A DNA stretch of 64,000 nucleotides from Promethearchaeota archaeon. GTDB lineage: Archaea > Asgardarchaeota > Lokiarchaeia > Sigyniarchaeales > SOKP01. Below the pieces are notes generated by a model that saw only the letters and a list, made by a program, of their open reading frames with translations, was not told where the DNA came from and made no database searches. The translations under genes were made by a program, and so were the position numbers. Below, piece after piece: positions 1 to 64,000 of this stretch (positions are counted from its first letter, which is position 1; every line of letters starts with the position of its first letter). The stretch spans positions 720,785 through 784,784 of the forward strand of contig JBHLNF010000001.1 in the NCBI GenBank assembly GCA_048937405.1. Direction: 5' to 3'.

Positions 1-1434
1 ATTTCGAATCTATATGGTATTGATAAGGATCTTTTTTTAGCGAAGATAAGTAAATTATACTTAGAAATATTAAGTAATGGAAAATCAAATATATTTTGTG
101 AAGATTCATTAGATCCAAAAAGTTATAGATCTCCAGCAAAAAACTTAATAAAAAATGATAGTTTTGATTATATCTTTACTAATCCTCCATTTGGAGTTAA
201 AATTCCTATAACTTATAAAAATATCTTAAAAGACTACCAATTAGCGCATATTTGGAAAAACCTCGACGACAAGTGGGAAATGCAAAATAAAATATTAAAG
301 CAACAATCACCTCAAATTTTATTTATTGAAAGATGTGTCCAATTACTCAAGACAGGTGGTAAACTGGGGATTGTCTTACCAGAAGGAATATTTGGAAATG
401 TAACAGATCGCTATATATGGGAATTTTTAACCTCTCAAGGCAAAATTTTAGGTATCATTTCTTTAGATCAGAACACATTCCAACCATACACATGTAACAA
501 AGCAAGTATTCTATTCTTTCAAAAATTAAATGAACTTCCAGAAGATTATACAATTGATTTTGCACTTGTAGAAAATGTTGGTCATGATAAAGATGGAAAA
601 GTCTTATATAAATTGAATAAAAATGGGAGCAAAAAGCTAGATTCTAATGGAAATGAAATCGTCAATGATGATCTTACAGATTTACATTTAAGATTAAATG
701 AATCTGAAGAGTTTAACTATTTAAAGGAGCAAAAAGTATTTAAAATAAAATTTAGTCAAATTAAAAATAAGATTTTTATCCCTGTTTATTATATTGGTGT
801 AGAAAAAATATTAAAGAAGCTTGCGGATGATAATAATTTCACTCTTTTTACTATTAAAGATTTGATAAAAAAAAAAATAATTTATTCTAATAAAGGTGGT
901 TATCTCCCTCGAGGAGACGAGATTGGTTCAAAGCTATATGGATTGGGAGATATTCCTTTTATTCGAACTAGCGAATTAAACAACTGGGAAATAAATTTAT
1001 ATTCTTATAAAAAGACTAGTGAAGAGGTTTATCAACAGTATAAAGATAAGCAAAATATAGAAATTGGAGATATATTATTGGTTAAAGATGGAGGTCCAAA
1101 TTTAATTGGAAAGACGGCTTATATCACAGAATTGGACACTAAAATAATCATTCAAAGTCATATTTTCCAGATTAAGACCATAAAAAACGATGAAAATATT
1201 GATCCTTACCTTTTATTATATCTATTTAATTTAGATGTCGTTCAAAAACAGATTCAAGCAATTACATTCGTTCAAGGTACAATTGCCACTATTGGGAATC
1301 GAATTATGGAAGTTGTTCTGCCAATCCCCGTTGATATTAATAAAAGGAAGGATATTTCAAGCACTATTAAGAAAATCATTGAGCAAAAAACGGAGATAAG
1401 GAAAAAAATAAACAATTTGTCTTTAACCTTGTAA
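1..1434 (+). CDS. N6-adenine DNA methyltransferase fused to a C-terminal HsdS-like target-recognition domain (Type I/IIG-like R-M protein), 5'-truncated by the window edge
   Basis: Frame 1 is open from base 1 (ISNLYGIDKD...FDYIFTNPPFG, with NPPF motif IV at 181-192). It continues into LFIERCVQLLKTGGKLGIVLPEG and a TRD-like region (IPFIRTSEL...GDILLVKDG...IGKT...LPIP). Confidence 0.88.
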   Translation: MSNLYGIDKDLFLAKISKLYLEILSNGKSNIFCEDSLDPKSYRSPAKNLIKNDSFDYIFTNPPFGVKIPITYKNILKDYQLAHIWKNLDDKWEMQNKILKQQSPQILFIERCVQLLKTGGKLGIVLPEGIFGNVTDRYIWEFLTSQGKILGIISLDQNTFQPYTCNKASILFFQKLNELPEDYTIDFALVENVGHDKDGKVLYKLNKNGSKKLDSNGNEIVNDDLTDLHLRLNESEEFNYLKEQKVFKIKFSQIKNKIFIPVYYIGVEKILKKLADDNNFTLFTIKDLIKKKIIYSNKGGYLPRGDEIGSKLYGLGDIPFIRTSELNNWEINLYSYKKTSEEVYQQYKDKQNIEIGDILLVKDGGPNLIGKTAYITELDTKIIIQSHIFQIKTIKNDENIDPYLLLYLFNLDVVQKQIQAITFVQGTIATIGNRIMEVVLPIPVDINKRKDISSTIKKIIEQKTEIRKKINNLSLTL

Positions 1435-1521
1435 AAAAATATTTTTTACTTAGAGATATTTTATTAACTTCTCCTAAAAATTAACTTAGAAAATAAGAAT
1501 AAAAAAAAATTAGATTCAAAT

Positions 1522-1743
1522 TTAAACATATCGAACTTTTATTTCCACTGAAGATATATCATCTATTCGTATTATTGAATCATAATAAGATCTATTACCC
1601 TTTTGTTCCAGAATCAAACAAAATTGCCCAACTTCCTTAATAGTTCCCAAATATTCCTTCCCGGAGTTAAGTATAATATATACTTCCTTAGTCTGAAGCT
1701 TTGTTAAGTAATCCTTTATTGTGTAATTTTCATTATATTCCAT
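1522..1743 (-). CDS. Small Sm/Hfq-like fold protein
   Basis: 73 aa. Sm1-like LQTKEVYIILNSGKEYLGTIKEVGQFCLIL and Sm2-like IIRIDDISSVEI. AAGGAG SD upstream of the ATG. Confidence 0.6.
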   Translation of the reverse strand: MEYNENYTIKDYLTKLQTKEVYIILNSGKEYLGTIKEVGQFCLILEQKGNRSYYDSIIRIDDISSVEIKVRYV

Positions 1744-1801
1744 TTTAAATCTCCTTAATTTCTTTAACTTACACTTATATTATCAAAAGATAAAATTAAA
1801 T

Positions 1802-3991
1802 TTATTGTTGATGATTTCTATTTTCAAGTCTACTGATTCTTTCTCCTAAATTTTCTATTTTTCTAATTATACTGTCAAGTTTTTCATCTAACATAAGACG
1901 AAATCGTTCATATATGTCCGTAATACTCTTTTCACGTTCTTTTTTACCCATTAAATCAATTTCGCGTTTGAAATTTTCAATGTATTTATATACATCCTCA
2001 CACAATGTATCAAAATTTTCAGTATCATATTCCAAGCCTAGTTCTCTTGAAAGATTTCTTTCAGCTAAATCTGACCATTCTACATCTTTCCCTTTTAAAG
2101 GAATCACAGGAATTGAGAATTTATCCGCTAATTGTAATTCATTAGTGCAATCTACAGAATCAAAAACAGATTTGTTTGTTGCAATGAATAATACTAATTG
2201 ACATTTCTGTACTGTATCTAGCATCCATTCATCAATATTGCCCGCGAGATCTTCTTCACAGAAAAAAACTTCAGATATCTCTTTTTGTTTTTCCAGAAAA
2301 TCTACAAGAGTTCCTATCTGATATGGTTCAAAATCGATTACTGCATGAGATATAAAAACTCTTATTGTCGCTTTCTTTCTTAGATATTTTAATATTAGGT
2401 CAGGTACTTTTTGTGAAATCGTTATTTCTTCAGATTCAAATGGATTGTTGGTTAGATTCAATTCAGCAAGTTCTTTTAGAGCCCATAATTCAGTTGGTAT
2501 ATTAGTAAGTTTATTATTACTTAAATTTAGATTTTTGATGGCTGTCAAATTAATAAATGATTCTGGAAGTTCAGTTATTTGGTTATTTGAAAGGCTGACT
2601 TCCTCAAGTTTAGTGCAATTTCCAATTGAGCTTGGCAAAGATGTTATACTATTATCATTTAGGATTAAATGCCTTAAATCTTTCAATAATCCTAAATCCT
2701 CAGGCAATTGGGTTATAAATTGTCCTGTAGCACTAATTCCAATAATTTGATTTTCTTCGACTAATACCCAAAAACCATTTTGATCGGGCATTTCTCCCAT
2801 TCTTATCATAGGTTTTGCTCTTGAGGATATTTGTGGAAGCACTTTAATTAATGATTCTGGTATATCCATTAAATAAAACCAGAACATAGGCGGTAATCCA
2901 GTTATTCTTACTTTATTTGCTCTAATCTTTTTTATTGCATTAAGATTTGCTCTATAAAACTCTAAATCTTTATTTGCATATGTTAAATTCTGAAGAGTTT
3001 TTATTTCAGCTAAGAATTCTGGGATGGGATTGATATCATTACCATCTAAATTCAAATTTCTTAGCTTTTCAACATTTTTTAGTGTTTCTGGTAAAGATTT
3101 TAGGTTATTTTTTGGTAGATATAAACTTTCAAGTTTATTTAGATCTCCAATGATATCTGGTAAGGAACTTATTTGATTTTCATCAAGATATACTTCTTTT
3201 AAATTTTCTAATTTACCAAAACTATTAGGTAGAGTTGTAAGTTTATTTCTCTTTATAATTAATTGAACTAGATTTTTTAAATTACCAATATTCTCAGGTA
3301 AATATAATATTTGATTATTACTCATATCCAACCTTTTAAGATTTTTAAGGTTTCCAAAAGCCTCAGGTACAGATAATAGGGAATTCAAATTTAATTCTAA
3401 GGTTTCTAAATTTTCAAGTGTTCCAAAGTTATCTGGTAAGTATTTTAATTGATTTCTTTTCAATGTTAATCTTTTTAAACTTCTCAAATTCCCAAATGAT
3501 TCTGGCAGAGTTGTTAATTCATTGCCCCAAAGTTCAAGAACAACTAAATTTTCCAAATTTCCAAAACTATTAGGGAGCATATTTAATTTATTATTACTTA
3601 ATGTTGCAAATTTTAAATTTCTTAGATTTCCGAAACTTTCTGGTAAGGTAGCTAATTCTGTGTGCTGTATTACAAGTTCTTCTAAACTGAATAACTCCCC
3701 AAAGCTATCTGGCAAAGATTTTAATTTATAGGCTTCTAATGCAATTATTTCTCTTAGATTTTTCAAATTACCAACACTTTCTGGTAGACTTTCAAAAGCT
3801 GAAGAACTGATATTTAATTTATTTAAGGATTTTAATTCTCCAATAACATATGGAATGCTTGTTTTTTCAATACTTCCTAGATTAAGATCCACAGCATTAC
3901 TGTCATCATACTTAACTCGAGTTTCAAGAGATATACCTAACTCTTCTTCAATTTGTTTAATTATTTCTTTATCATCTGTCACTTTTTTCAA
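1802..3991 (-). CDS. LRR-TIR-coiled-coil protein
   Basis: Many 23-aa LxxLxLxxNxLxxLPxxFGxL repeats in two blocks. TIR domain RVFISH...DCTNEL...IPVIPL, then a C-terminal heptad coil. TTG start. Confidence 0.9.
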   Translation of the reverse strand: MKKVTDDKEIIKQIEEELGISLETRVKYDDSNAVDLNLGSIEKTSIPYVIGELKSLNKLNISSSAFESLPESVGNLKNLREIIALEAYKLKSLPDSFGELFSLEELVIQHTELATLPESFGNLRNLKFATLSNNKLNMLPNSFGNLENLVVLELWGNELTTLPESFGNLRSLKRLTLKRNQLKYLPDNFGTLENLETLELNLNSLLSVPEAFGNLKNLKRLDMSNNQILYLPENIGNLKNLVQLIIKRNKLTTLPNSFGKLENLKEVYLDENQISSLPDIIGDLNKLESLYLPKNNLKSLPETLKNVEKLRNLNLDGNDINPIPEFLAEIKTLQNLTYANKDLEFYRANLNAIKKIRANKVRITGLPPMFWFYLMDIPESLIKVLPQISSRAKPMIRMGEMPDQNGFWVLVEENQIIGISATGQFITQLPEDLGLLKDLRHLILNDNSITSLPSSIGNCTKLEEVSLSNNQITELPESFINLTAIKNLNLSNNKLTNIPTELWALKELAELNLTNNPFESEEITISQKVPDLILKYLRKKATIRVFISHAVIDFEPYQIGTLVDFLEKQKEISEVFFCEEDLAGNIDEWMLDTVQKCQLVLFIATNKSVFDSVDCTNELQLADKFSIPVIPLKGKDVEWSDLAERNLSRELGLEYDTENFDTLCEDVYKYIENFKREIDLMGKKEREKSITDIYERFRLMLDEKLDSIIRKIENLGERISRLENRNHQQ

Positions 3992-4092
3992 ACCATTTAT
4001 ATTTTTCTAATTTTGAAATAAAAAAAAGATATTTCTTAATCTAAATTATTAATTTTGTTTTTCATTGAAAATAAACTTTAAACATTAATTAT

Positions 4093-5787
4093 TTAACTTT
4101 TTTTTTCGAGGTTTTCGATTCTATCTGTAAGACTTTTCATATTACTAGTTAATCCATCTATTTTTCTGATTACTTCACTCAGTTTCTCATCTAACATAAG
4201 ACGAAACCGTTCATAAATGTCTATTATTCCTAATCGTCGTTCCTCCTTTTCCATTAAATTAATTTCTCGCTTGAAATTTTCAATGTATTTGTATACATCA
4301 GAGCAAAATTGGTCGAAGTTATCAATATTATATTCTAATCCTAATTCCCGAGAAAGGTTTATTTCCGCCAAATCTGGCCAACCTATATCTTTACCCTTTA
4401 TGGGAATGACTGGAATAGAGAACTTATCAGCGAGCTGCAGTTCATTGGCACAATCTACGGAATTAAAAACTGATTTATTAGTCCCAATAAATAAAATTAG
4501 TTGACTCTTTTGCACAGCATTTAGCATCCACTCATCAATATTACCAGCAAGATCTGACTCACAAAAAAATACTTGAGATATTTCTTTTTGTTTTTCCAAG
4601 TATTTTACAAGCTCTTCTATGCGATAAGGCTCAAAATCGATAACTGCGTGAGATATAAAAACTATTATTGTAGCTTTCACTCTAAGGTATTCTCTAATTA
4701 AATCTGGAACTTTTTGTGAAACAACCATCTCTTCAGGATTTAGAGGATTGTTGGATAAATCTAAATCAGTAAGCTCTTTAAGTCCCCATAATTGTGTAGG
4801 GATCTCACTAAATTGGTTATTGTTAAGATTAAGATTATTAATCGACGTTAAATTAACAAAAGATTCTGGCAAAGTAGTCAATTTATTACTAGATAAATCG
4901 AGAATTTCTAAATCCTTTAATTCTCCAAAAGACTCTGGCAACGCTTCGATTTGATTACGCGAAATTATCAATGATTTTAGATTATTAAAAATTCCAAAAT
5001 TCTCTGGTAAGGATTTAATGCCATACCCAACAAATTTCCACTCCGTGACTTTACCATCCTCTACTTTTATTGCTAACCTAGATATCCTACCCTTTTTTTC
5101 ATCTTGAATGGTATCTTTTTCAATTTCACGTATGATCTCAATCTTTTCTTTAGGGAGATCATGCATTGCTTGAAACTGAAGTATAGCTGGTGCGAGTATA
5201 GTACCTCCTCTTTTATAAACACTTTTTAATACATTGAGACTTATATCATTCCATTCAAGATTATTAAATACTACTTTCAAGGTTTTTAGATTATCTAAAT
5301 TTCCTAACCATTCTGGTAAAAAATTCAAATTATTATTCTGCACATTAAGATGAGATAGGTTGTTAAGTTCCTTCATCCAATCAGGTATAGATGCTAACTC
5401 ATTAGTCTCTAGATTAAGACGGTTCAAATTCTTAAGCTCTCTCATCCATTCAGGTAATGACTTTAAATGGTTGTCCGATAAGTTTAATGATTCTAAATCT
5501 TTGAAATTTCTAATAAAATCTGGAACTTTATCAACCACTTTATATTTTAGACTTAAACCTTTTAGAGATTTAAGATTGCTCACAGAGTCATATACTTTTT
5601 GTTGATCTTGCTCAGATAAATCTAAATAATAGAAATTAATACCTATATATATTACATTATCTCCTTTAAGATAATAAAAAAATTCAGCATTATCTAAATT
5701 TTGTTCATAATAATCGTCGTGAATTTTTTTTAATTCCTTTCCTGTAAGTTTTGAGATTTCTTTAATTACTTTTAAATCATCACTCAT
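4093..5787 (-). CDS. LRR-TIR-coiled-coil protein (paralog of 1802..3991)
   Basis: LRR repeats, TIR VFISH...DCANEL...IPVIPI, C-terminal coil. GGTGA SD before the ATG. Confidence 0.9.
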   Translation of the reverse strand: MSDDLKVIKEISKLTGKELKKIHDDYYEQNLDNAEFFYYLKGDNVIYIGINFYYLDLSEQDQQKVYDSVSNLKSLKGLSLKYKVVDKVPDFIRNFKDLESLNLSDNHLKSLPEWMRELKNLNRLNLETNELASIPDWMKELNNLSHLNVQNNNLNFLPEWLGNLDNLKTLKVVFNNLEWNDISLNVLKSVYKRGGTILAPAILQFQAMHDLPKEKIEIIREIEKDTIQDEKKGRISRLAIKVEDGKVTEWKFVGYGIKSLPENFGIFNNLKSLIISRNQIEALPESFGELKDLEILDLSSNKLTTLPESFVNLTSINNLNLNNNQFSEIPTQLWGLKELTDLDLSNNPLNPEEMVVSQKVPDLIREYLRVKATIIVFISHAVIDFEPYRIEELVKYLEKQKEISQVFFCESDLAGNIDEWMLNAVQKSQLILFIGTNKSVFNSVDCANELQLADKFSIPVIPIKGKDIGWPDLAEINLSRELGLEYNIDNFDQFCSDVYKYIENFKREINLMEKEERRLGIIDIYERFRLMLDEKLSEVIRKIDGLTSNMKSLTDRIENLEKKS

Positions 5788-5977
5788 TTATTTCACCAGT
5801 TTTTTTAAAAAAATTGTTATATTGTAAGGTAATTCAAGAAACTAATAAAGGTTGATTTTTTTTTTGGATGATTCTCTTATTTACCAAATATTTTGCGAAA
5901 AACTTTCTTTAAAATGTTTTAAATCATAAATTTAATATGATAAATTAACTGAAAACTAACACCTAACATTATTCAAA

Positions 5978-6415
5978 ATGAAGATTGAAAAATTTACTAT
6001 AGGTTATTATGAGGAAATTGTAGCACTCTGGAGAAAAGCTGGAATCAATGTAGGCTCTTCTGATACATTAGAAGAAATTAATAAAATGCTTCAACGAAAT
6101 CCAAATCTTTTCTTGATAGGTAAGATACAAAGAAAAATTGTTAGTGTTGTAATTGGAGCATTTGATGGGAGAAGAGGTTATGTTCATCATCTTGCGGTAG
6201 ACCCAGATTATCAAAAGCAAGGATATGGGAAATTCATAATGGATGAATTATTAAAAGAGTTTCATAAAATTGGTGTGCATAAAATTCATTTGTTCATTCA
6301 AAAAAATAATAAGAATGTTGTTAAATTTTATCAGAATTTAGGATGGGAAGTCCGAGATGATTTAATAATGATGAGTTATATTCCAGATAAAAATTTATAT
6401 AAAATGACGATTTAA
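5978..6415 (+). CDS. GNAT acetyltransferase (YpeA-like)
   Basis: FDGRRGYVHHLAVDPDYQKQGYG acetyl-CoA motif A and NxxxxxFYxxLGW. Confidence 0.88.
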   Translation: MKIEKFTIGYYEEIVALWRKAGINVGSSDTLEEINKMLQRNPNLFLIGKIQRKIVSVVIGAFDGRRGYVHHLAVDPDYQKQGYGKFIMDELLKEFHKIGVHKIHLFIQKNNKNVVKFYQNLGWEVRDDLIMMSYIPDKNLYKMTI

Positions 6416-6521
6416 GTTCAATTTTCATGTAATTCCCTGATTGAAATAAGGTTATATCTTATACAATTTTTTTTAAATTTAAAATCAAAATTTCTATTTC
6501 TAAAGTGATGAATAAAACAAT

Positions 6522-7544
6522 TTATATAATTTTTGAACATAAATTTTTTAATAACTCCTCCACTTTCTTTGAAAATCCACTTACAATATCATCAACATCA
6601 ATTATGGAATCGATTAATCCACATGTCTGTCCTACTGGTACGGCCCCATTAACTACATCCCCTTTCGTATAAACAATTTCATAAGCACTCAGCTCTTTTA
6701 AGTATTCATTTATATCATAAGCTAATTCTTGGGATATTTTTTCTTCTTTAGTTATAACTTTCCCATGTTCTAAACAAAACTTATTTTTTAATAATCTAAT
6801 TGGACCAAATCCACCAGTAGTAAGCATTGTATCGTGTGCTGAAGCTGGAGCAATAAGATCTTTATATTTTTGATCGAACTCACACTCATTTGAGGCAATA
6901 AAACGAGTTCCCATCGCAACGGCATCAGCACCCATTGCTAATCCTGCAGCAATTCCTTCAGGTGTAGCAAAACCTCCACACGCAATAAGATATTTATCAG
7001 GGTATTTTTGGGCTACTTGTTGAACTAAGACTAATGTGGTTACACCTTCATAACTTTGATGCCCACCACCTTCAGTTCCCGTTGCTACAATCCCATCACA
7101 ACCAGATTCTATAATTTTATCAACTAACCATAATGCTGGACCAACATGAAAATGGTATAAATCTGGAGCTTTCTCCTTCCATATTTTTCCTACCATACGG
7201 GGACTTCCAGCGCTAGTTAAACCGTAAATTAATTGTTCTCTAAGTTTTGGGTTTTCTTTTCGCCACTGTGGAATTTTTCTTATTAAAATTTTGTGATCTG
7301 TTTGGATTCGAGCAACACGTACATTTATACCAAAAGGCTTATCTGTATGTTCAACAACATAATCTAATTGTTTCTTAAAATCTTTAATCGAATTTTTTCC
7401 TTGTAATGTTGCATGACTTACCACCCCTAATCCACCTGCTTCAGAAACGGCAACGGCTAATTTTGTTGTGTAAAATGGCCCCATTGGAGCACTTATTATT
7501 GGATATTTTATTCCAAAATCCTCAGTTATTCTTGTTTTAATCAA
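6522..7544 (-). CDS. Nitronate monooxygenase / FabK-like FMN oxidoreductase
   Basis: YPIISAPM, AVSEAGGLG, GTEGGGH, ACGG, GADAVAMGTRF, GQTCGLI. TTG start. Confidence 0.88.
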   Translation of the reverse strand: MIKTRITEDFGIKYPIISAPMGPFYTTKLAVAVSEAGGLGVVSHATLQGKNSIKDFKKQLDYVVEHTDKPFGINVRVARIQTDHKILIRKIPQWRKENPKLREQLIYGLTSAGSPRMVGKIWKEKAPDLYHFHVGPALWLVDKIIESGCDGIVATGTEGGGHQSYEGVTTLVLVQQVAQKYPDKYLIACGGFATPEGIAAGLAMGADAVAMGTRFIASNECEFDQKYKDLIAPASAHDTMLTTGGFGPIRLLKNKFCLEHGKVITKEEKISQELAYDINEYLKELSAYEIVYTKGDVVNGAVPVGQTCGLIDSIIDVDDIVSGFSKKVEELLKNLCSKII

Positions 7545-7822
7545 GTTTTATGACACTAGAAAAATTGAATGATCTATAGTTTATTCTTGCTTTTTAGAAA
7601 TAAAAAAGTTAACGATATCAAACAAATGCCAATCAATTCTTGAAACAAATAACAAAAACTTTTTTAGGTTCTTTTCTATAAATAATATAATAAATTGATG
7701 TAAACATAATAAGTCTGTCTTTGATAAAAAGAACTCAATAAATGTGAATCTGGTATGGATTTTAATAGAAAAAATGTTCTTGACCAATATATTTCTATAT
7801 TGAGTTTCTTCATTTTAAATGA

Positions 7823-7848
7823 ATTTAATAACAATTTTGTTATTAAAT
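7823..7848. promoter_or_regulatory. Perfect 12-bp inverted repeat overlapping a TATA-like element upstream of the his leader (candidate operator)
   Basis: ATTTAATAACAA-tt-TTGTTATTAAAT. It contains TTTAATAA about 30 nt upstream of the GTG at 7857. Confidence 0.5.
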
Positions 7849-7856
7849 CGAATGAT

Positions 7857-7919
7857 GTGAGAGTTGATTGCTTAAAAAACATTAATTCATACTTGCATCA
7901 TTGGCTACATCATGAATAA
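7857..7919 (+). CDS. Putative His-rich leader peptide of the his operon (MRVDCLKNINSYLHHWLHHE; the frame extends to an ATG at 7755)
   Basis: CAT CAT TGG CTA CAT CAT GAA TAA gives 4 His in the last 7 sense codons, 81 nt upstream of hisIE. The start codon is uncertain (GTG 7857, TTG 7800 or ATG 7755). Confidence 0.7.
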   Translation: MRVDCLKNINSYLHHWLHHE

Positions 7920-7990
7920 TTCCGATGAATTAGTATAATATTTTATCATTTATTCATCGGAATAAAATCGAACTAAATTATTTTAGTTTG
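7919..7990 (+). promoter_or_regulatory. his leader RNA structures (attenuator-like)
   Basis: Perfect 12-bp stem ATTCCGATGAAT (7919-7930) / ATTCATCGGAAT (7952-7963) starting on the leader stop codon. A second stem CGAACTAAA-ttat-TTTAGTTTG (7969-7990) abuts the GGGGGA SD. Confidence 0.65.
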
Positions 7991-8000
7991 GGGGATAATT

Positions 8001-8909
8001 ATGATAATATTAAAAATTAATATGAAGGATATGGAAACGGTTGGAGGCTTAAAAGAGTTTATAGATGGAGTATTTACAAAACGAAATTGGGATTTGTTTA
8101 TAACTCTTGTTCTTGAAGCTAATAAGGAAAGCCTTATTACACTGATAAAGGATGATATGCTTAAGATGGTTTCTAATAAGGTTAAAATATGGATAAATTC
8201 AGAAAATAATCAAAAAGAATTAATTAATTTAATAACAGAAAAGGGAATGACGATATACAATTCAGAATCTCATAAAAATGATGAGGTTTTAAGTTTGGAT
8301 TCAATAAAAGATTATTCATCAATAGATAATATTTTGTTTAAGATTTTAGATTTTGATAAAGCTAATGGACTGATACCAACAATTGTACAAGACCTTAATG
8401 ACAATGTACTAATGCTTGCATATTCATCAAAAGAGTCCTTGAAGGTTACAATCAAATATAGAAAATCAACTTATTTTAGCAGATCGAGGAATCGCCTATG
8501 GACTAAAGGTGAAGAATCAGGAAATTATCAAATTGTAAAGAGCATTCTTTACGATTGTGATGCGGATACTTTATTATTTAGGGTAAAACAGAAAGGTTTT
8601 GCTTGTCATAAAGGTACTTATTCTTGTTTTCAGGATCGGAAATTTTCTATAGGATATCTCTATGATTTAATAGTTGATAGAATCAAAAATTATAGTGTAA
8701 ATGAATCCTATAGTAAAAGACTTGCTGAGGATAATGAATTATTAATGTCTAAAATTGAGGAAGAGTGTAACGAAGTGATAAATTACACCGATAGGGATAA
8801 CTTAATTTGGGAAATTGCAGATATTGCATATTTTATTCTTGTATTAATGGCTACCAAAAAAATTAAACCTGAAGAAATAATAAATGAATTAAAGAGGAGG
8901 AACAAATGA
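8001..8909 (+). CDS. hisIE: Bifunctional phosphoribosyl-AMP cyclohydrolase / phosphoribosyl-ATP pyrophosphatase with a ~105-aa N-terminal extension
   Basis: HisI motifs GLIPTIVQD, SRSRNRLWTKGEESG, DCDADTLL, ACHKGTYSCF. HisE motifs SYSKRL, KIEEE, EIAD. Confidence 0.92.
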   Translation: MIILKINMKDMETVGGLKEFIDGVFTKRNWDLFITLVLEANKESLITLIKDDMLKMVSNKVKIWINSENNQKELINLITEKGMTIYNSESHKNDEVLSLDSIKDYSSIDNILFKILDFDKANGLIPTIVQDLNDNVLMLAYSSKESLKVTIKYRKSTYFSRSRNRLWTKGEESGNYQIVKSILYDCDADTLLFRVKQKGFACHKGTYSCFQDRKFSIGYLYDLIVDRIKNYSVNESYSKRLAEDNELLMSKIEEECNEVINYTDRDNLIWEIADIAYFILVLMATKKIKPEEIINELKRRNK

Positions 8910-9925
8910 AAGAAGATCAACAAAATTTATTTCCAAAATATAGATCTCGTCAAGTGAGATTAGCACTTCCTTCGAAAGGAAGAATGGAAGTTGAAACTCA
9001 AGAATTTTTAAGAAATTGCGGCTTTAATATACAAAGAAATAATAGACAATATATTGGAACAATAAAAGGACCTATAAATCTTCAATTGGTCTATCAACGA
9101 CAAGTAGATATTGTTAGGGGCATATTGAATGGGTCTTTAGAAATGGGTATTGTCGGTTATGATCTAGTACATGAATATTCATCTTTAGATGAACACGAGT
9201 TAATCATTATGCACAATGCATTAAACTTTGGAAAATGCAGCCTTGAAATAGCAATTCCTGAAGGATGGTCAGAAAAATCAATTGAAGAGATTAAACAGAA
9301 GAAGAAGTCAATTCGAGTTGCGACTAAATTTGCAAAACTCACAGATCAATTTCTCAAATCATTTGATATTAACTATGAGTTAATTCAGGGTAATGGTTCT
9401 CTTGAGGTGTATCCTGAATTAGGGTATAGTGATATTATAGTCGATCTTGTATCAACAGGTCAAACTTTAAAGGATAATCGATTAAAAAGGATTAAAGGTG
9501 GGCAAATAATGACTTCTGAGGCGGTACTTATTGGAAATCGAACAGCTTTAAAAAATGAGACTGTTTTAAAAGTTGCTCGTCAGGTGATTGAGTTTATTGA
9601 AGCTACTTTGAGAGCTCAAAATTTTGTTTCAATTTTTGTAAACATGAGAGGAGAAAGCCCAGAGGATATTGCTAATAATATTTTTTCTAAAGAGGGTCTT
9701 GAAGGGCTTCAAGGGCCTACAATCTCACCCGTCTTTACAAAAAGTAGAGAAAAAATGTATGCCAGTCATGTCATTGTTGAGAAAGAGAAATTACAACAAG
9801 CAATAAGAATTTTAAGAGAAATTGGGGGTAGTGGTGTGGTTGTTGCACCTACACTTTATATTTTTGAAGAAGAACCATTAAGGTATATTAAATTATTAAA
9901 AAATTTGGGGATTTATGATGATTAA
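8906..9925 (+). CDS. hisG: ATP phosphoribosyltransferase, long form
   Basis: RLALPSKGRM, GIVGYD, RVATKF, IIVDLVSTGQTLKDNRL, C-terminal GLQGPTISPV. Confidence 0.95.
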   Translation: MKEDQQNLFPKYRSRQVRLALPSKGRMEVETQEFLRNCGFNIQRNNRQYIGTIKGPINLQLVYQRQVDIVRGILNGSLEMGIVGYDLVHEYSSLDEHELIIMHNALNFGKCSLEIAIPEGWSEKSIEEIKQKKKSIRVATKFAKLTDQFLKSFDINYELIQGNGSLEVYPELGYSDIIVDLVSTGQTLKDNRLKRIKGGQIMTSEAVLIGNRTALKNETVLKVARQVIEFIEATLRAQNFVSIFVNMRGESPEDIANNIFSKEGLEGLQGPTISPVFTKSREKMYASHVIVEKEKLQQAIRILREIGGSGVVVAPTLYIFEEEPLRYIKLLKNLGIYDD

Positions 9926-11249
9926 AACTTATACAGTAGATGAGGCAAGAAAATCAATATTAAAAAGAGAACTTAGTTCTTCAAATGGAAATCTCAGAAG
10001 TGAAGGTGTTACTCCAGAGGAAAGTGTAAAGGCTATTGTAAAAGATGTAAAAGAAAGAAAAGATGCTGCACTTAAAGATTGGACATTAAGGTTTGATAAA
10101 GTAGAAATTGATCAATTTGAATTATTAGATGTTGATTTTGAAAAATATCTGAGCTCTATCAATCCTAAGTTAAGAGAAGCTTTAGAAATAGCATGCGACA
10201 GAATTTATAATTTTCATGAATCTCAACCTATCATCTCTTGGATGAATCACAAACTTGGAGGTCAAATAGGTCAAATAATAAAACCTATTGAAACAATAGG
10301 GATATATATTCCGGGAGGAATAGCTCCTCTGTTTTCCTCAATTTTAATGGCAGCCATACCAGCCATTGTAGCAGGTGTTAAAAATATTATATTCAGTTCT
10401 CCTCCCAATAAGCAAGGTAATTTACCAAACATTATCCTCGCAACTTTTGGGTTAATCAAGAAGTATGATATTAATATGAGAATTTTTAGAATAGGTGGAG
10501 CTCAAGCTATTGCAGCTATGGCATTTGGAACGGAACAAGTTCCCAGAGTAGATAAAATCGTAGGACCTGGAAATATCTATGTAAATTTAGCAAAGAAAGA
10601 AGTTTATGGAATAGTAGGAATTGATGGGATATATGGACCTACTGAAGCATTGGTAATTGCTGATGAAACAGCAAATCCCTCATTAGTTGCTTCAGATCTA
10701 TTAGCACAGGCAGAACATGATATTTTAGCCATTCCAATCTTAGTTACTTCTTCTGAAAATCTAATTTCATCTGTGAAAAAAGAGTTGGAAAGGCAAATTA
10801 TAACTCTGAAAGGAAAAGCTATTATTAAAGAATCTATTCAAAGCAATGGTGGTATTATTTTAACAAATTCAATAGAACAATCGATATTAATTTCAAATGA
10901 ATTTGCACCCGAACATTTATCTCTTATGATTAAAGAGCCTATGAAAGTTTTAGACAAAATAGAAAATGCAGGAGGAATTTTTATTGGAGAAAATTCCTTT
11001 GAAGTTTTAGGTGACTATATTGCAGGACCTAGTCATGTGATGCCGACAAATGGCACAGCTCGTTTTTCATCTGCTTTATCAGTTTATGATTTTATTAAAA
11101 GGATTAGTTATGTTTATTTAAATGAAGAAACATCTTTTAACTTATCTAAACATGCTGAAATAATAGCAAATTCTGAAAATTTAACAGGACATGCAAAAGC
11201 AGCGGCTTTAAGAACAACTCTAAATAAAAATACAAAGGAGGGGAGTTAA
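9915..11249 (+). CDS. hisD: Histidinol dehydrogenase
   Basis: GIYIPGG, GGAQAIAAMAFGT, GPGNIYV, DLLAQAEHD, APEHL, LGDYIAGPSHVMPT. Confidence 0.97.
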   Translation: MMIKTYTVDEARKSILKRELSSSNGNLRSEGVTPEESVKAIVKDVKERKDAALKDWTLRFDKVEIDQFELLDVDFEKYLSSINPKLREALEIACDRIYNFHESQPIISWMNHKLGGQIGQIIKPIETIGIYIPGGIAPLFSSILMAAIPAIVAGVKNIIFSSPPNKQGNLPNIILATFGLIKKYDINMRIFRIGGAQAIAAMAFGTEQVPRVDKIVGPGNIYVNLAKKEVYGIVGIDGIYGPTEALVIADETANPSLVASDLLAQAEHDILAIPILVTSSENLISSVKKELERQIITLKGKAIIKESIQSNGGIILTNSIEQSILISNEFAPEHLSLMIKEPMKVLDKIENAGGIFIGENSFEVLGDYIAGPSHVMPTNGTARFSSALSVYDFIKRISYVYLNEETSFNLSKHAEIIANSENLTGHAKAAALRTTLNKNTKEGS

Positions 11250-12383
11250 TTGGATAAAAAAAATTATATTATTAAACCATCGAAAATCATTCGGAAGTTC
11301 TTAGATTCACAGAATTATGATTCACTTTCATATTTAGATAAATCAAGTCAGGAAAATGAGATGATTTTTTTAGATAAAAATGAAAGTCCTTTTGTACCGC
11401 CTTTAGGGGATTTAGTTAATTTAAAGTCATTAAATATCTTAAAAAATTATCCAGATTTGAATGCTAATACATTTTTGGATAAACTATCAAAGGATCTTAA
11501 AATTCCTATTTCATATTTTTTAGCAGGAACAGGCTCTAATGAAATAATAGGTCTGATCATTAAGATCTATGCCACTCCTAAAACTAAAATTTTAAGCATT
11601 AATCCAACCTTTTCAATGTATCAATTCTTTGCTAATATAAATGGTGCAAAATATGAATCGTTTCCCTTAAGATTATTAATAAATAAAGCAACGGGAATTG
11701 CGGAATATGATTTAGATCAATCTGGTTTTATGAAAAGGGCTAAATCATCAAATATTATAATCTTAGCGCGACCAAATAATCCAGATGGGATTATAATCTC
11801 TCTTGATTTTATTAAACAACTTCTAAAATTGAAAAAGTTAGTAATTATTGATGAAGCTTATATTGATTTCAGTGATGGTCCGAGTTTAATAGATTTCATC
11901 AAGTCTTATGATAATTTAATTATTTCTCGGTCATTTAGTAAGTCTTACTCTCTTGCAGGATTAAGATTAGGGTATACAATATCAGATCCTTCTATTAATG
12001 AGATATTAATTCGTATAAAAAGCCCCTTCAATGTGAATAATCTAGCTTTGCAGTATGGTTTATTATTACTAGATAAGAAGGATGAGATTTCAGCAAATAT
12101 TAATAAAATTAAATCAATTCGACAAGAATTTTTTAAGGATCTTCTTAGTTTAAGAGAAAAAAATAAAACTTTTTATATACATCCTAGTCAAACGAATTTT
12201 ATTTTATTAAGATTTGAATCTTCTAAAATATCAGATTCAGTTTATCAATACTTATTAAAAAATAAAATTAAAGTAAGAAATTATGGAGAAGAACTTTCAA
12301 ATTGTTTAAGATTTTCAATAGGTACAAGATTACAAATGAAAAAGGTAATAGAAATATTGAAATCATATTTTGAGGAGAATTAA
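11250..12383 (+). CDS. hisC: Histidinol-phosphate aminotransferase
   Basis: LDKNESP, GSNE, PNNPDG, IDEAY, RSFSKSYSLAGLRLGY. TTG start with a GGAGG SD. Confidence 0.92.
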   Translation: MDKKNYIIKPSKIIRKFLDSQNYDSLSYLDKSSQENEMIFLDKNESPFVPPLGDLVNLKSLNILKNYPDLNANTFLDKLSKDLKIPISYFLAGTGSNEIIGLIIKIYATPKTKILSINPTFSMYQFFANINGAKYESFPLRLLINKATGIAEYDLDQSGFMKRAKSSNIIILARPNNPDGIIISLDFIKQLLKLKKLVIIDEAYIDFSDGPSLIDFIKSYDNLIISRSFSKSYSLAGLRLGYTISDPSINEILIRIKSPFNVNNLALQYGLLLLDKKDEISANINKIKSIRQEFFKDLLSLREKNKTFYIHPSQTNFILLRFESSKISDSVYQYLLKNKIKVRNYGEELSNCLRFSIGTRLQMKKVIEILKSYFEEN

Positions 12384-12384
12384 T

Positions 12385-12990
12385 ATGGAAAGAAAAGCAA
12401 AATTAGAAAGAAAAACAAAAGAGACCAGTATTGAAATCGAAATGAATATTGATGGAAGTGGAGATACTAAGATTAATACCTCCATTGGTTTTTTTGATCA
12501 TCTTCTTACCCAGATTGCTGTTCATGGATCATTTGATATGAAAATTCTTGCAGAGGGTGATCTTAATGTTGATAATCATCATTTAATTGAGGATACTTCT
12601 ATTGTTTTAGGTAAAGTTTTCAACAAGGCTTTGGGAAATAAAATTGGCATTACACGAGTTGGACATTGCTTTTTTCCCATGGATGAGAGCCTTGCGTTTG
12701 TTGCTATAGATATTTCTTCAAGACCATTTTTTAAAAAAGAAATTAATTGGACAAATCCATTTTTAGGATCTAAGGAGGATAATTTAATCCCAGTCGATTT
12801 AATAGAGCATTTTTTATATACATTTTCAATTAATGCCCAAATAACACTTCATGTTAGAGTCCTCTATGGTCAAAATAACCATCATATTGCTGAAGCGATA
12901 TTTAAAGCTCTGGGCAAAGCATTGGATTATAGCTCTAGAATTGATTCAAAGGGGAATCGAAAACTTCCTTCAAGTAAAGGAATATTATAA
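12385..12990 (+). CDS. hisB: Imidazoleglycerol-phosphate dehydratase (monofunctional)
   Basis: RKTKET, FFDHLL, DNHHLIED, PMDESL, NNHHIAEAIFKA, PSSKG. Start placed at ATG 12385, after a GAGGAG SD. Confidence 0.95.
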   Translation: MERKAKLERKTKETSIEIEMNIDGSGDTKINTSIGFFDHLLTQIAVHGSFDMKILAEGDLNVDNHHLIEDTSIVLGKVFNKALGNKIGITRVGHCFFPMDESLAFVAIDISSRPFFKKEINWTNPFLGSKEDNLIPVDLIEHFLYTFSINAQITLHVRVLYGQNNHHIAEAIFKALGKALDYSSRIDSKGNRKLPSSKGIL

Positions 12991-13003
12991 GTTGGTTTTT
13001 AAC

Positions 13004-13597
13004 ATGATTACTATAATAGATTATGGAAGTGGCAATCTTCGGTCGATTCAAAAAAGTGTCCAAAGATTTTATCCGAAGGTAATTATTTCAAGAGATCTTG
13101 CTTTAATAGAGAAATCTAAAGGTTTAATTCTTCCTGGAGTAGGCGCATTTGGTGATGCTGTTAAAGAACTCGAACAATATGGGTTATTCTACCCATTAAA
13201 AGATATTATTGAAACAGTTCCAACAATGGGAATTTGCTTAGGCATGCAGCTATTATTTTCAAATTCTGAAGAATCTCCAGATGTTAACGGATTAGATATC
13301 ATCCCCGGAAAGGTGACTAAATTAGACTCATATCAATCAATCAGAATCCCTCATACTGGATGGAATAGACTAATTCCATCATCGAAACCATATTTTTATG
13401 GCTATGTATACTTTAATCATTCATATTATTGTGACCCTGATGATAAAAATTATATAATCTCTTATGTAAATCATGGGATTTCAATTCCAGTTATAATCTT
13501 AAAGGATCACATAATTGCTGCTCAATTTCATCCTGAGAAAAGTCAAAATGCTGGTGATAGAATTATCAATTATTTCATTTCCTTAATAAAGAGGTGA
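13004..13597 (+). CDS. hisH: Imidazole glycerol phosphate synthase, glutaminase subunit
   Basis: IIDYGSGNLRS, LPGVGAF, GICLGMQ, QFHPEKS. Start placed at ATG 13004. Confidence 0.95.
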   Translation: MITIIDYGSGNLRSIQKSVQRFYPKVIISRDLALIEKSKGLILPGVGAFGDAVKELEQYGLFYPLKDIIETVPTMGICLGMQLLFSNSEESPDVNGLDIIPGKVTKLDSYQSIRIPHTGWNRLIPSSKPYFYGYVYFNHSYYCDPDDKNYIISYVNHGISIPVIILKDHIIAAQFHPEKSQNAGDRIINYFISLIKR

Positions 13598-13604
13598 CTA
13601 TATT

Positions 13605-15107
13605 ATGAAAAAAATAATACCAGCTATGGATCTTTTAGATGGTAACGTGGTTAGGTTATATAAAGGGGATTTTGATAGAATTGATAATTATTATAAAAGA
13701 CCTGTTGAACTTCTTAAGCAATTTTTTAATCAAGGGATTGAGCAAATACACGTTATAAATCTAAATGGAGCAAAATCAGGTGAATTTGAGAATGGACCTA
13801 ATTATGATGTTATTCGATCTTTAATTCAAGAAAGTAAAAAATGGGGTTCTAAAATTCAATTAGGAGGGGGTATTAGAACAGAAAGAACTATTAGAGAATT
13901 ACTTGATCTAGGACTTTATAAGGTTATTATAGGTACTATTACTATTGAAAATCCAACTCTTTTTAGACATTTAATGAAAAAATACAAAGATGATATAATA
14001 GTTGCACTGGATGTTCTTAATGGTAATTTGAGAATAAAGGGTTGGCTCGAAGATTCTAATATCAATTTAGAATCTCATTTTAAAACTTTGGAAGAACAAG
14101 GAGTTTCAAACTTTATAATAACTGATGTTTCACGAGACGGAACGTTAGGAGGTCCTAATTTTCAGATCTACAAGAAAATCTCAAATCTCAGATATCCTGA
14201 CACTAGAATAATCGCTTCTGGAGGTATAAGTAATTTAAATGATATTAACCAAGTTCTAAATTATGCAGATGGTGTAATTATCGGAAAAGCTTATTATAGC
14301 AATAAAATAAGCAATAAAAATCTAAGAGATTTAACAAAGAAGTATGACCCCACTAATTTAGCAAAAAGAATAGTGCCATGCCTTGATATTAAAGATGGAA
14401 GAGTAGTAAAGGGTGTTCAATATATCAACTTACGAGATAGTGGAGATCCTGTAGAACTATCTAGATTCTATAATACAGAAGGCGCGGATGAATTAGTATT
14501 CCTAGACATTTCTGCAACTTTAGAAAAACGATCAATATTGTTTCAAACTTTAAGAAAAGTTTCTGAACAGGTATATATTCCTTTTACAGTAGGAGGTGGT
14601 ATTAGAAATTTGAATGATATAACAAATATCATTAATGCAGGGGCAGAAAAAGTAAGTATTAACACTGCTGCTGTAGATAATCCCAAAGTTATCACTGAAG
14701 GTGCTCAAAAGTTTGGAAGTCAGTCTATTGTGTGTGCAATTGATGTAAAAAAAAAAGGAGATGCTTGGGAAGTATATATAAAGGCGGGTACTGAATCAAC
14801 AGGATTAGATGCAATAGAATGGGCAAAAGAAGTTGTTGAAAGGGGAGCAGGGGAACTACTTGTTACTAGTATGGATCGAGATGGTACTCAAATAGGCTAC
14901 GACTTTAAATTAATTCAAAGTCTCACTAATGTGATATCTGTACCATTAATTGCTTCAGGTGGAGCAGGTAATTATGAACATTTTTATCAAGCTATTAAAG
15001 CTGGGGCAGAGGCGGTCTTAGCAGCATCTTTATTCCATACAAAGACAATAAAAATTAAGGATTTAAAATCTTATCTTCATAAGAGAGATATAAAAGTTAG
15101 ATTTTAG
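13605..15107 (+). CDS. hisA/hisF: HisA-HisF fusion protein
   Basis: N-terminal half: [43 protein letters not shown]-terminal half from ~14358: [37 protein letters not shown]. Confidence 0.95.
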
Positions 15108-15289
15108 TAAATCTCATACATAGCAGAGTTTTAAATAAATTCTAACTGAAATATAATTTTCTAGTTTTATTTAATAAAAAATCCTAAATTCTAACATTAT
15201 CTCGTATTAGACAAAAAAAATAAAAAAAGAAATTCTTTTTTATATATCTAACATATAGTTGCTATTATATGAGTTTAACTTTAAATAAA

Positions 15290-15943
15290 TTAAAACTTAT
15301 AACCACATTTCTTACATACGTTCACTTTTGCATAGAGAGGACTGTGACCAACGTAACTTAGAACCTTACTTTTATCTTCTTCAACTTTTAGATCCTTTCC
15401 TCTCGCACCACAACTTGGACAAACCAATCGTTCTTCACTTGAATAATCAACTGGTGGTACTGGCTGTAGAACAGATAATTCGGTTTCTACTTTTTCTAAT
15501 CTACTTTTTTGTTCATTAAGTGCATTTTCTTTTTCTGTTAAAGTATCTGTTAATTCCTTAATCTTGGATTCCTTTTCAGCAAGACTTTTATTTAACTCTT
15601 CATTGTTTTTGGTTAATTCTGCAACTTTAGGTTTGGATTCATCCATTTCAGTTTTTAATTTATTGATTTCTTCATCTTTTAAAGTAATTGTTTTCTTTAA
15701 ATCATATACTTCACTATTTAATTGTTCTAGGTTTGCTGATTTACTTTCTAAATCTGTAAGTTTTCCTCGAAATTCCTCTAATTCAGAATTCAAATTCTCT
15801 TTTGCTTTTGCTAAGTTTGCATATTCTTCATCTTTTTTTTCCAATATCTCTTTTAATTCTCTGATCTCTTTTTCATATGAATCTACCTTATTTTGTAAAG
15901 CCTTTACAACTTTATCATCTAGATTCGCTGTGAGATCTTCCAT
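15290..15943 (-). CDS. Coiled-coil protein with a C-terminal Zn ribbon
   Basis: Long heptad region followed by CPSCG...EDKSKVLSY...YAK...CKKCG. The start may be a non-canonical ATT at 15958. Confidence 0.8.
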   Translation of the reverse strand: MEDLTANLDDKVVKALQNKVDSYEKEIRELKEILEKKDEEYANLAKAKENLNSELEEFRGKLTDLESKSANLEQLNSEVYDLKKTITLKDEEINKLKTEMDESKPKVAELTKNNEELNKSLAEKESKIKELTDTLTEKENALNEQKSRLEKVETELSVLQPVPPVDYSSEERLVCPSCGARGKDLKVEEDKSKVLSYVGHSPLYAKVNVCKKCGYKF

Positions 15944-16302
15944 ATCATCTTGAGAAATAAATATTACACCTCTTTCCTTTCTCGTATTATTAAATTAATT
16001 AAATATAAATTCAGAAGTTAGTTAGTTTAAATTCTTTGACAATATATAACGAATTTTTACATCTACTTTATAATAGAAATTATATTTAAGCTTTTTTTTT
16101 ACGAACTTTTTTAACCTAAAAATAGGTGTCCAAAAATAAAGAACAAAATTTTAATAAATATTACATATTGAGAATTGTAAATAGAACTATTGAAAGAAGT
16201 TTGATTCCAATAGAGGCAAAAACTTTAAAGACTCAAAAAAAAAAAATAAAATTATATAATTAAATAGAGATTCGATTATAAACATAAAAAATATTTATAA
16301 TT

Positions 16303-17409
16303 ATGCTAGACGACTTATTTATAATTACCGACACAGGACAATTAATCTTTAGTTGGCACTGGGAGGAAAGTGATAGTGTTAAAGATGATGATCTTATTAG
16401 CGGTTTTCTTACCGCTCTAGATAGTTTTGCTAGTATAGAAAGAGGAGAAGATATAAAATCCTTACAATTAAAAGAAACTCATATAATTTTTGAGAAAAGT
16501 TCTAATCAAGTTCAGAAACTTACCTTTGTTGTCACTACTAAGAATGAAGAATTGATAGAATTATTACACTCAATTGTTCATGATATTATGGATACTTTTA
16601 CTACGACTTTTAAAGAACACCTGAATAGAGAATTTGATGGTGAAATTTCTAAATATAAAATATTTCATGATATCTTAAAAAATATTATTCATTCAAGGGG
16701 ACTAGATACTTTAAACGATTCTGTTAGGCAAATTAATGATGGAGGTGCACTTAAATCGATTGTATTCCTTGAACCAAAAGGAGGAAATATTTTTTTTATT
16801 CATGCAAGGCAATTTGTAAATAAAGATAAATTGAGTTTTCTTATCCCTTTAATTGTCAATTCTGCCCAATTATTATACAAAAATAATCTTGGAGAGAATG
16901 TACATTGGATATTATTAACGACTATTAGAAATGAAAATATCCTTGTAGAAATCAGAAGCAAAATTATTATAGTAAAACAATACCAATTGCCAGAAAACAT
17001 TGAAAAAGATTTCTTAGAATTAGAATTTTTTAAAAGTAAAGAAAAGTATGTTAAGAAACCAAAGAAAGTTATCGAAAAATTTGAAAATTTAATATGGGAT
17101 CCCAGAATTAAACAAATCTTTCTTGTTGATTTAGTTGGTAAAATTCTTTACTCTAAAATAATTGATGATAAATATGATTGTACGGAATATATTCCAGAAA
17201 CAATTAGTGTGCTTACTTCCTCAAAAAAAATAAGTGAAGAGACATATAATCGGATTTTATTCAATACATCTCTCGGTGGAGAGAATATAACTACTATCTG
17301 TATGAATTTTAATAATATAGCTTTAACTATGATAGGTAACATTAGAGATATAAATACATTTCAAACAATACAAGATATCTGCTATAAAATATTTCTTCAA
17401 GTTAAGTAG
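16303..17409 (+). CDS. Longin-domain protein with two further longin/roadblock-like modules
   Basis: N-terminal LFIITDTGQLIFS...DDLISGFLTALDSFA (typical Asgard longin). Similar beta-hairpin starts recur later (SIVFLEPKGGNIFF; QIFLVDLVGKILYS). Confidence 0.65.
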   Translation: MLDDLFIITDTGQLIFSWHWEESDSVKDDDLISGFLTALDSFASIERGEDIKSLQLKETHIIFEKSSNQVQKLTFVVTTKNEELIELLHSIVHDIMDTFTTTFKEHLNREFDGEISKYKIFHDILKNIIHSRGLDTLNDSVRQINDGGALKSIVFLEPKGGNIFFIHARQFVNKDKLSFLIPLIVNSAQLLYKNNLGENVHWILLTTIRNENILVEIRSKIIIVKQYQLPENIEKDFLELEFFKSKEKYVKKPKKVIEKFENLIWDPRIKQIFLVDLVGKILYSKIIDDKYDCTEYIPETISVLTSSKKISEETYNRILFNTSLGGENITTICMNFNNIALTMIGNIRDINTFQTIQDICYKIFLQVK

Positions 17410-17527
17410 TTTAACTTTACAATTTAAGCATTAGTTTTAAATACAATAATATTATAAAGGAAATTATTCTAAAATCTTAATTCACAAATCAAAAATAATA
17501 ATCTCAAAAAATTAAGGGGATCTTAAG

Positions 17528-18613
17528 ATGATATTACAAATGACATATGGTCAGATGATCTTTCTAAATCATTTTATGTTGTATCTTTCGACAATTGGTT
17601 TTGGATTAGCTTTAACTAATTGTTTTATTGGACTTTCACATATAAGGAATTTAAAAGAACTAACCTTGTTAGAAGTAAAAGCACATAAAAGGTTTGGATG
17701 GACTGCAGCATTAATTTTTTATTTATTGACAATACTTTGTATTTACTTTGCGGTAATACCGAGGTTAAATCCAAGTGATTTTGAAGAATTTTTTATTAAT
17801 ACTATATTTTGGCATACTTTTTTAGGTGGAATTATAGCATTCGTATTGTTTACAATCAAGTTTATTATTGCTAGATTCAAAAAAGATTTTATATATGATT
17901 ATGGAAAGATTATCGGTCCAATTGGATTTACTGGATGGGCATTAAGTTATTTTACTAGTAATATTGATTTCTATTTTTATGTAAATCCAACAGTTGGACT
18001 TGAAAATCCGTATATAATGCCAAATTATTTAGTATCAATAATTATTTCAATTTTGATTGGTTTATGTCTTTTGATCTTAGTGAAAGCATTTAAATATAAA
18101 ACTTATGGAGAACCCACACAAAGGACAAGCCTTCATGGTGTTGCTATGATTTTACACGGAATAACATTTGGTTATGAAGGAAGTGCAAAAGAACTTGTTG
18201 GAACTCCTGTTTTATATAAATACGTTTTTCCTAAAACTTATGAATTTTTAGAAAGATATTCTAAACAAATTGGACTTGATCTTAACGAATTAAGAAATTA
18301 TAATCTAAATGAAGCATTAGAAATTGCAATGAACAAATTTTCTGAAATTGGTATGGCTGAAAATCTTAAATTAGAGTGGATCTCTGAAAATGAATTTACA
18401 GTGGAATCTATTAATTGTTCCACAGCAATAGTTAGGTCTTATATGAACCCGGAGGAATTAACTAATTCAATTTGTCCTTGGGGAATATTAACAGCAACAA
18501 TTGTAAATGCCTTGACTGGAAAAGATATAGAAATCAGTCCTAGTGAATTCAATAAAATTGGAGCTAAAAGTAAATTAAAAATAATTGGAGATAAAAGAAT
18601 ATCTCAAATTTAA
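17528..18613 (+). CDS. Multi-pass membrane protein with a C-terminal V4R-like domain
   Basis: About 5 TM helices with His residues (AHKRFG, WHTFLGG). C-terminal FTVESINC...ICPWG...ALTGKDIEI. Confidence 0.6.
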   Translation: MILQMTYGQMIFLNHFMLYLSTIGFGLALTNCFIGLSHIRNLKELTLLEVKAHKRFGWTAALIFYLLTILCIYFAVIPRLNPSDFEEFFINTIFWHTFLGGIIAFVLFTIKFIIARFKKDFIYDYGKIIGPIGFTGWALSYFTSNIDFYFYVNPTVGLENPYIMPNYLVSIIISILIGLCLLILVKAFKYKTYGEPTQRTSLHGVAMILHGITFGYEGSAKELVGTPVLYKYVFPKTYEFLERYSKQIGLDLNELRNYNLNEALEIAMNKFSEIGMAENLKLEWISENEFTVESINCSTAIVRSYMNPEELTNSICPWGILTATIVNALTGKDIEISPSEFNKIGAKSKLKIIGDKRISQI

Positions 18614-18788
18614 AGAGTTTTACCTCTTTTATATTTATATAGTAAAAGATATAAAAAATATGTATTATAGTACCTTTTTGGGATTTTAAGAAAATGAGAT
18701 GTGAAGAACTTCAAAGAGAAAAATTACTTAATCTACTCATTGAAGAATCTATTCAGTATATTTTTATTAATAAAAGAGAAGATAATAA

Positions 18789-20123
18789 ATGACTGGAATT
18801 CTAGATGGTATAATTATATTAGATTTTTCTGAATATATTGCTGGTCCATATTGTGGGGGACTTCTTTCCGATTTGGGTGCAGAAGTAATAAAAATCGAAC
18901 CTCCTGATGGATCGGAAGAAAGAAGATGGGGAAATTCCAAAATATTTAAAGGAAGTACTAGATCTGCTTTAACAATGAATAGGAATAAGAAAAGTCTTTG
19001 TCTGGATATTAGAAAGGAAGAAGCCAAGAATATTATTTATCGGCTTGTTGAAAAGGCTGATGTTGTACTTCAAAATTACACCCCTGGAGTCGCTGAAAAA
19101 CTTGGGATTGATTATGACACTCTATCAACCATTAACAAAAAGTTGATTTTCATCTCAAGTACTGCATTTGGAGAAATTGGCCCCTATCAAAATCGTAGAG
19201 GTTTAGATCTTATTGCACATGCGGCTTCTGGCATTATGGCTTATTATGCTGATGAAGATGGTAACCCTAAGGGACCAGGAGGAATCCCATATATTGATAT
19301 CTGTACAGCTATGCTCAACGCTTTTAGTGTTGTGGCTGCTCTTTTTAACAGAATAAAGACTAGAGAGGGTCAAAAAATTGAAACCTCACTTTTTACCACT
19401 GCTTTGGCTTTACAACTTACTAGTGTTACAAACATCGAGAAATTGGAGAAGGAAAGATATAAAGAAGAATTGGATCTTTTAAGCAATGCTTTTCAAGAGG
19501 GAAAATCTCATACAGAGATTATCGATGAATTAATGTACTTGAAACGACGATATGATCGACCTGAAGCAACTAGAATAATTGATGTTCCAGATTGTAATCA
19601 TAGGCCAGCAGACAGATATTTTTTCCCTTATTATAGGATTTATGAAACAGCAAATGGTTTTATCAGTATTGCTGCGATAACCAGTCGACAGAGAAAAATT
19701 GTATGTGATGTGATAGATATTTACGATAAGGGAGCTGAGGTTGAATTTGGTGATATAACTGATGAGGTTATCAATCATCAACAAGAATTGACACATCAGA
19801 TTGAAAAGCGATTTCGTGAAAAGACAAAGGAAGAATGGATCGAAGCTCTGGAAAATGCTGGGATTCCATGTGGACAAGTAAATTATAGTGTGGATCTATT
19901 CTATGATCCTCAAGTGAAGGCTATGAATATGATATGGGATCTTGAAAATAGTGAACATGGTGCTTATAAAATGATCGGGCATCCAATTAAATTCTCAAAA
20001 ACTCCAGTTAAACCTAGAAAAGGCGCCCCAACTTTAGGCGAGGACTCGGTTTCTGTTCTGGAACAGTTTGGTTTCACTAAAAAAGAGATCACAGAGTTTA
20101 AAAAACAGTCTATTATAAAATGA
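18789..20123 (+). CDS. Family III CoA-transferase (CaiB/BaiF)
   Basis: AGPYCGGLLSDLGAEVIKIEPPDG, NRNKKSLCLD, ADVVLQNYTPG, APTLGED. Confidence 0.93.
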   Translation: MTGILDGIIILDFSEYIAGPYCGGLLSDLGAEVIKIEPPDGSEERRWGNSKIFKGSTRSALTMNRNKKSLCLDIRKEEAKNIIYRLVEKADVVLQNYTPGVAEKLGIDYDTLSTINKKLIFISSTAFGEIGPYQNRRGLDLIAHAASGIMAYYADEDGNPKGPGGIPYIDICTAMLNAFSVVAALFNRIKTREGQKIETSLFTTALALQLTSVTNIEKLEKERYKEELDLLSNAFQEGKSHTEIIDELMYLKRRYDRPEATRIIDVPDCNHRPADRYFFPYYRIYETANGFISIAAITSRQRKIVCDVIDIYDKGAEVEFGDITDEVINHQQELTHQIEKRFREKTKEEWIEALENAGIPCGQVNYSVDLFYDPQVKAMNMIWDLENSEHGAYKMIGHPIKFSKTPVKPRKGAPTLGEDSVSVLEQFGFTKKEITEFKKQSIIK

Positions 20124-20286
20124 CTGAATAGAAAAGCTTTTCTAATTTTTGTTAATATTTTGAAATGTTTTTTTATCGTTTTATCAAGTCTTTTTCAAAC
20201 TTAAAAAATTTTTTCTGAAACAAGATTGAGTGTTAGTATTGGTTTTTTTAATAAATTAGTATGATTTTAATGATAATTTAAAAAAA

Positions 20287-20625
20287 CTAACCGGGGTAAT
20301 CATTTTTTGATCCCATTAGAGTAGTTGTTTCTTCGATCCATTGAGATAAATCTTTATCAATTCTACAGAATGTAACAATTTTATCTAAATCTCTTAGTCT
20401 ACTAAATGAGCATTCTACCATAACATCCCATCCTCCATAAACAGGAGTAGCATATGTTATGTTCCAATCTTCTTTTGGATCTGTTGATTTTAAGCCCCTG
20501 AGTTTATCAACAACTTTCCATTCAGAACCAATTACTTTTAAGCGAATTAGTATATACCCTCTATAATACAATTTATGTGCATTGTTATTATTTTTGACAA
20601 CTTTATTATTCTTTTTTAGTTTCAT
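20287..20625 (-). CDS. Stand-alone Lrp/AsnC ligand-binding (RAM) domain protein
   Basis: GYILIRLKVIGSEWKVVDKL...VYGGWDVMVE...IEETTTL, with no HTH. Overlaps the argG 3' end and has a GGAGG SD. Confidence 0.7.
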   Translation of the reverse strand: MKLKKNNKVVKNNNNAHKLYYRGYILIRLKVIGSEWKVVDKLRGLKSTDPKEDWNITYATPVYGGWDVMVECSFSRLRDLDKIVTFCRIDKDLSQWIEETTTLMGSKNDYPG

Positions 20626-21907
20626 ATTTTATTACCTCCTCTATTTGATCTTTATTTGAATATCCTGTTATTGATTTAGCAATATTTCTTACTTGAAAAC
20701 CAATCTCACTTTGTAGTCCCCATATTGGAATGAATCCATAACTCAATTTTTGATTGAACGTACTCTTGGTATCATATGTAGCTAAATTTATATCATAAAG
20801 CCCATAAGGAGATTCTCTTGAAACCACGCTAGCGTTCCCCTTGAAAAGTTTCACTTTTACTTCTCCTGTAACCTTTTCATTTACAACATTAATAAATGCT
20901 TCTAAGGCGTCTCTTAACGGATCCACCCACAATCCTTCATAAATTAATTCTGTCCAACGTTGGTCTACTATCGTTTTAAATGAATTCTCATGTTTAGTAC
21001 AGACAAATTTTTCAAGATCTTTATGTGCCTTAATTAATATTAAAGCTGTTGGAACTTCATATACCTCCCTTGATTTTAATCCAATCGCTCGATCTTCCAT
21101 ATGATTTACTCTTCCAATTCCGTGTTTACAACCAATTTTATGTAATTCTCCAATTAAATCAACACCATTAATCTTTCTACCATTTAAACAGACTGGTATT
21201 CCTTTTTCAAAAGATATTTGGAGATATTTTGGTGTATCAGGCGCAGTTTCGGGTGAAGTTGTCCAAGAGAAACAATCTTCTGGGGGTTCAATTTCTGGGT
21301 TTTCTAAGACATCACATTCTGCACTTCTCCCGAAAAGATTCTCATCAACACTATATTTTTTATATTGTTGTTGAATAGGAATTCCATGGAGTTGAGCATA
21401 TTTAATTTCTTCATCTCTACCCATATTCCATTCTATTAAAGGTTGTAATATTTCAATATTAGGAGCATAAGCTCTCATTGTCACATTAAACCGTATTTGA
21501 TCATTTCCTTTTCCTGTACAACCATGAGCTATTGCCTCAATATTCTCTTGTTGTGCAATGTTTATAGCTTCAATAGCTATCAATGGTCTTCCTACTGCCG
21601 TGCTTAGGGGGTAAACTCCTTGATACAAACCGTTTGCTTTAATGGTAGGAAATAAATAATTATTTACAAACTTCTCTTTTAAATCTACGGTGTAGTGCTT
21701 AATCACCCCTAAATTATATGCCTTTTCCTCAATTTCCTTAAATCTGGATGGATCTGCGAATTCCTGACCGAGATCTGCTGTAAAAGTATAAATTTCAGAA
21801 CTATATTTATCTTGTAACCATTTTATCATGCAAGAAGTATCCAGACCACCAGAATACATCAATAAAATTTTATTATATTTATTTTTTTTAGGTCCTAACT
21901 GATTCAT
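20606..21907 (-). CDS. argG: Argininosuccinate synthase
   Basis: YSGGLDTS, HGCTGKGNDQIRF, YSVDENL, GLKSREVYE. Confidence 0.97.
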   Translation of the reverse strand: MNQLGPKKNKYNKILLMYSGGLDTSCMIKWLQDKYSSEIYTFTADLGQEFADPSRFKEIEEKAYNLGVIKHYTVDLKEKFVNNYLFPTIKANGLYQGVYPLSTAVGRPLIAIEAINIAQQENIEAIAHGCTGKGNDQIRFNVTMRAYAPNIEILQPLIEWNMGRDEEIKYAQLHGIPIQQQYKKYSVDENLFGRSAECDVLENPEIEPPEDCFSWTTSPETAPDTPKYLQISFEKGIPVCLNGRKINGVDLIGELHKIGCKHGIGRVNHMEDRAIGLKSREVYEVPTALILIKAHKDLEKFVCTKHENSFKTIVDQRWTELIYEGLWVDPLRDALEAFINVVNEKVTGEVKVKLFKGNASVVSRESPYGLYDINLATYDTKSTFNQKLSYGFIPIWGLQSEIGFQVRNIAKSITGYSNKDQIEEVIKYETKKE

Positions 21908-21955
21908 TAATCACTCACTTTCTTTTATTAATATCTATTATTTTATTATAATTTT

Positions 21956-23002
21956 TTATATAGGGAACATAGGAATTGATTTTAAACCTATATTCTCTTT
22001 TAAATTAAACATTAAATTCATATTTTGAACAGCTTGTCCTGCTCCACCCTTGACTAGATTATCAATTGCTCCAATTATAATTATTCTATTAGCTTTTTCA
22101 TCTAAACAAAATCCAATATCGCAATAATTTGATCCTTTAACCCATTTCGTTTCAGGGAATTCGTTTTTACCCATTAACCGAATAAAAAATTCATTACTAT
22201 AATTTTTTTCATATATTTTTTTGATATCTTCATAATTATATGACTTTTTGAGAATTCCATAGCAGGTACATAATATTCCTCTATTCATAGGGAGGAGATG
22301 CGGAGTAAAAATTACTGAAATTTCATTTCCTTTTAATTCACCTAATTCTTGTTCGATTTCTGGAGTATGTCGGTGAGATAATACTTTATATGCCTTAGTT
22401 GATTCATTACATTCTGAAAAATGGGTTCCAAGATTTAAAGATCTTCCAGCTCCTGATACTCCTGATTTTGCATCAATAATTATATTCCTTTCGTCCAAAA
22501 TCCCTTCTTTTATAAGAGGTAATAAACATAATAACGCACAAGTAGGATAGCAACCAGGATTAGCTACTAATTTTGAACTCTTTATTTGGTCTCTTTTCCA
22601 TTCTGAAAGACCGTAGACGGCTTTATTCAACAGACTAGCATTATTATGTTTAATACTATACCATAACTCGTATTCATCTACATTCTTTAATCGAAAATCT
22701 GCACTTAGATCAATAACTTTTACATTTTTTAAAATATCATCTGTTAATATCTCTGAAGTAACTCCATGAGGTAATGATAGAAATATGATATCAAGTTGGT
22801 TTATTGCAGAATTAAGATCATCCTCATCACAGATCATCTCACATATTTTATTGAAGTTTGAATAAACAGAATTATAACTTTGATTTTTATGATTTTTAGA
22901 TGTTAATAATTTTAATTCTACTTCAGGATGATTATATAAAATTCTGACTAATTCTGATCCTATATATCCAGTTGCTCCTATTATACCCGCTCTAATCATC
23001 AT
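21956..23002 (-). CDS. argC: N-acetyl-gamma-glutamyl-phosphate reductase
   Basis: IIGATGY, IDLSADFRL, ANPGCYPT, SGVSGAGR, HRHTPEI, DNLVKGGAGQAVQN. Confidence 0.97.
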   Translation of the reverse strand: MMIRAGIIGATGYIGSELVRILYNHPEVELKLLTSKNHKNQSYNSVYSNFNKICEMICDEDDLNSAINQLDIIFLSLPHGVTSEILTDDILKNVKVIDLSADFRLKNVDEYELWYSIKHNNASLLNKAVYGLSEWKRDQIKSSKLVANPGCYPTCALLCLLPLIKEGILDERNIIIDAKSGVSGAGRSLNLGTHFSECNESTKAYKVLSHRHTPEIEQELGELKGNEISVIFTPHLLPMNRGILCTCYGILKKSYNYEDIKKIYEKNYSNEFFIRLMGKNEFPETKWVKGSNYCDIGFCLDEKANRIIIIGAIDNLVKGGAGQAVQNMNLMFNLKENIGLKSIPMFPI

Positions 23003-24204
23003 TATAAGCCTTTATTATTTTTATTCTGTTGTAAAACATCATCAAGGATAGATATTCCTTCATCAATTTCATTTTTGCTAATAATCAGTGGTGGAACAAA
23101 TCTTATTACATTTTCTCCAGCACCTAATATAAGTAAACCTTGTTCCATAGATTTTTCTACTATATCCTTAACAGGAGTATTTAGTTCCAAACCAAGTATC
23201 AAACCATAACCTCTAACATCCTTAATCATAGCATATTTTTCCTTTAAAGTTGCTAGTTTCTCTTTTAGATATTCCCCTTGTTTTCGTACATTTTCAAGGA
23301 TTCCACCGTTTAACAATTTATTCAGTACTACTTTACCTGCTGTACATGCTAAATGATTACCTCCAAACGTTGATGCATGATCACCTGGTTGAAAAGCATC
23401 TGCTTTACTTTGAATTGCCAACATTGCTCCTATGGGAATACCTCCACCTAAACCTTTTGCTAATGAAACTACATCAGGTTTTACATCAAATATTTGATAT
23501 GCAAATAATTCACCAGTTCTTCCAATGCCACATTGAACTTCATCAAATACAAGTACAATATCTTTTTCATCACACAGAGCTCTTACTTTTTTTAAGTAAG
23601 ATTTCTCAGCAGGATGAATTCCTCCTTCACCTTGTATAGGCTCTATTATTATAGCACATGTGTCTTCATTAACTGCTCCTTTTAACTCATTAAAGTTATT
23701 TAATTCAACATAGGAAAATCCAGGCATTAGTGGATCAAATCCTTTTTGATATTTAGTCTGACCTGTAGCAGTGACAGTGGCCATTGTTCTTCCGTGAAAC
23801 GATCTCTTCATTGTGATAATTTTATGACAATTATCTCCATGGACTTTCTTTCCATATTTTTTACATAATTTTATTGCGGCTTCTACCGCCTCAGCTCCAC
23901 TATTACAATAAAAAATTTTATCGAAACAGCTATTTTTAATTAAAATCTCTCCTAACTCAATTGAGGGCATCATCCAGTACAAATTTGAACAATGTTGCAT
24001 TTTTTTTAATTGTGCAATAATTTCTTGGATATAATCAGGATCATTATAGCCTAAAGCATTTACAGCTATCCCAGCAACAAAATCTACATACTTTTTTCCA
24101 TCACTATCCCAGAGATAGATTCCATTTCCTTTTTCTAATACAATGGGAAACTGTTTATAAGTATTCATTATAACCTTAGTTCCCCTTTCAATCCAATCAC
24201 TCAT
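23002..24204 (-). CDS. argD: Acetylornithine aminotransferase
   Basis: DFVAGIAVNALG, NSGAEA, SFHGRT, EPIQGEGG, DEVQCG, AKGLGGG, HASTFGGN. Start placed at ATG 24204, after a GAGAGGA SD. Confidence 0.95.
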   Translation of the reverse strand: MSDWIERGTKVIMNTYKQFPIVLEKGNGIYLWDSDGKKYVDFVAGIAVNALGYNDPDYIQEIIAQLKKMQHCSNLYWMMPSIELGEILIKNSCFDKIFYCNSGAEAVEAAIKLCKKYGKKVHGDNCHKIITMKRSFHGRTMATVTATGQTKYQKGFDPLMPGFSYVELNNFNELKGAVNEDTCAIIIEPIQGEGGIHPAEKSYLKKVRALCDEKDIVLVFDEVQCGIGRTGELFAYQIFDVKPDVVSLAKGLGGGIPIGAMLAIQSKADAFQPGDHASTFGGNHLACTAGKVVLNKLLNGGILENVRKQGEYLKEKLATLKEKYAMIKDVRGYGLILGLELNTPVKDIVEKSMEQGLLILGAGENVIRFVPPLIISKNEIDEGISILDDVLQQNKNNKGL

Positions 24205-24247
24205 AATTAAATTCCTCTCTTTCATTTTTATATTTTTTTTTATAATA

Positions 24248-25108
24248 TTACTTTTTAAACATTGTACCAATCCCTTGAGGGGTAAAAATTTCAAGTAAAA
24301 GACTATGTTCAATTCTTCCATCAATAATATGAACTGCTTTTACATCATTATTTATTGCTTCTATACAACTTCTTACTTTTGGAATCATCCCTTCTGTAAT
24401 TTTACCTTCTCTAATATAAGATAAAGCTTGTTCAGTCTTCAATTCTGATATTAGTGAATTGTTATCATTTACATCTAGAAGTACTCCTAAAACGTCAGTT
24501 ATATAGATTAACTTTTCTACATTTAATGCTTTTGAAATAGCTAGTGCTACTTCATCAGCATTAATATTATATGTATTTCCTAAATTATCTGAGCCTATTG
24601 GTGCAATAACTGGAATTAAAGCATTTTTAAGTATCCCTTTCAAAAATTGAGTATTCACTTCAGTAACCTCTCCAACAAAACCTAAATCTTCTCCGTCAAC
24701 CATTTTTTTCTTTACTTTCAATAAATTACTATCTTTCCCACTCAGTCCTAATGCATTACTTCCTTGAGTCTGAATATCATTTACAATTCCTTTATTTATT
24801 TTTCCAGCTAATACCATTTCGACAACATCCATTGTTTCTTCATCAGTAATTCTAAGTCCATTAAAAAATTTTGACTCGATCTTTAATTTTCTTAATAAAA
24901 TATTAATTGAAGCTCCGCCCCCATGCACAACTATTATATTAATTCCTACGAAATCGAGGAAAACAAGATCTTCAATAAAACCCTTTTTAAGCTCAGGTTT
25001 TACCATTGCGCTACCACCATATTTTATAACAAAAGTTTTTCCATAAAATGCTCTAATGTATTTTATTGCTTCTATCAAAATTCTTGCTTTTCCAATATTT
25101 TCAATCAT
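24248..25108 (-). CDS. argB: Acetylglutamate kinase
   Basis: VIKYGGSAM, VVHGGG, GLRITD, YNINAD, GMIPKV, HSLLLEIFT. Start placed at ATG 25108, after an AAGGTGG SD. Confidence 0.96.
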   Translation of the reverse strand: MIENIGKARILIEAIKYIRAFYGKTFVIKYGGSAMVKPELKKGFIEDLVFLDFVGINIIVVHGGGASINILLRKLKIESKFFNGLRITDEETMDVVEMVLAGKINKGIVNDIQTQGSNALGLSGKDSNLLKVKKKMVDGEDLGFVGEVTEVNTQFLKGILKNALIPVIAPIGSDNLGNTYNINADEVALAISKALNVEKLIYITDVLGVLLDVNDNNSLISELKTEQALSYIREGKITEGMIPKVRSCIEAINNDVKAVHIIDGRIEHSLLLEIFTPQGIGTMFKK

Positions 25109-25121
25109 TTTTTCCACCTTT

Positions 25122-26363
25122 TCAGGTTCTATAAGATCCATTAATTCGAACATAATCATAACTTAAATCACATCCCCATGCGATTGCTTCACTTTCTCCA
25201 TCCTTTAAAAGCAATTCTACAATAATTTCATTTTCTTTTAATATTTTTAGTGCTAAATCTTCATCAAATTGTAAAGCACTTCCATCTTTCATAACCTCGA
25301 TTGAATTAACATCATTCAAAAATTTTATTGATACTTTTAATGGATCAAATTTTGCTCCAGAGTAGCCCATTGCAGCAATAATCCTACCCCAATTTGCGTC
25401 TTCTCCAAAAAAGGCTGTCTTTACTAAATTTGAGGTTATTACGGATTTACTTAAGATTTTTGCATCTTGTTTTGATGCAGCTCCTTTGACGTGAACTGCA
25501 ATAAATTTGCTAGCTCCTTCTCCATCTCTTACAATCTCTTGAGCTAAATATAAATTTACATAGTGAAGTGCGTTTTTAAAAATAAAATATTCTTCACTTT
25601 CATCAAAAATTTCTGAGTTATTACCCATTCCATTAGCCAAAAGAATTACTGAATCACTGGTACTTGTATCACCATCTACAGAGATCATATTATATGATTC
25701 TTCAATACTTTCTCTAAACGCTTTTTCTAATAATTCTTTTGAAATATTAATATCAGTTGAAATAAATGAAAGCATAGTAGCCATATTTGGATGAATCATT
25801 CCAGAACCCTTCGCCATCCCTCCTATTCTAATTTTCTTATTATCAATAATAAATTCAACCGAGATCTCTTTAGGATGTGTATCTGTCGTCATAACTGCTT
25901 CAGCAGCTAATCTTGCATCTTTATCTCTACTCCCTATGTTTTTATACGTATTTTTAATACCCTCAATTATAATTTCAATTGGAAGAGGCTTTCCAATAAC
26001 TCCTGTAGAAGCAACAATTACTTGATTTTTCTTTATTCCTAAACAAGAGGCTAACTCAGCTGCCATCATTTCATTATGTTTAATTCCCATTTCTCCTGTA
26101 CAAACATTCGCATTTCCACTATTAACGACTATGCCTTGTATCAAATTGTGATTTTGAATAAGATTTTGATTCCATAATACAGAAGGAGCTTTTACAATAT
26201 TTGTAGTAAAAACCCCTACTGCTTTAGCCGGAACTTCACTATATACTATAGCTAGGTCTTTCTTGCATTCTTTAATCCCTATATGGCAACCAGTAGCATG
26301 AAATCCTTTTGGACTTGTAATTCCTCCTTTTAATTTTGTTATATCAATATTTTTTTTTTCCAT
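25122..26363 (-). CDS. argJ: Ornithine acetyltransferase / N-acetylglutamate synthase
   Basis: NSGNAN, STGVIG, MTTDT, KGSGMIHPNMATML (autoproteolysis Thr), DGEGA, NWGRI, WGCDLSYDYVRINGSYRT. Confidence 0.97.
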   Translation of the reverse strand: MEKKNIDITKLKGGITSPKGFHATGCHIGIKECKKDLAIVYSEVPAKAVGVFTTNIVKAPSVLWNQNLIQNHNLIQGIVVNSGNANVCTGEMGIKHNEMMAAELASCLGIKKNQVIVASTGVIGKPLPIEIIIEGIKNTYKNIGSRDKDARLAAEAVMTTDTHPKEISVEFIIDNKKIRIGGMAKGSGMIHPNMATMLSFISTDINISKELLEKAFRESIEESYNMISVDGDTSTSDSVILLANGMGNNSEIFDESEEYFIFKNALHYVNLYLAQEIVRDGEGASKFIAVHVKGAASKQDAKILSKSVITSNLVKTAFFGEDANWGRIIAAMGYSGAKFDPLKVSIKFLNDVNSIEVMKDGSALQFDEDLALKILKENEIIVELLLKDGESEAIAWGCDLSYDYVRINGSYRT

Positions 26364-26436
26364 ATCTTAAAACATACCTTTTATTTCCATTTCTTGAACC
26401 TATTAAAATTTATATCTTGATTATTTTGTTTGAAAA

Positions 26437-26506
26437 ATTAATAAAAATAAAAAATTAGAAGAAGTGGAGAAAGAAGAATGACACTTCATTTCTTACTTTT
26501 ATTAAT
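26437..26506 (-). promoter_or_regulatory. arg leader long hairpin that sequesters a U-tract (attenuator-like)
   Basis: mRNA 5' arm AUUAAUAAAAGUAAGAAAU-GAAGUG pairs with CACUUC-(UUCUA)-AUUUUUUAUUUUUAUUAAU: 19 bp (2 GU) plus 6 bp. It begins 3 nt after the leader stop codon. Confidence 0.65.
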
Positions 26507-26509
26507 AAA

Positions 26510-26605
26510 TTAAAGACGGCGACGTGCCGAGTATAGATTGCGTAGTGCTTTTTGAAATTGTTTTCCTACAATTTCGTTATTCATATAAGAATCAAATAAA
26601 ATCAT
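26510..26605 (-). CDS. Putative Arg-rich leader peptide of the argJBDCG operon (MILFDSYMNNEIVGKQFQKALRNLYSARRRL; alternative start at 26584)
   Basis: ATG preceded by GGTG at 8 nt. The ORF ends GCA CGT CGC CGT CTT TAA, and all four Arg codons are CGY. It lies 146 nt upstream of argJ. Confidence 0.78.
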   Translation of the reverse strand: MILFDSYMNNEIVGKQFQKALRNLYSARRRL

Positions 26606-26655
26606 ACTTCAAACACCAACACAATATTAACAATAATTTAAAATAGGAACCTAAC

Positions 26656-26672
26656 TATAAAAATTTACCGTT
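26656..26672 (-). promoter_or_regulatory. Candidate BRE/TATA promoter for the arg leader and operon
   Basis: The minus strand reads AACGGTAAA-TTTTTATA about 50 nt upstream of the leader ATG at 26605. Confidence 0.45.
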
Positions 26673-26702
26673 TCTTCTTGATTATTTTTCAATAATCTGT
26701 TT

Positions 26703-28187
26703 TTATGAGATTAATTTCTCAATAAGTTCGTCTCTTTGAAGTTCAGCGTTTCTTATTTTTTCTATTCTGTTTAAAAACGATGTGTACAATGAATCTTTTC
26801 TTGTACTTAAATTATTAATATTAAGTTTGATCTCTTTTCCAGATGGAGAACCTTGACTAATTCTTCTTTCTAAACAAAGATCTAAATTCTTTAATGTTTG
26901 AATTATTTTATCTGATATATTTACTTCCTTCTTTATCACATCAAAAATCGATTTCTCAATTTTTTCTCTATTTAGCATATCTTCTGGCTTTTCTATATTA
27001 TTTACTAAACGAGCAACAACTTCATGTGATTGTCTAAAAGGAATTTTATAATCTTGTACTAACAGTTCTGCTAAATCCAATGCTAGAATATAACTCTCAC
27101 CAATAGCACTTCTCATTTTCTCTTTATTAATCGATATTGTTGAAAATATACCTTTAAACATAGTAATTACGGAAAGTATCGTATTAATCGAACTTATTAA
27201 TTTTTTCTTTATATCCTGAAAATCCATAAAATAGCCTGTTGGAATTGCTTTAATAATCATTGCTGCATTAAACAGGTTTGAAACAACTTTTGTACTTCTA
27301 CTTCTTATTAATTCTACAGTATCTGGATTTTTTTTTTGCGGCATAACACTTGAAACAGAACAATATTCATCTGCTAATTCTATAAAGTTAAATTCTTTAG
27401 TTGCCCATATTATTAAATCTTCGGCAATTCTCGAAAATTGAATAGCCAGTAAAGATAGTCCCATTAATGTTTCATAAAGATAATCTTTTGAACTAATCGC
27501 ATCAATAGAATTATAAATTATTCCATCAAAACCTAATAATTCTGCCGTTCTTTCTCTATTAATATTAATACTTGTTCCACCTATAGCACATGCTCCTAAG
27601 GGATTTTTATTAATTCTATTATAAATCTCTTCTAATCTTTCTAGAGATCTTAAAATTTGTGCAATGTAATTATTTATATAATGAGAAAAAGTCCCTAATT
27701 GACCTCTCTGTAAATGAGTATATAATGGCATATATGAATTTATGTTATTTTTAGAAATATTTAGCAAAATATCAACAAGAGCGAATAATTCTTCGGAAAT
27801 CTTGTTTAATTCTTTCCTGATTTTTAATCTTAAATCAAGTGATACTTGATCATTTCTAGATCTGCCAGTATGAATTTTACCCCCTATTTCAATCCCAATT
27901 GCATCTATAACACTTTTTTCTATAAATGGATGTATATCTTCAAAACTCTCATCAATTTCAATCTGATTATTCTTTAACTTTTTCATTATATCTTCAAGGA
28001 CAATTAAGATTTTCCTTATTTCACTTTCGTCAAGGATTTTTTGTTCAAATAGCATAATAGTATGAACTTGAGTACCAATAATATCTTCTTCAGCAATCCA
28101 AAAGTCTTCCTTTAAAGATGAGATAAACTTAAGTGCATTGTCGTTAAGAGGGATATCCAATCCTGTCCTATATAAATTTTTTCTCAT
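26703..28187 (-). CDS. argH: Argininosuccinate lyase
   Basis: EDIH, HTGRSRNDQ, MPLYTHLQ, SSVMPQKKNPD, PFRQSH. Confidence 0.97.
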   Translation of the reverse strand: MRKNLYRTGLDIPLNDNALKFISSLKEDFWIAEEDIIGTQVHTIMLFEQKILDESEIRKILIVLEDIMKKLKNNQIEIDESFEDIHPFIEKSVIDAIGIEIGGKIHTGRSRNDQVSLDLRLKIRKELNKISEELFALVDILLNISKNNINSYMPLYTHLQRGQLGTFSHYINNYIAQILRSLERLEEIYNRINKNPLGACAIGGTSININRERTAELLGFDGIIYNSIDAISSKDYLYETLMGLSLLAIQFSRIAEDLIIWATKEFNFIELADEYCSVSSVMPQKKNPDTVELIRSRSTKVVSNLFNAAMIIKAIPTGYFMDFQDIKKKLISSINTILSVITMFKGIFSTISINKEKMRSAIGESYILALDLAELLVQDYKIPFRQSHEVVARLVNNIEKPEDMLNREKIEKSIFDVIKKEVNISDKIIQTLKNLDLCLERRISQGSPSGKEIKLNINNLSTRKDSLYTSFLNRIEKIRNAELQRDELIEKLIS

Positions 28188-28347
28188 TTTAGATCTCTAA
28201 AATTTTATATTAAATTATTAAAATACGGTTAGATGTTAAAATTTTTTCCCTAAAAAAGATAAATGATACATTCAATTAAAATAAAAAATTCTATAACATG
28301 ATACCTAACATATCTTAAACTTATCATTTGAAATAAATTTCTTAATT

Positions 28348-29187
28348 ATGAAGACAAAAGTATATATACTTAAAAAAAAATCCGAAGAAACCACTCAGGT
28401 GGCAGTGGTACGTATCCTTAAAATGATTCCTTTAAAAAGAATCATCTCATCCTCAGAAACAAAAATCTTAATAAATCCCAATTGGGTAATTTCTGATCAT
28501 TACAATACAGGAAATATAACATCTACAGAAACGTTAGAAGGGATTGTTATATATCTCATTCAAGAAGTAAAAATAAGTCCTGAAAAAATTATTGTTGCTG
28601 ATGGAGGATCGTTCGGTTTAACTGAGAAATTTTTCAAATTAAATGATATTTTTCATTTAAAAAATTATGGAATTGAAATTATGAATTTAAATGATGATGA
28701 AATTGTGAAAGAAGTTAAAGTACCTAACTCATTGTCATTAAAAACTGTAAATCTAGCAAAAACAGCGTTAGAATCAAGTTGCATAATCTCTGTTCCTTCT
28801 TTAAAAACACATAATTTAGCAACAACAACATTAAGTATGAAGAATATGATGGGAACAATTATGCCTAAAAGTATTATGCATTCAAATATCCATAAAAAAA
28901 TTGCAGATTTAACTTCTGTATTGCGATCCAAAATGAAATTTCAAATTATTGATGGCATAGTTGGTTCAAATGGATCAGAATTAGGAGGCAAGCCCATTCA
29001 AATGGACGTGATTATTGCTGGAGAAGACCCCGTAGCCGTTGATAGGGTTGGAAGTGCAGTCATAGGATTTGGGCTAGATAAAGTAAAATATTTGAAATTT
29101 GGAGAACAAAAAGGACTTGGCACAGCAAACCTAAATGAAATTGAAATAGTAGGTAATTCAATAAACGAAGTATTTCACAAATTTTAA
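28348..29187 (+). CDS. DUF362 family protein
   Basis: ILINPNWV, IISVPSLKTH, TLSMKNMMG, IIDGIVG, DPVAVD. Confidence 0.85.
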   Translation: MKTKVYILKKKSEETTQVAVVRILKMIPLKRIISSSETKILINPNWVISDHYNTGNITSTETLEGIVIYLIQEVKISPEKIIVADGGSFGLTEKFFKLNDIFHLKNYGIEIMNLNDDEIVKEVKVPNSLSLKTVNLAKTALESSCIISVPSLKTHNLATTTLSMKNMMGTIMPKSIMHSNIHKKIADLTSVLRSKMKFQIIDGIVGSNGSELGGKPIQMDVIIAGEDPVAVDRVGSAVIGFGLDKVKYLKFGEQKGLGTANLNEIEIVGNSINEVFHKF

Positions 29188-29277
29188 ATTAATTTTAACC
29201 TGACCTTCTAGTTCTTATATGATATTATTTTAGTTTTATGAAATATTATAGAAATTTAGTTAATTATTAGAATAATC

Positions 29278-30333
29278 TTGATAAAATTGAGGATTGTAGA
29301 TTTACGTTCTGATACTGTTACAAAACCATCTCCTGAAATGTGGGAAGCATTACGATCACTTAATAATTCAAATTTAGGAGATGATGTTGAAGGAGAAGAT
29401 CCAACTGTAAATGAATTAGAAAAAAAAGCTGCTAAAATAATAGGAAAGGAAGCCGCATTATTAGTAACTTCCGGTACTCAAGGAAATCTTATTTCCTTGT
29501 TATCTCAGACTCAACCAGGAGATCAAATTATGGTGGAAGAACTTAGCCATATTTTTGGACATGAAGTTGGAAGTGCCGCTAGAATTGGAGGACTTCTTGT
29601 TTATGCTTTTCCTTCTAACAAGGGTATACCAGATTTAGTTAAACTCCAAGAAATGGTCACTAATCGAGAAGATATCCATGAAGCTCCTACAAGGTTACTC
29701 TGTGCTGAAAACACTCATAATTTTCATGGTGGTGTTATAATTTATCCAGATGAATTACTTAAAATGAGGGAGTTTGCTATTAAAAATGATTTAAAAATTC
29801 ATCTTGACGGTGCTAGAATTTTTAATGCTTCTGTAGGTGCTAATAAACCAGTTACAAGTTTCACTAAACATGTCGATAGTGTTATGTTTTGTTTATCAAA
29901 AGGTCTTTCATGTCCTATTGGCTCCATTGTTGCTGGTTCTTATGACTTTATTAGAAAAGCTAGAAAATTTCGTAAAATTTTAGGAGGTGCTATGCGACAA
30001 GCTGGAATTATTGCATCATTTGGCTTGGTCGCTCTAGAAACAAAGTGGATAAATCGTTTAGTCGAAGATCATAAAAATGCTAAAATGCTGGCAGAAGGAA
30101 TGAAAGGATATAATTTACCTATTGAAGTTCAAATTCCAGAGACAAATATTTTTTGGGTTAAGTTCCCAGAAAACGCTCCTATGGAAAAACTTATGGATAA
30201 TCTTTATGAAAATGGAATTAAAGTATTCAGTTTTAACTTTAAAATTCGATTTGTTACACATTATGGAATAAATGAGGATGATATTCAATTTAGTATAGAC
30301 ATTATTGAAAAAGTATTAAAGAAGTATTTATAG
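29278..30333 (+). CDS. ltaE: Low-specificity L-threonine aldolase
   Basis: DLRSDTVT, GDDV..EDPT, SGTQGN, ENTHN, HLDGARIFNA, CLSKGL, GGAMRQAG. Confidence 0.93.
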   Translation: MIKLRIVDLRSDTVTKPSPEMWEALRSLNNSNLGDDVEGEDPTVNELEKKAAKIIGKEAALLVTSGTQGNLISLLSQTQPGDQIMVEELSHIFGHEVGSAARIGGLLVYAFPSNKGIPDLVKLQEMVTNREDIHEAPTRLLCAENTHNFHGGVIIYPDELLKMREFAIKNDLKIHLDGARIFNASVGANKPVTSFTKHVDSVMFCLSKGLSCPIGSIVAGSYDFIRKARKFRKILGGAMRQAGIIASFGLVALETKWINRLVEDHKNAKMLAEGMKGYNLPIEVQIPETNIFWVKFPENAPMEKLMDNLYENGIKVFSFNFKIRFVTHYGINEDDIQFSIDIIEKVLKKYL

Positions 30334-30370
30334 CTCCTACTCTAAAAAAAAAATTAAAAAAAATATTCTA

Positions 30371-30901
30371 TTAATCTTTACGTGACTTTAGATCACTTGC
30401 ATCATTTTCAATCAAATCATAATATTCAATATCATTTAAATTTCCACTAAGATTTTCATTCCAATGAACCTTTACAGGCATACCAATATATGTATCTTTA
30501 AATTCAACATCAGGATTTAATTCAATCATGAATGTAGTATCTGCTCCATCTTGACGGATTAGAACCATTGGTTTTTCTTTTACTTCATCTGTTTCAGGAT
30601 CTTTTAAATAAGCTATAGCAAAGGTAGAGACTTCTCCAGTCTCTCTTAAATCAACCCATTGATCAGGTTTCATTAAACATTTGCCACAAATAGATTTAGG
30701 TGGAAAAAATACTCTATTACATCCTGAACATTTTAAACCTACTAATTTCTTTTCTTTTAATTTATTCAAAAATGGTTGTAAGTGTGTAATATCAAACTTA
30801 AATTTATAATTTGATATATACCAACTACCTGGCATTCTTCTCGTCTCGACATAATCTTTTTTAATATAATCCAAAGATTTTCTTTGTGTTCGTTTTGACA
30901 T
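30371..30901 (-). CDS. DUF35 (Zn-ribbon + OB-fold) acyl-CoA-binding protein
   Basis: GLKCSGCNRVFFPPKSICGKC, IGMPVKVHW. Confidence 0.88.
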   Translation of the reverse strand: MSKRTQRKSLDYIKKDYVETRRMPGSWYISNYKFKFDITHLQPFLNKLKEKKLVGLKCSGCNRVFFPPKSICGKCLMKPDQWVDLRETGEVSTFAIAYLKDPETDEVKEKPMVLIRQDGADTTFMIELNPDVEFKDTYIGMPVKVHWNENLSGNLNDIEYYDLIENDASDLKSRKD

Positions 30902-30907
30902 TTCAAC

Positions 30908-32155
30908 TCACCTCCATTTCCTTTGCGGTTCATCTGACATAACAAACATTGTACATAAATTAAGAATTCCACCCCATCCATGACCAATTGCTGTATGAAC
31001 TGTTTTTGGAACTTGGTTACTTGCTTTACCCATTATTTGGAGTGCTGCTTCAGCAGGTCTTTCTAAAGCGGAGGCGCCTATCGCATTTGTTGAATTTACT
31101 CCTCCAGAACAACAAATTGGCAATTCACCATTTAATGAGGTCACACCATTCTCATACATTTCTGGTGCTGTAGTTTCTTCAAATAAACCTAATTTTTCAA
31201 CCCACATGAGTTCTTGGTTAGGAAATGGAGAATAAACTTCTGCGTAATCAATTTCTTTCCTTGGAAAAGAAATTCCTGCTTGGTTATATGCTAATTCAGA
31301 TGATTTCATTGCTTCAAATTGTTCAGAAGGATCTATTTGACCTGAACCACCACCAGAAATCCCTAAAATCGCTGTTTCATGTGCTATACTAGCTACACCA
31401 TTTACATATACTGGAATATCACACAATTCTTTAGCTTCTTCTTCAGTAGTAAACAAAACAGCACATGCACCATCTGATGCTGGACATACCATGCCATATC
31501 GTAAAGGATATGAAATGTAAGGTGTATCTAAGACTTCCTCAATTGTAAGATCAGGCATCTTAAGGTGTGCCCACCATGTTTTTGCAGCATTTCTTCTATT
31601 TTGTACAACCACTCTTGCTAAATCTTCTTCTGTTATTTTAGATTTATTCATATAATTGGTTGCTTGATATGAAGCCACTCCAATTGCAGCTCCTGCTGAT
31701 AGAATACGGCTTATTCGTTCATATGGCATACCCAATGAGTTAATACAAGTAATTTCACCATATGCTACACTAGCTAATCCTGTAGCAGTATCACCTTGAC
31801 TTTGTTGTTCAAAGCCTATAGCGAGAACCATATCCATACCTGGAAGACCCGCAGCTACAGAATAATAACCTGCAATTCCAACAGTACCACCTGTTGTACC
31901 ACCTGTAGTAACACGTATTAATGGTTTATGTTTAGCACCTAACCAATCTGTCATCCAAAGCTCAGGAATGTTTGCCCCCTCGAAAGCAGGCATATTACCT
32001 GTGACAAAACTATCAATATCTTTAAAATCTATACTTGGTACTTTCTTTAAACAATCCTCTATTGCTTCTCTCACTAACTCTGGCATATTTACATCCGATC
32101 TTTTTGATGCATGTTCACTAAATCCTGCTGAAACTATTGCTACTTGTCGACCCAT
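30908..32155 (-). CDS. Thiolase-superfamily protein, Ltp3-like (Cys-less)
   Basis: KRSDVNMPELVREAI, FEGANIPELW, KPLIRVTTGGTTGG, CPASDGACA, SGGVNSTNAIGAS. Start placed at ATG 32155. Confidence 0.85.
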   Translation of the reverse strand: MGRQVAIVSAGFSEHASKRSDVNMPELVREAIEDCLKKVPSIDFKDIDSFVTGNMPAFEGANIPELWMTDWLGAKHKPLIRVTTGGTTGGTVGIAGYYSVAAGLPGMDMVLAIGFEQQSQGDTATGLASVAYGEITCINSLGMPYERISRILSAGAAIGVASYQATNYMNKSKITEEDLARVVVQNRRNAAKTWWAHLKMPDLTIEEVLDTPYISYPLRYGMVCPASDGACAVLFTTEEEAKELCDIPVYVNGVASIAHETAILGISGGGSGQIDPSEQFEAMKSSELAYNQAGISFPRKEIDYAEVYSPFPNQELMWVEKLGLFEETTAPEMYENGVTSLNGELPICCSGGVNSTNAIGASALERPAEAALQIMGKASNQVPKTVHTAIGHGWGGILNLCTMFVMSDEPQRKWR

Positions 32156-32156
32156 T

Positions 32157-33299
32157 TTAATTATTCCCCTCCAACACATATAATATATTGTTTTGTGCAC
32201 ACATTCCAATTTGACCAGAAGCAATAGCTTTCTTTGCATCATTAACCTGATACCCATCTGCCTTTCCTTTAAGTTGTTTAGCTGCTTCAATGATTCTAAT
32301 TAATCCTGTAGCAAAGGGAGGATTTCCACCTATAGCACCCCCAGAGGGATTTATAGGCAATTCTCCTTTTATACTTGTATCTAGATTTGGGCCCTTACCT
32401 TTTTCTGCGAGATTTAACGCTTCTGTAAATATAAGCTCTTCATGTGCGTATGACTCAAAAAACTCAACAACATCTATTTCTTTTCTAGGATTCTTAATTC
32501 CTGCAGAATCAAAAGCCATTTTCCCCGCTAATTCCATTGATTTGCTATATGATAGATCTCTCTCCCCCAGATAATATGTGTCTTGACTATACCCTACTCC
32601 AGTAATCCAAACAGGATCTTCAGTTATTTTTAAAGCTTGTTTCTCTGGTGCTAATAATATAGCAGCAATACCATCACAGGGTTGTGCAACCATTAACTCA
32701 GTGACAGGATCAGAATAAATGTCTGAATCTAGTATATCTTTAATTGTGATATTTTCATTCTGAGCTTCTTTTAGAGCTAAAGGATTTTTACATGCATTCT
32801 TTCTATTTTTAACAGCTACTTTAGCAATATTCTCGGCATCAATGCCATATTTTTCCATATATGCTCTCATTTGGAATCCACCGGCAGTGATATCATTTAC
32901 ATACGCCATAGGTCTTTCCCAAGTTGGGTCTGTTTCGTATAATCTTGCAGAATGATATGGAAAGCATGATGCCATACTCCCTCCCCAAACGACAGCTAAT
33001 TTATGATTTCCTGATAATATCCTCATTAAACCATACAAAACAGCATAAGCACCATCCATTTCTACCTTACTTTCATCAACCAAATAACCTCCACCAACTT
33101 CAACGGTAAAACAATTTGATATTGTTCGACCCTCATAATAATCATTCGTACTAGATATAACAGTGGTAATATCTTTTTTCTTTAAACCTGCGCTATCAAT
33201 TGCTCCTCTTACCGCTTCAAATATCATATCATAACGACCATAATTTGCATCAGAATGTAATTTCACTTGATTATATCCTACGATCCCTACTTTTTGCAT
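32157..33299 (-). CDS. Thiolase-superfamily protein, Ltp4-like (Cys-less)
   Basis: DYYEGRTIS, ESKVEMDGAYA, INPSGGAIGGNPPFATGLIRI, GMCAQNN. Start placed at ATG 33299, after GAGGTG. Confidence 0.85.
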   Translation of the reverse strand: MQKVGIVGYNQVKLHSDANYGRYDMIFEAVRGAIDSAGLKKKDITTVISSTNDYYEGRTISNCFTVEVGGGYLVDESKVEMDGAYAVLYGLMRILSGNHKLAVVWGGSMASCFPYHSARLYETDPTWERPMAYVNDITAGGFQMRAYMEKYGIDAENIAKVAVKNRKNACKNPLALKEAQNENITIKDILDSDIYSDPVTELMVAQPCDGIAAILLAPEKQALKITEDPVWITGVGYSQDTYYLGERDLSYSKSMELAGKMAFDSAGIKNPRKEIDVVEFFESYAHEELIFTEALNLAEKGKGPNLDTSIKGELPINPSGGAIGGNPPFATGLIRIIEAAKQLKGKADGYQVNDAKKAIASGQIGMCAQNNILYVLEGNN

Positions 33300-33314
33300 A
33301 ATTATTATCACCTC

Positions 33315-33779
33315 TCATAATTTTGAAAATCCTTTTATATCTGAAGGATCTCCCTTAGTTTTTTCTTGCCATACAATTTTTAATTTCATTCCTATCTTCA
33401 CATCTTTTGGTTCAAGATCAAGCAAACGATAAACTATTGCGCTGTTACTTCCATCAATTTGAACCATCCCTATTATTTGAGGTTTTTTTACCTTTCGACT
33501 AGATCTATCACTAACCTTGTAATTAGTGACTGTATAGTTTTTTAAAACTCCAATATCTGTCAAATCAATCCAATCATCATTTAGAGATAGTTTTTCATTG
33601 CATTCTCCACAAATTTTTCGTGGTGGAACGAAAACATTTCCACACTTGGGACATTTATTTCCAATAATTTTCTTATTTTCAAGAGCATCATAGAATTTAT
33701 CCATGTATTGACCAACCCAAAAAGCAAATTCCGCTCTTACAGGTCCCTTATTAGTAATAATTACTTTATCTTTACTCAT
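33315..33779 (-). CDS. DUF35 (Zn-ribbon + OB-fold) protein
   Basis: GNKCPKCGNVFVPPRKICGEC, VKIGMKLKIVW. Confidence 0.88.
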   Translation of the reverse strand: MSKDKVIITNKGPVRAEFAFWVGQYMDKFYDALENKKIIGNKCPKCGNVFVPPRKICGECNEKLSLNDDWIDLTDIGVLKNYTVTNYKVSDRSSRKVKKPQIIGMVQIDGSNSAIVYRLLDLEPKDVKIGMKLKIVWQEKTKGDPSDIKGFSKL

Positions 33780-33970
33780 ATCAATTTTTCTAATTATTAA
33801 TTTCGATAATATTTTATTATGAATGAATTATATAAATAATTTTAAAAAGAATAAATTCTCAATATTTCTGACCTTGTAGTTGTTTTTCTTGATTTATTAT
33901 CTCTAAGAAAGAATAAAAACTTGAGATTAAAATCTATAATTTTAAATTGAATCTGATAAAACTATTTTTT

Positions 33971-35524
33971 ATGAGTGAGAGTATTTATGATAAAAGTAGA
34001 ATTGTCGATAGTTATCCCTTAATTGTTATAGGAGCAGGTCTTGGAGGTCTTGGTGCGGCGTGTCAACTTGCGCTTGCAGGGAAAAAAGTATTATTATTAG
34101 AAAAGCAAAATGTTCCTGGTGGATTTGCAACATCCTTCATAAGAGGCAGGTTTGAATTTGAAGGATCTTTACATGTTTTAAGTGAAATTGGAACTAATGA
34201 AAATAAAGGTAATTTATATATATTCCTGGAAAGATTAGGAATAGTTCCTGATAAACTTCAGTTTAAACAAATTCCAGAGTTTTATAGAAGTATATTTTTT
34301 GATGGCTATGATGTAACCATACCAATCGGCATAGAAGAATATGCTGAAAAACTGATTGAATTATTTCCTTCTGAAAAAGAAGGAATTATAAAATTTGTAG
34401 ATATGTGTCAAAAGGTTTTAGATGGTATTGAATATGTAGCGAGAAGAAGAGGAAAATTTTCACCAGCAGAAATCCTTAAAGAGCATCCCTGGCTCATTCG
34501 TATTTCAGCTATAACATTACAGGAATTAATCGATAAATTCTTCACAAATAAACGTCTCATGTCAGTTATTGCTCAGTTATGGGGTGATTTAGGGTTACCT
34601 CCATCTAGAGTAAATGCGTATGCATACATAGCCATGCTAATTGGATTTTTAAAATGGGGTGCTGCTTTCCCAATAGGAAGATCGCATGCATTAACTACTG
34701 CTATGGTAAAAGCTCTTGAAGAATTAGGTGGGGAAATTAGATATAATGCTTTAGTTAATCGAATACTTGTTAAAAATAAAAGAATTTGTGGTGTAGAACT
34801 TTATAATGGTGATGTTTATCAATGTAATGCTGTAATTTCAAATGTCAATCCAATATGCACCACAATGAAAATGCTTCCCTCTGATCTTGTTCCTGATGAA
34901 TACAAAAAGCAAATATATGCTCCTGAAATCGGAACCTCAGCATTTTCAGTATATTTAGGATTAAATACATCCTATAAGGATTTGGGATTTAATACTCATG
35001 AGATATTTATAAATGGAACAGATGATTTAAATAAGGCGTATGAAGTATCAACTAAACTAGAACCTCCAAAATATATTATAGCTGCATGTTATAATCATGT
35101 TTATGAAGATATAAGCCCTCCAGGCACAACTCAACTTGTTCTTACTGCATTACAAATGGGAAAAATATGGCAAACAGTATCCCCTGATCAATATTTTAGC
35201 ATAAAAGACTATATTGCAGATAAAATGGTGGAATTAATCAAAAATACAATTTGTCCAAATATTCGTGAATATATAGAAGTAGCCGAAGTAGCGACACCAC
35301 TTACTTATTATCGATATTCAAAAAATATTGAAGGAGCTATACTTGGATATACCCAAGATTTATTAAATGGACCAACGCTTAGATTAAAAAGTCGAGGATC
35401 AATTCCTGGATTATATCAAAGTGGTGCTTGGACGAATTTTGGAGGTGGCTTTTCCACAAGTATTCTTAGCGGAAGGATTGCTGCAGGAATGTATTTAAAA
35501 GATGAAAAAGAAGGGAGGTGGTAA
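33971..35524 (+). CDS. Phytoene desaturase / retinol saturase-like FAD oxidoreductase
   Basis: IVIGAGLGGL, PGGFATSFIRGRFEFE, EVATPLT..RY, GLYQSGAW. Start placed at ATG 33971. Confidence 0.85.
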   Translation: MSESIYDKSRIVDSYPLIVIGAGLGGLGAACQLALAGKKVLLLEKQNVPGGFATSFIRGRFEFEGSLHVLSEIGTNENKGNLYIFLERLGIVPDKLQFKQIPEFYRSIFFDGYDVTIPIGIEEYAEKLIELFPSEKEGIIKFVDMCQKVLDGIEYVARRRGKFSPAEILKEHPWLIRISAITLQELIDKFFTNKRLMSVIAQLWGDLGLPPSRVNAYAYIAMLIGFLKWGAAFPIGRSHALTTAMVKALEELGGEIRYNALVNRILVKNKRICGVELYNGDVYQCNAVISNVNPICTTMKMLPSDLVPDEYKKQIYAPEIGTSAFSVYLGLNTSYKDLGFNTHEIFINGTDDLNKAYEVSTKLEPPKYIIAACYNHVYEDISPPGTTQLVLTALQMGKIWQTVSPDQYFSIKDYIADKMVELIKNTICPNIREYIEVAEVATPLTYYRYSKNIEGAILGYTQDLLNGPTLRLKSRGSIPGLYQSGAWTNFGGGFSTSILSGRIAAGMYLKDEKEGRW

Positions 35525-35542
35525 CAAATCGAAAATGAGATA

Positions 35543-36727
35543 ATGAATGATGTAAAGAAATATCAGAAGCTTGAAAAATTAAAAAAAATGCGAGATGAAA
35601 TTACCCAAATTCCTTGGTATTTTGATGGCCTTGAAAAATTATGTAATCGGATCCATCCCGAAATCCAATTATTACAGGTCACTGATATACAAAATCTTTC
35701 TAAGGATACTAAATTATTCCGTTTTGTTTCAGCTAGGCAACATACACCATTAGCACCATTTAGAGCAGGTCAATATATTGGTCTTACAGTGGAAATTAAT
35801 GGAGTAATAACATCTAGACCCTTTTCACTTGTTTCATCTCCTAATCAACTCGCATATTATGAAATAGGAGTAAAAAGAAAAAAGAATGGTTTTGTCAGTG
35901 TTTATTTATTTGACAATTTAAAAGTAGGAGATATATTAAAAGCAACAGAACCGTTAGGAGAATTGTATTATAATCGTATTTTTCATGGAAAAGATTTAGT
36001 TTTTATTGCTGGTGGTTCTGGAATTATGCCATTCATTTCTATATTGAGAGATATCTCTCAACGAAATGTAAGATTGAATATCTGGCTATTATTTGGTTGT
36101 GTATCTGAGGATGATATTTTATTTAAAGATGAACTTAAAGATTTAGTAAATAGACGATCTAATATCAAAGTTGAATATATTATTACAGAACCGAACCCAC
36201 ATTGGGAAGGAGAATGTGGATTTATTACTAGCGATAAAATTTTAAATCAGATAAAATCAATTGAAAATAAATTCTTTTATGTAGTTGGAAACCGTGCAAT
36301 GTATTCATTCATAAAAGAACAATTAAAAGAATTAAGAATCCTTCCACATCGAGTTTTATATGAATCCTATGGTGTGCCTGATGATGTTACAAAAATAATA
36401 GGATGGCCAAAAGATATTACTGCAGCAAATACTATAAAAATCACTATAGAATTCATGCAAAAAGGAGGGAAGGTTAAAAAGGTAATTGAAGCTCAATGTA
36501 TTGAACCTATATTAAATACCCTTGAAAGAGAAAAAGATCTAGATATACATATTAAAAATGGATGTCGTTCAGGAGTATGTGCTTGGTGTAGAACTAAGTT
36601 AGTCTCAGGGAATGTTTTTATGCTTCCAGAAGTTAAAATGAGGGAAATTGATCAAAACTATAGTTATATTCATCCATGTGTTTCATACCCATTAACTGAT
36701 ATTCATATTGATCTAACTTCAATCTAA
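35543..36727 (+). CDS. FNR-type FAD/NAD(P) reductase with a C-terminal 2Fe-2S ferredoxin domain
   Basis: FRAGQY, RPFSLVS, GFVS, FIAGGSGIMPF, CRSGVCAWC...HPC. Confidence 0.9.
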   Translation: MNDVKKYQKLEKLKKMRDEITQIPWYFDGLEKLCNRIHPEIQLLQVTDIQNLSKDTKLFRFVSARQHTPLAPFRAGQYIGLTVEINGVITSRPFSLVSSPNQLAYYEIGVKRKKNGFVSVYLFDNLKVGDILKATEPLGELYYNRIFHGKDLVFIAGGSGIMPFISILRDISQRNVRLNIWLLFGCVSEDDILFKDELKDLVNRRSNIKVEYIITEPNPHWEGECGFITSDKILNQIKSIENKFFYVVGNRAMYSFIKEQLKELRILPHRVLYESYGVPDDVTKIIGWPKDITAANTIKITIEFMQKGGKVKKVIEAQCIEPILNTLEREKDLDIHIKNGCRSGVCAWCRTKLVSGNVFMLPEVKMREIDQNYSYIHPCVSYPLTDIHIDLTSI

Positions 36728-36783
36728 TATCAAAAAATTGAAAAAAAAGAATTCAAAAGAATAATAAAAAAATTAGTTAAAAA

Positions 36784-37608
36784 TTACTTCCATTCCCATT
36801 TGGGTTCAGTTCTTTGTAAACGAGCAAGTCCAGCATTTTTTGTATCTTTTGTTTGAAATAATTGAGAACTTACCAAAGTTTCAAGTTCTAAACCAAACGA
36901 AGTATCTTTACCATAGCAATCATCGATTAATTTTTTAGAAAGCCCAACTGCCAAAGGAGCACTACTCATTATTTCATCAGAATACATTTCAATAATGGAA
37001 TCTAAATCATTCCGATCTTTTGCAACTCGATTAACTACTCCAAGTTTATAAGCCTCATTTCCATCAAATTGACGTGCTGTCAAAATAATATCTTTAGCAC
37101 TCTGGATACCAACAATTCTAGTTAATCTAATCGTACCACCTACGTCAGGATTAATACCCACCTTATTTTCTAACATTGAAAATTTTGTAGATTCAGTACA
37201 AAATCGGAAATCACACGCTAAAGCTAACTCAAATGCCATGCCAAAACAAAATCCATTAATTTTAGCAATTACAGGTTTTTCCATTTTTTCAATTTTAGTA
37301 AAAATTGGATGAATCCATGTATTAGCAAAATATCTGAAATTTCTGGGGATTCCGAAGTCAGGAATACGACCCTCAGGATCCTTTTCTTGCCCAGTTAAAA
37401 ATTTTAAATCAATGCCTGAACTAAAGAATTCATCTCCTCCAGTTACAATTACAACTCTAGCATTAGTTCGTTCAACTTTATCAATTGCAGTTTGAAGACC
37501 TCTCATTAACTCATAATTTAATGCATTTTTTTTCTCTAATCGATTCATTTTTATAGTAATTATACTCTTATCTTCATTTTCCTCTATTAAAACAATATTT
37601 TCAGACAA
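36784..37608 (-). CDS. Enoyl-CoA hydratase/isomerase (crotonase family)
   Basis: KNAL, FSSGIDL, KPVIAKINGFCFGMAFELALACDFR, LENKVGINPDVGG. TTG start. Confidence 0.93.
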   Translation of the reverse strand: MSENIVLIEENEDKSIITIKMNRLEKKNALNYELMRGLQTAIDKVERTNARVVIVTGGDEFFSSGIDLKFLTGQEKDPEGRIPDFGIPRNFRYFANTWIHPIFTKIEKMEKPVIAKINGFCFGMAFELALACDFRFCTESTKFSMLENKVGINPDVGGTIRLTRIVGIQSAKDIILTARQFDGNEAYKLGVVNRVAKDRNDLDSIIEMYSDEIMSSAPLAVGLSKKLIDDCYGKDTSFGLELETLVSSQLFQTKDTKNAGLARLQRTEPKWEWK

Positions 37609-37839
37609 TTTTTTTCACTTTTGAAATTTAATTTTTGAGTATTATAATTATATATTGATAAAAAAATTAATTTATTCTTAATTTTAAGCAAATAGTAAAT
37701 AAACTCTGTTTTCTATTCTCCAAAATTGCTGTCCTCTTTAAAAAAATGAATAAAGGTTGATACACGCTTTAAATTCTAAATAAATTTTAATAAATTACCA
37801 TTTTATACTTAATAAATGAGTATATAATGAGGATTAAAA

Positions 37840-39852
37840 TTGAAGTTCTTTAAACTGTTTACACCTTTTAAAATTAGGAATATGACTATCTCCAACCGTA
37901 TTGTCATGCCTGCTTTAAATCTTAATCTTGCCAATAATGGATTTATTACAAAAAAATTAATTGATTTTTATAGTGAAAGAGCAAAAGGAGGGGCAGGTAT
38001 GTTGATTATAGGGGGATGTTATGTAGATATCTATGGAAAAGGATTACCCCCCATGATCTCGATTGAGAGTGATGAATACCTTCCAAAATTAACAGAATTT
38101 GTTGAAACTATTCATAAAATTAGAGATGATATAAAGATAGTTTGTCAATTATACCATAGTGGAGCATATACACTACCTCAGATAATTGGAAAACTTCCAA
38201 TTGCACCCTCTGCTGTATATAACAACTTCAGTAAAACAACACCAAGAGAAATGACTATTGAAGATATCAAGCGAGAACAACAAGCTTTCGCTGATGCAAC
38301 TATACGAGCAAAAAAAGCAGGATTTGATGCTGTGGAAATTTGTGCTAATGCGGGGTATTTATTTACTCAATTTGTATCTCCAAAGACAAATATTCGAACT
38401 GATGAATATGGTGGTAGTTTTGAAAATCGCTTAAGATTTCCCATTGAAACAATTGAATTAATGAGATCAAGTGTAGGTGAGTTTCCCATTGGATATCGGA
38501 TATCAGGAGATGATTTTGTACCAGATAGTAATACGTATAAAGAGAAAGCTATAGTAGCAGAATGCCTAGCTAAAAACTTAGATTATATTAACGTTACTGG
38601 TGGTTGGCATGAGACTAAAGTTCCTCAAACAACCATGGATGTTCCAGAAGGATGCTATGCATATTTAGCTGAAAATATTAAGAACAATGTTTCAATACCC
38701 GTATTTGCTTCCAATCGGATAAATACCCCCGAATTAGCAGAACAAATTTTAATGGCAAGAAAGGCAGATGCCATTTGTATGGGTAGAGCATTGATAGCTG
38801 ATCCTTATTTGCCTAATAAAGCAAAAAAAGGGGAAATAAGAGACATTATGAGTTGTATTGGATGCAATCAAGGATGTTTTGATGCTATATTTAAAATGAA
38901 AGCAATCTCTTGTTTAAGGAACGCACGAGTAGCAAATGAATCAAGAACTGAATTAAATCCTCTTAAAGAAAAGAAAAAAATCATGGTAATTGGAGCTGGA
39001 CCAGGTGGTTTAGAAGCTGCAAGAATTGCCGCGATGAGAGGACATGAAGTTCATGTTTTTGAAAAGGATGACAAAATTGGAGGGTTATTAAACATTATCT
39101 GGATACCACCGGGAAGAAATGAATTCAAAAGAATGATTGACAATTATTCTTATTGGATTCAAAAGTATGGAATACAATTACATCTCGAACAAGAAGTCAC
39201 AATAGATACTGTTAAAAAATTTAATCCAAATGTAGTTTTTCTATCAACTGGATCAATTCCAATCACACCATCAATTCCAGGAATAGATAGAGAAAATGTT
39301 TATTGGGCGAACGATGTCTTTAGCGGAGAAGCTCCAATTGGAAAAAATAATGTAATCATTGGTGGAGGTGCTACAGGGATCGAACTCGCAATTTATTTAG
39401 CTAAATATGGGACTTTAAGCCTTGAAGCATTTGATTTTCTTACTCAATATAGAGCATTAGACCCAGAAACTGCTCTTGATATGCTACAGAGTGGGAGAAA
39501 TAAAGTAACTGTATTAGAACAATTACCAAAACTAGGTACTGCTCTTGGAAGAACAACAAAATGGGTACTTCTGGATAAGTGTGATGCTTTGGGAGTTAAG
39601 TTTCGAACTAGTGTTAAAATTAAAGAAATTGGAAAAAATTTTATAAGTTTTTTTGATGCAGGAGATAAAGAACAAATAATTAATGAGGTAGATATGGTAT
39701 ACTATGCTACTGGAGTAAAGCCAAATGATGCTCTCTTCAAGGAAATAAAACAACTAGGAAATATCAAAATCCAAAAAATTGGAGATGTTAAAAAACCAGA
39801 AACAGTTTTGGAAGCAATTCACAGGGCGTATAAACTAGCAAATAGCATATGA
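37840..39852 (+). CDS. FadH-like 2,4-dienoyl-CoA reductase / NADH:flavin oxidoreductase (OYE + 4Fe-4S + FAD)
   Basis: ERAKGGAG, AGFDAVEI, NIRTDEYGGS, CIGCNQGC...C, VIGAGPGGLEAA. TTG start. Confidence 0.9.
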   Translation: MKFFKLFTPFKIRNMTISNRIVMPALNLNLANNGFITKKLIDFYSERAKGGAGMLIIGGCYVDIYGKGLPPMISIESDEYLPKLTEFVETIHKIRDDIKIVCQLYHSGAYTLPQIIGKLPIAPSAVYNNFSKTTPREMTIEDIKREQQAFADATIRAKKAGFDAVEICANAGYLFTQFVSPKTNIRTDEYGGSFENRLRFPIETIELMRSSVGEFPIGYRISGDDFVPDSNTYKEKAIVAECLAKNLDYINVTGGWHETKVPQTTMDVPEGCYAYLAENIKNNVSIPVFASNRINTPELAEQILMARKADAICMGRALIADPYLPNKAKKGEIRDIMSCIGCNQGCFDAIFKMKAISCLRNARVANESRTELNPLKEKKKIMVIGAGPGGLEAARIAAMRGHEVHVFEKDDKIGGLLNIIWIPPGRNEFKRMIDNYSYWIQKYGIQLHLEQEVTIDTVKKFNPNVVFLSTGSIPITPSIPGIDRENVYWANDVFSGEAPIGKNNVIIGGGATGIELAIYLAKYGTLSLEAFDFLTQYRALDPETALDMLQSGRNKVTVLEQLPKLGTALGRTTKWVLLDKCDALGVKFRTSVKIKEIGKNFISFFDAGDKEQIINEVDMVYYATGVKPNDALFKEIKQLGNIKIQKIGDVKKPETVLEAIHRAYKLANSI

Positions 39853-39916
39853 TATAATAAATTCTTTTTAACTTCCTTTATGTGAAAATTAATATAAAAA
39901 TAAGAAAAAAAATTAA

Positions 39917-40792
39917 TTATCTTTTGTATTGAAGCATAAAATTTACTAACTCTGAATTTGATTTTAATACTTTATATTGATCTGATTTTATTTTTTCTTC
40001 AGATAATTTAACTAGTTCTTTAGGTTCTAGTTCCCTTTCCTTAAACTCATTCATTAAAGTTGGAAGAAAATCACAAATTGTATGTAATTCTATTATTTTC
40101 CCTTTGTATTTTTTCTTTGCTAAATCACTTGCAAGAAATACGTAAGCAGGGGAAATAAATTCTGGTGGAACAGTTACAGGCATTTGTTGACCCCATTTTC
40201 TTAGATCCTCTGCAAACTTAGTTTCAACGCCAGCTGGTGTTAAAACATTAATAATTATATTATATGGTTTTAATTCTAAATTCAAACATTTACCCATTGC
40301 AACAATAGCAGCCTTTGAAGCAGAATACGCAACCTTATTCGGAGGAAAATAAACATTCCCTTGTACAGAAGAAGTCATTACTATACTACCACTTTTTTGT
40401 TCAATCATTTTAGGTAATACTTCTTTTATCATCGCATAATAACTCATAAAATTGAGATTAATCATTTTCTGAGCCATTTCAATAGGATAATCAACAACTG
40501 AAGCTACTTGAGTCATTCCAGCATTATTAATAAGAATATCTATTTTTCCAAACTCATCAAAGTGAGTTTCAGCACAATTTTTAACGCCATCTAATGTCGA
40601 TAAATCGGCGGGAATTGCTAGACCCTTTACTCCAAACTTTTCAAGATCTTCTTTAGTTTTATTTAATTCTGCTTTAGTTCGAGCAGTTACGGCAACATCA
40701 GCACCATTTCTAGCAAGATCTAGAGCAACTTCCCTACCAATACCACGTCCTCCTCCAGTTACTAATGCAATTTTCCCTTCTAATAAATTCAT
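39917..40792 (-). CDS. Short-chain dehydrogenase/reductase
   Basis: TGGGRGIG, NNAG, S...YSASK. Confidence 0.93.
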   Translation of the reverse strand: MNLLEGKIALVTGGGRGIGREVALDLARNGADVAVTARTKAELNKTKEDLEKFGVKGLAIPADLSTLDGVKNCAETHFDEFGKIDILINNAGMTQVASVVDYPIEMAQKMINLNFMSYYAMIKEVLPKMIEQKSGSIVMTSSVQGNVYFPPNKVAYSASKAAIVAMGKCLNLELKPYNIIINVLTPAGVETKFAEDLRKWGQQMPVTVPPEFISPAYVFLASDLAKKKYKGKIIELHTICDFLPTLMNEFKERELEPKELVKLSEEKIKSDQYKVLKSNSELVNFMLQYKR

Positions 40793-40973
40793 AAATCCTC
40801 ACTATTTAGTGTTTAAGTGAATATGATTTCAAATTAATTAAATTAATTGATCTTTATGTACTAAGATAATTTAAAAATTTTTTTTCATAGCTTTTAATTA
40901 GAAAAATTTTGAATTGGTCTTTTTAATTGAATTACAATTATAAATTAAAAAAAAAAGAAAATTATAGAAAATA

Positions 40974-41576
40974 TTAAAAAGTAAAACCATCAGGTAGTTC
41001 CGATTCTGTTATACCTTCAACAACAAACATTAAATCCATAATTGTATAAGTTGGGCTTTTTGTTCGAAAAATTGGTATTACTCTTTTTCCAATTTCAGGT
41101 TCTCCTACAGCTAAAATGCTCATAAGAATTGTAACTACTTCTTCATCAAATTCGACATTTATAAATTTAATTGGTTTTGGTAATATATTAAAAGCTCCAG
41201 AACGATGAGTAATGATAAATGAGTGGATTTTAGCAATTTTTTGAGCTTTTTCAGTTATATCTACAACAGTATTTTTTCTTAGGCAGTCTGGACAAAAAAT
41301 TCGAAATGGTTCATATACCGAACCTTTAGTTTCACATTTTTCATTATCACACCTTGAAGCCATAAGTTTTCCTTTGCCAAGAGAATCGAAAAATATAGCC
41401 TCTCCACCATATGAGTGGATATATGTCATATCTCTAGGATTTGTTACACCCGCTAATTTTCCAGTTTCCTTATTATAAATAGGTTGATTTGCTTCAATTA
41501 TATGAAATATTCCACGAGGTTTATATCTACCATTAATTATATCTACAAAACCTTTTTCTTCTTCTGTTTTAGGCAT
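40974..41576 (-). CDS. DUF35-like Zn-ribbon/OB-fold protein
   Basis: CDNEKC...CPDC, IGKRVIPIF. Directly downstream of a thiolase-like gene. Confidence 0.8.
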   Translation of the reverse strand: MPKTEEEKGFVDIINGRYKPRGIFHIIEANQPIYNKETGKLAGVTNPRDMTYIHSYGGEAIFFDSLGKGKLMASRCDNEKCETKGSVYEPFRIFCPDCLRKNTVVDITEKAQKIAKIHSFIITHRSGAFNILPKPIKFINVEFDEEVVTILMSILAVGEPEIGKRVIPIFRTKSPTYTIMDLMFVVEGITESELPDGFTF

Positions 41577-41580
41577 TTTT

Positions 41581-43002
41581 CTAATCCTCCTTTAGTAAAT
41601 TATTTGGATCCATTAAAATTGTACATGTCACGTGAGAGCCTACACCTGCGTGAGAAATTGCAAGTCCTCTTTTAGCACCTTTAACTTGGAGACTGGTCCA
41701 ATCTTCTGGTTTTTCTCTTCCAAACGCTTTCCATTTCTCCTCAGACTCATGAATTTCATCCCATCGATTCCATATATGATAGCCAATCTCAGCAATTTGC
41801 ATTAATCCTGTTGCCCCTACAGCATGCATACATCCTATTAAACCACCACATGGATTACTCGGTAATTTTCCAGGTTTTTTAGTATGTGGATTAATAACAT
41901 ATGCATCTCCACTTTCAATATAATCTCGTCCTTCTCCGTAAGGTCTAATTCCAATGTCTTCATACGTCTGTATATCGCTAATTGTAAATGCATCGTGTAG
42001 TTCAACTAAATCAAGATCCTCCATTGGATCGGTTACACCTGACATATGATAAGCATAATAAGCAGACATTCTCGCTGCTAAAAAGCTTGTAAAGCCCGGA
42101 TAACGATCCCCACCTGGAAATTTTTTTCCCAAATCATCATATTGATTTGGTTTTTCATTTGGTAATAAAGGGATTTTCATGTCTCTTCTGTCTGCTACTC
42201 TTAAGGTATGACTGCCTGCAGCAATATATATTCTAAGTGGTTTGTTTGTAATTTCATATGCTGTTTTTTCATCGCATACAATTCCACAGGCAGAACCAAC
42301 ACTCATTAAGCAACAATCTAAAGCACGTAGAGGATAGGCAACTATAGGGGAATTAAGAACATCTTCAACTGTAATTTTCATAGGTCCTTGAGCGTGAGGA
42401 TTCATTCTAGCATACCCTCGATTTTTTACAGCGATTTCTGCCATAGTATTTCGAAATGAATCTTCTTCTTTACCAAATATTTTCCAATATCTTTGAGCCA
42501 TTACTGCATAATACCCCGTATATATATGTCCTAGAGGTGTTTCCCAATCTTTATCTGCCGCACAAGAAATAAGATGATTCCCTTCATCAGTTGGGACTTC
42601 ATCCATTCTCTCCCATCCTAGTGCTAGAGCACAATCACTATAACCTGAAGCTACAGCTTTTACAGCCTCCCACATAGCAGAACCACCTGTAGCACCACCT
42701 GTTTTTACTCCAATATTACCTAATGGATCCAATCCAAGTTTATCGTGAATTACAGCTTCTCCAAGTAATTGATCTCCGAAATGATCAGCAAAATGACCAT
42801 AGTAACAAGTATGAATATATTGTTTCAACTCAGTAGGAGTCATTTTAACAAAGTTAGCGGCAGCAGTTAAAGCGTCTATACATAATTCTTCAGTACGAGT
42901 TTCTGGGAAGGCTCTATCAAATTTTGACATTCCAACAGTAACCAAATAGACTGGGCGCATTAATCTCGGTATTTTTAGCTGTCTATTACTAAATTTTATC
43001 AT
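41581..43002 (-). CDS. Thiolase-superfamily protein lacking the nucleophilic Cys
   Basis: KTGGATGG at the usual ExACASG position, AVKAVASG, ELHDAF, GGLIGCMHAVGATG. Confidence 0.88.
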   Translation of the reverse strand: MIKFSNRQLKIPRLMRPVYLVTVGMSKFDRAFPETRTEELCIDALTAAANFVKMTPTELKQYIHTCYYGHFADHFGDQLLGEAVIHDKLGLDPLGNIGVKTGGATGGSAMWEAVKAVASGYSDCALALGWERMDEVPTDEGNHLISCAADKDWETPLGHIYTGYYAVMAQRYWKIFGKEEDSFRNTMAEIAVKNRGYARMNPHAQGPMKITVEDVLNSPIVAYPLRALDCCLMSVGSACGIVCDEKTAYEITNKPLRIYIAAGSHTLRVADRRDMKIPLLPNEKPNQYDDLGKKFPGGDRYPGFTSFLAARMSAYYAYHMSGVTDPMEDLDLVELHDAFTISDIQTYEDIGIRPYGEGRDYIESGDAYVINPHTKKPGKLPSNPCGGLIGCMHAVGATGLMQIAEIGYHIWNRWDEIHESEEKWKAFGREKPEDWTSLQVKGAKRGLAISHAGVGSHVTCTILMDPNNLLKED

Positions 43003-43191
43003 AAAGACTTCACTTTTAAGATATTCAATTTTATTATTTATTGTTTTTATTGTTTTCAGATTGAATTAATATTTAATTCTTATGATTTATTTTGATTAAA
43101 ATCTTTCTAATTAAGCGTTAGATTATAATGGGAATTATTTCCTACATTATTTTGACGAAAATTTAAATTATTGGAACTTGTCTAATTTATT

Positions 43192-44523
43192 ATGGATATT
43201 AGAGTCCCAGAATTTCCAAAAATAGAAATTAGCAGAAAAATACCCGAATTTGACTTAATCAATAACCCATTACTTAATACAGAAGAAAAGACATTTCTGT
43301 CTATATTTTATGATTATATGGAAGAATATCTTGAAAAGGATTTAAATGCTTTAGAAGAATTGAACTATTCGGCAGAAATACCAATACAAGATAAGAAACG
43401 TGAAATAGTTGTTAACTTTATGAAAAAGTTAGCAGAAAAAGGATACTATAGTACAATAATAGATTTTGAAGATTATAAAGTAGGACGTATAACAAGAAAT
43501 GCTCTTATTGCATTAACATTATGTGGTGGTTTTTGGTCTAAAAATAGTGAAAGATATATAAATGGTAACTGGAGTATTGAGATGGGTAGATTGGCAGGGG
43601 GAACACTTTATTGTAACCCTCTGAATTATAAAGCTAATAAATTTCAAAGAGATGAATTTCTTATCCCTGTAGTTAAAAACGGTTTGATGGCAGCTTCGGC
43701 TATGACTGAATTTAAAATAGGCAGTGATATTGTTAAAATTGAGTTAACACTAGATGAAAAAGGCGATTTAATTATTGCGAATGGGAAAAAACTCTTTATA
43801 ACGAATGGGATGTTAGCAGATTATATTATCCTCTATGGTAGGCTAAATAATGGAAAATTAGGGGCTATAATTGTCGATACTGAACACCAAAAATTGAAAA
43901 ATTTCGAATCTTCCAGAGTTAGAACTTATGGAATGAATGATGCTTTTGTCAGTCGTTTAGTATTTAATAATGTAGAAATCCCCAAAGAAAATCTACTCGA
44001 AGCTGATGGTTTAGATCTTATGTTTCATCAATTAAATGAGGAAAGATTAATTATTAGTGCTGAGGCAATAGGTGACTGTATTAAAAAACTATTTTTTTCC
44101 CATAGTTTTGCCCTTCAACGTGAGCAATTTGAACATAAATTACACCATTATCAGATTATTAGATTTCCAATTGCTGAAAATATACGTCAAACTAATTTAC
44201 TTCTATCAGCATTAATAAATTATACCAGAGAGATTGATAAACATCCTCAACCATCTAATTCTAAAATGATCGCTTCTCAAGCAATGGGATTGAAAATTCA
44301 ATCTGCTGAATTAGCATTTCAATGTTCAATTGATTTGTTTAGAACTATGGGAGGACGTGCCTTTACTGAACAATATTGTAATCAAGTAGGACTTCTTGAT
44401 TCGTATTGCATGATTCATGGTGGAGGGAGTCATTATGTACTGGAAGATGCAGAATCGAGAAGATTTTTTAAAATTAAAAATGATCAATTAAAAGATCACA
44501 CAATTACAAAAGAGATATTTTAG
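43192..44523 (+). CDS. Acyl-CoA dehydrogenase family protein
   Basis: AMTEFKIGSD, NGKKLFITNG, LNEERL, REQF, MGGRAF. Confidence 0.88.
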   Translation: MDIRVPEFPKIEISRKIPEFDLINNPLLNTEEKTFLSIFYDYMEEYLEKDLNALEELNYSAEIPIQDKKREIVVNFMKKLAEKGYYSTIIDFEDYKVGRITRNALIALTLCGGFWSKNSERYINGNWSIEMGRLAGGTLYCNPLNYKANKFQRDEFLIPVVKNGLMAASAMTEFKIGSDIVKIELTLDEKGDLIIANGKKLFITNGMLADYIILYGRLNNGKLGAIIVDTEHQKLKNFESSRVRTYGMNDAFVSRLVFNNVEIPKENLLEADGLDLMFHQLNEERLIISAEAIGDCIKKLFFSHSFALQREQFEHKLHHYQIIRFPIAENIRQTNLLLSALINYTREIDKHPQPSNSKMIASQAMGLKIQSAELAFQCSIDLFRTMGGRAFTEQYCNQVGLLDSYCMIHGGGSHYVLEDAESRRFFKIKNDQLKDHTITKEIF

Positions 44524-44634
44524 TTTTTTTTTTAAAAATATAAATACAAATATTCATCGATCTTGCACTTTAATTTTATTATAAATCTATAGAGGATATA
44601 ATATTAAATAAAATCTCTTAATTTATTATAGATA

Positions 44635-45606
44635 ATGGATAGCTACAATTTCGAAAGCTTTAATATTACACCATTAGTAGAACAATATCAAGGTAAACGA
44701 TTAGAAGATTTATATCAAAATTATGATATCATTAAAAATAAGATGGGTGAATTCATTGAATTCTTTTGGGAAGAAAAAGAAATTCCAAATGAAATAAATT
44801 TAATTAAAACTCAGAAAAAATTGTTAAATAACCTTAAAACTGTAAATTATATTGGAGAATTTATCGAAAGAAAATTGAATTCGAGAGGTATCTATACTCT
44901 AAGAGATTTAAGATATAATTTACATTTTAGTAGTTCAGCAAATCAGATTTTAAATTTGATAAAAAAAAAGAATTATAAGACTCTTTCAAAAAATAGATAT
45001 ATTAATGACTTGGATGTAAGTTTCTGTTTTAAAATTGAAGAGCTCCTGTTTTTAGACATTGAGACTTTAGGGATAATCGATAGTCCAGTTATTATTGTAG
45101 GAATTGGCTTCTTTAAACAAAATTCATTTAGAATATGCATTTATTTTACAAGAAAACGCGAAGAAGAAATTGCTATTTATGAACATCTTAAAACTAAGAT
45201 ATTTCCAAATCATAAATGCTTTGTAACTTATAATGGAAAAACTTTTGATATCCCCTATTTAGCAAATCGATTTTTATACTTTTTTGATGAAAATCCTATG
45301 ATATCACAGAAAGATCAACCATATGAGAAACATAACACTAAATTTCATCATATTGATTTGTTCCATCATTGTCGTCGTATTTATAATGGAAAGTATAACA
45401 ATTTTGCTTTAACAAATATGGAAAAAAAACTATTAAATAGGTCAAGAGAAAATACTTTACCAAGTAGCCTTGTAGGACTTTGTTATCGTAAATATAAAGA
45501 AAATCCCAAAAGGTATATTGGCTTAATTAAAGAAGTAATTGAACATAACTATTATGATATTTATTCTATGCCATTGATTCTAAAAACAATCTTAACAGAT
45601 TTTTAG
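44635..45606 (+). CDS. RNase H-like (YprB/RNase_H_2) DEDD exonuclease
   Basis: FLDIETLG, VTYNGKTFDIPYL, HIDL, HNYYD. Confidence 0.88.
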   Translation: MDSYNFESFNITPLVEQYQGKRLEDLYQNYDIIKNKMGEFIEFFWEEKEIPNEINLIKTQKKLLNNLKTVNYIGEFIERKLNSRGIYTLRDLRYNLHFSSSANQILNLIKKKNYKTLSKNRYINDLDVSFCFKIEELLFLDIETLGIIDSPVIIVGIGFFKQNSFRICIYFTRKREEEIAIYEHLKTKIFPNHKCFVTYNGKTFDIPYLANRFLYFFDENPMISQKDQPYEKHNTKFHHIDLFHHCRRIYNGKYNNFALTNMEKKLLNRSRENTLPSSLVGLCYRKYKENPKRYIGLIKEVIEHNYYDIYSMPLILKTILTDF

Positions 45607-45629
45607 AAAGAATTTAATATTTACTTAGG

Positions 45630-46016
45630 TTAGGATTTTAAAAATCGTTCTAGTGTTCGAAAAATTTGTTCTTCTTTAAAAGGTTTTTTAATGTAATCTT
45701 TTGCACCCTTTTCCGTTGCTTCGAGTATGGATAATTCTTGTCCCATTGCACTTACTACAACAATTTTAGCTTTCTTATCAAATTTCATAATTTCTTCAAT
45801 AGCTTTAATTCCATCTGTCTCTGGCATAACAAGATCCATTGTAACTAGATCTGGTTTTAATTTTTTGTACAATGATATTGCATCCTTTCCATTCGAGGCT
45901 TCACCAATAACTTCTGCAAAATCCATCTTTTCTATTACTTTTTTAATTCTATTTCTTACGAATTGAGCATCATCTACAATTAAAACTTTTTTTTTTTCTG
46001 ATTTTGACATTTTCAT
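45630..46016 (-). CDS. Stand-alone CheY-like response regulator
   Basis: VLIVDDA, PDLVTMDLVMP..DG, VSAMGQ, GAKDYIKKPF. Confidence 0.92.
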   Translation of the reverse strand: MKMSKSEKKKVLIVDDAQFVRNRIKKVIEKMDFAEVIGEASNGKDAISLYKKLKPDLVTMDLVMPETDGIKAIEEIMKFDKKAKIVVVSAMGQELSILEATEKGAKDYIKKPFKEEQIFRTLERFLKS

Positions 46017-46215
46017 TCATCCATACTTGTTTCAAAAAATAGTTTTACTTATATATGAACTAAATTCATTATTTTAAATCTTTTGATTTCGCAAAGATTT
46101 GTATTATTAAAACGAAAAACTATATTATCAAATTTAAGAAGTAATGATAAAATGATTAATATCAATCTTTCAAGAAAGATTAATTTAGATTTGAAAATTT
46201 TGCTAATTGATATAA

Positions 46216-47901
46216 ATGAAGGATTTAGAAAAGAAATTATTTGATCAGTCGTGGAATTATAAGAATAGGGATAAAATAATTAGAAGGCTAAAAGAAGTTG
46301 ATTTTGATTTAGTGATTATTGGAGCAGGGATAACCGGGGCGGGTATTGCGAGAGAAGCAACAATGAGAGGACTTACAGTTGCTTGCATCGATATGCAGGA
46401 TTTTTCAGCAGGAACTTCTTCAAGAAGTTCAAAAATGGCTCATGGAGGGCTAAGATATATCACTCATGGAGAGATGGATTTAGTTAAAGAAGCTACAAGA
46501 GAAAGAAATTGGATGCGAATACATATTCCTCATTTAGTTAGACCAGTACCATTTTATTTACCAGCAATAGAAGGGGGAAAATATAAAAAACGAGCTTTAA
46601 CTGCGGCTGTAAAACTTTATGATTTTTTAAGTGATGATAATTCAGAGTTTATAAATTTTAAGAAACACCAATGGCATTCTCCAGAAGAAATTTTTGAATT
46701 AGAACCTGAATTTTTAAGAATTGGAAATTTAGGAGGTGCAGTATATTATGACAATAATATTGATGATGCCAGATTAACAATTGAGATATTAAAAGAAGCT
46801 GTTATAAGAGGTGCTGATATAGTAAATTACTGCAAGGTAATTGGATATATAAAAGAAAATAATAAAATAATGGGAGTTAAATGTCGGGATTTGGAAAAAA
46901 ACGATCTATTTGAAATAAAAGGAAAATTAGTTGTAAATGCAACAGGAATCTGGACAGATAATTTACTTGAACTATATCCTGATGATGTTCCAAAACCTTT
47001 GATTAGACCAACTAAAGGAGTTCATCTACAATATAGACGAAAGCATATTAAAAATAATATGGCAAATGCTCTATATTCTCCAATTGATAATCGAATCTTT
47101 TTTGTTATACCTCGAGATAAAAAATATACAATTTTAGGTACAACTGATACTGATTATGATGGGGATTTAATTAATCCCTTTTGTTCTAAAGATGATGCTG
47201 ATTACTTAATTACATCAACAAAAAAGTATTATCCAAATGCTGAATTAGAATATAAAAATATTTTATCAACATATGCTGGAATAAGACCATTAGTAATGCA
47301 AAAGGGGAAATCTGAAAGTGAAGTATCGCGAACTCATACAATTTTTTTCTCTGATGATGATTTATTAACAATTACAGGAGGTAAATTAACAGAATGGCGT
47401 GCTATGGCGGAAGATTTATTCAATAGAATAGAAGAAAAAGAAATATTTCCAAATATTAAAAGAGATAAGCATTTTAGTAGACAGCCTTTTTTAATCGGAC
47501 TTTCCAGGGAAGATTGGTTAAAAGAGTCAAAAAAAAATCATCATAGTATAGATCCTGATGTTTTAAATCATTTATATCAGCAATACGGTAAAGGTGTTAT
47601 TAAAATTCTTGAAATAATAAATAATGATGAATCTTTAAAAGAAAAAATAATTGAAGATAATACTTTCATAAAAGCAGAAATTCTTTATTGTCTAAGATAT
47701 GAGCATACGCCTCATTTAATTGATGTATTTTGCAGAAGGACAGAAATGTCTCTTTGGATTGATCATAGAATAGCCTCAAAAGCAGCAGAAAAAGTTGCTG
47801 AAATAATGGCCGATGAATATTCTTGGGATGAAAATAAAAAAAGACAAGAAATTGAAATATATATGGATTACATTAAAAAAACAGTCTCTTTTATTACTTA
47901 A
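46216..47901 (+). CDS. glpD: FAD-dependent glycerol-3-phosphate dehydrogenase
   Basis: IIGAGITGAG, GTSSRSSKMAHGGLRY, DDARL, GTTD, YAGIRPL, GGKLT. Confidence 0.92.
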   Translation: MKDLEKKLFDQSWNYKNRDKIIRRLKEVDFDLVIIGAGITGAGIAREATMRGLTVACIDMQDFSAGTSSRSSKMAHGGLRYITHGEMDLVKEATRERNWMRIHIPHLVRPVPFYLPAIEGGKYKKRALTAAVKLYDFLSDDNSEFINFKKHQWHSPEEIFELEPEFLRIGNLGGAVYYDNNIDDARLTIEILKEAVIRGADIVNYCKVIGYIKENNKIMGVKCRDLEKNDLFEIKGKLVVNATGIWTDNLLELYPDDVPKPLIRPTKGVHLQYRRKHIKNNMANALYSPIDNRIFFVIPRDKKYTILGTTDTDYDGDLINPFCSKDDADYLITSTKKYYPNAELEYKNILSTYAGIRPLVMQKGKSESEVSRTHTIFFSDDDLLTITGGKLTEWRAMAEDLFNRIEEKEIFPNIKRDKHFSRQPFLIGLSREDWLKESKKNHHSIDPDVLNHLYQQYGKGVIKILEIINNDESLKEKIIEDNTFIKAEILYCLRYEHTPHLIDVFCRRTEMSLWIDHRIASKAAEKVAEIMADEYSWDENKKRQEIEIYMDYIKKTVSFIT

Positions 47902-48010
47902 TCCTTTCCAACTTTATTTTTTAATTATTGGACTCCATTAGAATTATATTTTTAAAAAATAATATACAATATAATAACAAATCAAAAATTACATCGATGT
48001 GTGAAAATAC

Positions 48011-48673
48011 TTGATTTTCGCGTGGGATTTTACAGAAAATTTTTTACGACCTCTATCACAATGGGGAGGTTTTTTCTTTTTAATCCTTGGAATTATGTGG
48101 CTTATCTATGCTGCTTATGAGACAATGAGGAGAGGTTCTTTCAAAAAACGAAAAGTGGAGTCTTGGGATTTTGATATTACTAAATTTCTTAAAATATTGA
48201 CTTATCTGGGATTTATTGTTGGAATCTTTAGTATGTTGGTTGGAATAGGTGAATTAATATTGAAGGAACCACCAAGTGTAGCCTATGCAAATAATTACGG
48301 AGATGAGAGGAGTTTTTTTTCCGCTATTCTACTGATTGTTTTTGGAGTTTTTACATTTTTGAAACCTTTAAATGATCTGCCAATTGCTAGCATTGTTGCG
48401 TTGGTCATAGCTATTGCGGTTGGTCTTCTAGTATGCATACTGATTCCAGATACTTTAGTTGAACATATTGCCATTCATATTAATCCAAAGATTTTTTTCA
48501 TAGTAATATTTATCATTACTCTAGCAATTGTAGCTCTCATTGTTAAATTTTATATTGCAGGAATAATGGGTATTTCAAAAGTACTATCATGGCCTCCTTT
48601 CGCATTTATCGTAGCTATCGTGTGTGTAATCCAAGGATTTTTATTACTAGTGCTTGGCATTAGTATTTTGTGA
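48011..48673 (+). CDS. Hypothetical multi-pass membrane protein
   Basis: About 6 hydrophobic helices. TTG start. Confidence 0.75.
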   Translation: MIFAWDFTENFLRPLSQWGGFFFLILGIMWLIYAAYETMRRGSFKKRKVESWDFDITKFLKILTYLGFIVGIFSMLVGIGELILKEPPSVAYANNYGDERSFFSAILLIVFGVFTFLKPLNDLPIASIVALVIAIAVGLLVCILIPDTLVEHIAIHINPKIFFIVIFIITLAIVALIVKFYIAGIMGISKVLSWPPFAFIVAIVCVIQGFLLLVLGISIL

Positions 48674-48791
48674 TATTTCTAAATTTCTAAAATTTTTTTT
48701 ATCTTTTATTAAACAAATAGAAATGATATCTAAATTATTATGGATATAATAAGAATAAAGTTTTTTTTATAAATATTATTTCTTTAAAATT

Positions 48792-49277
48792 ATGAAAAGT
48801 CTTATAGTATACTTCACAATGGGAGGAAGAACGAAGAAAACTGCCGAAGCTATTGCAAGTTCTCTCTCTAATTATGAAGTGAGTTATTTTCCAATAGAAT
48901 TAAAAGGGAAATTTATCGAAAAGATAAAAAAATTAGATAAATTCATGAATAATGATTTTTCTGAGATTGAAACTGAATTAAATACTCTTAGTATCTCTGA
49001 GTATGACTTAATACTTATTGGTATGCCTACATATGGAAATTTTCCACCTAAAGTATTTGATGAAATTTTAGTTAGAATGGGATATCTTAGTGGAAAAAGA
49101 GTTATTGTTTTCAATACAGCTCGATTTACTGGTGGAAAAGCACTTGAATATATGAAAAAAAAAGTAGAGGAACTAGGCGCTCTTGTAATTGATCAAGCAA
49201 AATTTAGAAAAGTATTTTGGATTGGAGTAAAAAACGCCATAAAATTCGGTAAAAAAATCAATGAAAGAAAAGAATGA
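48792..49277 (+). CDS. Flavodoxin family protein
   Basis: IVYFTMGGRTKKTAEAIA, YDLILIGMPTYG. Confidence 0.85.
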   Translation: MKSLIVYFTMGGRTKKTAEAIASSLSNYEVSYFPIELKGKFIEKIKKLDKFMNNDFSEIETELNTLSISEYDLILIGMPTYGNFPPKVFDEILVRMGYLSGKRVIVFNTARFTGGKALEYMKKKVEELGALVIDQAKFRKVFWIGVKNAIKFGKKINERKE

Positions 49278-49339
49278 CTAGATATAAGTTAGATATTAAA
49301 GATACTAAAATATTTTTCAAAATTTTTAGAATATAAATG

Positions 49340-50452
49340 CTAAAAGAAACTAAATCTATGTAATGGTTTCTTATTTATTTCTCCAATAATGTCATTATTC
49401 AGATCATATGAACAATTTGGACATTTCTTTTCATCAGTCACATCAATATTTTTGAAACTATAACCTCTTCTTCCTATTAATAAAAAATTACAGTTTGGAC
49501 AATATGTATTTCCACCCTTCTCATGATTTATATTTCCAACATAAGGAAAATGAATTCCTGATTCTATTGCAATATTATAAGCCATATCTAACGTTTCATA
49601 AGGAGTTCGTTTCATTGAAGGCATTTTAAAATCAGGATGATAAGCAGAGAAATGAGTAGGAGTATCTTTCCCTAGATTTTCTACAATCCAAACACAGAGT
49701 TTTTTAATATCTTCCTTCCTATCATTTAAATCAGGGATAATCAAATTGGTAATTTCAATGTGAATTCCATTCGATTTAAATTTTTTTGCGGTATCTAAAA
49801 CAGGTTGAACAGATTTAACTCCACATATCTTTTTATAGAATTCATCAGACATTGCTTTAATATCGATATTTGCGGCATCAATTCCTACTTCAATCAGCTC
49901 TTTTGTAGCTTCTGGAGTTGAAAAACCATTTGTTACTAAAATCGTTTTAATATCATATTTCTTCAGAAGAGGAACTGTATCTATAATCCATTCATGCCAT
50001 ATTAATGGTTCATTATAAGTATAAGCGATAGTTTTTGCTCCACTCTTAACAACTTTTTTTTCTAATTGCTCAGGAGTCATTTCCACTAATGTCATACTTT
50101 GACCTTCATAACCTTGAATGTCATAAAATCCATTTTTTCCGTTGTCCGTTGGATTTGCTTGTGATATATTCCAATTTTGGCAATTCTGGCATTTAAAAGA
50201 ACAACCAATCGAGGCAATTGAATATGCTATGGCACCTGGATAGAAATTATACAGTGGCTTCTTTTCAATTGGGTCTAAACTTCCCGAAGAAATAAGTGAT
50301 CCATAAATAAGGGTGTAGAGTTCTCCTCGAAAATTTTTTCTTGTTCTACATATTCCCACTTTATCAGGTAAGATTATACATTCGTTAGCACATACATGAC
50401 ATTTCACTTTATTTTCTTCAAGAGTATCAAATAGTCTCGCTTTTAATTTCAT
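49340..50452 (-). CDS. amrS: AmmeMemoRadiSam-type radical SAM enzyme (PFL-activating enzyme family)
   Basis: CHVCANEC, DPIEKKPLYNFYPG, CSFKCQNC (CxxxCxxC), AYTYNEP, TYCPNC. Confidence 0.9.
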   Translation of the reverse strand: MKLKARLFDTLEENKVKCHVCANECIILPDKVGICRTRKNFRGELYTLIYGSLISSGSLDPIEKKPLYNFYPGAIAYSIASIGCSFKCQNCQNWNISQANPTDNGKNGFYDIQGYEGQSMTLVEMTPEQLEKKVVKSGAKTIAYTYNEPLIWHEWIIDTVPLLKKYDIKTILVTNGFSTPEATKELIEVGIDAANIDIKAMSDEFYKKICGVKSVQPVLDTAKKFKSNGIHIEITNLIIPDLNDRKEDIKKLCVWIVENLGKDTPTHFSAYHPDFKMPSMKRTPYETLDMAYNIAIESGIHFPYVGNINHEKGGNTYCPNCNFLLIGRRGYSFKNIDVTDEKKCPNCSYDLNNDIIGEINKKPLHRFSFF

Positions 50453-50569
50453 ATAGTTAACCTTTTTTAGATAATAATTTACATATTTTATCTCTAAATA
50501 TATAATAGATATGAAATTTTATAATTCTTATAGATACAAATCATATCTTTAAAAAAAAGAAAAATAGAA

Positions 50570-51004
50570 ATGTCAAGAATAGAAAAAGCAATCTCAAATT
50601 TTGAGGGAAATTGTAATTGTGCTCAATCAATATTGAGTGCTTTCAGCACTGACTTTGGATTAAATAGAGAAATAGCATTAAAAATTGCAACTGGTTTTGG
50701 AGGTGGAATGGCTCGATTTGGTCGAACTTGTGGTGCAGTTAGTGGGGCGTATATGGTTATAGGACTAAGATATGGAATGGGTTTAAATGAGGATGTGGAA
50801 ATGAAAGAGAAAACGTATGAAGTTATAAAAGAATTTTCCAAACGATTTCAAAAATTATATGGTTCCGAACTTTGTAAAGAATTAATCGGTTGTGATCTTG
50901 ACACGCCTGAAGGTAGAGAATATTTTTATCAGAATAAGTTATTTGAAAAAAAATGTTACCATTATGTTAAAAATGTTGCTGAGATTTTAGAAGAACTATT
51001 ATAA
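50570..51004 (+). CDS. C_GCAxxG_C_C family redox protein
   Basis: NCAQS, GFGGGM, TCGAVSG, LCKEL, KC. Confidence 0.9.
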   Translation: MSRIEKAISNFEGNCNCAQSILSAFSTDFGLNREIALKIATGFGGGMARFGRTCGAVSGAYMVIGLRYGMGLNEDVEMKEKTYEVIKEFSKRFQKLYGSELCKELIGCDLDTPEGREYFYQNKLFEKKCYHYVKNVAEILEELL

Positions 51005-51045
51005 GAGGATTATCGAAACACAATTATACTCAAGTAAAAATCTTT

Positions 51046-51966
51046 ATGACAGAGAATGAAACGGAATCTGCAAAAAAAGAATTAATTAAAGTATTAAATG
51101 AAAAATTGGAAAATCTAAAAAGACTAGAAGAAGTTGGTAAAGGTTCTAATTACATTCAAGAATTAAGTGATATTGCTTTAATTCAGCTTCAACTAGGAAA
51201 TTTTATCGAGTCAGAAGAAAATTATTTTATATGTTTAAAGCATTTCAAAAAACAAAAAGATAGACTAGGACAAGCAGCGGTTTATGGGTTATTAGCTACT
51301 CTATATTTTAAAAAAGGCAATTATCAGAAAACGATAGAATTCTATGAAAGCGCATTTGATATTTATAAAAATTTAAATCAGTTCCAAGAGCAAATTATTT
51401 GTTTAAAAGGAATTGGAAAGGCATACATAAAATTAAACCAATTTGATGAAGCTTGTGATTTTTTTTTAGATTGTAGTACTGTTTGTTCAGATAATAATGA
51501 TATCTATAATTTATTGGATTGTTTAGAAAGCTTAATCTATATCCATGAGATTAATAAAAAATGGGATATTGTTTTTGAATTATACAAGAAAACTCTAAAA
51601 GCCTTTAAAGAAATTAAGGATATTAAAGGTATTATAATAACTTATTTCAATTTAGGAATTCTTAAAAAAAAAAATAAAGATTTTGAAGAATCACTCAGAT
51701 ATTTTAAAAAAGGAACTAATGTAGCGATTGATGCAAATTATGTAGAACTAATTATAAGAGGTCTTGGTTATGTTGGTGAAATGTTATTTTATCGTGGAAA
51801 AATAAAAGAAGCAAAAGACCAATTCATACGAGCATTGCACATAGCTAAAAAAAATAATGCTAAAAATGCAATAATTCAAATTAGGATTCTCTTACAATCA
51901 CTTGGCATGCAAGATAAAAATATTATAGAAGAATTAAAAAAGATGGAAAAGAAAAAAATTTTTTAA
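51046..51966 (+). CDS. TPR-repeat protein
   Basis: Repeated ~40-aa helical units (LATLYFKKGNYQKTIEFYESA; LGILKKKNKDFEESLRYFKKG). Confidence 0.85.
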   Translation: MTENETESAKKELIKVLNEKLENLKRLEEVGKGSNYIQELSDIALIQLQLGNFIESEENYFICLKHFKKQKDRLGQAAVYGLLATLYFKKGNYQKTIEFYESAFDIYKNLNQFQEQIICLKGIGKAYIKLNQFDEACDFFLDCSTVCSDNNDIYNLLDCLESLIYIHEINKKWDIVFELYKKTLKAFKEIKDIKGIIITYFNLGILKKKNKDFEESLRYFKKGTNVAIDANYVELIIRGLGYVGEMLFYRGKIKEAKDQFIRALHIAKKNNAKNAIIQIRILLQSLGMQDKNIIEELKKMEKKKIF

Positions 51967-51999
51967 TACAAAGAAAAAATACCTAACTTTCCAATATTC

Positions 52000-52155
52000 T
52001 TATTTCGAGTTTTTTTGATTCTTGTAATCTTCCTTATTAGCTTTTCTTAAGCCTTCCGCACCACATTTATCACAATATTCATGATTTGTGTGAGCAAATT
52101 CTCCACATTTATCACATATGAATGGAAAGGTTTTTTTAAATAATTTGACATCCAT
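52000..52155 (-). CDS. Small 51-aa Zn-finger protein (below the ORF-track cutoff)
   Basis: MDVKLFKKTFPFICDKCGEFAHTNHEYCDKCGAEGLRKANKEDYKNQKNSK. Two CDKCG motifs; AGTGA SD-like sequence upstream. Confidence 0.75.
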   Translation of the reverse strand: MDVKLFKKTFPFICDKCGEFAHTNHEYCDKCGAEGLRKANKEDYKNQKNSK

Positions 52156-52481
52156 AGTTTTTCACTTTTAAAAAAATCGAAGCTTTTCTTAATGAAAAAT
52201 TTTATCCCTTTTATTAGTTTTTAAAAAATTATATATCTGTCAAGGTATCCCAAAATATTTATAAATTCATTTCTAACTATGGATATTATGTTAAATATCT
52301 TAATTTGTAAAAAAATTAAGATCTCAACTTAATCCTATTTTTATAAAATTATATAAATAGGATTTTTAAATTTCTATATATATCTTGTAATAGTATTTAG
52401 GAGATATAATTACTTAATTATAAATAAAACCGTTTGTATTTTTATTTTAGGAGTTTTCACTTCATATAAATTAATTCAATT

Positions 52482-53930
52482 ATGCTTATGAAGATATGTC
52501 CTTATTGTAAAAGTCCAATTGAGAATAATTGGTCTTACTGTAGAAATTGTAACAAACCTTTGATCACAAATCTAGATGATGCTTTAGAGAGAGATATGAG
52601 ATTTACTTATGATGATCCTGGAAGCTATCACTTCAATCTTGAAGAAAACAGTGATATTTATGATGATGTAGGTACTAAAGACGAAGAAATTGATCAAAAA
52701 ATAAAAAAAATAGATTCAGTATTAGAAGATAAAGAAGTTCTAGGAGAGCCAATTCCAGGATCATTATTATTAGAGAAATCAAGTTTATATTATAAGAAAA
52801 GAGATATACCAAAAGCATTGAAAATCCTTGAATTGGCACTTAATAATTTTAAAGAACAAGAGGATTTACTTAATGTAGCTATTTGTCATAATGAATTAGG
52901 AATTATTCAAGAAGATAATGGATATTATGATCAAGCAATCTATCATTTTAATATGTCTCTTGAAATTCTAAATAAATTGAATGATAAATCCAAAATAATC
53001 AAAATTTTCAATAATTTAGGGAATGTTTACTTCTTAATTAAAGATTTAGAACAATCTTATAATTATTATCAAGAAGCATATAACCTTTCTCAACAAGAAA
53101 ATCTTATTTTTGAAGAAGTTAAGTCTTCTAGTAATTTGGTTGAGGTTCTTTTTTTATTAAAGGATTATGTTCAGATTAAAAGAATTTTAGAAAATAATCT
53201 TGCCTATTTTGAAGATAATGAGGATGCATATGGAATTATTACAACAGAGATAAAATATGGAAAATTATATTATTTTATAGGTGAGGACTATAATGAATCT
53301 CATCAACACTTAACTAAAGCCTTAGAGATTATTGAAAAAGTAAAAGAGAATATCACGGTTTATGTAAAAGCAAAATTGGAATGGGAATGTTTTTTCTATC
53401 TTGGACAAATTTATCGTTTGTGGGATAATCTTACTAAAGCTGAAAATTTGTTTCTCCAAAGCTTAGAAGCAGTACGTATTTATGAATTTGGAGATAACAT
53501 TAAAGAAGGAGATATCTTAGAAAATTTAGCAGAATTAAATATATTCAAGGGGGATGTTAGGAGAGCTTTAGATTATTATGATTTAGCATGTGAAATATTT
53601 TATAAATTTGGAGAAAAAAAAAAAAATGCTGATCTAAAATATAAAATGGGAGAAATTCATTTAGAATATATGGAAAATACTTTAAAAGCAATAAACTATA
53701 TTGAAGTAGCATTGAATATTTATGAAGATCTAGAATATACTAAAGAGTGTGCAATAGGTTATCATAAATTAGGTGATATTTACCTTCTTAGAGGTATGAT
53801 TGACATTGCAATATTAAATTTCGAAAATGCAAAAGATTATTATCAAAATATCGAAGATGGTTATAATATGAATTTACTCGAAGAAAAAATAAACTCATTA
53901 AAAAATCAAAATAATATTAATATTCTTTAG
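52482..53930 (+). CDS. Zn-ribbon + TPR-repeat protein
   Basis: N-terminal CPYC...CRNC, an acidic linker, then many TPRs. Confidence 0.85.
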   Translation: MLMKICPYCKSPIENNWSYCRNCNKPLITNLDDALERDMRFTYDDPGSYHFNLEENSDIYDDVGTKDEEIDQKIKKIDSVLEDKEVLGEPIPGSLLLEKSSLYYKKRDIPKALKILELALNNFKEQEDLLNVAICHNELGIIQEDNGYYDQAIYHFNMSLEILNKLNDKSKIIKIFNNLGNVYFLIKDLEQSYNYYQEAYNLSQQENLIFEEVKSSSNLVEVLFLLKDYVQIKRILENNLAYFEDNEDAYGIITTEIKYGKLYYFIGEDYNESHQHLTKALEIIEKVKENITVYVKAKLEWECFFYLGQIYRLWDNLTKAENLFLQSLEAVRIYEFGDNIKEGDILENLAELNIFKGDVRRALDYYDLACEIFYKFGEKKKNADLKYKMGEIHLEYMENTLKAINYIEVALNIYEDLEYTKECAIGYHKLGDIYLLRGMIDIAILNFENAKDYYQNIEDGYNMNLLEEKINSLKNQNNINIL

Positions 53931-53960
53931 AAATAGAAAAATTTTGATTGATTTTGTTTT

Positions 53961-54644
53961 TTAATTATCAGTTATTTCAAAATCTTGTATTCTATAAATC
54001 TTTTTACCGTATTCTTCAAATCCCATTCCTTTTATAAATAATAATGATACAATATTATCTTTATAAACTTCACATCGAATCTCTTTAACGTTAGGATGCT
54101 TTTCTTTAAGATATTGCCAACTTGCCATACCTAACATCGATCCAAGACCTTTTCGTTGAAATCTTGGGATTACTCCTAGAGCCGCTATTATCGCAAATTC
54201 ATTATTTTCTCCTTCAAAGTCAAGAAGGAGAAAACCAGCATCTGTTCCATATACTTTTGCAATAAGGAACACAGTTTCAGAATATTCAAGTATTTTTTGA
54301 AGATCAGTTTTTGTTATGGGACGATAAGGAGTATTAGAGGTTAACCAAGAGCGATTATATATATATTTTAAAGTATCAAGATCTGTTTTAGTTGCTTCTC
54401 GGATTTTAGCATGAATAATACCATGATCAATATGTTCCCTCAATTCTTCTCCAAATTCGCCACTGATTTTCTCAACAGGAAGTCTCATTTGAATGTAAAC
54501 CATACCATCTCGATAGAGTTCATCTGCAGATTTGTCAACGTCTATCTTTTGCTTTTTTTTTATTTCAATAGAGGAAAAAAAAGCTCTGATCTTTCTCTTT
54601 TTGAGATCTAATTTTTTCTTGATTTCTAGTTTTGATTTTGCCAT
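53961..54644 (-). CDS. GNAT acetyltransferase
   Basis: IREAT, LGVIPRFQRKGLG, N..SLLFIKGMGF. Confidence 0.85.
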   Translation of the reverse strand: MAKSKLEIKKKLDLKKRKIRAFFSSIEIKKKQKIDVDKSADELYRDGMVYIQMRLPVEKISGEFGEELREHIDHGIIHAKIREATKTDLDTLKYIYNRSWLTSNTPYRPITKTDLQKILEYSETVFLIAKVYGTDAGFLLLDFEGENNEFAIIAALGVIPRFQRKGLGSMLGMASWQYLKEKHPNVKEIRCEVYKDNIVSLLFIKGMGFEEYGKKIYRIQDFEITDN

Positions 54645-54665
54645 AATATATGATAAAATATTGAT

Positions 54666-56300
54666 TTAGGCAATATAATTCAAATTTTCACGAATAATTC
54701 TTTCAATATCATCATTAAGTAGCAATTTTTCTTTTAATTTCGATATACCTAATTGAATCCTCTTTTTAAAGTTAAGATCTTTGATTAAATTTTTATGTTC
54801 GCAAGAAAATTCAAAATTTGATCGTGTAGCCATGTCTGTTTCTATTCTTTCATTTACTATATTTTTCAAACTAACAAATGCATCTGAAATATTTTCATAT
54901 ATTAATTCTGGGTTATCAGTTATGAATCCAGGAAAGATGATATTCATATATTCTTCCATATTATCTTCATCTTCAATAAACATCGAGTATATTGGCATAT
55001 AAATCCACTGTATAGGTCTAGAAAACAAATCTGATTGATTATCTTTGAGAGACCATTCAATTAATTTTTGAGCTTCTTGTAAACAAGCATTGTGTTTACT
55101 TTGGATAATATTCTTAATGTTAGCTATTAAGTTTTCTATCTGAGACTTTGCATTATTTAACACAGAAATTTTTCCTTCCTTTTCAGTTTCGAATTCAGCT
55201 AATTGTTTATTTCTATCATTAAGTTGTAAATGTAGAGAATCTTGTATTTGTTTCAATTTTTTTTTTGCTTCAATATCGATTTTGGTTCCTTGTTCTTTCA
55301 TTTCAATAAATTTATGATGAAGGGAATCAAGAGAATCTAAAAACCTTTTTGTTTCCTCTTCTAAATAATTAAATTGATTTTCAAAATGAGGAATAATATC
55401 TTTGAAAACTCGACTCTTTAGTGAATCCCCACTAGTATAAAATTTATTTTTCTTTACTATTTCTTCAAGATGCCTTTCAAAAGTTTTAAAAAGAGTAGTG
55501 ATGCTTTCAATAATTTTTTTCTTCTCATTAACAACCCATTGGTCAATTCTATCCCGTTCTATTTTTGTCTGTTCGTCTACTTGAGAGGTATCTATTGATA
55601 TTGAGGCTTTAGTAATTTGACTTGAATATCGAGAATCAATATCTTTCAATTGAACATTTAGATCAATCAACCATTTATTAACATCTTTACTAATCAATTC
55701 AATTTGAGTTTTCCATCTTAACGCATTCCCCTTCATAGTATTAATTATTTGGCGATATTCCTCAGAAATAGTTAAAGCAATTTCAGTTGAAATACTAGTA
55801 TCTAATACCGTGTATTCTCCTATTGGTTTATATTCAATAAGAGGAATTATTTTTAGTAAAGAGTTAAGAAACACAGGATTAATTAAACCATCAATTTTTA
55901 GCGTGTGAAATTCAGATTCTTCTCCTTCTCCAATTTCTTCAGCTTCTTTATCTTTATATGTTAAAATATTTATAATGGTTTGTAAAAGCTCAATATTAGA
56001 TCTACTATCAATATTTCTTAGAATATGGCCAATTAGAGGTTGGCGAGGTGGGTTTGTATACCGATCTTTTTTACTAAAAATATTTAATCCGTCTAACATA
56101 ATATGAGTACTAATAACACCCTGTATGCTTAATATTGGCCAGAGAAGTCTCGAAAAAGAGAGAATTTTTTTATCTTTGCCTAATTCCTTAGTTAGAAGAT
56201 AAAATGCTAAAGTTATTTCATCATTTCCTTGAATCAAAAGAGGACGAGAATCCTTTCTGATAAATAACGGTAATAAATATTGATTTCCGTGTACAGTCAT
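54666..56300 (-). CDS. Hypothetical protein: a globular N/C-terminal domain interrupted by a long coiled coil
   Basis: 544-aa ORF with a central heptad-rich region. Beta-rich ends (RLLWPILSI; WIYMPIY...IIFPG). Confidence 0.75.
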   Translation of the reverse strand: MTVHGNQYLLPLFIRKDSRPLLIQGNDEITLAFYLLTKELGKDKKILSFSRLLWPILSIQGVISTHIMLDGLNIFSKKDRYTNPPRQPLIGHILRNIDSRSNIELLQTIINILTYKDKEAEEIGEGEESEFHTLKIDGLINPVFLNSLLKIIPLIEYKPIGEYTVLDTSISTEIALTISEEYRQIINTMKGNALRWKTQIELISKDVNKWLIDLNVQLKDIDSRYSSQITKASISIDTSQVDEQTKIERDRIDQWVVNEKKKIIESITTLFKTFERHLEEIVKKNKFYTSGDSLKSRVFKDIIPHFENQFNYLEEETKRFLDSLDSLHHKFIEMKEQGTKIDIEAKKKLKQIQDSLHLQLNDRNKQLAEFETEKEGKISVLNNAKSQIENLIANIKNIIQSKHNACLQEAQKLIEWSLKDNQSDLFSRPIQWIYMPIYSMFIEDEDNMEEYMNIIFPGFITDNPELIYENISDAFVSLKNIVNERIETDMATRSNFEFSCEHKNLIKDLNFKKRIQLGISKLKEKLLLNDDIERIIRENLNYIA

Positions 56301-56491
56301 ATATTTTAACTTGAATTTATAATTTAAATCTTTAATAGAAATATCTTATATATTAAATTTAAATAGGTTCAATCTTAAATTTTTATTCTTTTTTATTTTA
56401 ATCAATTTATTTAAAGAATATTTCTTTGCAAATATTCAAAGGGCATTATTAAAAGAATATTATAATAATAAAAATAAAAAGGAAAATTATT

Positions 56492-57349
56492 TTACTTGAG
56501 CTGTTCATAATTATTTGCAATTACTAAAATAAGAAGTGCAAGTAATATTAGCAATGGGGGCATTATTGCTCTTACATGAGGTAAAGTAGCTACATCCAGA
56601 GCACCTTGTAATACTCTTCCTCCACCAAAATAAAGAACAAACCCAATAGCATTTAAAGCATACGATCTTCTTAACACTCCAAATGTTTTCCAAGCTAAAT
56701 ATAAAAAGATAAAAGGAATTAAGACAAGGAACAATGGCATAAAAATAAAATTTAATAGAAATCTTCCAAGAGGATATTCCCATGAACCAAATCTTATCAG
56801 AACTAACTCAACACTAATACCTGGATATTCCGTTTCAAAATCAGGATCCATAAATAAGCCATCTGGCAATGTTAAAGCTAAAATTCCTATAATAACTGGA
56901 AGCGCAAATAATCCCACTCGAATAATTAATTCTATATTTTTCCTGTCCTTAAACCATTCTATAAATGATTTTTTTCTTTTATTTACCTCTTGTGTTTCAG
57001 GTGGAAATAAGAGAATTCCTAAAACACCGACCATACATGCTACCCCTATCCAAGTAAAAAATGTAGCAAGACGAAAATTTAGCATTAAAAAATTGACTAC
57101 ATCTGTACTATTCGTTCCATCATATAATTCTGGACCGAAAAAATAATAAACTATGAAAAATATTCTAGCTATACCAAAACAAAGAAAAAACAAACTAAAA
57201 AATAACCAATAAAACTTCCTAGAAGTTCTATATCTCATAAATAGGAAATAGAAAAATAAGAGAAAAAAATAGCCAACTATAACAAAGTAAAAGCCCATTT
57301 CAAGGGCATCCCAAAATCCAAAATATTGAAAAATATCTTGAAACAACAT
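56492..57349 (-). CDS. Seven-TM membrane protein of unknown function
   Basis: Seven hydrophobic segments and no soluble output domain. Confidence 0.75.
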   Translation of the reverse strand: MLFQDIFQYFGFWDALEMGFYFVIVGYFFLLFFYFLFMRYRTSRKFYWLFFSLFFLCFGIARIFFIVYYFFGPELYDGTNSTDVVNFLMLNFRLATFFTWIGVACMVGVLGILLFPPETQEVNKRKKSFIEWFKDRKNIELIIRVGLFALPVIIGILALTLPDGLFMDPDFETEYPGISVELVLIRFGSWEYPLGRFLLNFIFMPLFLVLIPFIFLYLAWKTFGVLRRSYALNAIGFVLYFGGGRVLQGALDVATLPHVRAIMPPLLILLALLILVIANNYEQLK

Positions 57350-57475
57350 GATGAGTCAATTTTTTTTAAACTTTTAAGAAATAATAATATTATTATATTT
57401 CTCTTTTAAAAATTTATTTTAATTTTTTATTAAATTCTTAAAATACAAATAGAATCAAAGACTTTTTAAAACCAT

Positions 57476-58969
57476 ATGAAGATTGAAGATAACATAGAAA
57501 CCTTTAATTCATTGCTTAAGAGAAGAGGATTTATATGGGGACCTTCTCCAGAAATTTATGGAGGATTTGCAGGTTTTTATTCTTATGGTCCAGCAGGGAT
57601 GGCTCTTAAAAATAATGTTTTAGATATTTTTAGGAGAGAATGTCGTTATTTTGGATTTGGAGAGGTTGAATGTCCAACAATTATGCCTAGTATTGTTTGG
57701 GAAGCGTCAGGACACTTAGAAAGATTTATTGATCCTGTAATAAGATGTGACGAGTGTAAAACAATCTATAGGGCGGATAAATTTCTTCAAGAAAAAATAC
57801 CAGATCATGTAAGAGATGGATTATCATTTAAAGAAATGGAAGATTTAATTGAGCAATTTAATCTAACTTGCCCAAAATGTGATAAACCATTTGAAAGAAT
57901 AGAAGAATATAACTTAATGTTACAAACTTCTGTAGGAAATAACATAATTGCTTATTTACGTCCAGAGACAGCTACAACTACTTACTTATTATTTAATCGA
58001 TTAAATCAAGATGCTCGACGGCAATATCCAATTAAAATTTTCCAATTTGGTAAAGCTTATCGTAATGAAATTTCACCACGACAAGGAGTTCTCAGAATGA
58101 GAGCTTTTGATCAATTTGAACTTCAAATTTTTATAAGTAAGGAATTAGAAATGCACTTTGAAGAATTTAATGAAATTAAAGAAGAAAAATTACCCCTTTT
58201 AGATTGGAAATTACAAGAAAAAAATAATAGCAAAATAAATTTAATAACACTTGATAATGCAATAAAAAAAGGAATTCTTAAAAAACCAGCTTATGCCTAT
58301 TGTCTTTATATTGGATATCACTTGACCAGAATTTTAGGTATTCCAGAACCATTGATACGATTTAGACAACATTCCCCAAATGAACGTGCTCATTATGCAG
58401 ATGATGCATGGGATTTAGAAATTAATACAAGACAATTTGGGTGGGTAGAAATTTGTGGGATACATGATAGGACTGATTATGATTTAAAAAAACATGCTGA
58501 ATACTCAAAACAAAATTTCGAAATTAGCATGGGTTCTAATCCAAAAATTAAAGAGGTTCCACAAGTTCTTGAAATTGCGTTTGGAATTGATAGAATAATA
58601 TATACTTTACTAGAAACTAATTTTACAATAGATCAAGGAAGAATTATTTTAAAGATAGATCATAAATTGGCTCCAAATACTGTATCTGTTTTTCCCCTTG
58701 TTAAAAATAAAGAAAATATAAAAAATTTAGCATTAAATATTCATCGAGATTTATTAGAAAATCGTATTAATTCATTTTTTGACGCAGCGGGTTCTATAGG
58801 AAAAAGATATAGAAGACAAGATGAATTAGGGACAAAATGGTGTATAACTATAGATTATGAATCATTGGATAATAATACAGTAACCATCAGAGAACGTGAT
58901 TCAATGGAGCAATCAAGAGTAAACATCTCAGATCTTGCTAATATTATAAAAAAAAAGCAAGAAAAGTAA
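57476..58969 (+). CDS. glyS: Glycyl-tRNA synthetase (alpha2, archaeal/eukaryotic type)
   Basis: RRGF, EIYGG, ASGH, YLRPETA, RNEISPRQG, AHYA, FGIDR, SIGKRYRRQDELGT. Confidence 0.96.
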   Translation: MKIEDNIETFNSLLKRRGFIWGPSPEIYGGFAGFYSYGPAGMALKNNVLDIFRRECRYFGFGEVECPTIMPSIVWEASGHLERFIDPVIRCDECKTIYRADKFLQEKIPDHVRDGLSFKEMEDLIEQFNLTCPKCDKPFERIEEYNLMLQTSVGNNIIAYLRPETATTTYLLFNRLNQDARRQYPIKIFQFGKAYRNEISPRQGVLRMRAFDQFELQIFISKELEMHFEEFNEIKEEKLPLLDWKLQEKNNSKINLITLDNAIKKGILKKPAYAYCLYIGYHLTRILGIPEPLIRFRQHSPNERAHYADDAWDLEINTRQFGWVEICGIHDRTDYDLKKHAEYSKQNFEISMGSNPKIKEVPQVLEIAFGIDRIIYTLLETNFTIDQGRIILKIDHKLAPNTVSVFPLVKNKENIKNLALNIHRDLLENRINSFFDAAGSIGKRYRRQDELGTKWCITIDYESLDNNTVTIRERDSMEQSRVNISDLANIIKKKQEK

Positions 58970-59105
58970 ACACTTATACTTTTGCTAAATATTATGATCT
59001 ATTCTATATGTTCAGAAAAAATTTTAAAGAGAAGGATTTTTTACAAATATAATTCAAAAAGTAAACATTGGGAAATACTTATTTAGTAGCTCTAAGAGAA
59101 TAAAA

Positions 59106-61910
59106 ATGAGTTTTTTGTATTTTTTTACCAGTGGAAAAAGAAATAAGCAGAAAAATCAAGGCTTAAAGACCCTTGTATGCATATTCTTAGTATCAATAAT
59201 TCTCTTAAGTTTTGTATATATTAAAAAAAATAATTTTAGTGTTGGATCTTCTGAAGATTCATTCAATAACAATAATAAAGATTCTGATAAGAGATTTAAC
59301 AATTTACAAACAACATCTATAACTTCCATGCTTACAGATCCATTTACTAATAATTTTGAACAGTTACGTGACTTTTTTGAGATCAATTATCAATCCAGTT
59401 TAGATTTTGATATACCTGTCTATTTTAGAGAAGGTGATAATAAAGGTGATATTACTAATGATACAATTTTCTCAGAAGACCAATTGTTATACTACAATTC
59501 ATTAATGAAAATGGAATTAAATGATCTTGAAACATTTAATTTATATTTAGAGTTGAAAAACACTACTTTATGGCAAGATAATAAAACAAATGAATTTGAC
59601 TATGGTTTTGTTCAATCTATCAATGGTACAACTGGACAAATTTATAAAGATGAGAGATATCTTATTGATAATGTATTGCCAATTTTTTTATTAATTGAGA
59701 ATATTGGGGCGGATATTAGGACTATCTCTATAAATGGAGAAAAACCAACAAAATTTATTGATGAAATGTTCTTATTAATAAATTCCTCAGAATTTTGGGA
59801 TGAACAACCAACTTATAATGGATTTTTCAATTCTAATTCTTCAAGTAAAAAATATACAGAAAGTAACTTATATGCTATACTAGCAAATCTCTTAATTCAT
59901 CGAACTTATTATGATATTGGTATAAATCCAATGATAAGGGATAAATCGATAAGGGATAGAGCAATGGAATTAGCAAATCTCACAATGATAGATTTAGTAG
60001 ATGAAATGTGGGATACGGATGATTATGGTTTTTGGTATAATGCGGATGAAAACTGGACAATAACAGGATTGGGGGATAATTTACATTTAAGTACTAATGC
60101 TCTTGGAATAATTACTTTATTAGAGTTTTGGATAGCCTCAGGGATGCAAAATGATTCTAATTACCTGCAAATGGCCAAAGATCTATATAAAAGTATAAAC
60201 GCCATTTTATATAATTCTACATATAACCTTTATATGAATGTTGCCCAACCAGATTGGATTGATGTATATGATGATCATATTTACCTCGATAGTAATGCAA
60301 TGATGATGAGAGCTTGTTTGAAATTATTTGAGGTTTCAGGAAATATTTCCTATTATGACAGAGCTATAAATATTTCAAAATCTATAGAATCTAATCTATA
60401 TGATTCAAGTTATAACGCATATAATTCATCAATATCTGATATTGATAAATCTTTTAATTCCAATCTAAAGTTAAGCAACGCATATTTAGATGCTTTTGAA
60501 ATTTATAATAGTACAATCTTAAATTGTAAATATAATATATCAGCAGAAGTACCAGATTTTATTTTCAATCAAGATATTATGAATTTGACATCAATTTATT
60601 CATTCAAAAAGAGTGGAAAATATTTTAATTCAAGTGAACAATCTTATATTCCTTTTACAGTTAAATATGACATTTCCAATGCGAATGTTAGTTATATAAT
60701 TAAAAAACCAGATAATTCTTTTCTTAAGGAAGGTAATCTTAAAATTAACAGAACAACTGCCTCGTATTCTCTCATTTATCCAATTAAAGAAGATTTACCC
60801 TTAGAAGATGGATATTATATCTATATATGGGCCAATACATCATACTTTAAATTGACGAACTCAACAATGTGTTTTAATGTAATATCTGGATTAATTAATA
60901 AATCAATGGAAGGATTAGTAAGTAAATTAATTCAAGGGGCAGTAATAAATGTGTCCTTATTGGTCAATTCTATACGTTCTGAGGATATAATTTTAACAGC
61001 TTCTTTAGAAGGAGATCAATTACTTGAATATCCTTCTCAGCAAATAAATTTTACAGCTTCTGAAGACACTCGGATAAATTTTAATCTTACTGCTAAACCT
61101 GATGCTACACCCGGGGATAGTGATATTTATTTTAGAATTAAAAAAGATGATGTAATTTATTTGGAGATCAAAAAATCAATAGAAATTGGATATCCTTTTG
61201 AGTATAGTAATCTAATATATCAAGGTAAAGTAGTTAGTGGTGATTCGATAAGTGTATCTATGAATATAAAGAACAATCTCCCTGATACAACTCAAAACTT
61301 AAATATAAGTTTCAGTGGAATTGGAGATGGTTTCATTGAAGATTTCATTCAAGAAGAAATATTAGAAGGAGATGAAATAAAAACAGTCTCCTATTCTTTA
61401 GAATCAGTAGATAATATTTATAATGAGACAATTAGTATTAAAATGAGCATTTTAGTATATAACACAGAATTTTATTCTGAATCTTTCAGGGTAGAAATCA
61501 TCCCAAAATTTGAATTAATCAGTGTTTCATTTCCAGAAAAAGTACCTCAAGGAGCTCCCGCTTATTTGATACTTATACTTAAAAATAATCAAGAAAATTC
61601 TGAAGAATTTTCTTTAAATTTAAATGGAAAACCAATATCAACAAATTTAAAAGAGCTAAGTACGGGAGAAAATAGAATTGTCGCAAAAATAGTACCAAGT
61701 ATAAATCCCTATGAATTTGGGTCAAAAAATTACAGATTTGTTTTAAGAGATGGTTCCAATAATGAGATTGAAAGATTTTATTTTAAAACTAGTTTGGAAC
61801 TCTCTGTTTTGAATTTAGTTCTATTCTATATCTTACCAATTATAGTTCCTATAGGGTTAGTATTATTTTTTAAGAATAGAGATATAAAGCATAAGAAATT
61901 AATAAGATGA
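59106..61910 (+). CDS. Large membrane-anchored surface protein: (alpha/alpha)6-barrel-like region, Ig-like domains, C-terminal TM
   Basis: N-terminal signal/TM, repeats such as YLQMAKDLY and YYDRAINIS, a beta-rich C-terminal half, many N-x-S/T sequons, and a C-terminal TM with a basic tail. Confidence 0.7.
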   Translation: MSFLYFFTSGKRNKQKNQGLKTLVCIFLVSIILLSFVYIKKNNFSVGSSEDSFNNNNKDSDKRFNNLQTTSITSMLTDPFTNNFEQLRDFFEINYQSSLDFDIPVYFREGDNKGDITNDTIFSEDQLLYYNSLMKMELNDLETFNLYLELKNTTLWQDNKTNEFDYGFVQSINGTTGQIYKDERYLIDNVLPIFLLIENIGADIRTISINGEKPTKFIDEMFLLINSSEFWDEQPTYNGFFNSNSSSKKYTESNLYAILANLLIHRTYYDIGINPMIRDKSIRDRAMELANLTMIDLVDEMWDTDDYGFWYNADENWTITGLGDNLHLSTNALGIITLLEFWIASGMQNDSNYLQMAKDLYKSINAILYNSTYNLYMNVAQPDWIDVYDDHIYLDSNAMMMRACLKLFEVSGNISYYDRAINISKSIESNLYDSSYNAYNSSISDIDKSFNSNLKLSNAYLDAFEIYNSTILNCKYNISAEVPDFIFNQDIMNLTSIYSFKKSGKYFNSSEQSYIPFTVKYDISNANVSYIIKKPDNSFLKEGNLKINRTTASYSLIYPIKEDLPLEDGYYIYIWANTSYFKLTNSTMCFNVISGLINKSMEGLVSKLIQGAVINVSLLVNSIRSEDIILTASLEGDQLLEYPSQQINFTASEDTRINFNLTAKPDATPGDSDIYFRIKKDDVIYLEIKKSIEIGYPFEYSNLIYQGKVVSGDSISVSMNIKNNLPDTTQNLNISFSGIGDGFIEDFIQEEILEGDEIKTVSYSLESVDNIYNETISIKMSILVYNTEFYSESFRVEIIPKFELISVSFPEKVPQGAPAYLILILKNNQENSEEFSLNLNGKPISTNLKELSTGENRIVAKIVPSINPYEFGSKNYRFVLRDGSNNEIERFYFKTSLELSVLNLVLFYILPIIVPIGLVLFFKNRDIKHKKLIR

Positions 61911-61917
61911 GATCCTA

Positions 61918-63633
61918 TTGATAAAGAAACGAAACCAAATTTTAGTCATTTTTTCATTAATTTTTCTTGGATTTAGTTTACATTCAATGCTTTTTTCTGT
62001 AAATAATTTTCAAACATTTGATGAAGAGAAATATGAACTAGAAGAAGGTATTGATCCCAAAATGTCAACAACTCCCCTAAAATATTCTGATATACATCGA
62101 AATGCCTCTAAAATATATCGATTATTTGAATCAGTAAATTTTACAATCAATACAACAAATGTTTCTCCTTATGCTAATTATGCACTTATGGAGATAAAAT
62201 TTCCCAATAGTACTATTAGAAATTATAATATGACTTCTATGGGTAATGGAAATTTTACATATGAATTCAAACCACATTATAATACTCCGCTTGGATTTCA
62301 TAACGTCAGTTTTTTAATCTACAATGATACTAATGTTCTATTGAATAATCACACAACTTATTCAAACTTCACAATTGATTCGAATTGCAATGCGGTCTTT
62401 AAATTGAATAATGAACCTAGTCTTGAATACCATATTAACGAAACACTAATAGCAGAAGTGGATGTAGATAATTTCAAAAGTTATGAATTTGAATGGGATC
62501 TTACGATTGTTGATAGTATGGATGAAGCTACGCAAAATAAATTATTAAATCTTCAAAGTAATGTCAATTATTTATCATTTCTAATTGAAAATGAGACTTT
62601 CCAACAATTAAATACTATATATTATTTAGAAGTAAATATGACTGATACTACTCTTGAAAAAAATGCAGCAGCTTATTTTCCTTTTTACGTTAAAAATTCT
62701 AATCCAAGAATTACTTCCGAGATTATTCTTTCTCCACAGGAAATTTTCAGAACAGAGGCTTTTACAATTTTAGTAAATGTTACAGACCTTGAAACTGCTA
62801 ATGATGATCTCACTGTTTCTGCAGATGTTTACGATTCTAAGGGTACTCTTGTTTCTAGCCGAGAATTGAACTATATAGGGAATGAGACTTTTACAACTTC
62901 AATTTCGATTTCTTCAAGCAATCCAATGGGGAGCTATAAAGTTGAAGTTACAGCTGAGGATGAAAATGATGGAAGTGATTCAAAATTGGCTTATCTGGAA
63001 GTTAAAAATAATTATCCTGAAATACATAGTTATCAGATCAATGGAATGTCAATGAATAAGAGTATTTCTGTTTTTTATGGTAAAAATCTTGTATTTAAAT
63101 TCAATGTATCAGACGATGTGGGTGTTTATGCTGTTACGGTTGCTCTTTTAAACGAACATGATGAATGGTATAACATCACAAGAGAATATATCGGAGAAGA
63201 AACAGAAATTACCATCAGAACACAAGATTTAATAAGTGGATTATGGTTAGTTTATATTTATGTGATAGATACTGATGGAGCAGTTACAAGTCTTATTGAT
63301 GATTATAATATGGCCCCTCAAGGAATAAGAATTATTCCAGATGTTATAAGTAATTATATCCCATGGATTATTTTATTTACTGGAATGAGTATAGGAGTGT
63401 TAATTGGCATTGGGATAGTATACAAATATTTTAAAACGAAATTTATTGGACAAAAACCAATATCTGCTGATAAAAAGACAATTAAATCTAAGAAATCGGT
63501 TAAACAGAAAAAGTTAAAAACCAAATTAGCCGATGAAGGATTTAAGGAAAAGGAAGTTGAAAAAAAAACGGATAAAAAGGAAGAGGAACAAGAGGAGGAA
63601 GTAACTACACGAAAAATAAAAAGAAAATTATAA
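61918..63633 (+). CDS. Membrane-anchored surface protein with Ig-like repeats and a charged cytoplasmic tail
   Basis: Signal peptide, NxxPxI/VxD Ig-like repeats, N-x-S/T sequons, a TM, and a K/E-rich tail. TTG start. Confidence 0.72.
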   Translation: MIKKRNQILVIFSLIFLGFSLHSMLFSVNNFQTFDEEKYELEEGIDPKMSTTPLKYSDIHRNASKIYRLFESVNFTINTTNVSPYANYALMEIKFPNSTIRNYNMTSMGNGNFTYEFKPHYNTPLGFHNVSFLIYNDTNVLLNNHTTYSNFTIDSNCNAVFKLNNEPSLEYHINETLIAEVDVDNFKSYEFEWDLTIVDSMDEATQNKLLNLQSNVNYLSFLIENETFQQLNTIYYLEVNMTDTTLEKNAAAYFPFYVKNSNPRITSEIILSPQEIFRTEAFTILVNVTDLETANDDLTVSADVYDSKGTLVSSRELNYIGNETFTTSISISSSNPMGSYKVEVTAEDENDGSDSKLAYLEVKNNYPEIHSYQINGMSMNKSISVFYGKNLVFKFNVSDDVGVYAVTVALLNEHDEWYNITREYIGEETEITIRTQDLISGLWLVYIYVIDTDGAVTSLIDDYNMAPQGIRIIPDVISNYIPWIILFTGMSIGVLIGIGIVYKYFKTKFIGQKPISADKKTIKSKKSVKQKKLKTKLADEGFKEKEVEKKTDKKEEEQEEEVTTRKIKRKL

Positions 63634-63681
63634 TTAAAGAAAAAATTTCATTCTTTTTACTTACTTAATAATTTTACATTT

Positions 63682-64000
63682 TTAGCTTAGAATATCATTT
63701 AATTTATATTGAAATTTACCAAGATTTCCTCCATAATTACCTGCAGATATACGATTTATGCCTTGAACTTTAACTGCTGCTTCAATTCCCAATTTCATTG
63801 CATTTCTAATTGCTTCTTCTGTAGCACCATCAAGAACAATTTCATAAACGCAATTATCTTCCTCTTTTAATTCTGAATCTTCTATTCTGGATTTTAAAGT
63901 TGGACAATATTTTTCATTAGTAGAAGCTCGCATAAAATTATACTTAGATCCAACTTTTGATCCTGATCTTACAATACCACCTGGAAAGGGTGCAATTACA
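63682..64000 (-). CDS. ftr: Formylmethanofuran:tetrahydromethanopterin formyltransferase, 3' part (5' end outside the window)
   Basis: The frame is open to the window edge: [30 protein letters not shown]...VYEIVLDG...[11 protein letters not shown]. Confidence 0.93.

Follow-up and report, generated by a model that had tools for sequence, protein, structure and literature searches.

A long hairpin at the stop codon of an arginine-codon leader frame ahead of the argJBDCG operon of an Asgard archaeon, and its possible role in arginine sensing

Introduction

The leader studied here raises the question of whether an Asgard archaeon may sense arginine through a ribosome that reads arginine codons ahead of its own arginine operon, and what a long hairpin at the end of that reading frame would do in such a device. 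Leader-peptide attenuation is a textbook bacterial mechanism; arginine operons are, to our knowledge, not among the classical attenuated ones, and a full-text literature search found no published leader-peptide attenuation in archaea. The window, i.e. the whole 64,000-nt stretch of contig JBHLNF010000001.1 (assembly GCA_048937405.1) that was analyzed, has a G+C content of about 29%, and the genome is 4.47 Mb. Coordinates below are positions in the window, and features are on the minus strand, where the order is argH (28187-26703), a 339-nt spacer, and then argJ (26363-25122), first gene of argJ-argB-argD-argC-argG. The spacer contains a 31-codon upstream open reading frame (uORF, 26605-26510), and the leader reads, 5' to 3', TATA-like box, Shine-Dalgarno sequence (SD), uORF, UAA, a long hairpin starting 3 nt past the uORF stop, a U-run, an A-rich spacer of about 50-70 nt, and argJ. 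A function on the plus strand was considered and rejected, since the genes on either side and every conserved signal are encoded on the minus strand. The original prediction held that this hairpin buries a U-tract, that a short alternative stem competes with it, and that the position of a ribosome on the uORF decides whether it forms.

Results and Discussion

The long hairpin is real and statistically unusual. RNAfold of 26509-26432 reproduced exactly the predicted pairing of 26506-26482 with 26466-26437, as 19 bp (26506-26488 with 26455-26437) followed by 6 bp (26487-26482 with 26466-26461), 25 bp in all, at -17.6 kcal/mol, with the minimum free energy (MFE) structure making up 63% of the ensemble; the MFE structure of the whole argH-argJ spacer contains the same long helix. 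The mostly A-U stem has 3 G-C pairs and consists of an A/G-rich 5' arm (26482-26506) and a 3' arm (26437-26466) made up of the inner 6 nt (26466-26461), a 5-nt bulge, and an outer U-rich strand of 19 nt (26455-26437) that contains a U6 and a U5 run. Between the arms is a loop of 15 nt (26467-26481), C/U-rich as had been claimed and highly conserved in sequence, and directly 3' of the stem is a further U5 run (26432-26436), which was unpaired in every fold. Stability exceeded that of all 200 dinucleotide shuffles (mean -5.4 +/- 2.1 kcal/mol, z -5.88, 0/200 as stable) and that of 99% of natural intergenic windows, as 1.0% of 3000 random 78-nt intergenic windows from the same genome reach -17.6 kcal/mol; among intergenic windows of similarly low G+C, only 0.1% fold as stably. 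The tract of some 50 nt from the loop onward, described beforehand as almost entirely C/U, does lack G (26481-26432: 32 U, 10 C, 8 A, 0 G), but its A residues bring the C/U share down to 84%. The alternative stem, formed by the 5' end of the loop (26490-26486 with 26481-26477), exists and is the MFE structure only when the transcript end precedes about 26461; it is worth about -2.5 to -2.8 kcal/mol, has a probability of approximately zero once the 3' arm is present, and showed no covariation among orthologs.

Comparison with relatives was made through the downstream gene. A blastn search with the leader against 41 relatives returned low-complexity AT-rich matches only, and orthologs were reached through ArgJ. 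Few genomes have an argJ of this type (5/54 in the genus, 12/160 in the class), and the leader was recognizable ahead of it in all nine (9/9) argJ-bearing genomes of the family; within the present genome it is single-copy, with no other found in an nhmmer search for paralogous leaders. Three Asgard genomes of other families had no comparable leader, and recurrent "RRYRI" frames seen in genomes from outside the family are apparently the end of an upstream gene (probably argC) read out of frame. The 21 distinct leader versions obtained, from family genomes, metagenome contigs, and contigs found via the protein database, comprise 19 that are alignable (16 first, and 3 more distant ones added later) and a divergent type, L110/L197. 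Roughly 80 additional ArgJ clusters of Promethearchaeota were seen. Mean pairwise identity was 70% for the leader, 78% for the first 600 nt of argJ, and 38% for the spacer upstream of the leader's promoter region, and by this comparison the leader is under constraint. Because pN/pS was no lower in the uORF frame (0.69) than in the other frames (0.69 and 0.81), i.e. no signal of coding-type selection, conservation appears to be mainly at the level of RNA. The closest ArgJ proteins outside these archaea, at 58-63%, are from Melainabacteria and Clostridia, so the arginine operon looks bacterial in origin. No leader comparable to the Asgard one was present upstream of argJ in the bacterial ArgJ relatives examined, and therefore the control element seems to have arisen in the archaeal host and not to have come with the bacterial-type operon.

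Several signals suggest that the leader is transcribed from its own promoter and read by ribosomes. A candidate archaeal promoter, recognized from sequence only, consists of a TATA-like box (26663-26656) and a BRE-like stretch just upstream (together 26656-26670), and the box lies 38 nt ahead of the leader SD; most of 16 orthologous loci have a TATA-like box with a conserved short motif before it 35-38 nt 5' of the SD, a few being less clear. Matches in a sigma-70 promoter scan were fewer than expected from shuffles. The SD, GGUG (26614-26617), starts at -12 from the ATG and is invariant in 19/19 aligned leaders, and in this genome GGTG, GAGG, and AGGT are overrepresented between -15 and -9 of gene starts, so that the leader SD is at the peak distance. 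The uORF (26510-26605), which ends Ser-Ala-Arg-Arg-Arg-Leu-stop, is an open frame in all 21 versions, with 27-35 codons (31 here and in most relatives), a start codon of ATG in the window and TTG in relatives, and internal indels of 12 and 15 nt which keep the frame. From these SD, start, and open-frame signals we infer that the uORF is translated. Two further structures involve the frame itself in the RNAalifold consensus. One is a small hairpin of 8 bp with a 6-nt loop (26554-26575), most pairs of which are kept in 15-16 of 16 sequences, with one two-sided change (L022) and half of the hairpin deleted in L118 and L199. The other is a 9-bp long-range helix between an anti-SD segment within the uORF (26543-26550) and the leader's own SD region (26619-26612), nearly invariant and also possible in the divergent L110, which in this model may limit repeated initiation on the leader.

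The three tandem arginine codons, CGU CGC CGU (26516-26524), are placed one codon before the UAA stop (26510-26512). Genome-wide shares of arginine codons are 55% for AGA, 12% for CGT, and 3% for CGC, so that the leader uses rare codons; ARAGORN on the whole genome found 7 tRNAs without introns allowed and 14 with, which is uninformative on which tRNA reads CGY. The first CGN codon is invariant across aligned leaders, the run as a whole varies among relatives (RRRR, RRR, RHR, RLR, RR), and every relative has at least 2 arginine codons within the last 7 codons of the uORF. The codons form a G+C-rich patch spanned by a 4-bp G-C stem whose register shifts between clades, and the invariant first codon sits in the loop of that stem. 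The position of the stop is kept in 18/19 aligned leaders, the exception being L022, in which a 4-nt insertion moves the stop 9 nt further on, within the 5' arm of the hairpin.

The hairpin itself was found in most relatives, at a consistent place. Folded singly from the stop codon, 12 of the 16 orthologs form a long A-rich/U-rich hairpin with z <= -2.5, and the other four (L113, L114, L115, L119), which carry deletions, are no more stable than shuffles. Among the folds of 19 leaders, those with the long hairpin as MFE structure have its first pair 1-10 nt past the first base of the stop codon, and across the versions compared this placement relative to the uORF stop is the best-conserved design feature. 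Evidence from compensatory change is slighter. In the 16-sequence alignment 84% of cells pair, versus 51-57% when the partner strand is slid, and 3' letters shuffled among sequences paired equally well, i.e. no covariation. With 19 sequences 81% of cells pair versus 52-57% slid, and 7 pairs are changed on both sides versus 4.3 expected, a count reached in 26/500 shuffles; two of the changed pairs went from U-A to C-G, one in L206 (outer stem) and one in L201 (inner stem). RNAalifold recovered the upstream helices in both alignments and not the long hairpin (0 pairs there), one reason being shifts of register within the repetitive C/U and A/U tracts. The covariation in relatives that the original prediction called for is weak in the larger set, and was absent from the smaller set and from the RNAalifold consensus.

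These data could also be explained if the helix were a conserved structural or stability element, or a by-product of the A-rich and U-rich tracts, with no ribosome-dependent switching, and if the arginine codons partly reflected the small G+C-rich stem. Column composition does explain the pairing, as shuffles pair as well (with slid controls at 52-57%), the uORF is without coding-type selection, the 4-bp G-C stem over the arginine codons shifts register between clades, and the hairpin is weak in four orthologs. Such an element would nevertheless have to account for a stem that is a 0.1-1% outlier among natural AT-rich windows, for placement at the stop that is kept even where the sequence has been replaced (L110/L197), for the invariance of a first arginine codon which the small G-C stem places in its loop, and for a parallel histidine-codon leader in the same window with a hairpin at its stop. 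On balance we consider this explanation quite unlikely.

The divergent type is especially informative on this point. L110/L197 have a homologous uORF of 30 codons, the same SD/anti-SD pair, and arginine at matching positions, followed by a hairpin of -25 kcal/mol which is unrelated in sequence and again has an A-rich 5' arm, a U-rich 3' arm, and then U5; the uORF stop overlaps the base of this hairpin, and the base is G+C-rich directly ahead of the U5. Among the comparative evidence, this replacement of one helix by another is the strongest support for the hairpin. The U-runs are distributed differently from what was predicted. A run of usually 5-8 U, 0-2 nt past the stem and unpaired in all folds, is a nearly constant feature, with 7-8 U at the homologous position in most relatives, U5 in L110 and L206, and U4 in L120. 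The window's own clade, L206, and L110 have runs within the 3' arm, but the sister clade is missing about 9-10 nt of the 3' strand and has no buried run of at least 4 U, and its U7 run after the stem is never paired. The U6 and U5 runs are thus buried in the arm here, as the original prediction said, but they are absent from the sister clade and the constant run is the unpaired one; among the leaders compared, a buried U-tract describes this genome and not the family. Of all that had been predicted, the buried U-tract and the competing fold have the least support.

Whether the exposure of such runs could matter depends on how transcripts end in this organism. In this genome T-runs are overrepresented behind stop codons and underrepresented ahead of starts, with T7 or longer in 26-31% of downstream regions versus 15-17% for A7 or longer, and the 45 nt before gene-end T6+ runs are unstructured (mean z -0.25, median 0.03). 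Gene-end T-runs are therefore without an upstream hairpin, termination here needs none, and the hairpin of the leader is something extra. An orthologue of aCPSF1/FttA is encoded (TIGR03675, 883 bits against a cut-off of 580). The U6, U5, and U5 runs at 26454-26432 are long enough for an archaeal U-tract, for which the criterion is a run of at least 4-5 U. The KH domains of aCPSF1 bind the U-tract (PMC8716108), and terminators of FttA depend on single-stranded, U-rich RNA from -1 to -36 (PMC11616081). The lack of hairpins at the gene-end T-runs agrees with Term-seq studies of other archaea, as cited in PMC8716108, which describe terminators without hairpins.

An unlikely alternative is that the hairpin and its adjacent U-run are themselves a terminator or strong pause site, relieved only by a ribosome on the stop codon, in which case the leader would couple argJBDCG positively to translation and arginine supply or constitutively damp its expression. 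A stem with an unpaired run of usually 5-8 U 0-2 nt after it is, as noted, the most constant feature in all lineages, the L110/L197 stem has its G+C-rich base directly ahead of U5, and the sister clade does without U-runs inside the arm, all of which fit a terminator. The feedback would however have the wrong sign for a biosynthetic operon, as starvation would switch the operon off. Moreover the gene-end T-runs of this genome show no preference for hairpins, archaeal terminators without hairpins are known from the Term-seq work as cited in PMC8716108, no conserved anti-terminator segment that could pair with the 5' arm was found upstream, and a scan for the bacterial-type terminator consensus found none at the leader (0 sites in 26200-26800).

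The effect of ribosome position was examined with constrained folds in which the footprint was set, after bacterial and eukaryotic values, to run from -12 to +15 relative to the P site. The helix remained intact in 16/16 orthologs whichever terminal arginine codon occupied the A site. Moving the A site to the stop codon opened the lower 7 bp in the window, 13 nt from the first base of the stop, and 7 or more lower base pairs in the orthologs; the unpaired probability of the U-rich strand went up in 16/16, and its mean in the window rose from 0.33 to 0.55. In these modeled folds, then, a ribosome on the arginine codons would leave the 5' arm free and one on the stop would cover it, as had been foreseen. 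The stem starts 10-16 nt past the first base of the last arginine codon. At frameshift sites, stimulatory structures downstream coexist with a ribosome at this distance, and therefore a ribosome stalled on arginine would abut the helix without melting it. For the same reason we rejected a variant in which the stalled ribosome clips the base of a terminator stem.

Ribosome arrest of another kind might also be invoked. The fungal arginine attenuator peptide and bacterial SpeFL are arrest peptides that sense free arginine or ornithine, and a leader peptide of that kind could hold the ribosome on the stop codon and so keep the hairpin open. The stop is placed such that a ribosome there opens the stem, and a peptide pattern is conserved even in L110, where Phe, a Lys/Arg-Ala-Pro segment, and two Arg fall at equivalent positions. 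A peptide under selection would however be expected to leave a trace, and pN/pS is not lower in frame (0.69, other frames 0.69 and 0.81); the anti-SD segment occupies the site of the conserved Lys-Ala-Pro codons, so that constraints on the RNA explain these, and the uORF peptide has no Pfam match. We regard an arrest peptide as very improbable.

A further alternative places control at translation of argJ. The hairpin would then be an anti-sequestor, and the U/C-rich strand, once freed, would pair with the spacer and the SD and start of argJ and block initiation. The A-rich spacer with the ribosome-binding region of argJ (26364-26431) does have a weak alternative pairing with the U-rich 3' arm; the 3' arm together with the U-run can form a helix with the spacer and argJ start in 16/16 aligned leaders, 87% of cells pair in it versus 51-58% slid, it is the MFE structure in full-length leaders of many orthologs, and blocking the 5' arm in L110 lowered SD accessibility from 0.54 to 0.20-0.28. 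Yet the spacer helix is weak (-7.4 kcal/mol, L106), composition-driven, and without covariation, accessibility of the argJ start showed no consistent change between ribosome states among the 16 aligned leaders, and in the window itself it rises slightly, which is the wrong way. The helix of the spacer with the 3' arm is not followed by a U-run. Translational control by this route seems to us improbable.

The reading we favor, at somewhat less than an even chance, is that the hairpin is the ON-state switch helix of a ribosome-operated, arginine-sensing leader and hides an archaeal U-tract/aCPSF1 site. When charged tRNA-Arg is scarce the ribosome would wait on an arginine codon 9-21 nt upstream of the stem, leaving the A-rich 5' arm free to pair with the U-rich strand as that leaves the polymerase. 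A single-stranded U-tract would be the archaeal termination signal, with aCPSF1/FttA needing U-rich single-stranded RNA about 23-36 nt behind the polymerase, so that pairing of the strand would block termination and argJBDCG would be transcribed. When arginine is plentiful the ribosome would reach the stop and open the lower stem, the U/C-rich strand would emerge unpaired, and the transcript would be terminated or cut around 26455-26432. The arrangement would amount to a two-state version of the bacterial attenuator, an anti-terminator helix combined with a hairpin-independent archaeal U-tract terminator. The helix is assigned to the ON state because it is present with the stalled ribosome and disturbed at the stop, and because a biosynthetic operon needs negative feedback, which only this direction gives. 

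Some observations go against the ON-state reading. The U-run after the stem stays exposed in the supposed ON state, and a bacterial intrinsic terminator likewise has a stem with a U-run directly behind it; if the stem aids termination, the sign of the regulation would be inverted. In several orthologs, equilibrium folds of longer transcripts pair the U-rich strand preferentially with the A-rich spacer. Covariation is weak, 4/16 orthologs fold poorly, the arginine run is not constant, and there is no selection at the amino-acid level.

Compared with known systems, the leader shares with the enterobacterial trpL, hisL, pheL, and thrL attenuators a short, SD-led uORF ahead of a biosynthetic operon, tandem end-product codons a few codons before the stop, a U-run after the helix, a helix that is free or covered depending on ribosome position, and a leader SD which can be sequestered by a later segment. 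It differs in its Asgard host and in having one strong helix instead of a 1:2/2:3/3:4 set, with no mutually exclusive hairpins, no G+C-rich terminator hairpin, and no Rfam match (none at gathering score in the 64-kb window, and at E <= 5 only a 14.8-bit chance match on the opposite strand). Termination here would probably rely on a U-tract that needs no hairpin, whether aCPSF1/FttA takes part or not. Among published arginine sensors the closest counterpart is orf34, in the leader of Salmonella speF, in which ribosome pausing at two consecutive arginine codons selects between mRNA structures (PMC6386406). As here, the arginine codons are in a leader ORF, and there the pausing reports arginine supply; control in Salmonella is by factor-dependent termination via Rho and by RNase G and is exerted on polyamine synthesis (PMC6386406), whereas the genes here are the arginine pathway itself and there is no sequence or structural similarity. 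In archaeal U-tract/aCPSF1 (FttA) terminators runs of 5-7 U are the signal, as might be the case here where the factor is encoded (PMC8716108, PMC11616081). Those known are at gene ends or inside operons and without a preceding hairpin (PMC8716108, PMC11616081), whereas the U-rich strand of the present leader is the arm of a helix in a 5' leader beside a uORF; such a position in a helix arm would make termination conditional.

Genome-wide scans for uORFs of cognate codons followed by a hairpin gave only the arginine and histidine leaders as credible. The histidine-codon uORF is in the same window and, when folded, has a hairpin directly after it. The top T-rich match probably represents a tRNA-Sec gene upstream of SepSecS and not a leader, and an RFRRRF frame from the genome-wide scan is the upstream region of a phosphofructokinase gene and likewise not a leader.

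Conclusions

Taken as a whole mechanism, an Asgard two-state attenuator in which the ribosome on an arginine-codon uORF hides or exposes a hairpin-independent U-tract/aCPSF1 (FttA) site is a tentative proposal, which we hold well short of an even chance. The hairpin makes the idea testable, as it specifies which strand should be free, where transcript ends should fall, and which mutations, compensatory ones included, should flip the response. If the hairpin does hide a U-tract from aCPSF1/FttA, this would be the first conditional factor-dependent or U-tract termination in archaea. If true, the leader would also offer direct functional evidence for transcription-translation coupling in Asgard archaea, and would place ribosome-mediated attenuation in the archaeal lineage closest to eukaryotes, operating not through a bacterial terminator hairpin but on archaeal/eukaryotic-type 3'-end machinery.

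Discussion

In the Arg leader, the region around the Shine-Dalgarno GGUG of the upstream open reading frame (uORF) at 26612-26619 can pair with a segment inside the uORF at 26543-26550 (both minus strand), a nearly invariant stretch that encodes Lys-Ala-Pro, and the divergent leader type, L110, could form this helix as well. In the E. coli trp leader, such pairing has been described as preventing repeated translation, and by analogy the pairing predicted here could act alike, holding the Arg leader to a single round.

The 5′ end of argJ itself differs in this genome. Here the ATG that all relatives use as the argJ start begins a mini-ORF of 7 codons ending in TAA (26367-26390, minus strand); the ArgJ frame is the same, but its new start lies at 26363, a single codon (3 nt) past that stop. 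Compared with the other leaders there are approximately 26 extra nt at 26367-26390 on the minus strand, and therefore either the 5′ end of argJ was remodelled or the assembly is wrong at this point. Elsewhere in the genome, the phosphofructokinase gene on contig C25 (approximately 148975-149080; L196:375-480) is interrupted: about 31 extra bases including a stop codon follow the N-terminal Gly-Gly-Gly motif, and the Cys-Pro-Gly-Leu-Asn motif picks up past them in a different frame. A frameshift, an insertion or an error in sequencing could each account for this.

ARAGORN found only 14 tRNA genes in the whole genome, many with odd intron positions, and 7 when introns were disallowed, despite a completeness rating of 100%; most of this genome's tRNA set escapes that tool. 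A G+C-rich structured stretch with a CCA-like end on contig C7 (approximately 230400-230600, L195), immediately 5′ of the O-phosphoseryl-tRNA(Sec) selenium transferase gene, received no ARAGORN call and is probably the tRNA-Sec gene.

Two other leader-like arrangements were observed. On the plus strand of the window, at 7857-8003, a uORF rich in His codons and ending HHWLHHE-stop has a strong hairpin directly 3′ and a second hairpin adjoining the Shine-Dalgarno sequence of hisIE, with a fold z of -4.3 over the 154-nt stretch. Because no U-run follows the first hairpin, the layout is unlike that of the Arg leader. In L109, which comes from a different Asgard family, the region approximately 60-270 nt upstream of argJ contains a uORF of 23 codons, three of them Arg, and about 45 nt past the uORF a long hairpin and then U8. 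This layout differs from that of the window's Arg leader and may represent an independent leader.

The comparison of ArgJ and its operon covered window positions 20606-28187 and loci L028-L105. Beyond Promethearchaeota, the closest relatives of ArgJ were bacterial, from Melainabacteria/Gastranaerophilales (61–63%) and also Vallitalea and Epulopiscium (approximately 58%). Within the class, argJ of this type was present in only 12 of 160 genomes. It looks as though the arginine operon was acquired from bacteria and the leader evolved afterwards.

Follow-up and report, generated by a model that had tools for sequence, protein, structure and literature searches.

Does the short, arginine-rich reading frame in front of the arginine biosynthesis operon argJBDCG of a Promethearchaeota archaeon allow the ribosome to gauge arginine supply and to set the expression of the operon accordingly? 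The frame lies on the minus strand of the window, by which we mean the whole stretch of 64,000 nucleotides analyzed, and occupies the spacer between argH, which ends at 26703, and argJ, which starts at 26363. The genome (G000), from an organism for which metagenomes are the only source, comprises 4.47 Mb in 29 contigs and has 28.9% G+C. The ORF starts with an ATG at 26605–26603, continues for 31 sense codons to a TAA at 26512–26510, and encodes a peptide with the C-terminal tail SARRRL. An initial annotation of this DNA had described the ORF, a Shine–Dalgarno (SD) motif GGTG whose end lies 8 nt 5′ of the ATG, a candidate TATA box, and four CGC or CGT codons, and all of these are present where it had placed them (Table 1). 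It had also singled out a GC-rich patch in an AT-rich spacer, and the patch indeed has 67% G+C against 24% for the whole 339-nt argH–argJ spacer. The position assigned to the frame was borne out by Pfam, which identified argH upstream and argJ, argB, argD, argC, and argG downstream. The motif GGTG is a credible SD in this genome, since it precedes long ORFs 134 times at spacers of 4 to 11 nt and 17 times at spacers of 15 to 22 nt. An open frame of 31 codons is by itself not unusual for a spacer of such size, and what beats chance is its conservation.

Table 1. Features of the argJ leader and its surroundings, in window coordinates.
Feature	Position	Strand	Remarks
argH, upstream gene	26703–28187	-	Pfam Lyase_1 and ASL_C2; order argH–leader–argJ shared by 8 species genomes
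TATA-like box of the putative leader promoter	26656–26663	-	TTTTTATA here, TTTATATA in relatives; among the few blocks kept in all upstream alignments; about 32 nt 5′ of the conserved 5′ arm
P0, 5′ arm	26612–26624	-	Contains the SD GGTG (26617–26614); GTTGGTG invariant in 22 copies, GGTG in 23; pairs with 26550–26538 in the G000 MFE fold and the RNAalifold consensus
Leader ORF, 31 codons and TAA	26510–26605	-	Open in 23/23 homologues; start codon TTG in 21 copies, ATG in G000 and G148
Hairpin P1 within the ORF	26554–26575	-	GAAATTG, 8-nt loop, CAATTTC; stem invariant or G–U compatible in 22 copies, loop varies
P0, 3′ arm (codons 19–23)	26538–26550	-	CACT/CACC opposite the SD; 99% of cells paired; one compensatory G–C to A–U change
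Arg codon 22 (CGC)	26540–26542	-	Arg in only 4/23 homologues
Arg codons 28–30 (CGT CGC CGT)	26516–26524	-	Core of the GC-rich patch 26513–26530; codon 28 Arg in 23/23, codon 30 in 20/23, codon 29 in 10/23
Hairpin after the leader stop	26437–26506	-	Core GAAGTG (26487–26482) with CACTTC (26466–26461); C/U-rich loop and 3′ arm; A-rich/U-rich extension
U-tract, putative terminator	26433–26454	-	T6 A T5 ATTAA T5, a T7 run in relatives; T run invariant or nearly so in alignment A1
argJ-argB-argD-argC-argG, operon presumed controlled	20606–26363	-	Pfam ArgJ, AA_kinase, Aminotran_3, Semialdhyde_dh, Arginosuc_synth

Two further features of the spacer and operon were noted. Just before argJ, G000 alone carries a 26-nt insertion (window 26367–26390, minus strand) that resembles a duplication of the argJ start region and creates a mini-ORF of 7 codons, MEIKGMF, ending 3 nt before the true argJ ATG. 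At the other end of the operon, a 112-aa ORF (window 20287–20625, minus strand) shares 20 nt with the end of argG and may be the last gene of the arg operon; it has no significant family in Pfam or NCBIfam, neither of which bore out its reading as a RAM/ACT-type ligand-binding domain.

The leader is linked strictly to argJ. BLAST searches of the order detected it in seven species genomes, and a pattern scan added metagenome contigs to give 22 close sequences; with a diverged copy in the genome G148, the set comprises 23 distinct copies from nine species genomes and metagenome contigs, every one of them directly 5′ of argJ. Among the 134 genomes of the family, argJ is carried by nine, across two genera, and a covariance model built on all 23 copies (R1) found one copy in each of these nine, G000 included, with no match in the other 125 and no second copy within G000. 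The tie to argJBDCG claimed at the outset is thereby upheld within the family, while three argJ-carrying genomes from other families of the order (G047, G053, and G038) showed no such leader. Given the patchy occurrence of the operon, most relatives appear not to make arginine by the argJ route. The copy in G148, where argJ is only 59% identical, has no BLAST match at E ≤ 0.01; it lies at L111:1068–1160, has 30 codons, six of them for Arg, and a GGTG 9 nt 5′ of its ATG, and aligns to the others without gaps, its peptide scoring 17 in comparison with −8 ± 8 for shuffled sequences (P = 0.0055). The upstream neighbor in G148 is not argH, and the leader has nevertheless been kept. In most relatives, 100 to 200 additional nucleotides upstream of the TATA box separate argH from the leader promoter, and they hold further conserved blocks, such as TTGAAAATTGTTCAA and AAATGTTTAAT, that are missing from G000.

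The substitution pattern within the ORF shows that the frame has been kept open. Despite 161 substitutions inferred by tree parsimony over 90 aligned ORF positions, none of the 23 leaders contains an in-frame stop; when the inferred substitution events were re-run with random target bases, the probability of no stop in any of the 23 was 0.014 with the columns kept and 0.0004–0.0006 with random columns. The 90 aligned nucleotides (30 codons) carry no indels, and both flanks carry many. Of the leaders, 21 are 31 codons long; one, with 4 nt inserted past its Arg codons, has 35, and that of G148 has 30. The frame starts with TTG in 21 copies and ATG in two, has GGTG 8 to 9 nt upstream in all 23, and ends with TAA at the same alignment column in 21. 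Codon 28 encodes Arg in every copy and does so by three synonymous codons (CGT in 7, CGG in 15, and CGC in 1); most of the CGG codons stand in a CGG-x-CGG motif in which x encodes Leu or His, and one large clade has this motif. Codons 25 and 30 are Arg in 20 copies each, the former always AGA, and codon 29 is otherwise Leu, His, or Pro. In total the leaders have from 2 to 8 Arg, with two to five in the last six codons, compared with a proteome Arg frequency of 3.6% in G000. As read from the alignment, the conserved rule is at least two Arg codons among the last four, usually with a third one three codons earlier. The numbers of substitutions at codon positions 1, 2, and 3 were 50, 50, and 61, a mild enrichment at the third position. 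Outside the segments that pair as RNA the peptide is variable, and the codons conserved best fall within RNA stems, so that selection on the RNA could account for much of the conservation. A variable peptide in a kept frame is nevertheless the pattern that would be expected of a regulatory leader peptide, and with its frame open, its Arg codons clustered before the stop, and codon 28 always Arg, the proposed Arg-rich leader ORF has held up well.

The choice of Arg codons is a different matter. The initial annotation had argued that the leader uses only CGU and CGC, that neighboring genes mostly use AGA, and that the peptide would sense the charging of a single minor isoacceptor. Codon usage in the neighborhood is as described: among the 73 Arg codons of the six arg genes, 57 are AGA, 7 AGG, 5 CGA, 2 CGT, and 2 CGG, with no CGC, which leaves CGY at 2 of 73. 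Genome-wide, in 2974 long ORFs, AGA makes up 54.5% of Arg codons, followed by CGA (15.2%), CGT (12.0%), AGG (11.9%), CGG (3.3%), and CGC (3.2%); CGY thus totals 15%, and four CGY among the four Arg codons of the G000 leader has a probability of about 5e-4 under genome codon usage. The tRNA complement is coherent with the claim as far as G000 is concerned. We found one gene each for tRNA-Arg(GCG) (G000:C28:398004–398135, minus strand), tRNA-Arg(UCG) (G000:C7:512074–512206, minus strand), and tRNA-Arg(UCU), and with one tRNA-Arg(GCG) gene all four Arg codons of the leader would depend on a single minor isoacceptor there. Putative introns interrupt both the D-loop and the variable region of the GCG and UCG genes, two per gene; we located these genes manually, and aragorn confirmed them once the introns had been removed in silico. 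Such noncanonical introns account for the low yield of the standard finders in G000, where aragorn reported only 7 to 14 tRNAs and the Rfam tRNA model only 20. Genes for tRNA-Arg with CCG and CCT anticodons were not found in the G000 tRNA census, which does not prove their absence; an aragorn call of Arg(CCG) at C20:40631–40721 was a misparse, as its anticodon loop reads GAC (Val). Once the argJ upstream regions of relatives are aligned, the isoacceptor argument does not extend beyond G000 and its like: the run of three Arg together with the choice of CGY occurs in 7 of the 23 copies, and the leader Arg codons of homologues include CGG and AGA as well as AGG and CGA. The inferred ancestral state of codons 28–30 is CGT CGC CGT. 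Judging from these sequences, sensing by CGU and CGC alone cannot be the general principle of the leader.

Arginine is not the only amino acid with such a frame in this genome. We scanned 7865 short ORFs in 2407 upstream regions of G000 for tails in which one residue fills four of nine positions or occurs three times in a row. The only Trp-cluster uORF, with the tail WQWPWRW, lies 149 nt before the gene of a TrpB-like (TrpB2-type) PLP enzyme; it is located outside the window at L071:1566–1616 (minus strand; G000:C7:23743–23793) and has 16 codons, four of them Trp, followed by a T-run. Matches to this leader region occur in 30 other family genomes, and all 20 relatives fetched retain 4 to 5 Trp codons and the T-run that follows. 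The only His-cluster uORF (window 7857–7922, plus strand) ends in HHWLHH, one further residue, and a stop, 81 nt ahead of hisIE; nine relatives retain it, with 4 to 6 His codons. Two hairpins with compensatory changes follow its stop (to approximately 8000), the second of them abutting the hisIE SD (GGGGG), and there is no U-tract. Arg-type hits numbered eleven, and the argJ leader is the only one that precedes an arg gene; the other ten, set aside as candidates, precede genes for a thiolase, an Spt5-NGN protein, an FMN reductase, a histidine-kinase ATPase, and unknown proteins. Three cognate matches, for Arg, Trp, and His, are very unlikely to arise by chance in one genome, and nothing argues more strongly that these frames are read by ribosomes.

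A conserved frame of 31 codons, rich in Arg codons and found before the arg operon in every family relative that has the operon, most likely serves the ribosome to gauge arginine supply. In the mechanism that we propose, transcription would start approximately 25 nt downstream of the conserved TATA box, and a ribosome would bind the GGUG SD and translate the 31 codons. With charged tRNA-Arg scarce, it would stall at codons 25–30, and with charged tRNA-Arg plentiful, it would reach the stop codon. The position of the ribosome would then decide whether RNA polymerase, or the transcript, passes the hairpin and oligo-U tract before argJ, with termination either intrinsic or assisted by aCPSF1/FttA; argJBDCG would be on in arginine shortage and cut short in arginine plenty. 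On the comparative evidence, we regard it as likely that the leader is a cis-acting uORF through which the ribosome senses arginine, with translation and stalling as the signal. The full account, a ribosome-read Arg sensor with control of passage at the hairpin and U-tract, is the one that we favor, with slightly less assurance. Premature termination at the U-tract as the output is a tentative proposal, to which we give somewhat less than even weight.

The region between leader and argJ may hold a terminator. All copies have a hairpin there, together with a conserved run of T7 or T6AT5. The hairpin forms in every homologue with a varying pairing register, and a 5-nt deletion in five sequences spares its stem; the spacer between stop and hairpin is 16 to 25 nt in most copies and absent in G148. 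In the latter (L111:1161–1240), the last base of the stop codon opens a long compound hairpin, which includes two A-tracts and three U-tracts with possible alternative pairings, and the switch may be easiest to work out in this copy. In G000, T7 runs are approximately twice as frequent after stops as before starts and double T5 approximately four times, the latter occurring in 3.5% of regions downstream of stops and 0.9% of those upstream of starts. Termination at U-tracts with aCPSF1 is documented in archaea and depends on the U-tracts and aCPSF1/FttA, not on hairpins (review PMC13675443), and the switch may for this reason differ from the bacterial scheme. G000 has a Beta-CASP ORF of the size of aCPSF1 (638 aa). 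Against termination, the T-rich tract could instead be the TATA region of a second promoter. A simple pattern-based scan for sigma-70 promoters and terminators found no terminator there and was uninformative.

How the ribosome would influence termination is less apparent. We found no alternative fold that could serve as an antiterminator: in folds with a ribosome masking codon 28, codon 30, or the stop, the 3′ hairpin was unchanged, and pairing of the U-tract changed slightly and inconsistently (0.57 versus 0.49 on average). A ribosome at the stop clearly freed the U-tract from pairing with the A-rich spacer in G000 and L013, an effect that was absent in most others. Classical antiterminator pairings for which we looked, of the leader's 5′ UCACUU with the 5′ arm of the hairpin, of AGAAUU with the AAUUCU that lies at the stop, and of the arm bearing the SD with the Arg patch, were neither conserved nor favored by the fold.

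This lack of an antiterminator lends some weight to a reading in which arginine is sensed by ribosome stalling all the same, with translation of argJ or stability of the transcript, altered through mRNA folding, as the output in place of termination. The His leader of G000, with its hairpins beside the hisIE SD and no U-tract, points the same way, and there are bacterial precedents in the mycobacterial poly-Cys uORFs (bioRxiv 10.1101/834739) and the Salmonella orf34/speF leader (PMC6386406). We nevertheless consider this output unlikely. Occlusion of the argJ ribosome-binding site by the C/U tract was rejected as its pairing lay within background: the tract pairs with the argJ initiation region no better than with 600 others (background fraction 0.03–0.9, mostly 0.2–0.4), and the strong, conserved U-run between leader and argJ also speaks against a translational or stability output.

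A second reading dispenses with the ribosome as sensor and takes the leader for a structured noncoding RNA, riboswitch-like or protein-bound, in which a ligand or protein reads arginine and the frame is a by-product. The RNA is indeed predicted to be structured. The G000 leader folds with −45.7 kcal/mol (z = −4.29 in comparison with shuffled controls), and the homologues share a three-way consensus fold in which the long-range helix P0 sequesters the SD and encloses the start codon, a weak hairpin, and P1; 92.6% of cells are paired overall and 99% in P0 and P1. The GC-rich patch and the codons upstream of it take part in conserved pairing, and the weak third-position bias also suits a noncoding RNA. 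Changes in P0 and P1 are mostly G–U compatible with one compensatory change each, and only 2 pairs have double changes. Against the noncoding reading, covariation among the homologues was not above shuffled controls, the sequences being too similar for a stronger test. The absence of stops would be unlikely without selection on the frame. In G148, where pairing of the SD to GCACC is kept and the partner of the AAUUUC arm of P1 has moved to the start codon, the leader still retains its frame, start, SD spacing, and Arg positions. The cognate-codon logic moreover recurs at trp and his genes, and Rfam gave no match at gathering score in the window and none even at E ≤ 1 in 26350–26720. Taken together, we think a purely RNA-based sensor quite improbable. 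For the ribosome-read sensor, the paired SD of the predicted fold would hinder translation, and the modeled P0 helix may serve to admit only one pioneer ribosome or to set the time of its entry. P1 was also considered as the DNA operator of a dimeric repressor and judged unlikely, lying approximately 50 nt inside the transcript and within the ORF. In favor of the ribosome-read sensor, no ArgR C-terminal domain was found in the G000 genome.

We see a very small chance that the leader is an independent small gene with its own promoter and terminator, the basic 31-residue product or the RNA acting in trans and argJ being transcribed from a promoter in the T-rich tract. The conserved TATA box upstream, the hairpin and U-tract downstream, and a TATA-like TTTTTTTATAA approximately 40 nt before the argJ start in relatives would fit such a gene, but its peptide is poorly conserved outside RNA stems, varies in length at the C terminus (31, 35, and 30 codons), belongs to no Pfam family, and was never found apart from argJ. 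That the frame is a chance product of an ordinary argH terminator and argJ promoter spacer is extremely improbable: 31 codons are not rare in approximately 340 nt and TATA-like and T-rich strings abound in AT-rich spacers, yet the frame is kept in 23 sequences from two genera with invariant SD, start, stop, and Arg-28, and in G148 without an argH neighbor.

The argJ leader is then real, conserved, and linked to argJ, and, as judged from its sequence, probably a new archaeal form of amino acid–sensing leader ORF. A wider proposition is that Promethearchaeota have a set of leader ORFs, read by ribosomes and serving Arg, His, and Trp at the least, that couple levels of charged tRNA to operons through U-tract/aCPSF1 termination. 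This would be the first ribosome-mediated attenuation in Archaea, and its logic would be unlike that of alternative hairpins, for example a helix that hides the SD and lets in a single pioneer ribosome, or a masked U-tract; we offer the proposition tentatively, as nearly evenly balanced. Leader-peptide attenuation is the textbook case of regulation by coupled transcription and translation and is regarded as bacterial, and Asgard archaea are the closest prokaryotic relatives of eukaryotes. If the proposition is true, transcription and translation would be coupled in Asgard cells tightly enough for gene control, and amino acid sensing by uORFs would predate or parallel the eukaryotic uORF control of GCN4, ATF4, and the arginine attenuator peptide. 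In practical terms, the argJ leader is a small, defined, and portable element for testing the influence of ribosomes on archaeal U-tract/aCPSF1 termination, its strict linkage to argJ marks lineages that make their own arginine, and the unannotated leader ORFs belong in Asgard genome annotation.

Among known systems, the nearest in layout are the bacterial leader-peptide attenuators (trpL, hisL, pheL, thrL, leuL, and ilvL; Rfam Trp_leader and His_leader, among others). They share with the argJ leader a short, SD-led ORF before a biosynthetic operon, codons for the end product clustered near the end of the ORF, a hairpin and U-run before the first gene, and the occurrence of several leaders with different cognate amino acids in one genome. 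In contrast, the present case comes from an Asgard host with a TATA-box promoter and U-tract/aCPSF1-type termination, the argJ leader has no match to any Rfam leader, no 1:2/2:3/3:4 scheme of alternative hairpins was found in it, and a predicted long-range helix sequesters the SD. Arginine, which enterobacteria control with ArgR, is not among the amino acids classically sensed by leader peptides. Apart from the hisS case that they added themselves, the leader peptides known to Naville and Gautheret in their survey of 2010 all came from Proteobacteria and Actinobacteria (PMC2965389). Full-text literature searches returned no report of leader-peptide attenuation in archaea.

Pausing at Arg codons in a uORF has a parallel in Salmonella, where low arginine causes pausing at consecutive Arg codons of orf34 in the speF leader and changes the folding of the mRNA, and translation of orf34 also counteracts factor-dependent termination (Ben-Zvi et al. 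2019, PMC6386406). That system, unlike the argJ leader, is bacterial, controls a polyamine gene, and acts via Rho and RNase G, and the two have no sequence relationship. The fungal arginine attenuator peptide (AAP) of the CPA1/arg-2 uORF senses free arginine via a conserved nascent peptide that stalls at the stop codon, and it needs for that reason no Arg codons. Like the AAP, the argJ leader is a uORF before an arginine biosynthesis gene, proposed to make expression respond to arginine; it differs in conserving Arg codons within an otherwise variable peptide. In mycobacteria, leaderless short ORFs with poly-cysteine form a "Cys ribulon" in which the stalled ribosome unmasks a downstream ribosome-binding site (Canestrari et al., bioRxiv 10.1101/834739). 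Those ORFs are leaderless and ours SD-led, and pairing of the ribosome-binding site is here not above background. The likeness lies in the runs of cognate codons in unannotated uORFs, in control at the level of the operon, and in the presence of several loci, and the Trp, His, and Arg leaders described here would form a comparable set.
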